A stretch of 64,000 bases of DNA from Octopus sinensis (lineage: Eukaryota): positions 14,136,001 through 14,200,000 of the forward strand of contig NC_043006.1 in assembly GCF_006345805.1 (NCBI RefSeq), in the 5' to 3' direction. A program made the translations under genes and the position numbers. Shown here piece after piece: positions 1 to 64,000 of this stretch (position 1 is the first letter of the stretch; each line of letters begins with the position of its first letter). The notes under the pieces were generated by a model. The model ran no database searches. It worked only from the letters and a program-made list of their open reading frames with translations, and was not told the DNA's origin.

Positions 1-95
1 ACATACATTGGACACCAAAAGGGAAAATGAAAGATTTTAACCAAAATAAGGTTAACATCCTCACTGATATTAGACAGAAACCAAGATTCATTTCT

Positions 96-313
96 TATTT
101 CTTTACTACCCACAAGGGGCTAAACACAGAGGGGACAAACAAGGACAGACAAACGGATTCCCAGTGCGTAACTGCTACTTATTTAATCGACCCCGAAAGG
201 ATGAAAGGCAAAGTCGACCTCGGCTGAATTTGAACTCAGAACGTAACGGCAGACGAAATACGGCTACGCATTTCGCCCGGCACGCTAACATTTCCGCCAG
301 ATCGCCGCCTTAT
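96..313 (-). mobile_element. SINE family A (ggcgagctggcagaaacgttagc... head, aaagaaata tail)
   Basis: Matches many other copies in the window; 15-bp TSD ccaagattcatttct at 81-95 and 314-328. Confidence 0.9.
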
Positions 314-656
314 CCAAGATTCATTTCTGGTGACATTAATCTCAAATTTTTTGCATACGAAACAGGTCCAAAGGTTAGAAACTTTCTCAAAAAAATTGGT
401 CAAAGTTATCTTATGCCTTCCATCACTAATGCCACCCATGTAACAACCTAAAAAAAAACTTGCATTGACAACAGATTCTTTAATTTAAGTTATAGACAGG
501 ATATAAAATCTGGCATTGTATGTGCAAGAATCAGTGATCATTATCCAATCTTCTTAGTAATGAGGGACATTCAGTGCAGCCCTAAAAATCTATCGGAGAA
601 AATAAAGGTTAAAAGGGGGGACATTCGTGCAAAAAATTTTCAATCTTTTCCACAAG

Positions 657-787
657 CTCAAAGAATCTAGTTGGATATCTGCTATCAACACACTTGACTC
701 AAAGAATCTAGTTGGATATCTGCTATCAACACACTTGACTCAAAGAATCTAGTTGGATATCTGCTATCAACACACTTGACTCAAAGA
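657..787. repeat. Perfect 41-bp tandem repeat, 3 copies plus partial
   Basis: ctcaaagaatctagttggatatctgctatcaacacacttga starts at 657, 698 and 739; partial at 780. Confidence 0.95.
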
Positions 788-2306
788 GATCTTCTGAAGA
801 TTTTTTAGCCAATTTCGAACGTGTTTATAATGAACATTTTCGTATAAAAAAAAAATTGGTGAATGTAAAGAGTATTTTCAACAGATGCGTAGTTCTAAGC
901 GAAAACAAAATAATGAGGAAAGGTACAAGAAATATCCTGAAGAAGTCAATAAAAGTTTTACCAATGTTGGTCCAAAACTCGCATCAAAAATACCAAGAGA
1001 CAATAAAAAATTTCCTTGAACTTTTAAAAAAGATTCATTTATTCAAAATGAATCCAGTTACGGATGAGGAACTGAAGAACGCATTCATTCGTCCGAAGAC
1101 AAACGAAGTGCCTGGATGACTCCTTGAGTATGAGGATTGTTAAAATTGCATATAAATCAACAATAGTCTCATAGAATTCCGGTGTAGACTATGGGCTGAT
1201 AGAACTCATTGACATCAATACAGCTATGTCAAATGAACATGTTACACTTGGAATTTTCATCGACTTAGTAAAGGTTCCAAGTCATTGTTGATAATAGAAT
1301 ACTCAAAAAAAAAAAACACTTGAAATCTATGGAGTTACCGAGAAAAAATTATTATGGTTCGGAAGTTACCTAAGCAATAGATGCCAGTTTGTGCAATTTG
1401 TTGACACTGAATTCGAGTACAAACCAATATCTTGCGCTGTTCCTCGAGGATCAATATTAGGTCTCCCCCTTTTTCCTATATATGTTTATGATATGTACCG
1501 CACAGTTCCACTTCTGTTATCATTTGTGCCGATGGTACAAATCTTTTCTTGGCTAGTAAAGATTACCGTCCATTTACTCAAAGTAATGACCAACCAATTA
1601 TCACTCATAAATGACTGGTATTCCGCAAATAAGATTTCTCTGAAGGGAGATAAAACGAAGTACACTCTATTCTGTTCATCAGCTAATGATGATGATCTGC
1701 CCTTACAGCCACCAAAACTTCACTCTGGCCCAAAAGAAGGCAAAAGGTCTAGAATCTAGATCTTTTGACTTTTTTAATACATGTTTTAATAATAACTGTA
1801 GATGCAAGAATAAAATTGCATATGTACGTGACAATTTTTTTACAGTTTGTGTTTTTATTGTAAATATATCTGAACATGAGTATTTTCATTTCATTAATTA
1901 AATGCTGTTTTTTGCATAAGACAATTAAATTATTGCATAGGGGTTCCACGAGCCAGTGGAATGTTTCTTTGGGGTTCCGCTCCAGCAAAAAGATTGAAAA
2001 GCACTGGTCCAGATATATAAAATTCATGTGAATACTTATTGATGAAAATTTGAATTGGAAATTGCATATTCAAGCAATAGAACCCTAACTGTCAACACAA
2101 ATTAGAATAATTTGTAGGGGACATAAGTTTTTGGACAACAAAGCGATGAATACATCATATATATATATATTTATTGTTAATCCATATTCAGTATACGGTA
2201 ACCTAGCTTGGAGATTACCGTATAGTCAAGATTAAGTAAACTTCATATTTTACAAAAACGTTGAGTCAGGATTATAACAAAATTTTGAAACAAATTGATG
2301 GTCCCA

Positions 2307-2520
2307 CTCAGAACGTAAAGACAGACGAAATACTGTTAAGCATTTCGCCCGGCGTGCAGTATTTCGTCTGTTTTTACATTCTGAGTTCGAATTCCGCTGA
2401 GGTCGACTTTGCTTTTCAGCCTTTCGGAGTCGATAAATTAAGTACCAGTTGCGTACTGGAGTCGATCTAATCGTATGCTCCCCTCACCAATACTTTCGGG
2501 CCTTGTGCCTAGAGTGGGGA
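2307..2520 (+). mobile_element. SINE family A copy with inverted 5' segment
   Basis: 2307-2334 is the reverse complement of 2358-2385 (2 mismatches); SINE A body follows. Confidence 0.7.
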
Positions 2521-2561
2521 AAAAGGGATGTCAGAAGCCACAAAGATAAAACAGAATTATG

Positions 2562-2592
<31 letters not shown>

Positions 2593-2699
2593 TTATTCAG
2601 TTTTATTTCAAGATTTCTTGCCAATAGAGAAAGAACCGATTTCTAACCTAGATACAAGAATCCTTCACTGGAATTTCAACATCAACAACAGGATATTTT

Positions 2700-2985
2700 T
2701 GTTTGTTTGTTTGTATGTTTGTTTGTTTGTTTGTTTGCTTGTTTGTATGTATGTGTGTATGTATGTATGTATGTGTGTATGTGTGTATGTATGTGTGTAT
2801 GTATGTATGTATGTATGTATGTATGTATGTATGTATGTATGTATGTATGTATGTGTGTGTGTGTATGTATGTATGTATGTATGTATGTATGTGTGTGTAT
2901 GTATTTATGTGTATGTATGTATGTATGTATGTGTGTGTATGCATGTATGTATGTATGTATGTATGTATGTGTATATATGTATGTA

Positions 2986-3018
<33 letters not shown>

Positions 3019-3071
3019 ATGTATGTATGTATGTATGCATGCATGTATGTATGTATGCATGCATGCATGCA

Positions 3072-3104
<33 letters not shown>

Positions 3105-3350
3105 ATGTATGTATGTATGTGTGTGTGTGTATGTATGTATGTATGTATGTGTGTGTATGTATGTATGTATGTGTGTGTATGTATGTATGTATGTATGTAT
3201 GTATGCATGCATGCATGCATGCATGTATGTATGTATGTATGTATGCATGCATGCATGTATGTATGTATGTATGTATGTATGTATGTGTGTGTGTATGTAT
3301 GTATGTATGTATGTATGTATGTATGTATGTATGTATGTATGTATGTATGT
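2700..3350. repeat. Compound (TATG)n/(TG)n/(CATG)n microsatellite
   Basis: Directly visible; source of the CMYV/HTYI pseudo-ORFs. Confidence 0.98.
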
Positions 3351-3521
3351 ACTCTCGTGCATATAGTTGCATATCCAGAAATCCTCATATTTAAATTATA
3401 AACTACTGGAAAGTTTTGCAGTTCCAGTGATGGATTGAATCTGTAGTCTTCGAATTAGCTTTCCCATTTTTGGTTTTGAGAAGCTTAATTTCCCAAGACT
3501 GGTATTTAGACAGTGTGTTAC

Positions 3522-3701
3522 TGTTACGTCGCACGTTCGAATGCCTTCTACTCAACGCTACTCTTCTCTTTTGTTACCGCTACTCAGCTCGACTTTTCTC
3601 TCCTACTCTACTCTACTCTATTCTCTCGACGTCTAGACTTCTCCCTCTATATCTACGTATTGGGATAGTCTACTTCATCGTCTAGGGGCGTCGACACAAC
3701 A
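3522..3701. mobile_element. 180-bp solo-LTR-like insertion
   Basis: TG...CA ends, imperfect terminal inverted repeat tgttacgtcg/cgacacaaca, 5-bp TSD gttac at 3517-3521 and 3702-3706; splits the R4-like reading frame. Confidence 0.7.
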
Positions 3702-4210
3702 GTTACATATCCCAGAGCTCCAATAATTACAGGTATAAACCTGAACTTATGATCTGGATAGAGTAACTGCAGATTTCTCAATAGTTCAGCATACGTGTTC
3801 TCTTTTACACTGATCTTCCAGCTTTAAGTTAACATCCGCTGGGCATCTAATTTCAACAACTGTGCACAGTTTCTCTTCTCTGTCCCAAATCATTATATCA
3901 GGTCTGTTGTGCTAACATTTTGTTGGGGTCTTCACTTGTACATTCCACCAGTATTCCTTTTTATGAGTAGCTATGGCTTCTACCATATTGTGAGTTCTTA
4001 TTTCTTTGTCCTCGGGATTATCTTTCCCACGGATTTCATTATAGAGTGTCCTTGCTACAACGTCACACCTCATCGGTAGATACCACCGTGATGACATTTT
4101 CGGACAATTGATTATGATGTGGGCGATATCTTCAGTATGAACTCCACAAAGTCTGCATCGGTTGTCACATTTTACGGCTTTTCCTGCATCTCTATCCCTT
4201 TTGTGCATCT

Positions 4211-4417
4211 CTTTATTCTTTTACTTGTTTCAGTCAGTTGACTGCGGCCATGCTGGAGCACCACCTTTAATCGAGCAACTCGACCCCGGGACTTATTCTT
4301 TTGTAAGCCCAGTACTTATTCTATCGAACTCTTTTGCCGACCCGCTAAGTAACGGGGACGTAAACACACCAGCATCGATTGTTAAGCAATGCTAGGGGGA
4401 CAAACACAGACACACAA

Positions 4418-4450
<33 letters not shown>

Positions 4451-4606
4451 CGACAGGCTTCTTCCAGTTTCCGTCTACCAAATCCACTCACAAGGCATTG
4501 GTCGGCCCGGGGCTATAGCAGAAGACACTTGCCCAAGATGCCACGCAGTGGGACTGAACCCGGAACCATGTGGTTGGTTAGCAAGCTACTTACCACACAG
4601 CCACTC
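4211..4606 (-). mobile_element. SINE family B (gagtggctgtgtggtaagtagc head, internal microsatellite, aaaagagt tail)
   Basis: tRNA-like A/B boxes; near-identical to many other copies. Confidence 0.9.
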
Positions 4607-5689
4607 AGGTACTTGGTTAACATCTCCTGTTCCTGGATTGCAAACGCATTCTCTTCAAAATGGGAGGTAGTAATCCGGCTATTGGTCCATGATAAGCTGC
4701 TTTGATGATCGATGTTACTATCATCACGGAGCTTTCTGGTAACTTATCCATGCATAGTCTTCTGCTCATATAGGCTCATCCTTTCATCTGATGATACGTT
4801 GCGGTAGAGTTGTGTGACTTCTTTGGGCATGTATTCTAGGTAATCAGACAAAGAGTGTTGCTCAAGGAGCTGCCTTCCAAGTCTTATGATGTTATCAGCC
4901 TCATGTACCCAAACTTGGTCAAGGGATGCACTTCGACACTTGGTGATCAACAGATGTTGCCGAATGCGACATTCAAAGGCATTTTGGATCGATGTTAAGC
5001 CTCTGTCGCCTTGTTTTCGTCACTGTTTATGTGGAAATCATGTGTGCTTTCGGGTTTTCACATCAATGGCTCAGATCTCATGAAGCGTCCAATCAAGCAG
5101 CCCAAATGTTGGTATGAGTTCTGGCACTGCAAACACATTGTGGGCTACCGTTTTATTGAATGCAGAAATTTCTGAGGTCCAAATTTTCTTTATTCAGCGG
5201 TAATATTCTTTAGTGACACGTGTTTTGTTACAGGTGCCATTGGAAGATATATTTTCATCCTCCCCTAGATACCTGTAACATTCCTCGTCAGATACAGGGG
5301 AAACAGACAAATCATTGATGGAGATGTTACTAGTTTTCCCCCTTTTCCCAAAAATATTACAACATTTATCCTGACCAAACTCCAACCCTACATCCTTTGA
5401 GAATGTTGTAACTAGGTCAAGGCTCTTTTTCATCACATGCATATTCTTTGCATAAAGTATTAAGTCATCCACAAAGAAACCGTGTAATTTTGGTATTTCT
5501 GTTTCCTTCCTTAACATGAATGACAAGGGCTTTACAGAAAGTATATACAGCATCACAGAGAGCCTGTCTCCTTGGAATATGCCTTTGCGATATTGTATTC
5601 TATCAGTGATAATACAGTCACTCTTTGTGTTTAATTTCAAGATGGTGGCCCACCATGAAGTCAGGCCAGCTATGGCTTTGACTATTCTC

Positions 5690-6230
5690 ACTGGAACTTT
5701 AGTTCACCACCCCTGGAGGTGAACTAGCGTACCGCTTTAGAAGGACCCTAGATAAACTTAAACTAAGAATTAAGGTTGTTGAAAAGCCAGGCAACCCTAT
5801 CAGATCTATAATTGGTAGAAGCTATCCTTTTAGTAGAACTCTCTGTACGGATAACTATTGCACTGTATGTAGATTTAGCCCACAAACGAACTGTAAAGCC
5901 AGAAATGTGGTCTATAGTATAAGATGTATAGAGGGACGATGCAGTAACAAGACAGTAACATACGTAGGGGAAACTGCAAGAAGCATTGGTGAGCGGGTGA
6001 ATGAACATTGGAGACAACTCAAGGAAGGTAAAAGCTCATCGATTCTGTACCAACACGCCGAACAAGAACACGGGGGATCAATCAATAACATAGAGATTAA
6101 GATATTGTCCACACATAGAACAGATGCAACAATTAGACAAATTACAGAAGCTACACATATAATAGAAAATAAACCTAGCCTGAATAGAAAACTAGAATGG
6201 AGCAATAGCGCACACCACAACATATGACAA
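5690..6230 (+). mobile_element. Penelope-like element fragment: Cys-rich linker + GIY-YIG endonuclease
   Basis: TPGGELA..RIKVVEKPG..C..C..C..NVVYSIRC..TYVGETARSIGERVNEH..EATHIIENKPSLN. Confidence 0.85.
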
Positions 6231-6693
6231 TAGTGGATCCTGCAAACATAATAAATACACAGGTAATTAAAGAAATAGAAATGAATATCTATATGTGTAT
6301 GTATGTGTGTATATATGTATATATATGTATATGTATATGTATGTATATATATATATATGTATATGTATATTTTTTTTTTTTCGATTAGATTTATTATTAT
6401 TATTACTAATATTGTTGTTATACATACATACAAGCATATGTAATGATAATAATGGGTGGATGTAAACACATGAACAAAATTAGAACAAAAGCAACAACAA
6501 CAAAAACAAAATACAAATTACAAGAATGTATATAACCAGAAGATACAAATATTACAGGCATCCCCCCCACACACACTAAATAAACATAGACGCACATAGA
6601 GATATAAGCATGCGCAAATGAAGACATACAATAGAAATACAAAATGGCTGACGGTTAGTAAGGAGAGACACAAGTAAGTGAGAAGAAAACAAA

Positions 6694-6738
6694 GGACCAC
6701 TGATGCGGTCACAGGAGTGTGACGAAAGAACTTTGGCC
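6694..6738 (+). ncRNA. Degenerate minimal hammerhead ribozyme motif downstream of the PLE fragment
   Basis: cca-CTGATGC-g-gtcac/gtgac-GAAA-gaac-TT-tgg: stems I and II pair, A9 changed to C. Confidence 0.5.
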
Positions 6739-6852
6739 GAAATAAGATTAAGATTAATGTAAAAAATAAATATCACTGAAGCAAAATAACACCAAATATA
6801 TAATGCGTGTGTTTTTATTGGCTAAACTGGCAATATGACCATTCCGAAATAT

Positions 6853-6894
<42 letters not shown>

Positions 6895-6974
6895 TACAAA
6901 AATGTTAAAAACACAAAGATGAAGTAGAACAACAAACAGCAAGTATTAGTTTTACACTAAAAAAAAAATTAGAA

Positions 6975-7012
6975 GTCTTTAACGTTTCGAACATATGCTC
7001 TTCTACGGAAAG
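6975..7012 (-). ncRNA. Minimal hammerhead motif (degenerate core)
   Basis: Minus strand cttt-CCGTAGA-a-gagc atat gttc-GAAA-cg-TT-aaag. Confidence 0.5.
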
Positions 7013-7947
7013 AGGGATATAGAAGGAGAAAAAATAGAGACGAGAGAAAACAACAAATTTGTCTCCATTGGACACTCATCTGATGAGGACGATGAACCCG
7101 ACACACACATGTATAACAGATGCGTGCGGGAGTACTAAAACTTAATTCCTATTTTCTTCTCTTATACTCATATTTCCTATTTACTCAAGTGGACAAATTA
7201 CTGTTGTAAAGTTATTGCACATCATCGGTCTACGCAGTAACTACCGCTGTTTTAGCTATTGCAAACACACCGTTGCTTTTTAGCCTTTTTTCCGTATTTA
7301 TGAAATACTTTGATATTTTCTTTTTTCATTTTTTATTTTTTTTATTTTTTACATTTAAATTGTCGAAGTACGAATTATTAATATAATACTAAAATGTAAA
7401 GTTTTTAGAAACTCAACACTCTATCACAATAATTCTTATTACGAAAAAAACGGAATTAATTATTTGTGAACACCCATGGAGGCATGTCCATCATTTGTTT
7501 ATTTTACGCTTAAATTCTTGAATTACCGATGAATTCCCTGCATGACACTTAAAAGTAATGTTTTAGAAAGAAAATACTTTCGAATATATTTTAATAAAAT
7601 GTATTAGAAGAATGAACTGACCATGTACATAAACACTCAAGGAAAAGGGGAAAGCAAGAGAGAGGAAAATAAGAACTAAAGAATGGGAACTATTAGAAAT
7701 CTAATAAAATAGTTATAAATTTATCGTTATCTTTCTAAATGCTCCAAACTTTATGTTGATAAGTTTGCGTATTAATTAGTTATCCATTATTAACTCACAG
7801 CGAATTCGGCGAGCTGGCAGAATTGATAGCACGTCGAGTGTGAGTTTGGATTTATTAGAAATTATTATTGGAGTGCGTCTGTATAGTAATGCAAGTTTCT
7901 ATTGACTGTTTTTTTATGTTATTTCCTGTTATAATTATTTGTGTGAT

Positions 7948-8339
7948 GTGGAAGCGCAATGGCCCAGTGGTTAGGGCAGCGGACTCGCGGTCATAGGATC
8001 GCGGTTTCGATTCCCAGACCGGGCGTTGTGAGTGTTTATTGAGCGAAAACACCTAAAAAAGCTTCACGAGGCTCCGGCAGGGGATGGTGGTGATCCCTGC
8101 TGTACTCTTTCACCACAACTTTCTCTCACTCTTACTTCCTGTTTCTGTCGTACCTGTATTTCAAAGGGCCGGCCTTGTCACTCTCTGTGCCATGCTGAAT
8201 ATCCCCGAGAACTACGTTAAGGGTACACGTGTCTGTGGAGTGCTCAGCCACTTACACGTTAATTTCACGAGCAGGCTGTTCCGTTGATTCGGATCAACCG
8301 GAACCCTCGTCGTCGTAACCGACGGAGTGCTTCCATCCC
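7948..8339 (+). mobile_element. SINE family C (tRNA-derived ggaggcgcaatggcccagtgg head)
   Basis: A/B boxes; TSD atttgtgtgat at 7937-7947 and 8340-8350. Confidence 0.9.
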
Positions 8340-8780
8340 ATTTGTGTGATAGTCTTCGTTCGAAAGCTATCGTGTGTTTTCCCCTGTGGGGGAAACGTTA
8401 ATTGCTGGCAAGATTCCGAAAAGTGTAGCTTCTTCGTCTGCCGAAGAGTCGTTAACCGACAGGGAGGCAAAAAAGATTGAAAGTTTAATATTTGGTGATA
8501 TTTGGGATTCTTCTGAAAGTGGATTTCCCCAACCATCAATATGTACTGTTGCATAGAGGAATATTGACGTGAAAAGCCTCCAAACAGAAGAAAATAAACA
8601 AAAAAGAAGTGGAACCCGCCAGCTGTCGACAAGCAAAAATGACCTGACCGTTTATTTTGTTTATTTATTTATTACAATTCATTTATTTAAATGAATGTAT
8701 GAATTTATGGTAATTTATTTGAGTTTGTAATAATTAAATTTATAATAAATAATACCTATGTAATAATAAAACTAATTAAA

Positions 8781-11700
8781 TAAATGCGCCCTTTTAAAGC
8801 CTAGCCAGGCTCATGGACCCGGTTTCCCGGTTTCTATGGCGTATGTGTTCCCCAGCTGGACGGGACACCAGTCCATCGCAGCGTTACTCATTTTTGCCAG
8901 CTGAGTGGACTGGAGCAACGTGAAATGAAGTGTTTTGCTCAAGAACACAACGCGTCGCCCGGTCCAGGAATCGAAACCACAATCTTACGATCATGATGCT
9001 GACACCCTAACCACTAAGCCACGCGCCTCCACTAGACTCATGGACCCGGTTTCCCGGTTTCTATGGCGTATGTGTTCCCCAGCTGGACGGGACGCCAGTC
9101 CATCGCAGCGTTACTCATTTTTGCCAGCTGAGTGGATTGAAGCAACGTGAAATGAAGTGTTTCGTTCAAGAACACAACGCATCGCCCGGTCCAGGAATCG
9201 AAACCACAATCTTACGATCATGATGCTGACACCCTAACCACTAAGCCACGCGCCTCCACTAGACTCATGGACCCGGTTTCCCGGTTTCTATGGCGTATGT
9301 GTTCCCACCAGATGAACGGGACACCAGTCCATCGCAGCGTTACTCATTTTTTGCCAGCTGAGTGGATTGAAGCAACGTGAAATGAAGTGTTTTGCTCAAG
9401 AACACAACGCATCGCCCGGTCCAGGAATCGAAACCACAATCTTACGATCATGATGCTGACACCCTAACCACTAAGCCACGCGCCTCCACTAGACTCATGG
9501 ACCCGGTTTCCCGGTTTCTATGGCGTATGTGTTCCCCAGCTGGACGGGACGCCAGTCCATCTCAGCGTTACTCATTTTTGCCAGCTGAGTGGATTGAAGC
9601 AACGTGAAATGAAGTGTTTCGTTCAAGAACACAACGCATCGCCCGGTCCAGGAATCGAAACCACAATCTTACGATCATGATGCTGACACCCTAACCACTA
9701 AGCCACGCGCCTCCACTAGACTCATGGACCCGGTTTCCCGGTTTCTATGGCGTATGTGTTCCCCAGCTGGACGGGACGCCAGTCCATCGCAGCGTTACTC
9801 ATTTTTGCCAGCTGAGTGGATTGAAGCAACGTGAAATGAAGTGTTTCGTTCAAGAACACAACGCATCGCCCGGTCCAGGAATCGAAACCACAATCTTACG
9901 ATCATGATGCTGACACCCTAACCACTAGGCCACGCGCCTCCACTAGACTCATGGACCCGGTTTCCCGGTTTCTATGGCGTATGTGTTCCCCAGCTGGACG
10001 GGACTCCAGTCCATCGCAGCGTTACTCATTTTTGCCAGCTGAGTGGATTGAAGCAACGTGAAATGAAGTGTTTCGTTCAAGAACACAACGCATCGCCCGG
10101 TCCAGGAATCGAAACCACAATCTTACGATCATGATGCTGACACCCTAACCACTAAGCCACGCGCCTCCACTAGGCTCATGGACCCCGGTTTCCCGGTTTC
10201 TATGGCGTATGTGTTCCCCAGCTGGACGGGACTCCAGTCCATCGCAGCGTTACTCATTTTTGCCAGCTGAGTGGATTGAAGCAACGTGAAATGAAGTGTT
10301 TTGTTCAAGAACACAACGCATCGCCCGGTCCAGGAATCGAAACCACAATCTTACGATCATGATGCTGACACCCTAACCACTAAGCCACGCGCCTCCACTA
10401 GACTCATGGACCCGGTTTCCCGGTTTCTATGGCGTATGTGTTCCCCAGCTGGACGGGACGCCAGTCCATCTCAGCGTTACTCATTTTTGCCAGCTGAGTG
10501 GATTGAAGCAACGTGAAATGAAGTGTTTTGTTCAAGAACACAACGCATCGCCCGGTCCAGGAATCGAAACCACAATCTTACGATCATGATGCTGACACCC
10601 TAACCACTAAGCCACGCGCCTCCACTAGGCTCATGGACCCGGTTTCCCGGTTTCTATGGCGTATGTGTTCCCCAGCTGGACGGGACTCCAGTCCATCGCA
10701 GCGTTACTCATTTTTGCCCGCTGAGTGGATTGAAGCAACGTGAAATGAAGTGTTTCGTTCAAGAACACAACGCATCGCCCGGTCCAGGAATCGAAACCAC
10801 AATCTTACGATCATGATGCTGACACCCTAACCACTAAGCCACGCGCCTCCACTAGGCTCATGGACCCGGTTTCCCGGTTTCTATGGCGTATGTGTTCCCC
10901 AGCTGGACGGGACTCCAGTCCATCGCAGCGTTACTCATTTTTGCCCGCTGAGTGGATTGAAGCAACGTGAAATGAAGTGTTTCGTTCAAGAACAACGCAT
11001 CGCCCGGTCCAGGAATCGAAACCACAATCTTACGATCATGATGCTGACACCCTAACCACTAAGCCACGCGCCTCCACTAGGCTCATGGACCCGGTTTCCC
11101 GGTTTCTATGGCGTATGTGTTCCCCAGCTGGACGGGACTCCAGTCCATCGCAGCGTTACTCATTTTTGCCCGCTGAGTGGATTGAAGCAACGTGAAATGA
11201 AGTGTTTCGTTCAAGAACACAACGCATCGCCCGGTCCAGGAATCGAAACCACAATCTTACGATCATGATGCTGACACCCTAACCACTAAGCCACGCGCCT
11301 CCACTAGGCTCATGGACCCGGTTTCCCGGTTTCTATGGCGTATGTGTTCCCCAGCTGGACGGGACTCCAGTCCATCGCAGCGTTACTCATTTTTGCCAGC
11401 TGAGTGGATTGAAGCAACGTGAAATGAAGTGTTTTGTTCAAGAAACACAACGCATCGCCCGGTCCAGGAATCGAAACCACAATCTTACGATCATGATGCT
11501 GACACCCTAACCACTAAGCCACGCGACTCCACTAGGCTCATGGACCCGGTTTCCCGGTTTCTATGGCGTATGTGTTCCCCAGCTGGATGGGACTCCAGTC
11601 CATCGCAGCGTTACTCATTTTTGCCAGCTGAGTGGATTGAAGCAACGTGAAATGAAGTGTTTTGTTCAAGAACACAACGCATCGCCCGGTCCAGGAATCG

Positions 11701-11986
11701 AAACCACAATCTTACGATCATGATGCTGACACCCTAACCACTAAGCCACGCGCCTCCACTAGGCTCATGGACCCGGTTTCCCGGTTTCTATGGCGTATGT
11801 GTTCCCCAGCTGGACGGGACTCCAGTCCATCGCAGCGTTACTCATTTTTGCCAGCTGAGTGGCCTGGAGCAACGTGAAATGAAGTGTTTTGCTCAAGAAC
11901 ACAATGCGTCGCCCGGTCCAGGAATCGAAACCACAATCTTACGATCATGATGCTGGCACCCTAACCACTAAGCCACGCGCCTCCAC
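8781..11986 (-). repeat. Tandem satellite of 14 x ~227-bp units derived from SINE family E
   Basis: ctcatggacc recurs at 8810, 9037, 9264, 9494, 9721, 9948, 10175, 10403, 10630, 10857, 11082, 11309, 11537, 11764; a dispersed monomer lies at ~27075-27328. Confidence 0.95.
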
Positions 11987-12097
11987 CTATGTAATAATAG
12001 CCGAAATAAATTTGTTGATTAGCTGTTTGGTTGGTTGGTTCATTGATTTTTTTTTTCCAGTGATGCTTCATATCATATAGAGACTAGTGATAGGGAG

Positions 12098-12478
12098 AGG
12101 CGCAATGGCCCAGTGGTTAGGGCAGCGGACTCGCGGTCATAGGATCGCGGTTTCGATTCCCAGACCGGGCGTTGTGAGTGTTTATTGAGCGAAAACACCT
12201 AAAGCTCCACGAGGCTCCGGCAGGGATGGTGGTGATCCCTGCTGTACTCTTTCACCACAACTTTCTCTCACTCTTACTTCCTGTTTCTGTTGTACCTGTA
12301 TTTCAAAGGGCCGGCCTTGTCACTCTCTGTGTCACGCTGAATATCCCCGAGAACTACGTTAAGGGTACACGTGTCTGTGGAGTGCTCAGCCACTTACACG
12401 TTAATTTCACGAGCAGGCTGTTCCGTTGATTCGGATCAACCGGAACCCTCATCGTCGTAACCGACGGAGTGCTTCCCC
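12098..12478 (+). mobile_element. SINE family C
   Basis: TSD agtgatagggag at 12086-12097 and 12479-12490. Confidence 0.9.
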
Positions 12479-12789
12479 AGTGATAGGGAGTTAAAGACAG
12501 ATACAGTGAAAAATAACATAAGAGATGCAGGTTGAATGCACATACTAGGTTTGGTGATACGCACTGAGTTAAAGACCGCTACACACATTAAGAAAGAATC
12601 ATAGAGACAAAGGAGGGGAGAAGAAGAGGGAGGGGATAGGAGGGGCAATTATCTCTAAATTGATCTGTATAAAGATTCTATGTCATTTACAATAGGATGT
12701 TTCCATGCTGCCTCAATCTTTGCATCAAAGGCTTTTGTATAAATAACTGTTTGAGTTATCTACGATGCACATGTAGATAATTTTTAACA

Positions 12790-14311
12790 TAATTTCTAAG
12801 TAACTAAAAAAATTTAAACTTCGTATACTGGTAGAATCTCTCTATATATAAACGGCAGTTTGTCTGTGTGTGTGTCTGTGTGTCTGTCAGGTTGTACCCT
12901 CACCCTGACCACGGCTTTCAACCGATTCTGATGAAACTTGACACACACATAGTCCAATGTCATAATTCAAAACCAACGCGGCGAAAATTTTAAAAAGTTC
13001 CCCCAGTTCTGAAAAAAATCGATAAATTTGACATGGGGTCGAGAATCTAAGCTTTTTATATGCAACACATTTTCTGTTGTAGTTTTCGCAACTTGCAATC
13101 GATTTTCACCAAACTCATGGTGAAGCTTAATGTTACCCTAAGAAACTTAATTCTGACGTTAGTTTTTCATGCAATATCTTACCAACAGAAAAAATCGATA
13201 AAATCATGCCATTTTGAGAAATCGCGTTTAAATTCAATTTTCGACAATATCTTTCACAAATTGGCTGGAATTTTTTTTTTAATTCACAGCGAGCATCATG
13301 TCTGCTCCAAGGAGCTATATGGCCCTTTTTATTCCAATTGGATACTTTATTACTGGAAAAAATCGGTTAATTAAATCATATTAAACCGATTTGTGTATTA
13401 AACACAAACCACAGACTGTCTTGGGGATGCAACTCGACCTTTTTAACTCTCGGAACACGTGGGGTAAGTATCCCAAAATATATTAAATTGTACAAAAACG
13501 GCAAAAAAACGGGCAGAAATGTGAGTGACAACGAAAAAGTCAAAAGTGACCAAACTGAACAAACGAATAGAAAAGGTTTTTTGGTGCACACGACAAAAGC
13601 AGTTTATAATAAACCAAGAGTTTGCAAGTAGCGTCCGAGGATCCTTAGGGTACGTCAAAAATTTAATGTAAAACGTTTGGAGTGGTAGTTATAAAGAAAG
13701 TTTAAACAAAAAAAAGTATTCGAATAACTTGCGGCTGCAGCAGCTATTAGCAGAAGTGGCGGTGTTGGGGGTAAAGTCTCGAATGTAATTTCTTCCTGGT
13801 AGGAATTGGTTGGGTTGAATTATCGATAGCTGTTTGATAGTTATTTGGGAGTGAAGAGAAGACATTGCAACCTACACATGCGCCTTCGTTCCCTAGAGGG
13901 AAAGGACTAGATTGGGATTAGTCGTTGCCTACTAGGGGCTCTTACATACCCGGGCAACGCCGGGCTATGCTGCTAGTGTGTTTATAAAACATCTTTTTTC
14001 TTGGCTTTATTCAGAAAATTCTATAGTTTGTAAGATATTTGTTGTTTTTTTCTTCAATTTCTGCAATTTCAACCAATCAGTGACGTCCATTGAGGTAACA
14101 AATATTCTGTGCCGTATGAATATGTCCCTCGTTTAAGAAACAGATTGGGTTTATTTACATTTATGAAGAAAAAAAGATACCCTTCCCCCCACCCCTAACC
14201 CTAACCCTATAACAGATGGAAATGCAATAGATCGATACTAGGGTAATAATTATGGGTGACAATTTCATATGACACCGCTAGAAAAAACTGCCGTTCAAAC
14301 CGAAAAGATCC
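12790..14311. mobile_element. MITE (ggatcttttcgg TIR family), left end degraded, split by a Helitron
   Basis: Flanks rejoin to tactggtagaa-tgtgtttataaaacatc as in the intact copy at 53120-53533; right TIR ...accgaaaagatcc ends at 14311. Confidence 0.85.
12837..13976 (+). mobile_element. Non-autonomous Helitron
   Basis: 5' TC, 3' CTAG, subterminal hairpin cccgg-gcaacg-ccggg, inserted between A and T with no TSD. Confidence 0.9.
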
Positions 14312-15011
14312 AAAACAAATTGACAGGCAGGAAATATATTTTACGATAAAAAGTTGGACGTTGTCAAAATATCGCAAAACAAACATTACGGATTTTGAAA
14401 GAATTAATTATAGAATAACGTATAGTTCTCATGAATCCGCAAGATTTGTTTTGCTTTGTTCTTGCGACGTGGGAACATTCAATACCAAATATTATTTTCC
14501 GTATTCAATTCTTTAGCGTCGAAGAATTTTCGACCACGAAGCATAGAGAGAAGAAAATATAACATCACAAATATGTAGTTTTTGTATATTTATTAATCTC
14601 TGCAGAATATTAATCGCGTTAGAATCTGATTGTGGATTACTTTGCTTCCTTTGAATAAATACAAGCATTGTTCTTTTTATGATATACTACCAAATCTGCT
14701 AAAAAACTTTATTAAATTTTGTCATCATCAAATTTAAATTTAAAATAATCCATATGGAATTACAATAAGATTTTAGTTTCTTTTACATTTTTTTTTTATG
14801 CCCTTTCAAAAATCGATTGTTCAACATTACTAAATTAGCGAGCATCTCCTTCAAAACTCGCATTCGTGTAAGATTTTAAAGAAGCTTCGCGCTTGAAATG
14901 AGAAATTGAATTCATTAAAGAAGTTGGACAAGTATTTAGAATCCAACAATTTACGTTTGTTCAGGCTTTCATGCTATTAAAGTCGTCATGCTTAGCAAAA
15001 TTTCTTACTAT

Positions 15012-15290
15012 TCACTGAAAGAAGCTCGTCGTATATATGTATATATGTGTGCGTGTGTGTGTGTGTGTGCGTGTGTTTGTGTGTCTGTGTTTGTTCGCCC
15101 AACATCGCTTGACAACTGATGCTGGTGTGTTTACGTCCCCGTAACCTAGCGGTTCGGCAAAAGAGCCCGATAGAATAAGTACTAGGCTTACAAAGAATAA
15201 GTCCTGGGGTCGATTTGATTCGACTAAAGGCGGTGCTCCAGCATGACCGCAGTCAAATGACTGAAACAAGTAAAAGAGTAAAGATTAAAA
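15012..15290 (+). mobile_element. SINE family B, 5'-truncated
   Basis: gaaagaagctcgtcg, microsatellite and family B 3' half. Confidence 0.85.
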
Positions 15291-15535
15291 GAGTTTTATC
15301 TTATATACTCAATAACAATTTGTTTTGGTTATTAAAAACATTGCCCTTAAAAAGAATGGACCAGCAAGAAACTGCTGGCTCAGGAGTGATAATATTTTTA
15401 ATTAAGTTAACCTGAAAAAATACAGGACAAGTAGAAGTGGAAGTTTAAAAGTATTACGTATTCATCTGGAATCAAATATAAAAAAAGGGTTAATTCGATT
15501 CAAATATAACAGTATAATTCCCCCTTTGAAGAAAA

Positions 15536-15934
15536 TCTTTATATATAAAAGTGAGGTTGTGTGCTGTCTGTCTCCTACGATTTAGATTCCTAACTACTCC
15601 CACATTTTGCGGTGCAGTTTAACCAAAACCGGGTATCTTATAGTCGTGATTCATATCGATCCCTTCTGGGTATTAGCGCGCGTCTACGATGAGTCTACGA
15701 TTTTTAAAAAAATTTACCATCAATTTTTTCCATTTTTAATGCATTTTTGGCATATATAAGGGAAGTAACTCTCTAAAAATTTATTATTAAATCTCAGAAC
15801 GTAAAAAGCTACAGTAACACCACCACCCCTTTGTGGTTAGCCATATTGAGATGGCTATTATACTTTACATCTCTAAAAATGCTAATATAGTTATTTCCCT
15901 TACAAATCCGAGCAACGCCGGGCGATACTGCTAG
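15536..15934 (+). mobile_element. Non-autonomous Helitron
   Basis: A|TCtttatatataaaa start; ccgagcaacgccggg hairpin; CTAG|T end. Confidence 0.85.
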
Positions 15935-16456
15935 TTCTAAATAAACTTCCGTCATTTACTCCTTATAAAATAAAATATGGTGAATGATGTAAGAAGGCGA
16001 AGCACTAGTATATGATGGAGATGGAGCTTGCCTTTCAAAATTTAACAAACCCTCACCAACTACTCTCCTCTCGTATTTTTCATTCACAGCTGAGCCGACA
16101 TTTAGGCATAGTTAAATATGAGCTCAACTAGGAAGGGAACGGTGATGAGGATGCGTGTCAACTGAACTAGTGAGAATCAAATAAGTAGTAGTATCCTGTC
16201 AGTTCAGAAATAAGAGCTCATTTACTGAGCTCTACCTTCCTCGGCTCAAATATGAAAATTTCTCCCCACTTGAGACAAAGGACTTGGAATTTATGCCATG
16301 AAGCCCTGGAAATATAACATTCTAGGGATCTTGATACCCAGAAACTCCCACCAACAACACTCATGTCTTCTATAAGGCATGACCATCAAACCTTCCTTCC
16401 TAAAGTGCACAAAATTTGATTTATCTTCTTCAGACATTGATTATGATCTCGGTTTA

Positions 16457-17029
16457 GGAGGCGCAATGGCCCAATGGTTAGGGCAGCGGACTCGTGGTCA
16501 TAGGATCGCGGTTTCGATTCCCAGACCGGGCGTTGTGAGTGTTTATTGAGCGAAAACACCTAAAAAAGCTTCACGAGGCTCCGGCAGGGGATGGTGGTGA
16601 TCCCTGCTGTATTATATAGAGAGTAGTGATAGGGAGGAGGCGCAATGGCCCAGTGGCCCAGTGGTTGGGGCAGCGAACTCGCGGTCATAGGATCGCGGTT
16701 TCGATTCCCAGACCGGGCGTTATGTGTGTTTATTGAGCGAAAACACCTAAAAGTTCCACGTAGCTCCGGCAGGGGATGATGGTGATCCCTGCTGTACTCT
16801 TTCACCACAACTTTCTCTCACTCTTACTTCCTGTTTCTGTTGTACGTGTATTTCAAGGGGCCGGCCTTGTCACTCTCTGTGTCACGCTGAATTTCACCGA
16901 GAACTACGTTAAGGGTGCACGTGTCTGTGGAGTGCTCAGCCACTTACGCGTTAATTTCACGAGCAGGCTGTTCCGTTGATTCGGATCAACCGGAACCCTC
17001 GTCGTCGTAACCGACGGAGTGTTTCCCCA
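16457..17029 (+). mobile_element. Two adjacent SINE family C copies (truncated 16457-16610; full-length 16636-17029)
   Basis: Repeated ggaggcgcaatgg heads; body matches 7948 and 12098 copies. Confidence 0.85.
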
Positions 17030-17097
17030 TGAAAAGAACAAAACTAATTCTTCAAATTTCGCATTTTCAACATTCTGCTCAAAGGCAATTTTTTTTT

Positions 17098-17408
17098 ATT
17101 TATGCGCCCTATTCAAGCGTAGCCAGGCTCATTGGGCCCGGCTTCCCGGTTTCTGTGGCGTATGTGTTTCCTCCAGCTGGACGGGACGCCAGTCCATCGC
17201 AGCGTTACCCAAGAAACGGGAAGAAAGAGTGAGAAAAAGTTGGGGGCGAAAGAATACAACAGGGGTTTCCACCACCCCCTGCAGGAGCCTCGTGGAGCTT
17301 TACGTGTTTTCGCTCAATAAACACACACAACGCCCGGTCTGGGAATCGAAACCACGATCCTCCGACCGCGAGTCCGCTGCCCTAACCACTGGGCCATTGC
17401 GCCTCCAC
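17098..17408 (-). mobile_element. Chimeric SINE: family C head + family E tail
   Basis: Minus strand reads the family C head, then gctgcgatggactggcgtcccgtccagctgg...gggcgcat as in the satellite unit. Confidence 0.8.
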
Positions 17409-17420
17409 AAAGGCAATATA

Positions 17421-17655
17421 TATTTCTTTACTACCCACAAGGAGCTAAACACAGAGGGGACAAACAAGGACAGACAAACGGATTAAGTCGATTGCATCGA
17501 CCCCAGTGCGTAACTGGTACTTAATTTATCGACCCCGAAAGGATGAAAGGCAAAGTCGACCTCGGCGGAATTTGAACTTGGAACGTAACGACAGATGAAA
17601 TACGGCTACGCATTTCGCCCGGCGCGCTAACGTTTCTGCCAGCTCGCTGCATATA
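17421..17655 (-). mobile_element. SINE family A
   Basis: 16-bp TSD ccacaaaggcaatata at 17405-17420 and 17661-17676. Confidence 0.9.
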
Positions 17656-18313
17656 TATTGCCACAAAGGCAATATAGTCTTCCTTTTAATCTTTTCTATT
17701 ATTTTTCCTTTTGTATACGCAAGACATTTTATGAAATTCAAATTTAAAGCTTTCACTTCTTTTTGTCCTGTACGTTACTAATATTTATACACTCTTGCGG
17801 CTGCGTTTTCCTGCTAATATGTATCTAAGAGTGTTGTAATTCGATTGAAATGTTGCCAGGTGTAAATAGCATATATATCGCTTTAAAAATATGCTTCAAG
17901 TAATGTCGATGAGAAGTTGGGTAAAATATGCATGGTGATGACAGTAAATAAATAACAAAGAAATAATGTATTACCTAGCGTAGTTTGTTTAATGTTTTAT
18001 TATATTTGTTAAGAGGGAATATTCGCCTTGTCAAATATAAGAGGGTAATGAATGAATTCAGAGAAAAGCCTTACTACCAGAAGGTGTGTTGAGAGAAAGA
18101 AGAAGAAAGATAAATAGAGAGAGAGGGGGAGATTTGTGTAAATATCTCGTTTGTATCGCAATTTATGGAAGAAAATACGAATATCGAATTAGATATGTTC
18201 AAAATTCTGTCAATTGCCTTTAAATGTTTCATTCTATGGACTAAAGATTACCGGAAAGGGACGATTAGGCGCGATTGTTTAAGTACTCGTGATTTAGCGC
18301 TACCAACTGGACA

Positions 18314-18713
18314 TCTTTATATATAAAATTCAAGTTGTGTGTCTGTCTCCTACGATTTAGATTCCTAACTACTCCCACATTTTGCTGTGCAGTTTAACCA
18401 AAACCGGGTATCTTATAGTCGTGATTCATATCGAGCCCTTTTGGGTATTAGCGCGCGTTTACGATGAGTCTATGATTTTTAAAAAAATTTACCATCATTT
18501 TGTTCCATTTTTAATGCATTTTTTTCGCTATTATATAAGGGAAGTAACTCTCTAAAAATGTCTACGATGAGTCAACGATTTTTTTAAAAATTTACCATCA
18601 TTTTTTTTCCATTTTTAATGCATTTTTTTGCTATTTTTTGGCTATAACTCTCTAAAAATGCTTATATAGTTATTTCCCTTACAAATCCAAGCAACGCCGG
18701 GCGATACTGCTAG
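18314..18713 (+). mobile_element. Non-autonomous Helitron (same family as 15536-15934) with internal tandem duplication
   Basis: A|TC start, caacgccgggcgatactgCTAG|T end. Confidence 0.85.
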
Positions 18714-18939
18714 TTGAATCTGTTTTAGAGATGGCTTTTTTAGACGACGACAGAACCTTTTGACAATGGAGGCGAGCGCGTGGAAATATATACATAGAGA
18801 CAGAGAGAGAGAGAGAGATGCTTCAATGAATTAATTGAACTGGATGGACATAGACGTTTTGCCCCTCTCCTCATGCACAAAATAGAGAGAAATATACTCA
18901 CATAAATAGAGAAAAAGATGGGCGAGAGGGGGGGAGAAA

Positions 18940-18992
18940 AAATGAAAGAAAGAAAGAACGAACGAAGGAGAGAAGGAAATAAAGAAAGAAAT

Positions 18993-19041
<49 letters not shown>

Positions 19042-19072
19042 ACGAAGGAGAGAAGCAAAGAAAGAAAGAAAT

Positions 19073-19109
<37 letters not shown>

Positions 19110-19226
19110 ACGAAGGAGAGAAGGAAAGAAAGAAAGAAATGAAGAAAGAAGGAAAGAAAGAAAGAAAGAAGGGAGGAAAGAAAGAAAAAAAGAAAGAAGG
19201 AAGGAAAGAAGGAAAGAGAGAGGGAA

Positions 19227-19257
<31 letters not shown>

Positions 19258-19701
19258 GGAAAGAAAGAAAGGGAGGAAGGAAAGAAAGAAGGAAGGAAGG
19301 AAGGGAGGAAGAAAGAAAGAAGGAGGAAAGAAAAGAAAGAAGAAAGAAAGAAAGAAGAAAGAAAGAAGGAAAGAAGGAGGAAGGAAGGAAAGAAGAAGGA
19401 AAAAGAAAAGAAAGAAAGAAAGAAGGAAGGAAGGAAGGAAGAAAGAAAGAAAGAAAGAAAGAAAGGAAGGAAGAAGGAAGAGAAAAAAGAAAGAAAGAAA
19501 GAAAGAAGAAAGAAAGAGAAAGGAAGGAAGAATGAATGAAAGAAAGAAGAAGGAAAGGAAGGAAAGAAGGAAAGAAAGAAAAGAGAAGGAGGAAGGAAGG
19601 AAGGAAGGAAGGAAAGAAAGAAAGAAAGAAAGAAGGAAAGAAAGAAAAAGAAGAAAGAAAGAAAGAAAGAAAGAAGGAAAGAAGAATGAATGAAAGAAAT
19701 A

Positions 19702-19732
<31 letters not shown>

Positions 19733-19745
19733 GAAGAAGAAGGAA

Positions 19746-19816
<71 letters not shown>

Positions 19817-19867
19817 TGAATGAATGAAAGAAAGAAAGAAAGAAAGAAAGAAAGGAAAAATGAATGA

Positions 19868-19902
<35 letters not shown>

Positions 19903-19950
19903 GAAGAAGGAGGAAGGAAGGAAGGAAAGAAAGAAAGAAGAAAGGAAGGA

Positions 19951-19985
<35 letters not shown>

Positions 19986-20495
19986 GAAGGAAGAAGGAAG
20001 GAAGGAAAGAAAGAAAGGAAGGAAGGAAAGAAAGAAGAAGAAAGAAAGAAAGAAAGGAAGAAAGAAAGGAAGGAAGGAAGGAAAGAATGAAAAGAAAGAA
20101 AGAAAGAAAAGAAAGGAAAGAAGGAAGGAAGGAAGGAAAAGAAAGAAGAAGGAAGAAAGAAAAGAAAGAAGAGAGAAAGAAAGAAAGGAAGGAAGGAAAG
20201 AAAGAAGAAGGAAGGAAGAAGAAAAGAAAGAAGAAGAAGGAAGGAAGGAAGAGGAAAGAAGGAAGGAAGGAAGAAAGAAAGAAAGAAAAAGAAAGAATGA
20301 AAGAAAGAAGATGAAAGAAAATGGAAGGAAAGAAAGAAAGAAAGAAGAAAGGAAGGAAGAAAGAAGAAGGGAAGAAGGAAAGGAAAGAAAGAAAGAAGAA
20401 GAAAGAAAAGAAAGAAAAGAAAGAATGGAAAAAAGAAAGAAAGAAAGAAAGAATGAATGAAAGAAAGAAAGAAAGAAAGAAAGGAAAGAATGAAT

Positions 20496-20527
<32 letters not shown>

Positions 20528-20585
20528 GAAAGAAAGAAGGAAAGAATGGAAGGAAAGAATGGAAAGAAAGAAAATGGAGAGAGAG
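18940..20585. repeat. ~1.6-kb (GAAA)n/(GAAG)n polypurine tract
   Basis: Almost all purine on the + strand; source of the Lys/Glu/Arg and Phe/Leu/Ser pseudo-ORFs. Confidence 0.98.
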
Positions 20586-20685
20586 ACATATTACAGTTGA
20601 GATGTGATGGCCATTAACACTTTCCCCTCTCCTCGTACACAGTGAGAAATATGCTGAAAGAGAGAGAGGAGGAAAGAGACAGATA

Positions 20686-20894
20686 CTCTTTTACTCTTTT
20701 ACTTGTTTCAGTCATTTGACTGCGGCCATGCTGGAGCACCGCCTTTAATCGAGTCAACTCGACCCCGGACTTATTCCTTTTTGTAAGCCCAGTACTTATT
20801 TATCGGTCTTTTTTCCAACCGCTAAGTAACGGGGACATAAACACACCCAAGCATCGGTTGTCAAGCAATGCTAGGGACAAACATACTCACACAA

Positions 20895-20929
<35 letters not shown>

Positions 20930-21148
20930 ATATATATATATATATTATATAATATTATATATATATATATATATATTATATATTATAACGACGACGGCTT
21001 CTTTCAGTTTTCCATCTACAAATCCACTCACAAGGCTTTGGTCGGGCCGAGGCTATAGCAGAAGACACTTGCCTAAGGTTTCCACGCAGTGGGACTGAAC
21101 CCGGAACCATGTGGTTGGTAAACAAGCTACTTACCACACAGCCACTCC
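20686..21148 (-). mobile_element. SINE family B
   Basis: Family B head and tail around an internal (TA)n. Confidence 0.85.
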
Positions 21149-21269
21149 TTAAAATACGTTAAATAATCCTGATCTCAATACAAACACGACGCATGAAGAG
21201 AAACACACACGAAAGAACAAATGGAGTGGGAGAAAGAATGGGTGAGAGAGAGAGAGAGAGAGAGAGACG

Positions 21270-21307
<38 letters not shown>

Positions 21308-21746
21308 TAGACAGACAGACAGAGCTGAGTGAAAGAAAGATGTACGGAAATCTATTGGGATAAAGCTTTTCGGTTCCACATTTACTCATTCTTTAAATTT
21401 GTATACTTTTTTCAGTGATTTGACTGTGGCTATGTTGGAGCACCGCCTTAAGTCGAGCGAATCGACCCCAGGACTTATTCTTATATTTATTATTATCATT
21501 ATCATTATTATTATCATTATTATTATTATTACGTATTCTTGTATGTATGTATGTATAACAACAATACTAGTAATAATAATAATAATAAAATTTTAATTTA
21601 AAATTTAAAAAATAATAATAATAATAACAATAATAATAATAAAATAAAAATAAAATATAAAAAGTCGGTGTAAACATATATATATATATATACGTAGAAC
21701 AAGTATAGTGTTATTGGACGCTCAGGAAAGGAAAGAAGGAAGGAGG

Positions 21747-21781
21747 GTTTAACGTTTCGAGCGGAGCTCTTCGTCAGAAAC
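21747..21781 (-). ncRNA. Minimal hammerhead ribozyme with intact core
   Basis: Minus strand gttt-CTGACGA-a-gagc tcc gctc-GAAA-cg-TT-aaac; palindromic aacgtt in stem III. Confidence 0.75.
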
Positions 21782-21918
21782 ATAGGAAAGGGAAAGATCC
21801 AAGGAAGGGAAGACGGAGGAAAGAAAATCGCCAACGATACACACGCGGTCACATTATATATAGTGAGAGAGAGAAAGAGTGGGAGAGAGAGAGAGAGAGA
21901 GAGAGAGGTGGAGGTAAA

Positions 21919-22233
21919 GGCCTCCTTCGGTCATGAATGACCATGGGATTGCACCTACAAAGTTACCTTCTGAGGCACAAATCTGGGTAAGGTTGTTTAT
22001 TGAATACCAGTAGTCGCCCATGCATATCAGCCTTGCTTCTCCGCTCCACCGATGTTATCCAAGGGTAAGGCCCAATGCAGCTTGGCACCTGTGACGTCGC
22101 AACTCATTCCCACAGCTGAGTGAACTGGAGCAACGTGAAGTAAAGTGTCTTGCTCAAGAACACAACAAGCAACTCGGTTCCGGGAATCGAACTCACTACG
22201 TGTGAGCCCGACGCTCTAACCACTGGGCCATGC
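21919..22233 (-). mobile_element. SINE family D
   Basis: tRNA-like head, ttcttgagcaagacacttta core, tail shared with 56475-56800 and 60382-60715. Confidence 0.8.
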
Positions 22234-22318
22234 ATTATGCTAACACAAATTCAAAAATTTGGCTGTTTAGCAATTAAAAAGATAAATCTGTAATAATTAC
22301 ATGCCATAAGTAACATAA

Positions 22319-22610
22319 GTGGAGGCGCAATGGCCGAGTGGTTAGGGCAGCGGACTCGCGGTCGTAGGATCGCGGTTTCGATTCCCAGACCGGGCGTTGC
22401 GTGTGTTTATTGAGCGAAAACACCTAAAAGCTCCACGAGACTCCGGCAGGGATGGTGTGATCCTGCTGTACTCTTTCACCACCACTCTTTCCTCCCACTC
22501 TTTCTTCTGTTGGCCTGCTCGCTTACCAGCGGGGTGGCGTCATTCGAAGGCTAAAACACTGGCGAACGCATTGTGACCAGCGATGTGTACTACATCTGAT
22601 GGACTGGTCG
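22319..22610 (+). mobile_element. SINE family C, alternative-tail subfamily
   Basis: C head + tgttggcctgctcgc...gatggactggtcg tail, as at 51645 and 58436. Confidence 0.85.
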
Positions 22611-22640
22611 TAAAAAAAAAAAAATTTTTTAAGTAAGAAT

Positions 22641-23055
22641 AGGCGCAGGAGTGGCTGTGTGGTAAGTAGCTTGCTAACCAGCCACATGGTTTCCGGGTTC
22701 AGTTCCCACTGCGTGGTATCTTGGGCAAGTGTTTCTTCTGCTATAGCCCCGAGCCGACCAAAGCCTTGTGAGTGGATTTAGTAGACGGAAACTGAAAGAA
22801 GCCTGTCGTATATATGTATATATTTATGTGTGTGGTTTTATGTGTTTTGTTGTGTCTGGGTTTTTGTCCCCCTAGCATTGCTTGACAACCGATGCTGGTG
22901 TGTTTACGTCCCCGTTACTTAGCGGTTCGGCAAAAGAGACCGATAAAATAAGTACTGGGCTTACAAAGAATAAGTCCCGGGGTCGATTTACTCGACTAAA
23001 AGGCGGTGCTCCAGCATGGCCGCAGTCAAATGACTGAAACAAGTAAAAGAGTAAA
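22641..23055 (+). mobile_element. SINE family B
   Basis: Full head-to-tail match. Confidence 0.88.
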
Positions 23056-23499
23056 AATATTTACATGTTCGTTTCACTTACTCGAGATATCCAAAGTCCA
23101 GTTTTGTATTTTACCGAACTGTATAGCTTTTATCATGAATCCTGCAGGCATACGTACTAAAATTTCAAAGGCCATCGACGTCAGAAATGTACTTGCAGAG
23201 CCAATAAGTTTCGTCACCGCTCTTATATGTGTAATCTGTATTTTATAAGCGAAGCAATGCTTCATTCTTAATCGTGTTACTTACGAAATGTAAAATACTA
23301 AATTACATGATTTGCAGACATACACAGTTAACGTCTTCTTTGCAGATTATTCGCAGATCTTTTGTGCGTGAAGTAGCTTAACTTCAGATAACTTGAACAT
23401 TTTGCATTAATCTCGCTATTAAATTATGTTGACACCTCAGGAGATCCATTCCAATTCAAAATAACAATGAAATTTCCATTCCCATCCTTTATCATATAG

Positions 23500-23532
23500 A
23501 TAGATAGATAGATATGATAGAAGATAGATATA

Positions 23533-23582
<50 letters not shown>

Positions 23583-23627
23583 GATAGATAGATATAGACA
23601 GATAGATAGACAGATAGATAGACAGAC

Positions 23628-23685
<58 letters not shown>

Positions 23686-23686
23686 C

Positions 23687-23719
<33 letters not shown>

Positions 23720-23730
23720 GTAGATAGATA
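23500..23730. repeat. (GATA)n microsatellite
   Basis: Directly visible. Confidence 0.97.
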
Positions 23731-23805
23731 TCCATATAATGAATGTATATGCATGTATATATTTTTTTCTCCTCCTTCCTTTTCTGTGTTTTCTCTCTCT
23801 GTGTA

Positions 23806-23844
23806 TCTTTTCTGTTGAAGAGCGTAGGCTCGAAACGTTAAGAC
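23806..23844 (+). ncRNA. Minimal hammerhead motif (A6-to-U core variant)
   Basis: tctttt-CTGTTGA-a-gagc gtag gctc-GAAA-cg-TT-aagac. Confidence 0.6.
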
Positions 23845-24052
23845 TTGTTTATTTATATTTCCTGAGCGCCATACTAATACAATTGTTCGTTTGTCTTCCA
23901 CCTGCCTTCGTCTTTTTGTTTATTTCATAAAGCTTCCCGTTATATATATACATACCACTACAACATACATACATATGATGATCTATGTATGTGTGTATAT
24001 ATATATACATACATAATACATACAATAAGAAGAATGTAATATGTATATATAT

Positions 24053-24087
<35 letters not shown>

Positions 24088-24101
24088 TAATATAATACAG
24101 C

Positions 24102-24233
24102 GGCGCAGGATTGGCACCTTGAGCAATATCTTCTACTATAGCCACGGATCGACCAAGCTTTGTGAGTGGATTTGGTAGATGGAAACTGAAAGAAGCCCGT
24201 CGTATATATATACTATGTTGTGGGTGTGTGTGT

Positions 24234-24265
<32 letters not shown>

Positions 24266-24276
24266 TGTTGTGTGTG

Positions 24277-24309
<33 letters not shown>

Positions 24310-24521
24310 TGTGTAAATGTTTGTATGTCTGTGTTTGCTCCCGCCCTCGATATCGCTTGACAACCGATATTGGTGCGTTTGTGTCTCTGTAACTTAGCGG
24401 TTCGGCAATAGAGACGGACAGAATAAGTACTAGGCTTACAAAGAAGTCCTGAGGAAATTTGCTCGACTAAAGGTGTTGCTCCAGCATGACTGCAGACAAA
24501 ATGACTGAAACAAGTAAAAGA

Positions 24522-24560
<39 letters not shown>

Positions 24561-24584
24561 GTGTGTGTAAGTGTGTGGGTGTTG

Positions 24585-24619
<35 letters not shown>

Positions 24620-25010
24620 AACAGTGTGTGTTGTGCCTGGTGTAAGTAGTTAGTGTGTGTATGTATATATATATGTATATATATGTATATAAATGTGTAT
24701 ATATATCTATATATGTATATATACCTATATTATATATATATATATTATATATATATGTATGTATACTCTTTTACTTTTTTACTCTTTTACTTGTTCCAGT
24801 CATTTGACTGCGGCCATGCTGGAGCACCGCCTTTAATCGAGCAACTCGACCCAGGGACTTATTCTTTTGTAAGCCCAGTACTTATTCTGTCGGTCTCTTT
24901 GCCGAACCGCTAAGTAATGGGGACATAAACACACCAGCATCTGTTGTCAAGCAATACTAGGGGAACAAACACAGACACGCAAACACACACACGCAACATA
25001 TAGATATATA

Positions 25011-25045
<35 letters not shown>

Positions 25046-25207
25046 CTATATATAATACGACGGGCTTCATTCAGTTCAGTGCCAAATCCCTCACAAGGCT
25101 TTGGTCAGCCCGAGGCTATAGTAGAAGACACTTGCCCAAGGTGCCACGCAGTGGGATGAACCCGGAACCATGTGGGTGGTAAACAAGCTACTTACCACAC
25201 AGCCACT
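24102..25207. mobile_element. Two SINE family B copies in opposite orientation (+ 24102-24522, - 24765-25207)
   Basis: Family B heads and tails separated by (TA)n/(TG)n. Confidence 0.8.
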
Positions 25208-25236
25208 ATATAATATATATATATTATATATATATA

Positions 25237-25272
<36 letters not shown>

Positions 25273-25854
25273 CGTTGTTTTAGCTGGTGCTTTTTAAATT
25301 CAATTTTATTTACATTTCGTTTAAATTCGTTATTAAGTAAACGGGGCAATGATATTCCTGCTACTAAGTCTTTTATAAATTACAAATACGATTTCCCACG
25401 TGTGGGTGTGTGTGTGTGTGTGTGTGGTGTGTGTGTGTGTGTGGTGTGTGTGTGTGTGTGTGCGTGTTTATTAACTTTGTTCTCTTATTTAACAAATATA
25501 TAGGATTTAGAGCTGAAATGCAATAAAATACTCATTTCGATTTGAAACTAAATATAAACAGTAAATCGGTTTTCACTTTCAGTTATTCTTTTAAATATAC
25601 AAAAGCAAACCAACAAACCATTATCATTTATGAAAAAAAGAACATAAAACTGATGGGTATCTCTAGGGAAATCTAAAACTGCGAAATTTTCTATTGCAAT
25701 TTTAAACCAAGGCAAATTGCCTTGTAGGGAATCATTAGAGCATAAGACAAAAAAATGCTTTGCGGTATTTGTTCCGGCTCTCTTTACGTTTTGAGTCCAA
25801 ACACGACGAGGTCAACTTCGCTTTTTTCCGTTAGAATTGATGAAATAAAATACC

Positions 25855-26610
25855 CATTTCTTTACTGCCCACAAGGGGCTAAACATAGAGAGGACAAACA
25901 AGGACAGACAAACGGATTAAGTCGACTACATCGACCCCAATGCGTAACTGGTACTTAATTTATCGACCCCCGAAAGGATGGAAGGCAAAGTCGACCTCGG
26001 CGGAAATTGAACTCACAACGTAACGGCAGACGAAAGACCGCTCGGCATTTCGCCCGACGTGCTAACGATTCTTGAAATAAAATACCATACAAACCCTGAG
26101 GTTAATGGTATCGCCGTATACCGTGGACTTAAAATTACCGGCCTTATTTCTTAAGTTAGAAAGCATTGTAGTTTTAAACTTTTTTTCAACTTACCGAAAC
26201 AGGCGTAGGAATGGCTGTGTGGTAAGTAGCTTGCTTACGAACCACATTGTTCCGGGTTCAGTCCCACTGCGGGTCACTTTGGGCAAGTGTCTTCTACTAT
26301 AGCCTGGGGCCGACCAAAGCCTTGTGAGTGGATTTGGTAGACGGAAACTGAAAGAAGCCCATTGTATGTATGTATGTATGCGTATATATATATATATATA
26401 TATACATATGTACGTGTGTGTATATGTGTGTCTGTGTTTGTCCCCCCAACATCGCTTGACAACCGATGCTGGTGTGTTTACTTCCGATAGAATAAGTACA
26501 AGGCTTACAAAGTATAAGTCCTGGGCTCGATTTGCTCGAGTAAAGGCGGTGCTCCAGCATGGTCACAGTCAAATGACTGAAACAAAAAAGTAAGAGTAAA
26601 AGTAAAAGAT
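25855..26610. mobile_element. SINE A (-, 25855-26070) and SINE B (+, 26203-26610)
   Basis: Matches to family consensus seen elsewhere in the window. Confidence 0.8.
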
Positions 26611-27074
26611 TATTGGAACTGAAATACTTTATGTTCAAATTCAACCGTTGTCTGATTTCTTTTCTTAAATATATATTACTCCACATGGTTGTAATTAGGT
26701 GCACATACAGAAGGGTTTCGCATATGTTACGCCCTTAATTCTTTGATATGGTCAAAGGGCACTGTCGTCAAATACGTCGGGCCTTGGGCATTTTTAGACA
26801 TGACGGAGCCCATCTGTCACCAAATTTGACCATAGCCGATTTCTTTCAAACGAAAAGAAACAGACAGGCAGACGGAAAGAAAGAAACAAACGAAAAACTT
26901 GACCCAAGGGTAACAATAGTACTTTAGCTATCGACTTCGAATGACAGATAAACAAAGCTGACCTTGACGGTATTTGAACTCAGAACGTAGCGGGTTGGAA
27001 CGATCCGGCAAAGCAACCGATTCGACGCTCAAACGACTCTGCTAATCGGGAGCCTTACGTATGTAGTATAATAA

Positions 27075-27328
27075 TAAATGCGCCCTCTTTTAAAGCCTAG
27101 CCAGGCTCAGGGACCCGGTTTCCCGGTTTCAATGGCGTATGTGTTCCCCAGCTGGACGGGACGCCAGGCTATCACAGCGTTACTCATTTTTGCAAGCTGA
27201 GTGGACTGGAGCAACGTGAAATGAAGTGTTTTGCTCAAGAACACAACACATCGCCCGTTCCAGCAATCGAAACCACAATCTTACGATCATGATGCTGACA
27301 CCCTAACCACTAAGCCACGCGCCTCCAC
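27075..27328 (-). mobile_element. SINE family E dispersed monomer (parent of the 227-bp satellite)
   Basis: Collinear with the satellite unit and retains the 3' tail atgcgccc..ttttaaagcctagcc; gcgatggactggcgtcccgtccag-type segment resembles the V-SINE domain (recalled similarity). Confidence 0.88.
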
Positions 27329-27620
27329 ACGCATGTAGCATGCTGATACGAAAAACCGAATTTATCGAAGCAATTATCAGACAAAAACTTACATCTGAAT
27401 GGTTTCAAGTATAAAACAAATAAAGGAGATAGCTACAATAAGATTACATGATCGAAATATTCAGACAATATAAATTAAGCAACGTTGAAGTGGGTCTAAT
27501 CTTCAAAGCCAAACTGGTTGAAGCAACGTTTCCACGGCGAGAAGGCATATTCTACACCGTGTGACACCAGCATCGGTTGTCAAGCGATGACAGGGGGAAG
27601 ACAAAGACAGATACACACAA

Positions 27621-27687
<67 letters not shown>

Positions 27688-27709
27688 ATATATATAAACA
27701 CTCACTACA

Positions 27710-27868
27710 CTCACGGTTGTGGTTGGTGTTAGGAAGGGCATCCAGCTGTAGAAACTCTGCCAGATCAGATTGGAGCCTGGTGCAAGTCATCTGGTTCGCT
27801 AGTCCTCAGTCAAATCGTCCAACCCATGCTAGCATGGGAAGCGGACGTTAAATGATGATGATGATGTG
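27710..27868 (+). mobile_element. RTE-tail SINE or RTE 3' end (family F)
   Basis: aggaagggcatccagctgtagaaactctgcc...ggacgttaaatgatgatg. Confidence 0.75.
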
Positions 27869-28594
27869 CAAGACTAAGGAGGTGCTCCGGCATGGCCGCA
27901 GTCAAATGACAAACAAGTAAAAGATAAAAGTGTATGTGTATATAAATATGTGTGTGTGTATGTATATATGTATGGATGGATGGATGGATGGATGGATGGA
28001 TTGATGGATTGATGAATCACTTATGGTCAAACATGTTGGGTAATAACCGAAAGAGTACGATTGCAAATACAAGTGGCTGAAATGGGGTTCCACGGAAGGG
28101 CCTCCCGAGTAACGTTACTCGACAGAGTGCATAGCGCGGAGATCAAGAACCCTCTCCTGTTCGAGCTGAACCGCTGTTTTTCGGCATTGAGAGGCCACGG
28201 TCTGGTACTACGGATATATATATATAATATATTAATAAATAAAATAAAACATATGCATATATATAAACATATATGTACGTACCTACCTCTACATGTACAT
28301 ATACACGCATATATGAGTACAGGACACCAAAAGGACGTCGAACACAATGAGAAACGAAAACATAGACACAAACCCAAGGAACTGGACATATATTTAAAAA
28401 CAACAAAAAAATAGAATACAGGACAATTAACACAAAGAAAAAACCCCTTCTTCAGTCGCTAAAGATTTCATCTACTCTACGTTTCGAAGGATATATATAT
28501 CTATAGGGAGAGTTTACGGAAAAAAACAAAAGACGAAGACAGGTGGTGTACAAAACAAACAGATGTATTAGTATAACGCTCAGGAATAGAAAAA

Positions 28595-28633
28595 GTCTTT
28601 TACGTTTCGAGCCTACGCTCTTCTACAGAAAAG
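28595..28633 (-). ncRNA. Minimal hammerhead motif (A6-to-U core variant)
   Basis: Minus strand ctttt-CTGTAGA-a-gagc gtag gctc-GAAA-cg-TA-aaag. Confidence 0.6.
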
Positions 28634-28673
28634 GACACAGAAAACAAGGAGAGAAAAAACATTTGTGTAGTGG

Positions 28674-28711
<38 letters not shown>

Positions 28712-29117
28712 ATATATATATATATATATATGTAAATGCATATGTGTGTGTGTTTTATTAAATACACAGCTATTTTAGATATTTCATATTTTTTTATACT
28801 TTTTTGCAGTTTAGAACAGTAGTTTCTAAATCCATATTCTACCTGTATTCTACGTTTCCAAACCTTCACATCTTCATTTTCAAACACTGAATATATTTGG
28901 CTTTGGCATCCGTGTCTTTCTTATATACTCGGTCAGTTCAAGTAGCTTTTCCCGCTAAATGTCTTTTGGCTAGTCGCACCATGCACCATTTTTTTTTTGT
29001 CGTGTTCAAATAGATAGATAGATACAAATAGATAGATAGATAGATACATACATACATACATACATACATACATGCATACATACATACATACATACATACA
29101 TACATACATACATAGAA

Positions 29118-29523
29118 GTCGTAGGAGTGGCTGTGTGGTAGGTAGCTTCCTTACCAACCACATGGTTCCAGGTTCAGTCCCACTGCGTGGCATCTTGGGC
29201 AAGTGTCTTCTGCTATAGCCTCGGGCCGACCAAAGCCTTGTGAATGGATCTGGTAGACGGAAACTGAAAGAAGCCCGTCGTATATATGTATATATATGTG
29301 TGTGTGTATGTTTGTGTGTCCGTGTTTGTCCCCCCCCAACTTCACTTGACAACGATGTTGGTGTGTTTACGTCCCCGTAACCTAGCGGTTCGGCAAAAGG
29401 GTCCGATACAAAAAGTACTAAGCTTACAAAGAATAAGTCCTGCGGTGCTTCAGCATGGCCACAGTCAAATCACTAAAACAAGTAAAAGAAAAAAATATAG
29501 ATAGACAAACTTATATATGTGTG

Positions 29524-29555
<32 letters not shown>

Positions 29556-29790
29556 TATATGTTTCTTTACTACCCACAAGGGGCTAAACATAGAGGGGAC
29601 AAACAAGGACAGACAAAGGGATTAAGTCGATTACATCGACTCCAGTGCGAAACTGGTACTTATTTAATCGACCCCGAAAGGATGAAAGGCAAAGTCGACC
29701 TCGGCGGAATTTGAACTCAAAACATAACCGCAGACGAAATACTGCTAAGCATTTCGCCCGGCGCGCTAACGTTTCTGCCAGCTCGCCGCC
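29118..29790. mobile_element. SINE B (+, 29118-29490) and SINE A (-, 29560-29790)
   Basis: Matches to family consensus. Confidence 0.82.
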
Positions 29791-29956
29791 TATATAAATA
29801 CATACATACATACATACATGTATATCTATCTATCTATTTATCTGGGTGAGACCGTTGCTCGGTACGATAAACATCGAGAGCAAAATATATAATTTACGAC
29901 TGTTTCGTTAACTCATTTTACCTTGCTTCAGTTCAAAATACGATGGAAGTAGCTTG

Positions 29957-30003
<47 letters not shown>

Positions 30004-30100
30004 GAGCAGGGGAGGAGGAGGGAGATTATTTCTGTCTAGCTGACGAAATTACATAGAAAAAAGAAGTCATCAAGCGTAATTATCATCATCGTCATCAGTG

Positions 30101-30104
<4 letters not shown>

Positions 30105-30168
<64 letters not shown>

Positions 30169-30213
30169 GGTGGTGGTGGTGGGTGGTTGTGGTAGTAGTA
30201 GTAGTAGTAACAC

Positions 30214-30249
<36 letters not shown>

Positions 30250-30253
30250 TAGT

Positions 30254-30322
<69 letters not shown>

Positions 30323-30330
30323 GGTGGTGG
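30105..30330. repeat. Compound (AGT)n/(GGT)n/(AGC)n trinucleotide tract
   Basis: Directly visible. Confidence 0.95.
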
Positions 30331-32269
30331 TGCGTTAGATTATAATCTTGGCTAGAGATATGCATATAGTATGCCATACGTTATTGACTGACAACGGTTG
30401 TAATTAATGCGTTCCTTCTGTAAATTGGATATTGGTGAAATTGATACGACAGCGGAGCAGTGGGTTAGCAGAGACAGTAAAACCACGACAGCTAATACCG
30501 TGCTGAGCAACTCATTTACGATGTCCCAAGTTCAAATCCCGCGCCGGTTGACTTGAAATTTTTTATCCTTCTGAAATCAATAATATAAAATACCAGTCGG
30601 AGTACTGATGTTGATCTAATAAACCGTAATCTAAGTTCGGAATCTGAAACTTGTATTTAAAATTATTGAATCGAGATTTTATGAAATGGTAAGATAAAAT
30701 GCACAGCTGACTAGTGACAAAAAAAAAATGCTGAAAAAAAGTCACTATCTAATATCTGTCCAAATATTATCTAGTACCATATCATGTTAGCTTCGTGCGT
30801 TTATCTTACATCCATCTAATTAGATTCATCCAGCATTCGTCAGGCTTTTAGTACAAATTTATAGTTTAGAACGAAACCAAAAAAAAACTATAAATACATA
30901 TTTCTTCTTATCTGTTTGTAACAAACTTGATTACAAAACTGGATTTACTGTCTTCGTGTTTTAAGCGCATGTGTGTAAGTGTATGTGAGTATGTGTACCT
31001 GAGCATGTGCACGTGTATATATATGGATCTATATGTGTGTAACTGTTGGGAAAAAATGCGGCAATCAATGTGTAGAAACGTAAGAATTTTTGTTTTTTTG
31101 TTGGGTGTTTTTTTTTTCCAATTTTCCAATTTGGATTTTACATTTTTTAGAATTATGAACAAATCCAAAAAGAAAATACTTCTCTACTCTAGTAAAATGT
31201 TAATAAATGATACTATTCGATTTAGTGCAGAAAGATCAAGTGCAGAAAACTGTATTTCATTACATAAGATTGTATTTCATTCCCACACTCGTCCGTACAC
31301 TACTAAAGATATTTTTATAAGAATAGTCTCGGAAAAAGCCACCTCCGCATCATATATATTCTGCAGTTGCTTCTTCATGTTATCGATACATTACGTTAGA
31401 TTAATGTAATTAATCTATTTTTATGGTTAATTATGTTAATATCTCAAATTAGGATATTATTTTTGTTGTTCGGAAAATTACACTGCGTCGTGGTTTTGGT
31501 TCCTTCAACAACTTGAAAAGTGTTTTCCACGAGTAGTCATAACATTCTGCCCGCTCCGACATATATATTTATGACTTTACAATCATAAATTCAGCTGATT
31601 AACTCCTAGCCTACGTATATAAAAAGAGTAAGAGAGTAATCGATTAAATTTACTGGTATCTTGATTCAATACAATGACAAGATCGAAGTAATCATCAGAT
31701 TTTTCGATACCAGCTTCCTTGAGACCGATTCTGGTTCTCTGATACAAACTTTCGCTGAAAGTGATGCAAATTAAAACCTTCGATTAAATCTTCACGTTGA
31801 CTTGTGTTCTAAACACCAGCTTAATAATGACTAAGTAAATTTTGCTTAATTCTTTATTATTTTCAAAATTATTTGAGACAAAGACAGTTTATTTTATAAT
31901 AACATAAATATCATTATAAAAGCAATTACTTTAAGATTTCATGTTTTGTTCGAAACACCTGCTTAATGAAAGTTTCTCGCTAAATTTTCAAAATTATTTT
32001 AAACAAATGCATTAATTTTCGACAGAAACATGGTAAGGAATGAGAGTTAACGACATTATACAGCCATCCAAAAATCTAGTAGAAGAGACAGTCTTGCAGA
32101 ATTTAGTAGCAAAAGTAATTGCTCTATAAAGCGTTTTGAATTATAAACTAAAAGAAAATTCTACTCTTAAACAACTCATTATAACATACACTAAAAGGAA
32201 AACATCCAGTGCTTACAGAACCGAACTTTTCCAGAATTAAGGGTAAAACAGGATAAAGCCCCTGCCAAA

Positions 32270-32660
32270 GTCATACAGATTCATAAGGCCAGTTTGTCAG
32301 TCACTGTGGCGCATAACCGATGTAATTTTTGTTTTCTGTTAGGTTATCTTGAATCGTTGCTGTGACTTCTGCCTCATAGACGACGATGTGTAACATACAA
32401 GCCTGATGAAGAGGATAAGCTTCGGGGTTTCAACAGTTACAGTGGGGAGTGGTCTCTTGGTGATGCTTGCGATGGGGCAACAGCTATATGATATTTTAAT
32501 CGAGCGTCTGTTAAAGATCTTTCTGCATTTGTGGTTTACGGGGAAATGCTTATCTCAAAGAGATAGGAAGTTTTTGCCTATGTTACTTTTAACATTGAGG
32601 AAGAAAAGGAGGATGCGAACCATATTATTTTCCTATGCCTATTTCTAGGCCTATTTATAC
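32270..32660 (-). mobile_element. Penelope-like element fragment (linker + GIY-YIG start)
   Basis: Minus strand reads RKIIWF..NVKSNIGKNFL..DKHFP..KIFNRRSIKISYSC then VVYEAEVT..NYIG; disrupted. Confidence 0.7.
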
Positions 32661-33102
32661 GATTCGTCTTTTTACTTGAGGGGTTGTAATATATCTTATC
32701 TTCGAGACCGCTGTTAGCTGCGTCTATGTTATGGTAATGGCTACCTTATCAAATATTAGATAAATAGATAGAGAGAAGGAAACAGATATGTATGTTAGGA
32801 GGAGAGTGCTATTCCTTTTGACTAGTACCATTCTCCTCCTAACACACATATCTATTCTCTTCTCTCCATCTACTTACTCTTACCAGTACATTCTCAAAAT
32901 TTCATTCACACCCTTTGAATGAACAGCACATAGAATTTATATCTCCGCGCCATCTACTTGTAATAACAAAATATGAACTCCTATTGGAATCTACTTACCA
33001 TGGACAAGAAGCATTTCTACCCATTCTACATATTTTCCTTGGATAACGGAGCTACAACTGTAAAATCCTACATATAGTTTTACTTTTAGTTTTATTCTCT
33101 TA

Positions 33103-33630
33103 TTGAATGACCAAACCCAATCTTCTCAGCTAGTTCCTCAACAATTACGATGGGATTTTGTTCCACCAGGTTTGCAGGATGTCCTCGTCGAGTTTTACAG
33201 ATCTTCCAGAACGAGGCTCGTCTTCTAGGCTGTAGTTTCCGGCTCGGAATTTCTGGAACCATCATTGACACTAGCTTACGTTTATTGTCCGATCCCCATA
33301 TACTGCATTAATATTCCTCGCACTTTCCGTTGCGTTGTTGCCTTTACTGCGAGGAATATTAATGCAGTATATGGGGATCGGACAATAAACGTAAGCTAGT
33401 GTCAATGGTGGTTCCAGAAATTCCGAGCCGGAAACTACAGCCTAGAAGACGAGCCTCGTTCTGGAAGATCTGTAAAACTCGACGAGGACATCCTGCAAAC
33501 CTAGTGGAACAAAATCCCATCGTAATTGTCGAGGAACTAGCTGAGAAGATTGGGTTTGGTCATTCAACCATTCATCGATACCTGCGTGCCATCGAAAAAG
33601 TCAGCAAATTGGGTCAATGGGGTTCCCGCA
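33103..33630 (+). mobile_element. Mariner transposase 5' fragment with fold-back inverted duplication
   Basis: QWWFQKFRAGNYSLEDEPRSGRS..LVEQNP..EELAEK..HSTIHRYL..KLGQW; 33103-33322 is the inverse of 33348-33567. Confidence 0.85.
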
Positions 33631-33711
33631 AACATTTCAAGTATAATCGCGCACAGATATATACATATCGACATACACACACACACCCACACACAACACA
33701 TATATATATAT

Positions 33712-33745
<34 letters not shown>

Positions 33746-33769
33746 TATATAATATTTATATATATATAT

Positions 33770-33859
<90 letters not shown>

Positions 33860-33889
33860 ATATACTGTTTCATACATTGGCATGAAAAT

Positions 33890-35272
33890 ATAGAGAAATT
33901 CAAAATTCCAAGAAATTTTAAACGGACTGGACGTAAACATCCAATTCACGATGGAATATAGCCACCACAACTCCCCTTCCTCGATATCCTCATTAAGAAA
34001 GCTAATAATGTAATAGAAACAGACATATATTATAAGCCTACAGATTCTAAGCAATATCTTCCATTCAATTCATGCCACCCCAGACACACCAGGATGAATA
34101 TCCCCTTCAATCTAGCAAAAAGGATATGCACTATAGTTTCTAATGCAAACACCAGAGACACACGACTACAAGAACTAAAAGATACCCTTATCACCAGGAA
34201 CTACCCACCTTCACTTAGACATTTGCATTCAACGTGCCCTTCAACTTAACATCCAGGAACTGAGACATCCTAAATCAAAGAAAACTTACGACCAAAAGCC
34301 TACCATACATCTCCACACACAACCCTCTCAACAATGAAGCCTTCGGCACCATCCTCCACAACCAACCCCTCCTAAAAAAAGACCACAGAATGAACACAAT
34401 CCTCCAAACACACACGATCATAAAAAGCAAGAGACAGCCTAAATCTATGAAAAGTCTCCTAACACAAGCCCGAATACACTCTTCAACACAGAAGCCGACA
34501 GTAAAAAATGTGGAAGACCCAATTGCGGGATATGCGATTATCTAATTGAGGGATCAGAGTTCTCCTTCAAACAGGGACAACGGTTTACAGTGAAAAGCAA
34601 CTTCACATGTGCTTCGGAGAACCTGATATACACACTAACCTGCTCTGGGTGTCAAGAGCAGTACATAGGCCAAACAAAAAATTTTTGCGTAAAAGAATAG
34701 CCCGGCACAGATCCCAGATAAAAATTCCCCAAAACAGAAAAATAGCTTTCAGCCAACACATAGATACTTGCGCCAACAACAAAACACCAGGCTTCAGGAT
34801 TTTCCCCCCTCTACCAATTTAGGGACGATACAACCTCGAGACAACGAATAGTAAAGAAACTCTCTTTATTACAAAATACAGGCCCCTTCTTAACGGTCTA
34901 TACGACAAACGATTAATAACACCTCAGCTTTAGAATAACAGAAATACACACCAAATATTACATTCCAAAGATCCATTACAAATCATCCCCAATCACACAG
35001 CTATAATCCATAACGTGCCAACTTCAAGTCATACAACACCTCACTACTTCCACTCATATCATATTCTCCCTTCTCTTTTTTCTTCTTCTTCTTCCCCTTC
35101 TTCTTCATCATCATCATTATCATCATCATCGTCGTCGTCATCATCTCCATCATCATCATCTTCTTCTTCTCCTTCTTCTTCTTCTTCCTTCTGCTCTTTT
35201 CTTTCTTCATCATCATCATCATCATCAACATCGTCATCTTCTTCTTCTTCTTCTTCTTCTTCTGCCTCTTCT

Positions 35273-35307
<35 letters not shown>

Positions 35308-35750
35308 TGCTCCACCTTCTACCTCTTAACTTTATCACTAATGCTTTTTAGTATAACACCTACGCAAATTCCATAAACAAACCATTCAATAGAAATATTC
35401 TCCTGAATTGAACTGCAACTGCTAGCCGCCACTGACCATTCAAAATACGACAATCAAGGCACTCCCAAATTTTTCCACCCCCTCTCCTCATCAACCTTCT
35501 TCTTCTTCTACCCTACCAAGAATTCACAACGACCTCGAACACACAAGTGCAAACAAGGGAGACAGAGAAAGGCAGAATGCCACTTATATTTGAACACTAT
35601 ACAAATATTCCTTTAAAAAAAACTTTTCTTTTAATTTTTCTAAATTTAATTATTTAATCGTTACAGTTGAAAAGGTCTCAAAATGACTGAAACCGGTACT
35701 GAAATGTTCTTTATAAAATTATTTTAACATTTTCTATCTTGACTTGTTTT
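33890..35750 (+). mobile_element. 5'-truncated Penelope-like element: RT thumb, linker, GIY-YIG and 3' UTR with HHR
   Basis: YKPTDSKQYLPFNSCHPRHT..IPFNLAKRIC; CGRPNCGIC; NLIYTLTCSGCQEQYIGQT..LRKRIARH; FITKYRPLLN; starts just after a (TA)n. Confidence 0.88.
35664..35701 (+). ncRNA. Degenerate hammerhead motif in the PLE 3' region
   Basis: cag-TTGAAAA-ggtc tcaaaat gact-GAAA-ccgg-TA-ctg; stem I cag/ctg, palindromic accggt. Confidence 0.6.
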
Positions 35751-35984
35751 TTCATATATACATATATATATACATTTATATTTACACATGTATATATACA
35801 CATGTATATATACACATGTATGTATACATATAAATGTATACATATATACATACATACATACATACATACATACATACATACATACATACTCAAATCGAAT
35901 AAATGAACGTTACAAGTAACAATAACAGCAAGAGGATGTGCACATAGAATGTATTAGTTTGACGCTCAGTAAAGAGAATGAGTT

Positions 35985-36017
35985 TTTGACGTTTCGAGCA
36001 TAGCTCTTCGTCGGAAA
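35985..36017 (-). ncRNA. Minimal hammerhead motif
   Basis: Minus strand ttt-CCGACGA-a-gagc tat gctc-GAAA-cg-TC-aaa. Confidence 0.6.
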
Positions 36018-36218
36018 TGAAAGAAGAAGAAAGGAAATGTCCAAAGAAAGGAGGGAAATCACCAACAGCACACGTGTAGTTACATTGCTCATGTGGACCC
36101 TCTACGTTTTTCCGACTGATCTGGAGAACCTGATTCATGGATTTTCTTACTCTACCCTTGGATTACGTTACTTTTAAATTCCTTGGGAGTACCTCGTTTC
36201 TGAACATTTGATCGGCAG

Positions 36219-36258
<40 letters not shown>

Positions 36259-36287
36259 CAAAAGAAAAACAGGACGCAAAGGATTTT

Positions 36288-36380
36288 GCGGTACATATGT
36301 TTCGGGCTTTATTGAACAACTAATTCTTATATCAATGCATAGTTGATACAACAGATAGATCAAAAGCCTTCTTCAGACGC
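36288..36380 (-). ncRNA. Type I hammerhead motif with long stem II
   Basis: Minus strand gcgt-CTGAAGA-a-ggcttt...aaagcc-c-GAAA-catatg-TA-ccgc; inner helix ttgtatcaa/ttgatataa; palindromic acatatgt. Confidence 0.65.
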
Positions 36381-36559
36381 GTACAATTACCTCACCAAAG
36401 ACATGTATCACATTATAACAGGTTTGAGAAAGAGTTTGAGAAAAAACCGAGTTTCATTGGGAAAGTAAATCCTCATAGGCGTATATGGCATTGCGAGACT
36501 CCAAAACAAATCGTCCATACCTTTTCTTCACTCGGTAAAGAATATATATATATATGTAT

Positions 36560-36622
<63 letters not shown>

Positions 36623-37190
36623 ATTCCCACTGATCTACCTGCGCCTCATGATTATCCGGGGGGGGGGGTTATGGGGTGGGGGTAATTTCTCTCTGCGCAG
36701 TTTGCATTAAGTATTAATATTACATTTGCGAGCAAGGCGGTGGCAAGCAGACGGAATCGTTAGTACACCGGGAAAAATTACATTACAGAGAAGCCAGTGA
36801 ACAAGCAAAATCGTTAAAGCGTCGGAAAAAATGCTTTGTAGTATTTTATCCGACTCTACATTTTGCGTTCAAAACCCACTGAGGTCACCTTTACCCTTCA
36901 TTCCCACGAGGTTTATAAAATAAGTACCAGTCAAATACCGGAGTAGATGGTAACAATTACCCACCTCTCCTAAAAGCTACTGGCCTTGTGCCTAAATCAG
37001 AAGGTCTTAAGCAGTTAGAGTAGGTGGGAAATTACATAAAACATTAAAGAGAAAATTAATTTATTCTTTTTTCCAACTCTTTACCTTTTGAGTTCAAATC
37101 CTGCTGAGATCAAATTTGCCTTTCATCTCTCTGGGGTCGATAAAATAGGGTACAAGTCAAGTACTGGGGTCAGTGGTATTAGTTAATGTT

Positions 37191-37423
37191 AAGGCGGCGA
37201 GCTGGCAGAAACGTTAGCACGCCGGGCGAAATGATTAGCGGCATTTCGTCTGCCGTTACGTTGTGAGTTCAAATTCCGCCGAGGTGGACTTTGCCTTTCA
37301 TCCTTTCGGGGTCGATTAAATAAGTACCAGTTACGCACTTGGGTCGATATAATCGGCTTAATCCGTTTGTCTGTCCTTGTTTGTCCTCTCTGTGTTTAGC
37401 TACTTGTGGGCAGTAAAGAAATA
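37191..37423 (+). mobile_element. SINE family A
   Basis: 16-bp TSD ggtattagttaatgtt at 37175-37190 and 37424-37439. Confidence 0.9.
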
Positions 37424-38965
37424 GGTATTAGTTAATGTTCTCTTAAAGTTTTTGGGCTTGTGCCAGAACCAGTAACCATTATTGAATTTCACACCAATTA
37501 AATATTCAGTCTCCAAAACATCTTTGACAAGGCTAACAATGCGAGCGAGTTAGAATTTTTGACAGACGTGTACTTAGATGCTATCTACAGGCAAAGTTAA
37601 ATCATCCAAAACTTTCAGGACATATACAAAGAGATAATCAATTCTAGCACTGCGGCAAATTCAAGTGGCACAAAAACGACTGTATTTCAATTCGTATTCA
37701 ACAGTACCCTGTATTCCATTTATGCTAACCTGTTGATATTGCATCACATTTTCCTAACAGTATCAATAGCACAGTTATAGCACGACTCTTTTACCAGTTC
37801 TAGTACATAATGGTCTACCGGCATTCTTCAATTAGCGATGGCTTAAAGGTGTGACACAAAAACCTTCCATTTATTCTGCGGCTATAGAAAGAGCGCTAGC
37901 AAAGTTAAGCAGATGTTATTGGTATCTTCATATAGTTAATGTTTCCATGTTTCTTTTAGGTACCATTATAGTTTGAATCAGTGCATACCATACGTTTGCC
38001 GTTAAAACGTTAATTAAGAAAGGTGAATTTGAAAGGTTTTCTTCCTTTTTTTTGCTGTTCTCTGTATCACCTGAGTTAGTTTTTATTTTCCATTGAAAGT
38101 CAGTTGATTACTGGAGAGCTAGATTAACTTCGCAACAATGAAACTTGGACAAAAGAAGCTATTACGTTTACTATTATAGTTAAATTTTTTAAGATGCTTC
38201 GTTTTGTTTTCATTTCACATTTAAAATTAAAAATAATTCAATGACACGTATTTTATTGTTTTCATTTTAAATATGAGAAAGATTTTTCAACATGCTGTAA
38301 AACTTGGCTTTTATGTGTTTTGATTTTAAAAACAAAATAACAAACCTGTGTTTCTTTAAAACTGTGAATTCCTTGTGTTTTGGCATTGTGTTCCACGTGT
38401 TTTCTTTTTAAATGAAGAACAAATATATAGCATGAATTTTAAAATTCTCCTAACAAGGTTTTTAGTGTACTCGTTTCCATTAGCTTTAGGACTACGTTCC
38501 TATGTGTATCAGTGCAAGCTCCAAAATTAACTCACTACCTGTGTATATATAAAAGCGTGTGTGTGTGCATTTGTGCAACGTAATTTACTCTAGATCGATA
38601 AATTATCATGGTAACTCATACCTTTCTCAGTCAAATTAAACTTAACCTCTACAATCTAAAAAGAAGTAAAATAAACTAATCGAGGATCCTTAACAATTTC
38701 AGAATCAAATGTCTAACTTAAGAACCAGTAAAGAAAATACTACTAAAATCTACAGATAAATACCACAAATATCAGAATCCAGTATTAAAACCCATCAACA
38801 ACCATACCTATAAATATATGTAGTCAAATCAATGAGATAACCGTAGAAACATAAATAACTAAGGAATACTTAGCAATTTATATACATACATACATGCGTA
38901 CAAACATTCGTATATATATATATAATTAAAATGAGGTAAAGAGAAATCAAAAGAATTGATGTTAC

Positions 38966-39382
38966 GGATCTTTTCGGTTTGAACGGCAGCTTTTTCTAGC
39001 GGTGTCATATGAAATTGTCACCCATAATTATGACCCTAGTATCGATCTATTGCATTTCAATCTGTTTTAGGGTTAGGGTTAGGGTTAGGGGTGAGGAGAA
39101 GGGTATCTTTTTTTGTTCACAAGTGTAAATAAACCCAATCTGTTTCTTAAACGAGGGACATATTCATACGGCACAGAATGTTTTCACCTTAATAGACGTC
39201 ATTGATTGGTTGAAATTGCAGAAATTGAAGAAAAAACAAATATCTTACAAACTGTAGAATTTTCTCAATAAAGCCAAGAAAAAACGATGTTTTATAAACA
39301 CATTCTACCTGTATACGAAGTTTAAAATTTTTTAGTTACGTGGAAATTATTTAAAAAACTGCCGGTCAAACCGAAAAGATCC
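38966..39382. mobile_element. MITE with ~28-bp TIRs and internal (TTAGGG)4
   Basis: ggatcttttcggtttgaacggcag / ctgccggtcaaaccgaaaagatcc; homologous to 53120-53533. Confidence 0.9.
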
Positions 39383-40132
39383 GATCTTACGATCATTTCA
39401 GCAAACGTACATTTTGTACCACATATATATAGGGCATGTAATAAGTACACTATATGTAATAACCAATATTACGTTTATTATAGTTGTCTAAAATTCCAAG
39501 AGTCAGAAAAACGCAATCATATATTGGTTAATAGAGCGGACATATTATTGATAAAATACAATATTATTTTCTCATGACAGCCACTCAACCAACCGGTTTC
39601 ATACCAGTTGAGAAGAACTTAGTAATCATTAGAGAAGGCTGATAGAATTTTAGTTATAATAATTGTTTCAATTTTTTGGCACAAGGCCAGCAGTTCTAGA
39701 GAGAAGGGGATTAGTCGATTACATCGATCTCAGTACTCAGCTGGTACTTGTTTTATCGACCTAGAACGGATGAAAGGTAAAGTCGTCTTTGGTGGATTAT
39801 GAACTCGGAATGGAATGAGTTGGAAGAAATGCCGCTTAGCATTTTGCCAGTTGCGCTCCCGACTGAACCAGCTCACCGTCTTAATAGTAACACTAGTCCT
39901 TTCTACTATGGACACAAGGCCCGACATTTTGGGGGAGAAGGTTGGTCGATTACATCGACTGCAGTTCTAAACTGGTTCTTATTTCCTCGACCCGAAAGAA
40001 TGAAAGGCAGAGTGAACATCGGCAAAATATGAATTCAAAACGTACAGCCGGAAGAAATGCCGTTCAGCATTTTGTCCGGCATAGTAATGATTCTGTGAGC
40101 TCGCCGACCTCTTAATAGTAATAATAATAATA

Positions 40133-40300
40133 ACATGTGGTTGGTAAGCTTGCTTACCATCCACAAGATTCCGGGTTGAGTCACACTGCGTGGCACCTTG
40201 TGCAAGAGTCTTCTATTGTAGCGCCGAGCCGACCAAAGCCTTGTGAGTGGATTTGGTAGACGGAAACTGAAAGAAGCCCGTCGTATATATATAGAGAAAA

Positions 40301-40355
<55 letters not shown>

Positions 40356-40575
40356 TGTATGTAAATGTTTGTGTGTCTGTGTTTGTCCCCGCCAACATCG
40401 TTTGACAACCGATGCTGGTGTTTTTACGTCCCCGTAACCTAGCGGTTCGGCAAAGAGACCGATAGAATAAGTACTAGGCTTACAAAGAATAAGTCCTGGG
40501 GTCGATTTGCCCGACTAAGGGCGGTGCTCGAGCATGGCCGCAGCCAAATGACTGAAACAAATAAAAGAGTAAAAT
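40133..40575 (+). mobile_element. SINE family B with internal (GATA)n
   Basis: Family match. Confidence 0.82.
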
Positions 40576-40614
40576 ACACATACGCACACATACATACATA
40601 CATACATACATACA

Positions 40615-40647
<33 letters not shown>

Positions 40648-41489
40648 GTACGTATGTATGCATGTATATTTGAATGTATGTATGTACACGTGTGTGTATG
40701 TGCATACTATTTCTTTTTAGAAACTTCGTGAGATAGGAAATTAACTGGATAAAACTATAAATTTTGTTAAATTTTGTCACGGGGCCAGCAGTTTTTGACG
40801 GAAAGAAATTAGTCGATTACATCGACACCAGTACTTGGCTGTACTTAACTACTCCGAAAGGATGGAAAGCAATATCGATCTTGATGTAATTTGAGCTCGC
40901 AACGTAAAGACGGACAAAATTCCATTAAGCGTTTTGCAGATAAAACTATAAATAAATGCATGTAGAATATTGGGTTTTAGCAAAAATCGTTGGATAGAAA
41001 AGAAAGTCGAAGACTACTGATGGGATTTGAACCTGCATCTTCTATGAAGAGGAGAGATGTACTATCTTCCACATCCACCGTTAAAACGATTTGTTTCCAC
41101 TCTCAGTTGCTAATAAATAAAGAAATAAATCTTATAACTGAGCTACTGATGTATTTTACATAAGCACAGGCGTGACTGAGTAGTTAAGAAATATGCTTCC
41201 AAACATACTCCAAACCTTGTGGTCTTGAGCTCGGTCCTACTGCGTGTCACCTTGGGCAAGTGTTTACTACTATATTTTCGGACCGACTAAGCCATCGTGA
41301 GTGGATTTCGTAGACGGAAACAGAAAGTAGCCGTCGTGTGTGTACGTATATATTTTATTTGTTTCAATCATCAGGATGCGGCCATGCTGGGGCACCGCCT
41401 TGAAGAATTTTTCGGAACTTGTGAATACATTGAAGAGGGTGGACAAATCTCCTTTAAAAACAATGATATTTTCAAAGTTAATGCAAACA

Positions 41490-41800
41490 TGAAATGCAAA
41501 AAAAAAAGAAGAAATTGATTTACTGTGCAACTTGCCTACAATGTAAAGGATACTACATTGGTGAAACCGGAACAGGACTGCATGATAGAGTTCGTGTTCA
41601 TAAACAACAAATTAGATACCCCTCTGTCAGAAACACCACTTGCAGTGATCACTTCACGTCATGTAGAAAGAGAAAATTCACAATCTTCCCCTTCTTTAAG
41701 TTATGGTCAGACAATGAACATTCAACGAACTTCTATCATAAGAAAGTATAAACCACAACTAAACACACAAAAAATTATATTCTACACACACCTCCAATAA
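41490..41800 (+). mobile_element. Penelope-like GIY-YIG fragment
   Basis: LIYCATCLQCKGYYIGETGTGLHDRVRVH..CSDHFTSC..IIRKYKPQLN (frameshifted). Confidence 0.8.
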
Positions 41801-41944
41801 AGGGATTCTCCAAATAGAAGTGGATGACACCCAGACATTTAATCATTCTAGGTACGCTAACGTTTCACTAATCCCCCTCCACCCCCAATGCGCATGCAAA
41901 CTTAAATACTTGAGTAGTGTAGATGCGTATATATATATATATAT

Positions 41945-42300
41945 ATAATTAAAATCTTAGGGTAGCAAAAATATTTATCGAAAAATTCTTAGTTACCAGT
42001 GGTCTAGCGAGAACGAAAAAATTAGTCAATAGACTATATATTATTCAAAGAAGAATACAGTGTACGTTCAAACACAAAATAGATACCCGAAGAATAGGAT
42101 AGCTGACTCGCTAGAAAGAGCAGTTAAAACTCCAAGCCACCAATTGTTGTAATTCCGAAAGTGATTGGAAAATAAAAACTTTTACCTTAATCCTAGACCC
42201 TGCAAGGTTTCTGCAGACTTAAATACAGATTGAAATTAAAATAATTTCAGCCTATATCTGGCGCTACTTGTTCAGTAGGATGCCAGGACTGAACACATAG
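41945..42300 (-). mobile_element. Diverged monomer of the 491-bp HHR element family, flanked by (TA)n on both sides
   Basis: Aligns by eye with the unit (tagggtagcaaaaa vs tagggaggcaaaaa; ccagtggtctag vs ccagcggcctag; taattccg..aaaa..tttacc); HHR at 42190-42281. Confidence 0.75.
42190..42281 (-). ncRNA. Type I hammerhead motif with long stem II (diverged)
   Basis: Minus strand atccta-CTGAACA-a-gtag...ctgc-a-GAAA-cct tgca ggg-TC-taggat. Confidence 0.7.
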
Positions 42301-42303
42301 GCA

Positions 42304-42334
<31 letters not shown>

Positions 42335-42559
42335 AGGTATATGTTAATGTATATATGAGTATATGTGTGTTTACATGCGTGTATATATGTATGTGTATAT
42401 GTACGTTAATGTGTGTGCATGTATATGTATGCACATGTGTGTATGTACGTGAAACCTGCTTAAGAGTGTTTTATGAAGGGCTTGTGAAAGTGTCCTCCTG
42501 GTGGATCCATTTGAACAGTTGACCTTTACGACAGGAGAGTCCACCATACATACATGCAT

Positions 42560-42772
42560 TGTTGTTGTTTGTTCCCACCTGGGGGACGTCGCAGGTGAGC
42601 TGCAAGAGGAAAGGGTGAGAGAAAGTTGTGGCGAAAGAGTCAGCAGAAGTTCGCCATCACCTTCTGCCGGAGCCGCGTGGAACTTCGCTCATAAACACAC
42701 ACATCTGAGATTCGAACCCGCTATCCTTCGACCGCAAGTCCGCTGCTCTAACCACTAGGCCATGTGCCTCCA
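42560..42772 (-). mobile_element. Diverged SINE family C
   Basis: Reverse complement of the C head and ctttctc..ctcttt segment. Confidence 0.7.
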
Positions 42773-43451
42773 CACACACACATACATACATGCATACATA
42801 CAAATATATATCTATACCGAATCTATCTCTATATATATATATATATAATGTAGGTAAGATAAAATCCAAGTTATGTCCTCTCGTATTTATTCTACTTATT
42901 CTACTTATTCTACTTATTCTACTTATTCCAGGATATAATTATCGTTGTTATATTGATGTGAGGTACATATTAGTGCTGAAAATTCTGGAAATAAGTCATG
43001 CTGAGTTATTATAAAGCAAAAACGAAAGCTGGAAAATTTTTTGATATTCTTTATCTACCATTACACGCTTCGTTTGTTAATAAGAATAACAATGTTGTAC
43101 ATATTGGATAAATACGTAAGAAATCTCTTATGAGAAATTCTTCAGACAAAGAATCTGAAGAATCACCCATTGGAAATTTCTTACATATTCATTCGTTTGT
43201 TTACGTATTTCATGTTATATGCTCTGTTGGTGATGGCCTGTTTCAGTTCTTTGACTGCGGAATTCCTGGAGCACCGCCGCCTTTAGTCGAGCAAATCTAA
43301 CCAGGACTTATTCTTTGTAAGCATAGTACTTATTCTATCGGTCTCTTTTGCCGAACCGCTAAGTTACCGGGAAGTAAACACAACAGCATCGGTTGTCAAA
43401 CGATGTTGGGGGGAGAAACACAGACACAGAAACACACATACAAACACACAC

Positions 43452-43598
<147 letters not shown>

Positions 43599-43612
43599 AG
43601 ATAGATAGATAT

Positions 43613-43685
<73 letters not shown>

Positions 43686-43851
43686 TATATATATATATAG
43701 ATATATATATATATATATATATATATAACACAATCAAGGAACGGCCATAATAGGCCATTCACCCACTAGAAATAACAGCCAAAAAGCTTCAACCGCAAAA
43801 TAACATTAATTCCGTAAACCAGGAGAAAATTAAAAAACATTTACCCTGAAA

Positions 43852-43956
43852 TTCCTTATACGATGCACCGTTTCGTCTACTGTTTAATGGTAAACTAACC
43901 TGATTAAATTAAATCAAGCCAATCTACCATAGGCCCTTAGATTCATCAGTAAGGAA
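43852..43956 (-). ncRNA. Type I hammerhead ribozyme, array copy 1
   Basis: Reverse complement of 45001-45105. Confidence 0.82.
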
Positions 43957-44342
43957 TAGCCAAATCGGAACAGATATTTTTCACGAGGCATTCTCGTCCA
44001 TGCCTCGCCAATATCTGACCTAAAATTTTCAAATCGTCGCACTCGCGCCAAATTTATCGGCAGCAAATAAATATAAGCCGCCGATTCCATTACGGAACCA
44101 ACCAGAAAATTCATAATTAATCAATATAGGGAGGCAAAAAAATTTTGTAGAATTCTTTTGCCCCCAGCGGCCTAGTGGGAAAAAATTAAATAGTCATAAA
44201 CCATTTTTAAGTTCAATATCACAATCAAGGAACGGCCATAATAGGCCATTCACCCACTAGAAATAACAGCCAAAAAGCTTCAACCGCAAAATAACATTAA
44301 TTCCGTAAACCAGGAGAAAATTAAAAAACATTTACCCTGAAA

Positions 44343-44447
44343 TTCCTTATACGATGCACCGTTTCGTCTACTGTTTAATGGTAAACTAACCTGATTAAAT
44401 TAAATCAAGCCAATCTACCATAGGCCCTTAGATTCATCAGTAAGGAA
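44343..44447 (-). ncRNA. Type I hammerhead ribozyme, array copy 2
   Basis: Reverse complement of 45001-45105. Confidence 0.82.
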
Positions 44448-45000
44448 TAGCCAAATCGGAACAGATATTTTTCACGGGGCATTCTCGTCCATGCCTCGCC
44501 AATATCTGACCTAAAATTTTCAAATCGTCGCACTCGCGCCAAATTTATCGGCAGCAAATAAATATAAGCCGCCGATTCCATTACGGAACCAACCAGAAAA
44601 TTCATAATTAATCAATATAGGGAGGCAAAAAAATTTTGTAGAATTCTTTTGCCCCCAGCGGCCTAGTGGGAAAAAATTAAATAGTCATAAACCATTTTTA
44701 AGTTCAATATCACAATCAAGGAACGGCCATAATAGGCCATTCACCCACTAGAAATAACAGCCAAAAAGCTTCAACCGCAAAATAACATTAATTCCGTAAA
44801 TCAGGAGAAAATTAAAAAACATTTACCCTATATTGATTAATTATGAATTTTCTGGTTGGTTCCGTAATGGAATCGGCGGCTTATATTTATTTGCTGCCGA
44901 TAAATTTGGCGCGAGTGCGACGATTTGAAAATTTTAGGTCAGATATTGGCGAGGCATGGACGAGAATGCCTCGTGAAAAATATCTGTTCCGATTTGGCTA

Positions 45001-45105
45001 TTCCTTACTGATGAATCTAAGGGCCTATGGTAGATTGGCTTGATTTAATTTAATCAGGTTAGTTTACCATTAAACAGTAGACGAAACGGTGCATCGTATA
45101 AGGAA
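45001..45105 (+). ncRNA. Type I hammerhead ribozyme, array copy 3
   Basis: Stem I ttcctta/taaggaa; CTGATGA 45008-45014; long stem II 45016-45081; GAAA 45083-45086; stem III acgg-tgca-tcgt; GUA site, predicted cut after 45098. Confidence 0.85.
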
Positions 45106-45491
45106 TTTCAGGGTAAATGTTTTTTAATTTTCTCCTGGTTTACGGAATTAATGTTATTTTGCGGTTGAAGCTTTTTGGCTGTTATTTCTAGTGGGTGAAT
45201 GGCCTATTATGGCCGTTCCTTGATTGTGATATTGAACTTAAAAATGGTTTATGACTATTTAATTTTTTCCCACTAGGCCGCTGGGGGCAAAAGAATTCTA
45301 CAAAATTTTTTTGCCTCCCTATATTGATTAATTATGAATTTTCTGGTTGGTTCCGTAATGGAATCGGCGGCTTATATTTATTTGCTGCCGATAAATTTGG
45401 CGCGAGTGCGACGATTTGAAAATTTTAGGTCAGATATTGGCGAGGCATGGACGAGAATGCCTCGTGAAAAATATCTGTTCCGATTTGGCTA

Positions 45492-45596
45492 TTCCTTACT
45501 GATGAATCTAAGGGCCTATGGTAGATTGGCTTGATTTAATTTAATCAGGTTAGTTTACCATTAAACAGTAGACGAAACGGTGCATCGTACAAGGAA
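45492..45596 (+). ncRNA. Type I hammerhead ribozyme, array copy 4
   Basis: As copy 3, but t>c at 45590 breaks the first stem I pair. Confidence 0.8.
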
Positions 45597-45982
45597 TTTC
45601 AGGGTAAATGTTTTTTAATTTTCTCCTGGTTTACGGAATTAATGTTATTTTGCGGTTGAAGCTTTTTGGCTGTTATTTCTAGTGGGTGAATGGCCTATTA
45701 TGGCCGTTCCTTGATTGTGATATTGAACTTAAAAATGGTTTATGACTATTTAATTTTTTCCCACTAGGCCGCTGGGGGCAAAAGAATTCTACAAAATTTT
45801 TTTGCCTCCCTATATTGATTAATTATGAATTTTCTGGTTGGTTCCGTAATGGAATCGGCGGCTTATATTTATTTGCTGCCGATAAATTTGGCGCGAGTGC
45901 GACGATTTGAAAATTTTAGGTCAGATATTGGCGAGGCATGGACGAGAATGCCTCGTGAAAAATATCTGTTCCGATTTGGCTA

Positions 45983-46087
45983 TTCCTTACTGATGAATCT
46001 AAGGGCCTATGGTAGATTGGCTTGATTTAATTTAATCAGGTTAGTTTACCATTAAACAGTAGACGAAACGGTGCATCGTATAAGGAA
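45983..46087 (+). ncRNA. Type I hammerhead ribozyme, array copy 5
   Basis: Identical to copy 3. Confidence 0.82.
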
Positions 46088-46312
46088 TTTCAGGGTAAAT
46101 GTTTTTTAATTTTCTCCTGGTTTACGGAATTAATGTTATTTTGCGGTTGAAGCTTTTTGGCTGTTATTTCTAGTGGGTGAATGGCCTATTATGGCCGTTC
46201 CTTGATTGTGATATTGAACTTAAAAATGGTTTATGACTATTTAATTTTTTCCCACTAGGCCGCTGGGGGCAAAAGAATTCTACAAAATTTTTTTGCCTCC
46301 CTATATTGATTG

Positions 46313-46364
<52 letters not shown>

Positions 46365-46532
46365 TACGACGGGCTTCTTTCAGTTTCCGTCTACTAAATC
46401 CACTCACAAGGTTTTGGTCGGCCTGAGGCTATAGTAGAAGACACCTGCCCAAGGTGCCACGCAGTGGGACTGAACCTGGAACCATGCGGTTGGTAAGCAA
46501 GCTACTTACCACACAGCCACAAATACACATTT

Positions 46533-46563
<31 letters not shown>

Positions 46564-46579
46564 GTATATATATATATAG

Positions 46580-46611
<32 letters not shown>

Positions 46612-46683
46612 TATATATATGCATATATATATATATATATATATAATATATATGCATATATATACATGTATGTATATATATAT

Positions 46684-46737
<54 letters not shown>

Positions 46738-48344
46738 GTTTATATACATATATATATATATATATTATATATTATATATATATTAATAAATAAAATAAAA
46801 CATATGCATATATATAAACATATATGTACGTACCTACCTCTACATGTACATATACACGCATATATGAATACAGGACACACAGAGATTATCTTATTGAACT
46901 AGTTACAATTTAACATAATTAGAATCCGAATATATCTCAAAGGAAGAAAAGATTTCCGGAAAATATCATTCTTGTTGCTATTTCTGTCATTTCAGAGAAG
47001 CATATATCCATCGGTCACTTCAACAATGGTTCTCACGCATCCTGTTTTATTTAATAATAGTCGCCACTCGTTCATAAATGCCAATTTTATCATCTTAAGT
47101 ATCCAGACACGTTTGAAGATACTTTGTAAATAAAGCAATCAGATTATGTGGCTTCCATGTTTTGAGACATCCGGAACAAAGTCCGTTGATGATTGACAAG
47201 TCAAAGATCTCAGTCTATTTGGCGTCGTAATTTGTGGTTCTTTATTTGGCTTTATCGTTCGAAGGATCGAGAAGGCACCGTTTTTTGTTTATTTTGTTTT
47301 TTCTAGCTGTTCTTAATACAATAGTTTGTTTTAATCAAGCCTTGTCCTACATACGATATGCTTGTAAAATTGGGTTCATCAGATTTTGAGCATTAAGTAT
47401 GTTCATGCAGAACTGATGTGAGCGCATAAAGTACGAAGAAACCAGATTTTTATTTCAAAGAACCCCGTACCAAAAAAAAAACTAGCAACAAAAACAGAAG
47501 AGAAGATGAAACGGGTGGTATTTCGATCTTATTGGTCCAATTAACCTTAAACTGAAAATCAATACGCTTTCGCTGGATTGGGAAGTTGGGAAAGAAAATA
47601 GATTTGTTACTTGCAACAAACCAAGGTTTACTGAAACAAGTGCTGACAGAATGAGGCCGGCTGTACAGAAACGCCATAGTATATTTAGATATGGTTCCTT
47701 AAGTGAATTCTCCGTCAGTTTCGACGATATTCATTCAGTTAACCAACGGAATCCCTTCCTATTGAAGAAATTAGCGTGTAGGTGGGTGAGTATTTCACAG
47801 ACACGTGTACCCTGAACGCAATTCTGAAGTCTGTAATTCAAAGTCCGGTTTTGTTACACAATTACAAGCCTGGACCTTTGATTAGAGGTAGAATCCAGAG
47901 GGAACGAGAGAGGGGAATAGAGGAACTTAGGGCTGGACTGGTACTTTATTTCCTTGATCCCCGAAAGGAGGAAAAGCAAAGTTGACATCTGCAGAATGAA
48001 CCATCTGCACAGAGAACCGAAAAAGACATTCTACCTGGTCTAACAGCTCTTTCAATTAATCACATTTGTGGTCAGTTTATATGTATCTTGACCAACGGGC
48101 ATCTAACGACTTTACCAATTTTTTTTTGTTTGTAATGAATTTCTCTAGTAGAATAGAAAAAAATAAAATCAATTTAGCAAATAAATAAAAGAAAATAGGT
48201 TCATATTCACTGGTACCAACATTTTTCATTAATAACATATATTGTAGCGAGGCTTCAGCTCAGTTTTGATCCCTCTCACTCAGCTCCCCAATTTAGGACT
48301 ACAGCCTAATTATAATGCATAAAAGGTAAGATCAGTTACGAGGA

Positions 48345-49151
48345 ATTAACTGTATCGTCATAAAAGACAACGCATAACGCCAACATGACCGTGTCTTGAC
48401 TAATCAAATAGGTTAAGTTATCAGTTAAGCAGTAGACTTAAAGAAAATTTTGAGAATTTTCCCGCCAAATAACTCTGCCGAATATTCTAGAAGCTTGACT
48501 AAATTTTATAAAAAGCTAGTATGTTGAACTCCCGAACAGAACAACCTCAAGAGCTACACAGAACTCTGTCGGTCAGTTTTATGACAAGGTATTCCCATTT
48601 TTTCCTAAATTTTTCTGTCTACAATAACCACGAAGGTTTTTCATATGACTAAAATATTTTATACAATAAAGATTTTAACTGTCACGTTCATCATCTCGTG
48701 TATACTGTTTGCTGTTTTATTCAAATGATTGCTGTACTTATGTAAATGCAAATGTGCCGAGTAATAAAAGAAATATGGAAACTTATATAAATATTAATTT
48801 GGTCATTCTCACCTTCACATACAGCCAACATAATATTGCGTAGTAATAACAACGATTTAATGACTTAGCCCACTAAAATATGAACAAATCAGCGATTTCT
48901 CTTTGTCATGAGTAGGAAACCCTTCAACCTTGAGGTCGTTCTGTTCGGGAGTTCAATATACTAGCTTTTTATAAAATTTAGTCAAGCTTCTAGAAAATTC
49001 GGCAGAATCATTTGATGGGAAAATTCTCAAACCCTTCAACCGTGAGTGACATTTCGTCTGCATCCAAAATTTGAAAGTGGTCACTGATAATATCTCTACA
49101 ACTCCATGCGCATAAATAATCATTGTTTAATCTTTAAAGCCAAAATATTGA
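48345..49151. repeat. Segment with ~100-bp internal inverted repeat, duplicated in deleted form at 50367-50694
   Basis: 48450-48551 is the inverse of 48929-49030; both flanks are shared with the 50.4-kb copy. Confidence 0.85.
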
Positions 49152-49329
49152 CTTCATACAAATTACATAACTATGGATTTGCAAAAAAAAAATAATGATA
49201 TTTATAATATTAATAATGATAATTATAGCTATCTGTGTACCATACTTAATGTATATATACCATTGAAAGACATTATGTTATGCCTTTTTCCTGAGAGAAA
49301 ATAATTTGTCTAAGAGAAAATTTCTTCAT

Positions 49330-49500
49330 AGACATCATCATCATTTCCCGCTATCTCCGCTTGCAGCAGAATGCGTCCTAACATTCAGAGAAACCATATC
49401 AAGATCTGTCCATACTGTGATGTTATCTGTCCATCTCTTAGGTTGCCGACCTCTGTTTTCCTTTCCATTAATCATGCCTTCCAAACAGATCTTGGGTATG
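49330..49500 (-). mobile_element. RTE-type LINE 3' end fragment
   Basis: Minus strand LEGMINGKENRGRQPKRWTDNITVWT followed by (atg)n. Confidence 0.65.
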
Positions 49501-49789
49501 ACAATAAACTGCATCCGCCGGTGAGGCTCCGGTTTGAGAGTTCTGGGGTTGTGGGGAGCGTGGAGTCATCTCTTAATTACCATTATTCCCAGGTCCATTC
49601 AGATTCGGAACGGTAGTACCTAAAATCTTTTTGTAAGGATAGATTGAGCTCCTTAGCTGCTGTGAAAGCAATCAAAGAGAAGAAAAACTCAAAAATTAAG
49701 ACCCTTCTTCCAACATGCCGTAAGCCAGTACAGAAGATTATGAGTGATGAAACTAACACGAGATACCGTTCTATATTTAAGAAATGAGC

Positions 49790-51450
49790 AATTTTGTACA
49801 TTATTTACATTATTTACATTTGACGTGTTTGCGAACAGGTGATAGTCAGACGAGGCCAAATCAGGAGAATAGGGACGGCGATCAACTAGTTCAAAGCTAC
49901 AGTCATACACAGTAGCCATTGAAACCAAGGTGTTGTGTGCTGGAACATTGTCCTGATGAAACAAACCCATTTCGAAAGTTTTCCTGGGCGTTTTGTCTGG
50001 ATATCCCTTCGTAACTGCCTCAGCAAGTTGGCACAGTACTTTCCATTGATGGTGTGACCCTTTTCCATGTAGCCAATGAACACAATGTGTCTTTTGTATC
50101 CCAAAAAATTGAGACCATTACCTTCCCTGCAGATGAAACAACCTTGGCCTTCTTTGGAACAGGTGAGAAAAGGAGGAGTGTTTCCACTGCAGGGATTGTC
50201 TCTTTGTCTCCGGCACAAAGTAATGAAGCCAACACTACATCTTGGGTTAAGAAGCGTTCAAGGAATCCAGTTGGATCTGCCTCAAACAATGTCAGATTTT
50301 CCCGTGGTATGATCAGCCTGGTGTGCTTTTCATCAGGTGTCAAAAGACGTGGCACCCATCGTGAAGATTAACTGTGTCGTCATAAAAGACATAAAACGCA
50401 TAACGCCAACATGACCGTGTCGTGACTAATCAAATAGGTTAAGTTATTAGTTACGCAGTAGACTTAAAGTAAATTTTGAGAATTTTCCCGGGAGTTCAAT
50501 ATACTAGCTTTTTATAAAATTTAGTCAAGCTTCTAGAAAATTCGGCAGAATTATTTGGTGGGAAAATTCTCAAACCCTTCAACCGTGAGTGATATTTCGT
50601 CTGCATCCAAAATTTGAAAGTGGTCACTGATAATATCTCTACAACTCCATGCGCAAAAATAATCATTGTTTAATCTTTAAAGCCAAAATATTGAATTTGA
50701 ACTTTGAATGTAAAATGTCAGAACAAACACTCCCAGGTAATTTTTCTGACACTCCACCAATTCTTCTAATCGTCGTGCCAAGTTCATAGTGCAGAATATT
50801 CTCTACTCTGTTATGGGCCATGCTAATAGCTTCGGCTGTTTGATTTATTGTCAATCACCTATTTCTTTACTACCCACAAGGGGCTAAACACAGAGGAAAC
50901 AAACAAGGACAGTCAAACGGAATAAATCGCTTACATCGACCCCAGTGCGTAACTGGTACTTAATTTATCGACCCCGAAAGGATGAAAGGCAAAGTCGACC
51001 TCGGCGGAATTTGAACTCAGAACGTAACGGCAGACGAAATACGGCAACGCATTTCGCCCGGCGTGCTAACGTTTCTGCCAGCTCGCCTGTCATCCTTCAG
51101 AATGTGATGAACACGATCAATGTTTTTTTTCGGTTGTGGCAACTGTGGAATGTCCAGACCTAAGGTCATTTCTACAAATTTCCCTTCTCCTCCTAAATTC
51201 AACTGCCCACTTTTGCACTGATGACAAAGCTGAAATGTTAGCCCCTAATGCAACAGCATTGTCAGCATGAATGTCGTTGGGGGCAAAACCCTTTTTCTGA
51301 AGGTACTTGATGACAGCGCGATGCCAAATTTTGTACCATTTTCAAGAGAAGTCGCTACTAGTTACTTTTCAAGTCTTCTTTGAACAGCTAGATGTCAGAT
51401 TATTTGGAAAGAAGCAATGCAGTTATTAACAGGAAAAGTTGGAATTAATA
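49790..51450 (-). mobile_element. Decayed near full-length mariner, interrupted by SINE A (50858-51087) and a ~400-bp insertion (50367-50772)
   Basis: HRAVIKYL..VQKWAVEF..ENILHYELG / RWVPRLLT..FLTQD..KKAKVVSSAGKVM..FWD..FHQDNVPAH..PYSPDLASSDYHLF. Confidence 0.88.
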
Positions 51451-51644
51451 CAGGCAAGATTTCACAGCTCTAGCATCTCTCCTTCATAGTCAGCCTATGA
51501 ATCTTTCAGCCTACCCACCTATGTTAAAAGTGCAATATATATCGGAGCCAGGTGAATATCGTCGCAGCAGTAACTCACGAGAACGTCAGATAGGTTTCGG
51601 TTTTCTCACAACACCATGTCTTTCAATGATGCATATATATATAT

Positions 51645-51930
51645 ATATGGCCTAGTAGTTAGGGCAGCGGACTCGCGGTCGCAGGATCGCGGTTTCGATT
51701 CTCAGACCGGGTGTTGTGAGTGTTTATTGAGCGAAAACACCTAAAAGCTCCACGAAGCTCCGGGAGGGGGTGGTGATCCCTGCTGTACTCTTTCACCACT
51801 CTTTCGTCTGTTGGCCTGCTCGCTTAGCCAGCGGGGTGGCGTCATTCGAAGGCTAAAACAATGCGAACGCATTGTGACCAGCGATGTGTAACAACATCTG
51901 ATGGTCTGGTCGGTCACGTGGTCACGTGAT
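51645..51930 (+). mobile_element. SINE family C, alternative tail
   Basis: Family match. Confidence 0.82.
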
Positions 51931-52033
51931 ATATATATATATATATATATAATATATATATATATAAGATTTTTTGCGTAATAAGATTAAAAAACCAAGG
52001 CTGTATAGATATTAAAGCAATTATAGATAGAAG

Positions 52034-52081
52034 ATCTTACAGCTGTTTCTAGGATAGTAATAATATCCCTTCATCGGAGAT
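52034..52081 (-). ncRNA. Hammerhead motif in a (TA)n-flanked element
   Basis: Minus strand atct-CCGATGA-a-gggata ttattac tatcct-a-GAAA-cagctg-TA-agat; palindromic acagctgt. Confidence 0.65.
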
Positions 52082-52141
52082 GGTGACCTGACACCTTTGG
52101 ATCTCAATGACACCATTATCTCTTTTATATATATATATATA

Positions 52142-52204
52142 CTTTATTTAAAGCAGCGGAAAATTCAACAAAACCTGTTGAATTTTCCGCTGCTTTAAAT
52201 AAAG
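52142..52204. repeat. Perfect 29-bp inverted repeat with 5-nt loop
   Basis: ctttatttaaagcagcggaaaattcaaca-aaacc-tgttgaattttccgctgctttaaataaag. Confidence 0.95.
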
Positions 52205-52275
52205 CATATTACTCTACCACTGGTATTTGAGTACTCTTTTTTCCACCTTGTTTCACATTTCTGTGTTTACTCCGG

Positions 52276-52328
<53 letters not shown>

Positions 52329-53119
52329 GTTCAGTAAAGGTCATATTTACATACCGAAATCTACCGGTAAATAATTGTTGGTTGTCTGAAAAACCATCGA
52401 AAAAATTATTTACCCTTTTATGATATATATATATATATATATAAAGTATTGATACACAGATGACTTAATGTTTTAGTTATGTACACCAAGTTTAAAAATT
52501 CATTATTTTGCCCAGCACAAATGCGTCCTCTACATATTCTTACGCTCTCTTGGTGCTAAAATAGTATCCAATTTCTGTTCTATGTGAACATTCGAACAGC
52601 TAGAAATAGCAGCCAAATATCTTCCTCGAATTACACGTGACTATCTTTGAAATGAAGGCATATACTGGATAATGTAAAACTAAATATGAAATACTTCAAA
52701 GTATATTATGGTCATAGCTATAACACCTTTGAGCATAGATCTGCTCAGGTAGGTTTGGCTTGAGGCTAAACAGTTATTTAGATACCACAAATATTTTCGA
52801 TAGAAAAATATAATATTGAATATTTATAACATCACAAAATAAACAGATATTGAAACTTTTAGGCTTAACGTAGATAATCTTATTAAGAGATGTACATCCA
52901 TAACTTCTGCTAATCCTCCAACTTTATTTTTCTTTTGACTATTTAGATATAGCTAATGCAGAAGCTAAAATTTCCCATATTTTAAATTAATATCATTCAA
53001 CGGCATTTTATCGCTGACAACCAAAAAACTTGAAAATGTCAGAAAGTCAATATCGCAAATTAGTTTGCTATTAGAAAGTCAAATATTTAGGATAAAATAA
53101 CCTTCCTTAGAAAAAATTT

Positions 53120-53533
53120 GGATCTTTTCGGTTTGATCGGCAGTTTTTTTAAATAATTTCCACGTAACTAAACACTTTAAAACTTCGTATACTGGTAGAA
53201 TGTGTTTATAAAACATCTTTTACTCTTGGCTTTATTGAGAAAATTCTATAGTTTGTAAGATATTTGTAGTTTGTTTTTTTCTTCAATTTCTGCAATTTCA
53301 ACCAATCAATGACGTCTATTGAGGTGAAAAACATTCTGTGCCGTATGAATATGTCCCTCGTTTAAGAAACAGATTTGGTTTATTTACACTTGTGAGGAAA
53401 AAAAGATACCCTTCCCCCCACTCCTAATCCTAAAACAGATTGAAATGCAATAGATTGATACTAGGGTCATAATTATGGGTGACAATTTCATATGACACCG
53501 CTAGAAAAACTGCCGTCCAAACCGAAAAGATCC
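53120..53533. mobile_element. MITE (ggatcttttcgg TIR family)
   Basis: TIRs at both ends; inverse of 38966-39382. Confidence 0.9.
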
Positions 53534-54110
53534 AAAATATTTATTTTTTAAATTTTGCTGAATGATTTGTTCGCCTTTCGTTTTCCAAGATAATCTAGAT
53601 TCCATCACTTTGATACCAGCAGCACTTACAGGGTGACCTGGAAATCAAGACCCCTCCCACCTTCCGTAATCCTCACGTACGTAGAAACTACAGAAGCAGT
53701 AATATTTTATTATCGCAGATGCGCGTGCTTCTCCGGCCTCGGCGACAAAAGATGTACCGCCTATTTGTGCTTTTAAGAAGTTCGAGTCTTGACTTGTGCT
53801 AGAGTTGGATTATAAAGATGTACAGTGCATTGGACGATTAGCCTCACTCTAGTTCATCCACGACTTCTTGGGGCAGTAGTAAAACAGGTCACAAAGAATT
53901 AGAGATTAACCAGAGATGCAGTGGGGTGACCGGGGAAATCTATATGTTTCACCGTGCTCTGAGAAATACGCAGCGAACTGTTGGATTTCGTCTTTCTAAC
54001 CTTTGAAAATATACCAGTGATGGTTGAGATTCCTGTGCCTAGTTCCTTCGGTAATCCAGTTTTCATATGCATACATAGAGTGACTACCCCCAGCCCAATA
54101 CCTGCCAATA

Positions 54111-54346
54111 GCTATTTCTTTACTACCCACAAGGGGCTAAACACAGAGAGGACAAACAAGGACAGACAAACGGACCAAGTCGATTATATCGACCCCAGTG
54201 TGTAACTGGTATTTATTTAATCGACCCCGAAAGGATGAAAGGCAAAGTCGACCTCGGCAGAATTTGAACTCAGAACGTACCGGCAGACGAAATACCACAA
54301 AGCATTTTGCCCGGCGTGATAACGTTTCTGCCAGTTCGCCGCCTTA
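54111..54346 (-). mobile_element. SINE family A
   Basis: 14-bp TSD aatacctgccaata at 54097-54110 and 54347-54360. Confidence 0.9.
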
Positions 54347-54504
54347 AATACCTGCCAATACCGTTGCTTAAGAGGTTATGCACTGCTCTATGCAGACAGT
54401 TCTTGGACTCACGGGTGAAAGCTGGATGCTAATTGAGAGCCATTGATAGATTAGCTGTCTTAAACAAGAATTGGCAGAAAATCTACGGAAGGTACAACAC
54501 TCTC

Positions 54505-54885
54505 TCTTTTACTCTTTTACTTGTTTCAGTCATTTGACTGCGGCCATGCTGGAGCACCGCCTTTAGTCGAGCAAATCGATCCCAGGACTTATTCCTTGTA
54601 AGCCCAGTACTTATTCTATCGGTCTTTTTTGCCGAACCGCTAAGTGACGGGGACGTAAACACACTAGCATTGGTTGTCAAGCAATGCTAGTGGGACAAAC
54701 ACACACACACACACACACATATACATATATACGACAGGCTTCTTTCAGTTTCCGTCTTCCAAATCCACTCACAAGGCATTGGTCGGCCCGGGGCTATAGC
54801 AGAAGACGCTTGCCCAAGATGCCACGCAGTGGGACTGAACCCGGAACCATGTGTTTGGTTAGCAAGCAACCTACCACACAGCCAC
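54505..54885 (-). mobile_element. SINE family B
   Basis: Family match. Confidence 0.85.
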
Positions 54886-55267
54886 AGATTGCTTCAACAA
54901 GAGTCAGTAAGAAACTCAATGTATGACATTCTTTACATTCTGGTAAATATGTAGAAAAGAATTGGTAAGGAACTCTACAAAAATTTATAGACTGGAAGTG
55001 ATTTTCCGACCTATTTTGTTCCATCGCTTTCAAAAAACATTTCATCTTTCCCCGGAAAGATTTTACTTTTGTTTTGTTTTTGTTTTGGGGGTTTAGGTGG
55101 GAGGTTGTTTGTGTGTTTTTTTTTTACGGTAAACGGATTTATTTCCTACTTGTAAACTTTTTTGTATTTACTGCTTTCCGATTTAAACACCACATCACTA
55201 ATTTCCTTCAGTTCTACTGTTTTACTCTGATATATGGAAGCACGTTTAGCCGAGTCGATAAGACATA

Positions 55268-55648
55268 CACTACCGTCAGAAATTAATTAGCACCCTTGAT
55301 TTGCTCTTCACTCAAGGTATGTGCTGTCACCTAGTGGCCATATCTCGAACTATTGCTTTGTTGCGAGTTCACTGTTGCGCAGAACGATGACGTAACTTTG
55401 TTTGCAGAGCAGTTTGAGAGTCTACAGCTTTATGATGTTGACATAGCAGTGCAACAACAACTTGGAGTGCGGATGCAGACAAATCTTCCTTTGTTTAATA
55501 GATATAGGTAGCGCCTCGCAAGGACCGAAATCACACCATACTAAGTTTTCTCATCGCGTAAGACGTTTTGAACAGCTCATAAGGTTAATTGATTTAACCT
55601 ATTTAATGTAGAAATTTGAGAAGTGCTAATTAATTTCTGACGCAAGTG
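55268..55648. mobile_element. Tc1/mariner-type non-autonomous element
   Basis: TA|cactaccgtcagaaattaattagcac ... gtgctaattaatttctgacgcaagtg|TA. Confidence 0.85.
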
Positions 55649-56474
55649 TAGGTCCGCGGACTAAATCAGTTGCCATGATGTGTTCTGTCAACTGTGACGA
55701 AGTATGCTTGTGGCAATGATATTCAGTTTCCCGTAATACGTGGCCTGAATTTTTTTACTGTAAATAATACAAATAATTAATGGAGTGAAATGTATTTTAA
55801 ATTATAAAGAAGAAAATTCTAGCATCTTGGGCAGAACCTTTTGTGAGAAACAAAAACAATGTCATATAATTCACCGCTGTAAACAGCAGCCACAGCCGCA
55901 GTGGAGGCGCAATGGCCCAGTGGTTAGGGCAGCGGACTCGCGGTCGAAAGAACGCGGTTTCGATTCCCAGACAGGGCGTTGTGAGTGCTTATTGAGCAAA
56001 ATCACCTAAGCTCCACGACACTCCGCTGTACTCTTTCACCACAACTTTCTCTCACTCTTTCTTCTTAATTCTGCAACAAAGCAGAGGAGCCATGGTGTAA
56101 CCCACTATGGTATGGTAAACTTTCAGACCCTAGTCTAGATTGCGAATCCTCTCTAACCCCAGGATGGTTCAGCTCTCCACCCGTTAAAAGCCACCGTTTA
56201 CGGAATGAGGATAACAACGTAGCTTTCACGCCAGTCTATCGCGTGTGGTGGGTGGATCTTCAAGTTGCCACACGCATTCTTGGTAGCTTAGAGTAGACTC
56301 GAATTAGAGATCATTCTTTGTGACTAATGGTGTGAGTCCTGATTAGAAGAAGAAGAAGAAGAAGAAGAAGAAGAGAAGAAGAAGCCACAGCCGCACTAAC
56401 ATAACTGAGGTGTGGAATGCTGAGTTCAAATCTAACCTCAAGAAAATGTCTTTAATAAAATGTGCTGCTGAGAC

Positions 56475-56800
56475 CCCCTTTGGTCATGACTGACCATGGT
56501 ATTGCACCTAGAAATTTACCTTCCCAGGCACAAGTCCGGGCAAGGTTGTTTTATGGAAGACCAGCAGTCGCCCATGCATACCGACCTCCCCTCTCCACGC
56601 CACCAGTGTTATCCAAGGGAAAGGCAAAGGGGCCGATACAGCTTGGCACTTGTGATATCGCAACTCATTTCTACAGCTGAGTGAACTGGAGCAACGTGAA
56701 ATAAAGTGTCTTGCTCAAGAACACAACACGCAGCCCGGCTCGGGATTCGAACTCACAACCGTAAACTCGACACTCTAAACACTGATCCATGCGCCTTCAC
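56475..56800 (-). mobile_element. SINE family D
   Basis: Family match. Confidence 0.8.
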
Positions 56801-57451
56801 CGATAAAATGTAAAATAAAATAAAATAAAATAAATCTTCAGTAATCGACAGTTGTCATATCCGGAACGATTTTATTTCACTCTTGTGTCGCCACGAAAAC
56901 CAGAGACAAGAGCATCCAGTGGACTGTGAATAACCTTTAATGGAACTAAACGACATGTAATAGAGTCACCAATGTACATGCAATCGAACCAGAAGCTCTT
57001 GTTATTATTTAACCCCAGGACAATCCTAACCGAATAGACTTATGATCTGAGCCTTTCCAAGGATATCCTGTCCATTTGTAGAATGTGATTTAAGGGTGAT
57101 TTGGCGACTAATTTTAGCTGGTTGAGCAACTTTACAGAGGTTTTCTTTTGGTAGATTTATTCATGTGTTAGAGGTTACACACAGACATAAAGAAGAGAGT
57201 CTACCCATCTTGTTCATCGCCACCCCTATTTTTATTAGTCTCGTTGCTGACACCAAATTCCTGAATTACGTACCGGCGAGGGTACTTTCTACACAGTCGC
57301 TAAACCTGCTATAAATAGCTACCAAATTTCTTCAAGTCCACATCTATTATCTTTAAAAACAAGCTGCACACATTCAACAATGTAGTCCTACTGATGCAAA
57401 AAATACGAGATGGTCACATCCGGAATACTTCTACTATGATTAGATGTCCAT

Positions 57452-57684
57452 TGACGGCGAGCTGGCAGAAACGTTAGCCCGCCGGGTGAAATGCTTAGCG
57501 GTATTTCGTCTGTCGTTACGTTCTGAGTTCAAATTCCGCCGAGGTCGACTTTGCCTTTCATCCTTTCGGGGGTCGATAAATAAAGTACCAGTTTCGCACT
57601 GGGCTCGATGTAACCGACTTAATCCCTTTGTCTGTCCTTGTTTGTCCCCTCTATGTTTAGCCCCTTGTGGGTAGTAAAGAAATA
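57452..57684 (+). mobile_element. SINE family A
   Basis: Family match. Confidence 0.87.
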
Positions 57685-57689
57685 AATAT

Positions 57690-57980
57690 GATAAAATTTA
57701 GAGTATATATTCCCAAGGCATCGATGCTGTTGCCTCGTGGAATATTAATTCCTCCTGGCTGCTTTGCCGATTAGACGGGCCAGTGGTAAATTGACTTGAT
57801 TAAATTTAATTTAATTTAATTAGGCTCGTTTACCAAAAAGTACGTCGAAACAATGCATTGTCCAAAGATGATTAAGGTAAATGTTTTTAATTTTCCTTGA
57901 TTTCTGAATTACTACTATTTAGCGGTTTGAGTTTAGCTGCTCGTTTTAGTGAGTTGAATGGCCTATTAAGGCCATTCCTT
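57690..57980 (+). mobile_element. Diverged partial copy of the 491-bp HHR element
   Basis: aggca..tgcctcgtg hairpin, HHR region, ggtaaatgtttttaatttt and gaatggcc-tattaa-ggccattc hairpin, all collinear with the unit. Confidence 0.8.
57762..57867 (+). ncRNA. Type I hammerhead motif with long stem II (diverged)
   Basis: ctttg-CCGATTA-gacg...cgtc-GAAA-caa tgca ttg-TC-caaag. Confidence 0.7.
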
Positions 57981-58435
57981 ATACTCTTGTCCACTCAATC
58001 AGGATTAGACCGGGAACTAAACAATATCAACAATACTATAACTTAATCTGATTGAACTTTGAGCTCTTAAATCATTCGAATCTGTGCAGATTTTGTGTAA
58101 ATTACCCTGTGTATTACAAATCTGTTTGACACAGACTCCAGTATTACATACACCGTCGTTTCCACCCATCAGATTACAGAGCAAGTATCAGCAAACATCT
58201 TTGACTCTTTCATAGAATCGTTCATAACTTATCAAAACCTATTATGTAAACTTCTAAAATATAATTGAAAATATGAATAATAAAAAGTTCGGGATTTAAA
58301 AGCAATTATTCTTTCGTGTACGTATACGTGTGTGTCTGTGATTACTGCTTTTCAATACAAAATAGAGAAAGTTGATGAATGTGCTAAACCACATTTATAA
58401 AGAACAAGGAAAATTTAATCATATTATACTGATAT

Positions 58436-59350
58436 GTGGAGGCGCAATGGCCCAGTGGTTAGGGCAGCGGACTCGGGGTCGTAGGATCGCGGTTTCGATT
58501 CCCAGACCGGGCGTTGTGTGTGTTTATTGAGCGAAAACACCTAAAAGCTCCACGAGGCTCCGGCAGGGGGTGGTGATCCCTGCGGTACTCTTTCACCACA
58601 ACTTTCTCCCACTCTTTCTTCTGTTGGCCTGCTCGCTTAGCCAGCGGGGTGGCGTCATTTGAAAGCTAAAACAATGCGAAGCGCATTGTGACCAGCGATG
58701 TGTAACTACATATGATGGACTGGTCGGTCACGTGATTATACTGATATAGTTGGAATATTTAATGTGAAATAGTAACACCTTTTACAACTGGCCATTGATA
58801 ATCTTCCTGTAAATTTTTGTGCCAATGCATCCAATTGATGACAATACTTCTCTACAAGTGGAGGCGCAATGGCCCAGTGGTTAGGGCAGCGGACTCGCGG
58901 TTTCGATTCCCAGACAGGGCATTGTGAGTGTTTATTGAGCGAAAACACCTAAAGCTCCACGAGGCTCCGGCAGTGGGTGGTGGTGAACCCTGCTGTATTC
59001 ATTCACCACAACTTTCTCTCACTCTTTCTTCCTGTTTCTGTTGTACCTGTATTTCAAAGGGCCAGCCTTGTCACACTCTGTGTCACGCTGAATCTCCCCG
59101 TGAAATACGTTAAGGGTACACGTGTCTGTGGAGTGCTCAGTCACTTGCACGTTAATAAATGAGATGCGAAGTCACAGGTGCCAAGCTGTATCTGCTGTTG
59201 TCTTTCCCTTGGATAACATTGGTGGCGTGGAGAGGGGAGCCTGGCATGCGTGGGTGACTGCTGGTCTTCCATAAACAACTTTGCCCAGACTTGTGCCTCA
59301 GAGGGTAACTTTCTAGGTGCAATCCCATGGTTATTCATGACCGAAGGGAA
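58436..59350 (+). mobile_element. SINE cluster: C (58436-58735), C (58857-59155), D 3' part (59160-59350)
   Basis: Family matches. Confidence 0.8.
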
Positions 59351-59399
59351 TCACAACTTCTCTACATTAACTGTTTCGTTATGGTTTATTATTTCATAA

Positions 59400-59900
59400 T
59401 AGTCGACACACTTCACGTCCCACCAAAGGCAGAGCATAACTTTTTGATGGCATCGCCTTGACTTGGGAGTGAATTCTCATTGATTTGGGGGTGAATTCTT
59501 TTTCGTTAGGTGTTATCCATTGCTGTTTTCTTTGAATATGGATATAGTGAACCCACTTTTCATCACCTGTAATGATTCTACTCAGGAAAGATTTAGAGGC
59601 AAGTCTACCCTTTTATGACGAGTAGAGGGCAACTCTTTGAGCCAGTTGTAGGCACTTTATCCAGTTGATATGTTTTATGAACAAGGTGTGACTAGAATTG
59701 AGTCGTTTTGCTAATTCTCGTTCAATTTGCTTTGGATTTTCCCCAAATACGGTTTTCAGAAGCTCGATATTGACGGAACTCGGTCGTCCAGATCGAGGGG
59801 AATCTGCAAGAGACAAGCTTCCTGAATGTAATTGGCCAAACTATAATTGGCATTTCAAGACACATGAAGCTTCATTTCCATTAACAGAACAAATATGTCT
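59400..59900 (-). mobile_element. Mariner transposase fragment
   Basis: SLADSPRSGRPSS..ENPKQ..RELAKRL and FLSRIITGDEKWVHY. Confidence 0.8.
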
Positions 59901-60381
59901 TGTTGCTTCCATTGCTGAAGAACTTTGAATTCAAACGGTATATAATGTGTGATTTGAGTCTGATCTAAATTCATTTTAAAAGATCAAAATCGATGCAAAT
60001 TTAATCCCTATGATATAAAGTAATCTATAAAGAAAAATACAATAGAATGTAAAAATTAATGTTTATTTTACCGTAACTACTGAAAAGATCTTGCTCTCTT
60101 CCTCGTGATCTTCAGACACGAAGAACTGCCAACATCATCGTTGAAAAACTACACTCAATGTGATCGAGTCACAAATGCTACCGGGCATTCTTTCTAACCT
60201 AATATGTGTTTGGTGAATTTTGCATTGATATTTGGTTGGAAATTCGTGTGTTTGCTTTAAATTATTTAACTCGTCCAAATTCAGTTCGCTAGTAATTCAG
60301 CACCCTTAATGTTCAAGACCGTTTCAGGTGTTTATCGAATAGTTGAATAGCCACAGAGACTTTGTAGGATCTTGCTATATG

Positions 60382-60715
60382 AAGGTGCATGGCTCAGTGG
60401 TTAGAGCGTCGGGCTCCCAATCATGAAGTAGTGAGACCGATTCCCGGACCGGGCTGCGTGTTGTGTTCTTGAGCAAGACACTTTATTTTACGTTCCTCCA
60501 GTTCACTCAGCTGTAGAAATGAGTTGCGACCTAACTGGTGCCAAGCTGTATCGGCCTTCACCTTTCCCTTGGATAACGTTGGTGGCATGGAGAGGGGAGG
60601 CTGGTATGCATGGGCGACTGCTGGTCTTCTATAAACAAATTTACCCGGACTTGAGCCTCGGAGGGTAACTTTCTAAGTGCAATCCCATAGTCCTTCATGA
60701 CTGAAGGTGGTCTTT
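60382..60715 (+). mobile_element. SINE family D
   Basis: tggctcagtggttagagcg head, ttcttgagcaagacac core. Confidence 0.85.
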
Positions 60716-61098
60716 GCGCTTTATCCTTACTGAACCTTGATATATACTGTTTTCTTTTGTTTTAATGATGGAGTTCGGTCGTGGAAAAATTGTGACCCGT
60801 GAGAGTTTCTGAATTGCCCCACTAACGAAAAATTACCTTCACATTTTTAGTGATCCGGCCCACCTTATGATGAGCCATGTCTCATGCGGCCCACTTCTCG
60901 ATAAAGGTTGCCCGTGCCTGGTATAGACAAAGGAGGAAAGAACGACATTAATGCCCCCTTTTAATCAGGGCTTCTGAGGCTGAAAGAAGAAAAGAAGAAA
61001 CTCGATATCCTCGGATCAGAGAAATATTTCAAATACTTTTGCATCAGTGGATTCTGTTAAAGGTACCCGAGGCCCAGGTGGTAATATTATACTGAGCC

Positions 61099-61513
61099 TG
61101 GCGAGCTGGCAGAATCGTTAGCACACCGGGCGAAATGCTTAGCGGTATTTCGTCTACCACTACGTTCTGAGTTCAAATTCCGCCGAGGTCGACTTTGTCT
61201 TTCATCCTTTCGGGGTCGATAAATTAAGTACCAGTTACGCACTGGGGTCGATGTAATCGACTTAATACCTATGTCTGACCTTGTTTGTCCCCTCTGTGTT
61301 TAGCCCCTTGTGGGTAATAAAGAAATAGGTATTTGGTCTGCCGCTACGTTGAGCTCAAATTCCGCCGGGGTCGACTTTGCCTTTCATCCTTTTGGGGTCG
61401 ATTAAATAAGTACCAGTTACGTACTGGGGTCGATGTAATCGACTTAATACCTATGTCTGTCCTTGTTTGTCCTCTCGCTGTGTTTAGCCCCTTGTGGGTA
61501 GTAAAGAAATAGG
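61099..61513 (+). mobile_element. SINE family A with tandemly repeated 3' part inside one TSD
   Basis: TSD tattatactgagcc at 61085-61098 and 61514-61527. Confidence 0.87.
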
Positions 61514-62404
61514 TATTATACTGAGCCAGACTAAATGTAGTAACGATGGGACGGTGTGCTCCGGACAGGATTCAGGAGAAAGCTATCCTGATTGACGAAA
61601 TCTTGTAAACATTCATTGGTTTGACTATTTAGTCAGGGATTGAAAGGCAGCATTGAACCATGATCTTTACCTTTTTATTTCGGGGGTTTCCGAAAGAAAA
61701 AAAGGAAAGAGAATCCTCCAGAGAAGGTCAGGCTCAGATATACTTGCAATAGGGTAAGCTCATCAGACGCTCTGACCCCTTTTGCTAATTCTTCCACTCA
61801 ACCATTCAAATACTGGCACAAGGTCAGTAGATTCGGGGGAAGAGACAAGTCGATTCCAACGACCCCAGTGTTCAACTGGTACTTATTTTATTGTAACCCC
61901 GAAAGGATAGAAGGCAAATTCGACAAAGGCAGGATTTGAACTCAAGGTAAGGACGGACGAAATGCTGCTATGTATTTTGCCTGGCGTGCTAACGATTCCG
62001 CCAGCTCGCCACCTTAATCTTTCTTAGCTTCATGCGTCTTCTCAAGCACAGCAGATCACCAGAAGTGTCGGTTGTTTGTCATCGCCTTTGTGAGACTCAA
62101 CAACTGAGGATCATATTTCACCACCTCATTCCAGATTTTCCTGGGTCTGCCTATTCCACAGGTTCCCACCTCGATTAGAAAGCAGCACTTCATCCTCCAA
62201 ATTAGAGTTCAGTACATCTTCCATCAAATTAAGATTTTCAAAGATTTTACAGCAATATAAAGACAAGGAATGATACAAGCAGACTGCTGGCAACCAGATC
62301 TTACTTTTTATCTCTCATCAATATGATCGAATATTTGTTCAGTATTCATGTTGATATACAAGTTGTAGTAATCATTACAATATTCTTGTTTATTATAGCA
62401 AGGT

Positions 62405-62620
62405 CATTGCCAGTACCACCCGACTGGTCCCCATGCCGGTGGCACGTAAAAAGCACCCACTACACTCTCGGAGTGGTTGGCATTAGGAAGGGCATCCAGC
62501 TGTAGAAACTCTGCCAGATCAAGACTGGAGCCTGGCGCAGCCATCTGGTTCGCCAGCCCTCAGTCAAAATCATCCAACCCATGCCAGCATGGAAAGCGGA
62601 CGTTAAACAATGATGATGAT
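62405..62620 (+). mobile_element. RTE-tail SINE (family F)
   Basis: ggtggcacgtaaaaagcaccc...aggaagggcatccagc...(gat)n. Confidence 0.75.
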
Positions 62621-63094
62621 GTACAAAATAAAAACACAAAAGCAAAATGTATTAAGTAATTATATATTTTGGTTTTATTTGCTTTTTGTTTACACAAATT
62701 TAGAGAAAAAAAAAAAAAAAACTTCAATTTTTCAAACCAGTCTTACTACTGTAGTGGATTATGTATTCACGTGATTACATTTGGAAATTATGTTTCCAAA
62801 AAGGAATAATGGTATGAATTTTTTACTTTTTCAGACTGTTTGCAGACTCTCCAAATAAAGGATCCATAATGTTTAACATCAAGGAATTGGAATTCAAGAA
62901 AGCCCGATTCTGAGAAGAAGCAATCTGCAAAAAAAAAAAAGTACAAAATAAAATGCGTTGAAACGTGATGAAATACACTATTGTTGATGATGCTGAAACA
63001 CACACACACACAAAGTTAACACTGGTCCAGCAGTCTGATGCTAAAAAATGGTCCAACTGTGATCATCAAATCATTTTGTGTCTCAGAGACTCAT

Positions 63095-63465
63095 CATCAT
63101 CATCATCATCATCGTTTAACGTCCGCTTTCCATGCTAGCATGGGTTGGACGGTTCAACTGGGGTCTGGCAAGCTCGAAGGCTGCACCAGGCTCCAGTCAG
63201 ATCTGGCAGTGTTTCTACAGCTGGATGCCCTTCCTAACGCCAACCACTCCGAGAGTGTAGTGGGTGATTTTATGTGCCACCGACACAGGTGCCAGACGAG
63301 GCTGGCAGACGGCCACACTCGGATGGTGTTTTTATGTGCCACCAACAAAGGTGCCAGATGAGGCTGGCAGACGGCCACGCTTGGATGGTATTTTTATGTG
63401 CCACCGACACAGGTGCCAGACGAGGCTGGCGAACGGCCACGCTCGGATGGTGTTTGTTACGTGCC
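63095..63465 (-). mobile_element. RTE-tail SINE (family F) with three 62-bp internal repeats
   Basis: tatgtgcc recurs at 63271, 63333 and 63395. Confidence 0.78.
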
Positions 63466-64000
63466 CTCTTTTTTTTTAAGGCATAAGAGAGATTAGCTGC
63501 TATTTCTAGCAAGTTGACTACCCGCACAGAAACTTCACACATTGGTTGATGAAAACATGATATAACTACCACAAGCAGGAATACTACAGTGGCATGGGTC
63601 AGACAGTGTCAGAGCTATGCCATCGGGAACTTCAGTTCCTGGTAGGGCCACTCAAGGTGGATTGGTCTAACACCAAGTGGTATTAGGGCCACAACCCGGC
63701 AGACGGGGCTCTGGTGAAAATCCTCGGAGTGTCTGTTTCGGCAACCGGCGGATCCTCAGTCGTTCTGTCCCTGCGTCTGCGGACAATCTGCGGCAAACAG
63801 GATGTCTCTACATGCGGGATTTTTGGGGACCGCTTGTCAAATCCACATATTCCCACAAAACTTCTTCCACTGCCATGGTTCGAGATGCCACGAGGGTGGT
63901 GGAAGAAGCCGACTCAACCCGCCCAGGGTGAATGTCGCCACAAGCGTGGACCGAGTATATTTTTATCCTTCCACCAACACTAAAGATGTTATGCCCAACT

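What the first reader, a model, noticed from the sequence alone, without database searches (positions are those of the whole stretch)
43729..46311. Head-to-head multimers of a 491-bp non-coding unit, one hammerhead ribozyme per unit: a candidate young retrozyme-like element
Seen: 2.24 units on the minus strand and about 3 units on the plus strand, giving 1101-bp inverted arms (43729-44829 vs 45110-46210) with a 280-bp spacer and only three substitutions. Each full unit folds as a type I hammerhead: stem I ttcctta/taaggaa, CUGAUGA, GAAA, stem III with a palindromic UGCA loop and a GUA site. Stem II is extended to ~65 nt and includes 19 contiguous pairs, five of them G-U, which pair only on the ribozyme strand. 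The unit has further hairpins (atcggcggc/gctgccgat, cgaggcat/atgcctcg, gaatggcc/ggccgttc). Both outer ends are ribozyme-strand 3' ends abutting (TA)n. Known: tandem HHR repeats (non-LTR retrozymes, newt satellite 2, Dolichopoda pDo500, schistosome Sm-alpha) self-cleave into monomers, some shown to circularise, and PLEs carry HHRs. Inference: a 491-nt linear or circular RNA copied by a PLE reverse transcriptase. I do not recognise this long-stem-II, inverted-multimer form as a described family.
Basis: partly seen in the sequence, partly recalled or inferred. Interest (0 to 1): 0.92.

Follow-up and report, generated by a model that had tools for sequence, protein, structure and literature searches.

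The report
Octopus hammerhead retrozyme, head-to-head insertion
This is a young insertion of a non-coding 491-bp repeat that carries a hammerhead ribozyme, a known class of retroelement (non-LTR retrozyme), and its head-to-head layout inside a (TA)n microsatellite matches how Penelope-like retrotransposon enzymes integrate, so it is a clear example rather than a new kind of element.

Summary
A 491-bp unit forms a minus-strand array (43725-44829, 2.25 units) and a plus-strand array (44826-46317, 3.04 units) inside one (TA)n tract. Each full unit has a type I hammerhead motif. Rfam finds no hammerhead, but a descriptor scan finds 4 strict hits against 0.05 expected. Two old, diverged copies in the same window (41945-42302 minus, 57693-57982 plus) keep all three helices through compensatory changes: 86% of pairs hold versus 33-40% in slid controls. 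Helix III is marginal or unstable as a hairpin but forms a 12-bp self-duplex in all three copies, so the ribozyme probably acts as a dimer.

The window also holds three PLE endonuclease relics. The host is Octopus or a close relative.

Best reading: a new family of a known class (non-LTR retrozyme), inserted by reverse transcription primed from both DNA strands.

Caveats:
- The young ribozyme has an A.C mismatch where G10.1-C11.1 is normally conserved.
- Self-cleavage, circular RNA and the assembly itself could not be tested.
- No copies outside this window could be retrieved.

The parts
43725..44829 (-). Left array: 2.25 units of the 491-bp element, sense strand is the minus strand. The sense 3' end is at the left edge (unit position about 130-134), abutting (TA)n.
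44826..46317 (+). Right array: 3.04 units, sense strand is the plus strand. The sense 3' end is at the right edge (unit position about 231-237), abutting (TA)n.
44826..44829 (.). Head-to-head junction. The 4-nt overlap CCCT/AGGG is shared by the inner end of the minus array (unit 12-15) and of the plus array (unit 219-222). It is read as annealing of the 3' ends of two cDNAs.
   Evidence: direct reading
45001..45105 (+). Type I hammerhead motif, predicted cleavage between 45098 and 45099.
45492..45596 (+). Type I hammerhead motif with U1.1>C at 45590, predicted cleavage between 45589 and 45590.
45983..46087 (+). Type I hammerhead motif, predicted cleavage between 46080 and 46081.
44343..44447 (-). 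Type I hammerhead motif on the minus strand, predicted cleavage between 44350 and 44349.
43852..43956 (-). Type I hammerhead motif on the minus strand, predicted cleavage between 43859 and 43858.
45220..45232 (+). Candidate reverse-transcription start site A (unit 122-134): UUGAUUGUGAUAU, just 3' of the hairpin at unit 95-123. The unit position matches the left outer end of the locus.
45324..45335 (+). Candidate reverse-transcription start site B (unit 226-237): UUGAUUAAUUAU, just 3' of the hairpin at unit 185-220. The unit position matches the right outer end of the locus and the 3' end of the third copy.
43452..43727 (.). Left part of the host (TA)n/(TAGA)n microsatellite, the target site.
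46315..46366 (.). Right part of the host (TA)n microsatellite. A SINE at 46366-46520 interrupts it, and (TA)n resumes at 46532.
41945..42302 (-). Third, old family copy covering unit about 365>491>1>237, between two (TA)n tracts. Its hammerhead relic is at 42190-42281 with core CUGAACA (G8>C). Its 3' end is at unit 237.
57693..57982 (+). Solo old family copy covering unit about 322>491>1>125, roughly 77% identical to the young unit. Its hammerhead relic is at 57762-57867 with core CCGAUUA, an intact G10.1-C11.1 pair and a GUC site.
41518..41670 (+). 5'-truncated PLE relic (GIY-YIG endonuclease C-terminus). Its 3' side reaches the (TA)n at 41926, tail-to-tail with the third copy.
5706..6209 (+). 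PLE relic: an intact 174-aa ORF with CxxC linker and GIY-YIG endonuclease. It has 2130 relatives, and the long ones are RT plus C-terminal endonuclease.
34443..34676 (+). Weak PLE relic with CxxC linker and GIY-YIG motif.

Best explanation
The locus is a recent insertion of a non-autonomous, non-coding retroelement of the non-LTR retrozyme class. The host is an Octopus or close relative, and the element is mobilised by the enzyme of a Penelope-like element (PLE).

Shown here:
- A 491-nt unit whose sense strand is strongly structured and carries a type I hammerhead.
- The three hammerhead helices were kept by compensatory change during the family's history.
- Helix III (4 bp plus a UGCA loop) is marginal or unstable as a hairpin but forms a 12-bp self-duplex in every copy. 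The ribozyme is therefore built to act as a dimer between neighbouring units of a multimeric transcript.

Inferred integration:
1. A PLE RT/GIY-YIG protein nicked both strands of a (TA)n tract.
2. Each 3'-OH primed reverse transcription at an internal site of the RNA. The sites are unit about 130 on one side and about 237 on the other. Each lies just 3' of a stable hairpin followed by UUGAUU, and each ends in UAU.
3. Each cDNA ran for more than two unit lengths, on either a circular monomer (rolling circle) or an uncleaved multimer.
4. The two cDNA 3' ends annealed through 4 nt (CCCT/AGGG) and were filled in.

This gives two arrays head-to-head with their 3' ends outward.

Also inferred: self-cleavage to 491-nt monomers and circularisation by a host tRNA ligase.
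For: Array anatomy and unit phase.

Hammerhead motif well beyond chance: 4 strict hits against 0.05 expected.

Strand-specific folding: unit -159 versus -110 kcal/mol, z = -6.5. As a circle, 59% of bases are paired.

Covariation among three family members:
- 86.3% of cells paired, against 33-40% in slid controls.
- 11 of 17 pairs changed on both sides, against 1-3 in slid controls.
- 0 of 500 shuffles reach the observed values.

Helix III: self-duplex -17.5, -18.9 and -15.1 kcal/mol, against hairpin -0.2, -1.7 and 0.0.

Mobility:
- Three separate loci in 64 kb. All span the cleavage site, so none was copied from a cleaved linear monomer.
- Two independent insertions end at the same unit position (237), on (TA)n.
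- Both 3'-end sites share the layout hairpin, UUGAUU, UAU. TTGATT occurs only three times in the unit.

PLE presence: three GIY-YIG relics in the window. Long relatives are RT (YVDD) plus C-terminal CxxC and GIY-YIG. The best named hit is from Octopus bimaculoides.

Literature:
- Non-LTR retrozymes are tandem 150-450 bp type I hammerhead repeats with low GC that form circular RNAs (PMC7229834).
- Retrozymes are related to PLE pseudo-LTRs and range from 51 to 972 bp (10.64898/2026.07.22.740005).
- PLE insertions are partial tandems plus an inverted 5'-truncated copy, with a (TA)n preference (PMC8557442).
- Purified PLE protein cleaves AT-rich DNA, extends both strands, and initiates at two internal RNA sites downstream of the hammerhead (PMC11167929).
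- Octopus vulgaris has annotated PLE families (PMC13282606).
Against: - Rfam covariance models do not report a hammerhead, even at E<=10. This is plausibly because of the 68-nt stem II, but that could not be tested.
- The young copies have A10.1.C11.1 where G-C is the most conserved helix pair. Published precedents for a mismatch there are U.U (PMC3088659, PMC7229834).
- Only the young copies have an intact CUGAUGA box.
- There is no RNA evidence of any kind.
- No similarity was found between the unit and the 3' flanks of the PLE relics in the window. No full-length octopus PLE with its pseudo-LTR was available for comparison.
- No copies outside this window could be retrieved. Copy number and the distribution of ends are therefore unknown, and the covariation rests on three hand-anchored sequences.
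- Target-site duplications cannot be read inside (TA)n.
Confidence: 0.68

Rival explanations
1. The element moves by the same PLE route, but the hammerhead in the young lineage is crippled or irrelevant. The template was an unprocessed multimeric read-through transcript of an older array, not a self-cleaved circular RNA.
For: - A.C mismatch at 10.1-11.1 in all five young copies.
- Every insertion spans the cleavage site.
- PLE mini-hammerheads cleave poorly in vitro (PMC4209133).
Against: - The helices and the palindromic helix III were maintained by compensatory changes across the family, which implies selection on the ribozyme fold.
- The CUGAUGA box is intact precisely in the recently active lineage.
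- Animal retrozymes that have been tested do accumulate as circular RNAs (PMC7229834).
- A circular template equally explains insertions that span the cleavage site.
Confidence: 0.3
2. The arrangement arose at the DNA level. A short hammerhead-bearing satellite underwent a fold-back inversion (microhomology-mediated template switch or break repair), with no reverse transcription involved in forming this locus.
For: - The 4-nt microhomology at the junction is typical of replication-based fold-back events.
- The units are nearly identical, as expected after a recent duplication.
Against: - Both outer ends lie in the same (TA)n tract, as expected for one insertion.
- The right end coincides to the nucleotide with the 3' end of an independent old copy (unit 237).
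- Both ends share a hairpin-UUGAUU-UAU context.
- Flanking unique sequence is not part of the inverted duplication.
- The architecture is the one produced by PLE enzymes (PMC8557442, PMC11167929).
Confidence: 0.12
3. The inverted arrangement is an assembly artefact, such as a chimeric or fold-back long read placed in a low-complexity region. The real locus would be a simple one-orientation array.
For: Near-perfect 1.1-kb inverted arms embedded in long (TA)n tracts are a context in which assemblers and long-read chemistries produce palindromic artefacts. No reads are available to check.
Against: - The junction is not at a symmetry centre (unit 12-15 joined to unit 219-222).
- The arms differ in length (2.25 versus 3.04 units) and end at different unit positions.
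- Each arm carries private substitutions.
- The structure has a known biological precedent.
Confidence: 0.08

Closest known systems
Non-LTR retrozymes of animals (Cervera & de la Pena 2020, PMC7229834; Li et al. 2026 preprint 10.64898/2026.07.22.740005)
   Same: - Non-coding, low-GC (37%) tandem repeat of a few hundred bp, with one type I hammerhead per unit.
- Highly self-paired sense RNA.
- Dispersed monomeric or fragmentary copies.
- Co-occurrence with PLEs.
- A weak helix III with a palindromic loop, and a mismatch at the base of helix II, as in the axolotl HHR_Amex2 motif that works better as a dimer.
   Different: - The unit (491 bp) exceeds the 170-400 nt RNAs shown experimentally, though it is within the 51-972 bp bioinformatic range.
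- Helix II carries a conserved 57-73-nt extension, where the canonical motif has a 4-bp stem and a loop.
- The mismatch is A.C (A.A in the third copy), not U.U.
- No cephalopod member appears in the papers searched.
- RNA and circularity were not shown here.
Penelope-like elements and their pseudo-LTR hammerheads (PMC4209133, PMC8557442, PMC11167929)
   Same: - Integration signature: partial tandems, an adjacent inverted 5'-truncated copy with 3' ends outward, an AT-rich or (TA)n target, and internal reverse-transcription start sites downstream of the hammerhead.
- A hammerhead selected to act as a dimer, with an enlarged helix II.
- Opposite-strand hammerhead pairs.
   Different: - There is no RT/GIY-YIG ORF inside the element, so it is non-autonomous.
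- Helix III is a full 4 bp plus tetraloop, not minimal.
- There is no extra nucleotide between A9 and 10.1.
- Sequence similarity to an octopus PLE pseudo-LTR could not be tested.
Newt/salamander satellite 2 and Schistosoma Sm-alpha hammerhead repeats
   Same: Tandem genomic repeats that encode type I hammerheads. The short palindromic helix III makes them cleave as dimers.
   Different: - Those are very high-copy satellite or SINE-like families with compact helix II and conserved loop 1-loop 2 contacts.
- Here only 2-3 units per arm are seen, helix II is extended, and genome-wide copy number is unknown.
L1 twin-priming inversions (established knowledge of LINE-1 integration; not re-checked in the papers read here)
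   Same: Two cDNAs primed from the two nicked target strands and joined internally by microhomology, giving an inverted 5' segment.
   Different: - In L1 both cDNAs copy one linear mRNA and give an inversion or deletion within a single copy.
- Here each cDNA is multimeric, and the enzyme class (PLE) extends both strands as a normal property.

Membership tests
Hammerhead ribozyme, type I | Conserved core CUGANGA ... GAAA and an NUH cleavage triplet in the correct order and spacing | tested here: met
   All five young copies have CUGAUGA, GAAA and GUA. The relics have 1-2 core substitutions: CUGAACA and CCGAUUA.
Hammerhead ribozyme, type I | Three helices around the core, with helix I open, supported by covariation | tested here: met
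   86.3% of cells paired against 33-40% in slid controls. 11 of 17 pairs changed on both sides. 0 of 500 shuffles reach the observed values. Only three sequences, anchored by hand.
Hammerhead ribozyme, type I | G10.1-C11.1 pair closing helix II | tested here: not met
   Young copies have A.C and the third copy A.A. Only the solo relic has G-C. Published natural exceptions are U.U (PMC3088659, PMC7229834).
Hammerhead ribozyme, type I | Match to the Rfam hammerhead covariance models | tested here: not met
   No hit at the gathering threshold or at E<=10. The 68-nt insertion in helix II is the likely reason, but a trimmed sequence could not be submitted to the tool.
Hammerhead ribozyme, type I | Site-specific self-cleavage | not testable with these tools
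   Needs in vitro transcription of monomer and dimer constructs.
Hammerhead ribozyme, type I | Loop 1-loop 2 tertiary contacts | not tested
   Helix II has an internal loop 4-5 bp from the core that could play this role. This is speculation only.
Non-LTR retrozyme | [quoted passage not shown] | tested here: met
   491-bp period, five hammerhead motifs in 5.3 units.
Non-LTR retrozyme | Non-coding, with no LTR, primer-binding site or polypurine tract, and low GC | tested here: met
   The longest ORF is 66 aa and has no homologue. GC is 37%. There are no terminal repeats other than the unit itself.
Non-LTR retrozyme | Highly self-paired sense RNA | tested here: met
   Linear -159 kcal/mol with z = -6.5. 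Circular -154.9 with 59% paired. Antisense -107.5.
Non-LTR retrozyme | Expressed as unit-length linear and circular RNA | not testable with these tools
   No transcriptome access.
Non-LTR retrozyme | Co-occurrence with PLEs in the host genome | tested here: met
   Three PLE endonuclease relics in the window. PLE families are annotated in O. vulgaris (PMC13282606).
Non-LTR retrozyme | Sequence relationship to a PLE pseudo-LTR | tested here: inconclusive
   No similarity to the 3' flanks of the relics in the window, or to the O. bimaculoides PLE locus L001. No full-length octopus PLE was available.
Penelope-like element (autonomous) | Single ORF with RT and GIY-YIG endonuclease | tested here: not met
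   The only ORF in the unit is 66 aa long and has no homologue. The Pfam ORF survey covered ORFs of at least 70 aa and so did not include it. tblastn with 150 PLE endonuclease-containing relatives, some full-length RT plus endonuclease, hits only 5.7, 34.5 and 41.5 kb.
PLE-type integration product | Partial tandem plus inverted 5'-truncated copy, 3' ends outward, AT-rich or (TA)n target | tested here: met
   compared with PMC8557442 and PMC11167929.

The most novel reading that the evidence does not exclude
The family may be a structurally distinct, currently active cephalopod retrozyme with two distinguishing features. First, its hammerhead carries a conserved 57-73-nt helix II extension. Second, its RNA has two defined internal reverse-transcription start modules (hairpin, UUGAUU, UAU). 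On this reading the locus is the first direct genomic footprint of double-strand-primed, PLE-type integration of a retrozyme. That would turn the proposed PLE-retrozyme dependence from a correlation into a testable mechanism. As a by-product, the 1.1-kb inverted arms would yield long double-stranded RNA in an animal with very active RNA editing.
Probability: 0.25. Interest if true: 0.55.

Novelty: new member of a known kind. Interest (0 to 1): 0.36.

Why it matters
Animal retrozymes are thought to be mobilised by Penelope-like elements. The published support is co-occurrence and similarity to PLE pseudo-LTRs.

This locus adds a different kind of evidence. It is a very young insertion whose anatomy matches the in vitro behaviour of a purified PLE enzyme:
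- both target strands primed;
- an AT-rich microsatellite target;
- recurrent internal start sites downstream of the ribozyme;
- a microhomology join in the middle.

It also extends the class to cephalopods, for which the searched literature holds no report. It supplies a hammerhead variant (long helix II, A.C at 10.1-11.1, dimer-type helix III) whose activity would be informative.

It is not a new kind of element, so the original score of 0.92 is too high.

Tried and rejected
- **Rfam, whole window at gathering threshold and the locus at E<=10.** No hammerhead was reported, only (TA)n-driven noise such as mir-1277. A stem II-trimmed sequence could not be submitted.
- **Protein handle.** The 66-aa sense ORF was used to fish for other copies through the exact-match index and the homologue search. 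Both found nothing. The ORF is taken as non-coding.
- **DNA pattern scans.** Two metagenome scans and one viral-contig scan, using a family-conserved block and a young-copy string, gave 0 hits. These collections evidently hold no octopus DNA.
- **O. bimaculoides PLE locus L001.** It has no unit and no hammerhead, so it says nothing about a partner. It did confirm shared SINE families.
- **First homologue search with the PLE endonuclease ORF.** This failed because of word-index sensitivity. The exhaustive HMMER search succeeded.
- **RVT_1 hit at 5197-5703.** It is a LINE fragment (it carries zf-RVT), not a PLE RT.
- **Relaxed hammerhead scan.** It gave one extra site at 36300-36376(-), rejected because its helix III is not a hairpin.
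- **Pol III transcription.** Considered unlikely because the sense strand has eight runs of T>=4.
- **MAFFT alignment of the third copy.** It misaligned the ribozyme region, so the helices were compared by anchoring on the core.
Full report
**1. Observation**

- A 491-bp unit forms a minus-strand array at 43725-44829 (2.25 units) and a plus-strand array at 44826-46317 (3.04 units).
- This gives inverted arms of 1105 nt (43725-44829 and 45110-46214) with a 280-nt spacer.
- In unit phase (position 1 = 45099, the first base after the predicted cleavage site), the arrays differ from the consensus at only four positions: 44477, 44801, 45590 and 46312. All are transitions and each is private to one unit. 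Three of them lie within the arms.
- The locus sits in one long (TA)n/(TAGA)n microsatellite, which also received a SINE at 46366-46520.

**2. Is the hammerhead real?**

Rfam does not report one, either at gathering thresholds for the whole window or at E<=10 for the locus. The motif is nevertheless complete in all five full units: UUCCUUA, CUGAUGA, a 68-nt stem II, GAAA, ACGG-UGCA-UCGU, A, then UAAGGAA.
- A strict descriptor finds four copies. The fifth has U1.1>C. Only 0.05 hits are expected per shuffled window.
- The motif folds at -34.7 kcal/mol on this strand and -20.5 on the complement. The whole unit folds at -159 versus -110 (z = -6.5). The asymmetry comes from G.U pairs.

- A solo copy lies at 57693-57982 on the plus strand, about 77% identical.
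- A third copy lies at 41945-42302 on the minus strand, between two (TA)n tracts.
- Both span the ribozyme. Their helices differ in sequence but still pair:

| Element | Young | Third | Solo |
|---|---|---|---|
| Stem I | UUCCUUA/UAAGGAA | AUCCUA/UAGGAU | CUUUG/CAAAG |
| Base of stem II | UCUA/UAGA | GUAG/CUGC | GACG/CGUC |
| Stem III | CGG/UCG | CCU/GGG | CAA/UUG |

- The UGCA loop and GAAA are invariant.
- On the trimmed cores, 86.3% of cells pair, against 33-40% when partners are slid by 1-3 columns. Eleven of 17 pairs changed on both sides, against 1-3 in the slid controls. No shuffle out of 500 reaches the observed values.
- The long stem II extension is also kept (68, 57 and 73 nt; z = -5.7, -3.9 and -4.7) and is strand-specific in all three.

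Caveats on this evidence:
- There are only three sequences, and I anchored them by hand.
- The relics have decayed cores (CUGAACA and CCGAUUA).
- The young copies have A.C at 10.1-11.1, where G-C is the most conserved helix pair. The solo relic has G-C and the third copy has A.A.
- Published natural mismatches at this position are U.U (PMC3088659). In axolotl HHR_Amex2 the U.U goes with weak monomer activity and better dimer activity (PMC7229834).

**3. A dimer-type ribozyme**

Helix III is marginal or unstable as a hairpin (-0.2, -1.7 and 0.0 kcal/mol). In every copy the same 12 nt are self-complementary and form a 12-bp duplex (-17.5, -18.9 and -15.1). A short helix III capped by a palindromic loop is the published signature of metazoan type I and PLE hammerheads that cleave as dimers in tandem transcripts (PMC4209133, PMC7229834).

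**4. The architecture**

They are described for Penelope-like elements.
- PLE insertions are partial tandems, often with an adjacent inverted 5'-truncated copy, and favour (TA)n (PMC8557442).
- It starts reverse transcription at two internal RNA sites downstream of the hammerhead, and it does not need ribozyme cleavage for insertion in vitro (PMC11167929).
- Opposite-strand hammerhead pairs 100-700 bp apart were noted in 2014 (PMC4209133).

The locus fits point by point.
- Both outer ends are sense 3' ends on (TA)n.
- The left end is at unit about 130-134 and the right end at unit about 231-237.
- The independent third copy ends at the same unit 237, also on (TA)n.
- Both sites have the same context: a stable hairpin (-15.1 and -18.8 kcal/mol), then UUGAUU, then 6-7 nt ending in UAU. 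TTGATT occurs only three times in the unit.
- At the inner junction the minus array stops at unit 12 and the plus array starts at unit 219. The 4-nt overlap CCCT/AGGG is what two cDNA 3' ends annealing would leave.
- Every insertion spans the cleavage site. The template was therefore circular or multimeric, not a cleaved linear monomer.

**5. Context**

- The unit is non-coding. Its 66-aa ORF has no homologue.
- GC is 37%.
- Eight T runs on the sense strand argue against Pol III transcription.
- The window contains three 5'-truncated PLE relics with GIY-YIG endonuclease C-termini, at 5706-6209, about 34443-34676 and about 41518-41670.
- The best-preserved relic has 2130 relatives. The long ones combine an RT (YVDD) with a C-terminal CxxC linker and GIY-YIG, which is the canonical PLE layout. 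The closest named relative is an Octopus bimaculoides protein.
- The 41.5-kb relic and the third retrozyme copy lie tail-to-tail on one (TA)n tract.
- The window's SINE families occur in an O. bimaculoides locus at 82-92% identity, so the host is Octopus or a close relative.
- O. vulgaris has annotated PLE families. Its repeat paper does not mention hammerheads or retrozymes (PMC13282606).

**6. Mechanism**

- Shown: array anatomy, motif, covariation, dimer-type helix III, recurrent 3' termini, (TA)n targets, and PLE relics.
- Inferred: a PLE RT/endonuclease nicked both strands of the (TA)n tract. It initiated at the two hairpin-UUGAUU sites and copied more than two unit lengths on each side, from a circular monomer or an uncleaved multimer. 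The two cDNAs were joined by microhomology.
- Also inferred: dimer-mode self-cleavage and circularisation by a tRNA ligase, as in other animal retrozymes (PMC7229834).

Rival readings:
- The same route with a dead ribozyme and a multimeric template (0.30).
- A DNA-level fold-back of a satellite (0.12).
- An assembly artefact (0.08).

**7. Comparison and verdict**

The element meets the testable defining features of a non-LTR retrozyme and of a PLE-type integration product.
- It fails two hammerhead criteria, the Rfam match and the G10.1-C11.1 pair. Catalysis is therefore the weakest link.
- It is not an autonomous PLE.
- Unit size is within the published range of 51-972 bp (10.64898/2026.07.22.740005).
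- The distinctive points are the conserved helix II extension, the A.C closing pair, the cephalopod host, and the unusually legible insertion footprint.

I classify it as a new member of a known kind.

**8. Limits**

- No eukaryotic genome or transcriptome collection could be searched by DNA.
- All attempts to retrieve copies outside the window failed.
- Copy number, activity, the partner PLE, RNA forms and assembly correctness remain open.

Noticed in passing
window 8807-11986: Fourteen tandem copies of a 227-bp SINE-like element (TRF periods 227 and 455, 97-98% matches). The same element occurs as dispersed single copies, for example 27103-27328 at 95% identity. A tandemly amplified SINE is unusual, and there is no hammerhead in it.
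   Followed up: partly
window 5706-6209 (+): PLE endonuclease relic that is still an intact 174-aa ORF, 53% identical to an O. bimaculoides protein. It is 5'-truncated with no RT upstream, and its 3' side runs into a (TA/TATG)n tract at 6285-6370. A 201-aa antisense ORF (5915-6517) overlaps it and has no Pfam hit.
   Followed up: partly
window 3915-4220 (-) and 5197-5703 (-): LINE relic with RVT_1 (E = 2.9e-10) and a zf-RVT finger. It abuts the PLE relic on the opposite strand.
   Followed up: no
window 49889-50367 (-): Mariner-type Transposase_1 fragments in two frames, a frameshifted DNA-transposon relic.
   Followed up: no
window 46366-46520: A SINE copy, 86-93% identical to at least eight near-full-length copies in the window (two further partial copies match at 81-86%), is inserted in the same (TA)n tract as the array. 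This microsatellite has therefore been hit at least twice by retroelements.
   Followed up: partly
window 41518-42302: A PLE endonuclease relic (plus strand) and the third retrozyme copy (minus strand) lie tail-to-tail, separated only by (TA)n at 41926-41948. This could be chance co-targeting of one microsatellite or a single compound insertion.
   Followed up: partly
window 36300-36376 (-): A relaxed hammerhead descriptor hit (CUGAAGA, 66 nt, GAAA). Its helix III segment is not a hairpin, so it is probably chance.
   Followed up: partly
window 44477, 44801, 45590, 46312: All four private substitutions in the array are transitions. Two of them break predicted pairs: U1.1>C at 45590, and a U>C in the CGAGGCAU/AUGCCUCG hairpin at 44477. 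With only four changes it is impossible to separate reverse-transcription error, RNA editing of the template, and post-insertion mutation.
   Followed up: no
window 657-792 and 739-1116 (+): A 41-bp tandem repeat (3.3 copies) overlaps an ORF with a weak, sub-threshold TPR_Edg1 match (E = 2.5e-4). It is possibly an exon fragment or chance.
   Followed up: no
window 61144-61517: Two tandem copies (182-bp period, 91% matches) of the SINE family that also flanks the solo retrozyme copy at 57455-57689.
   Followed up: no
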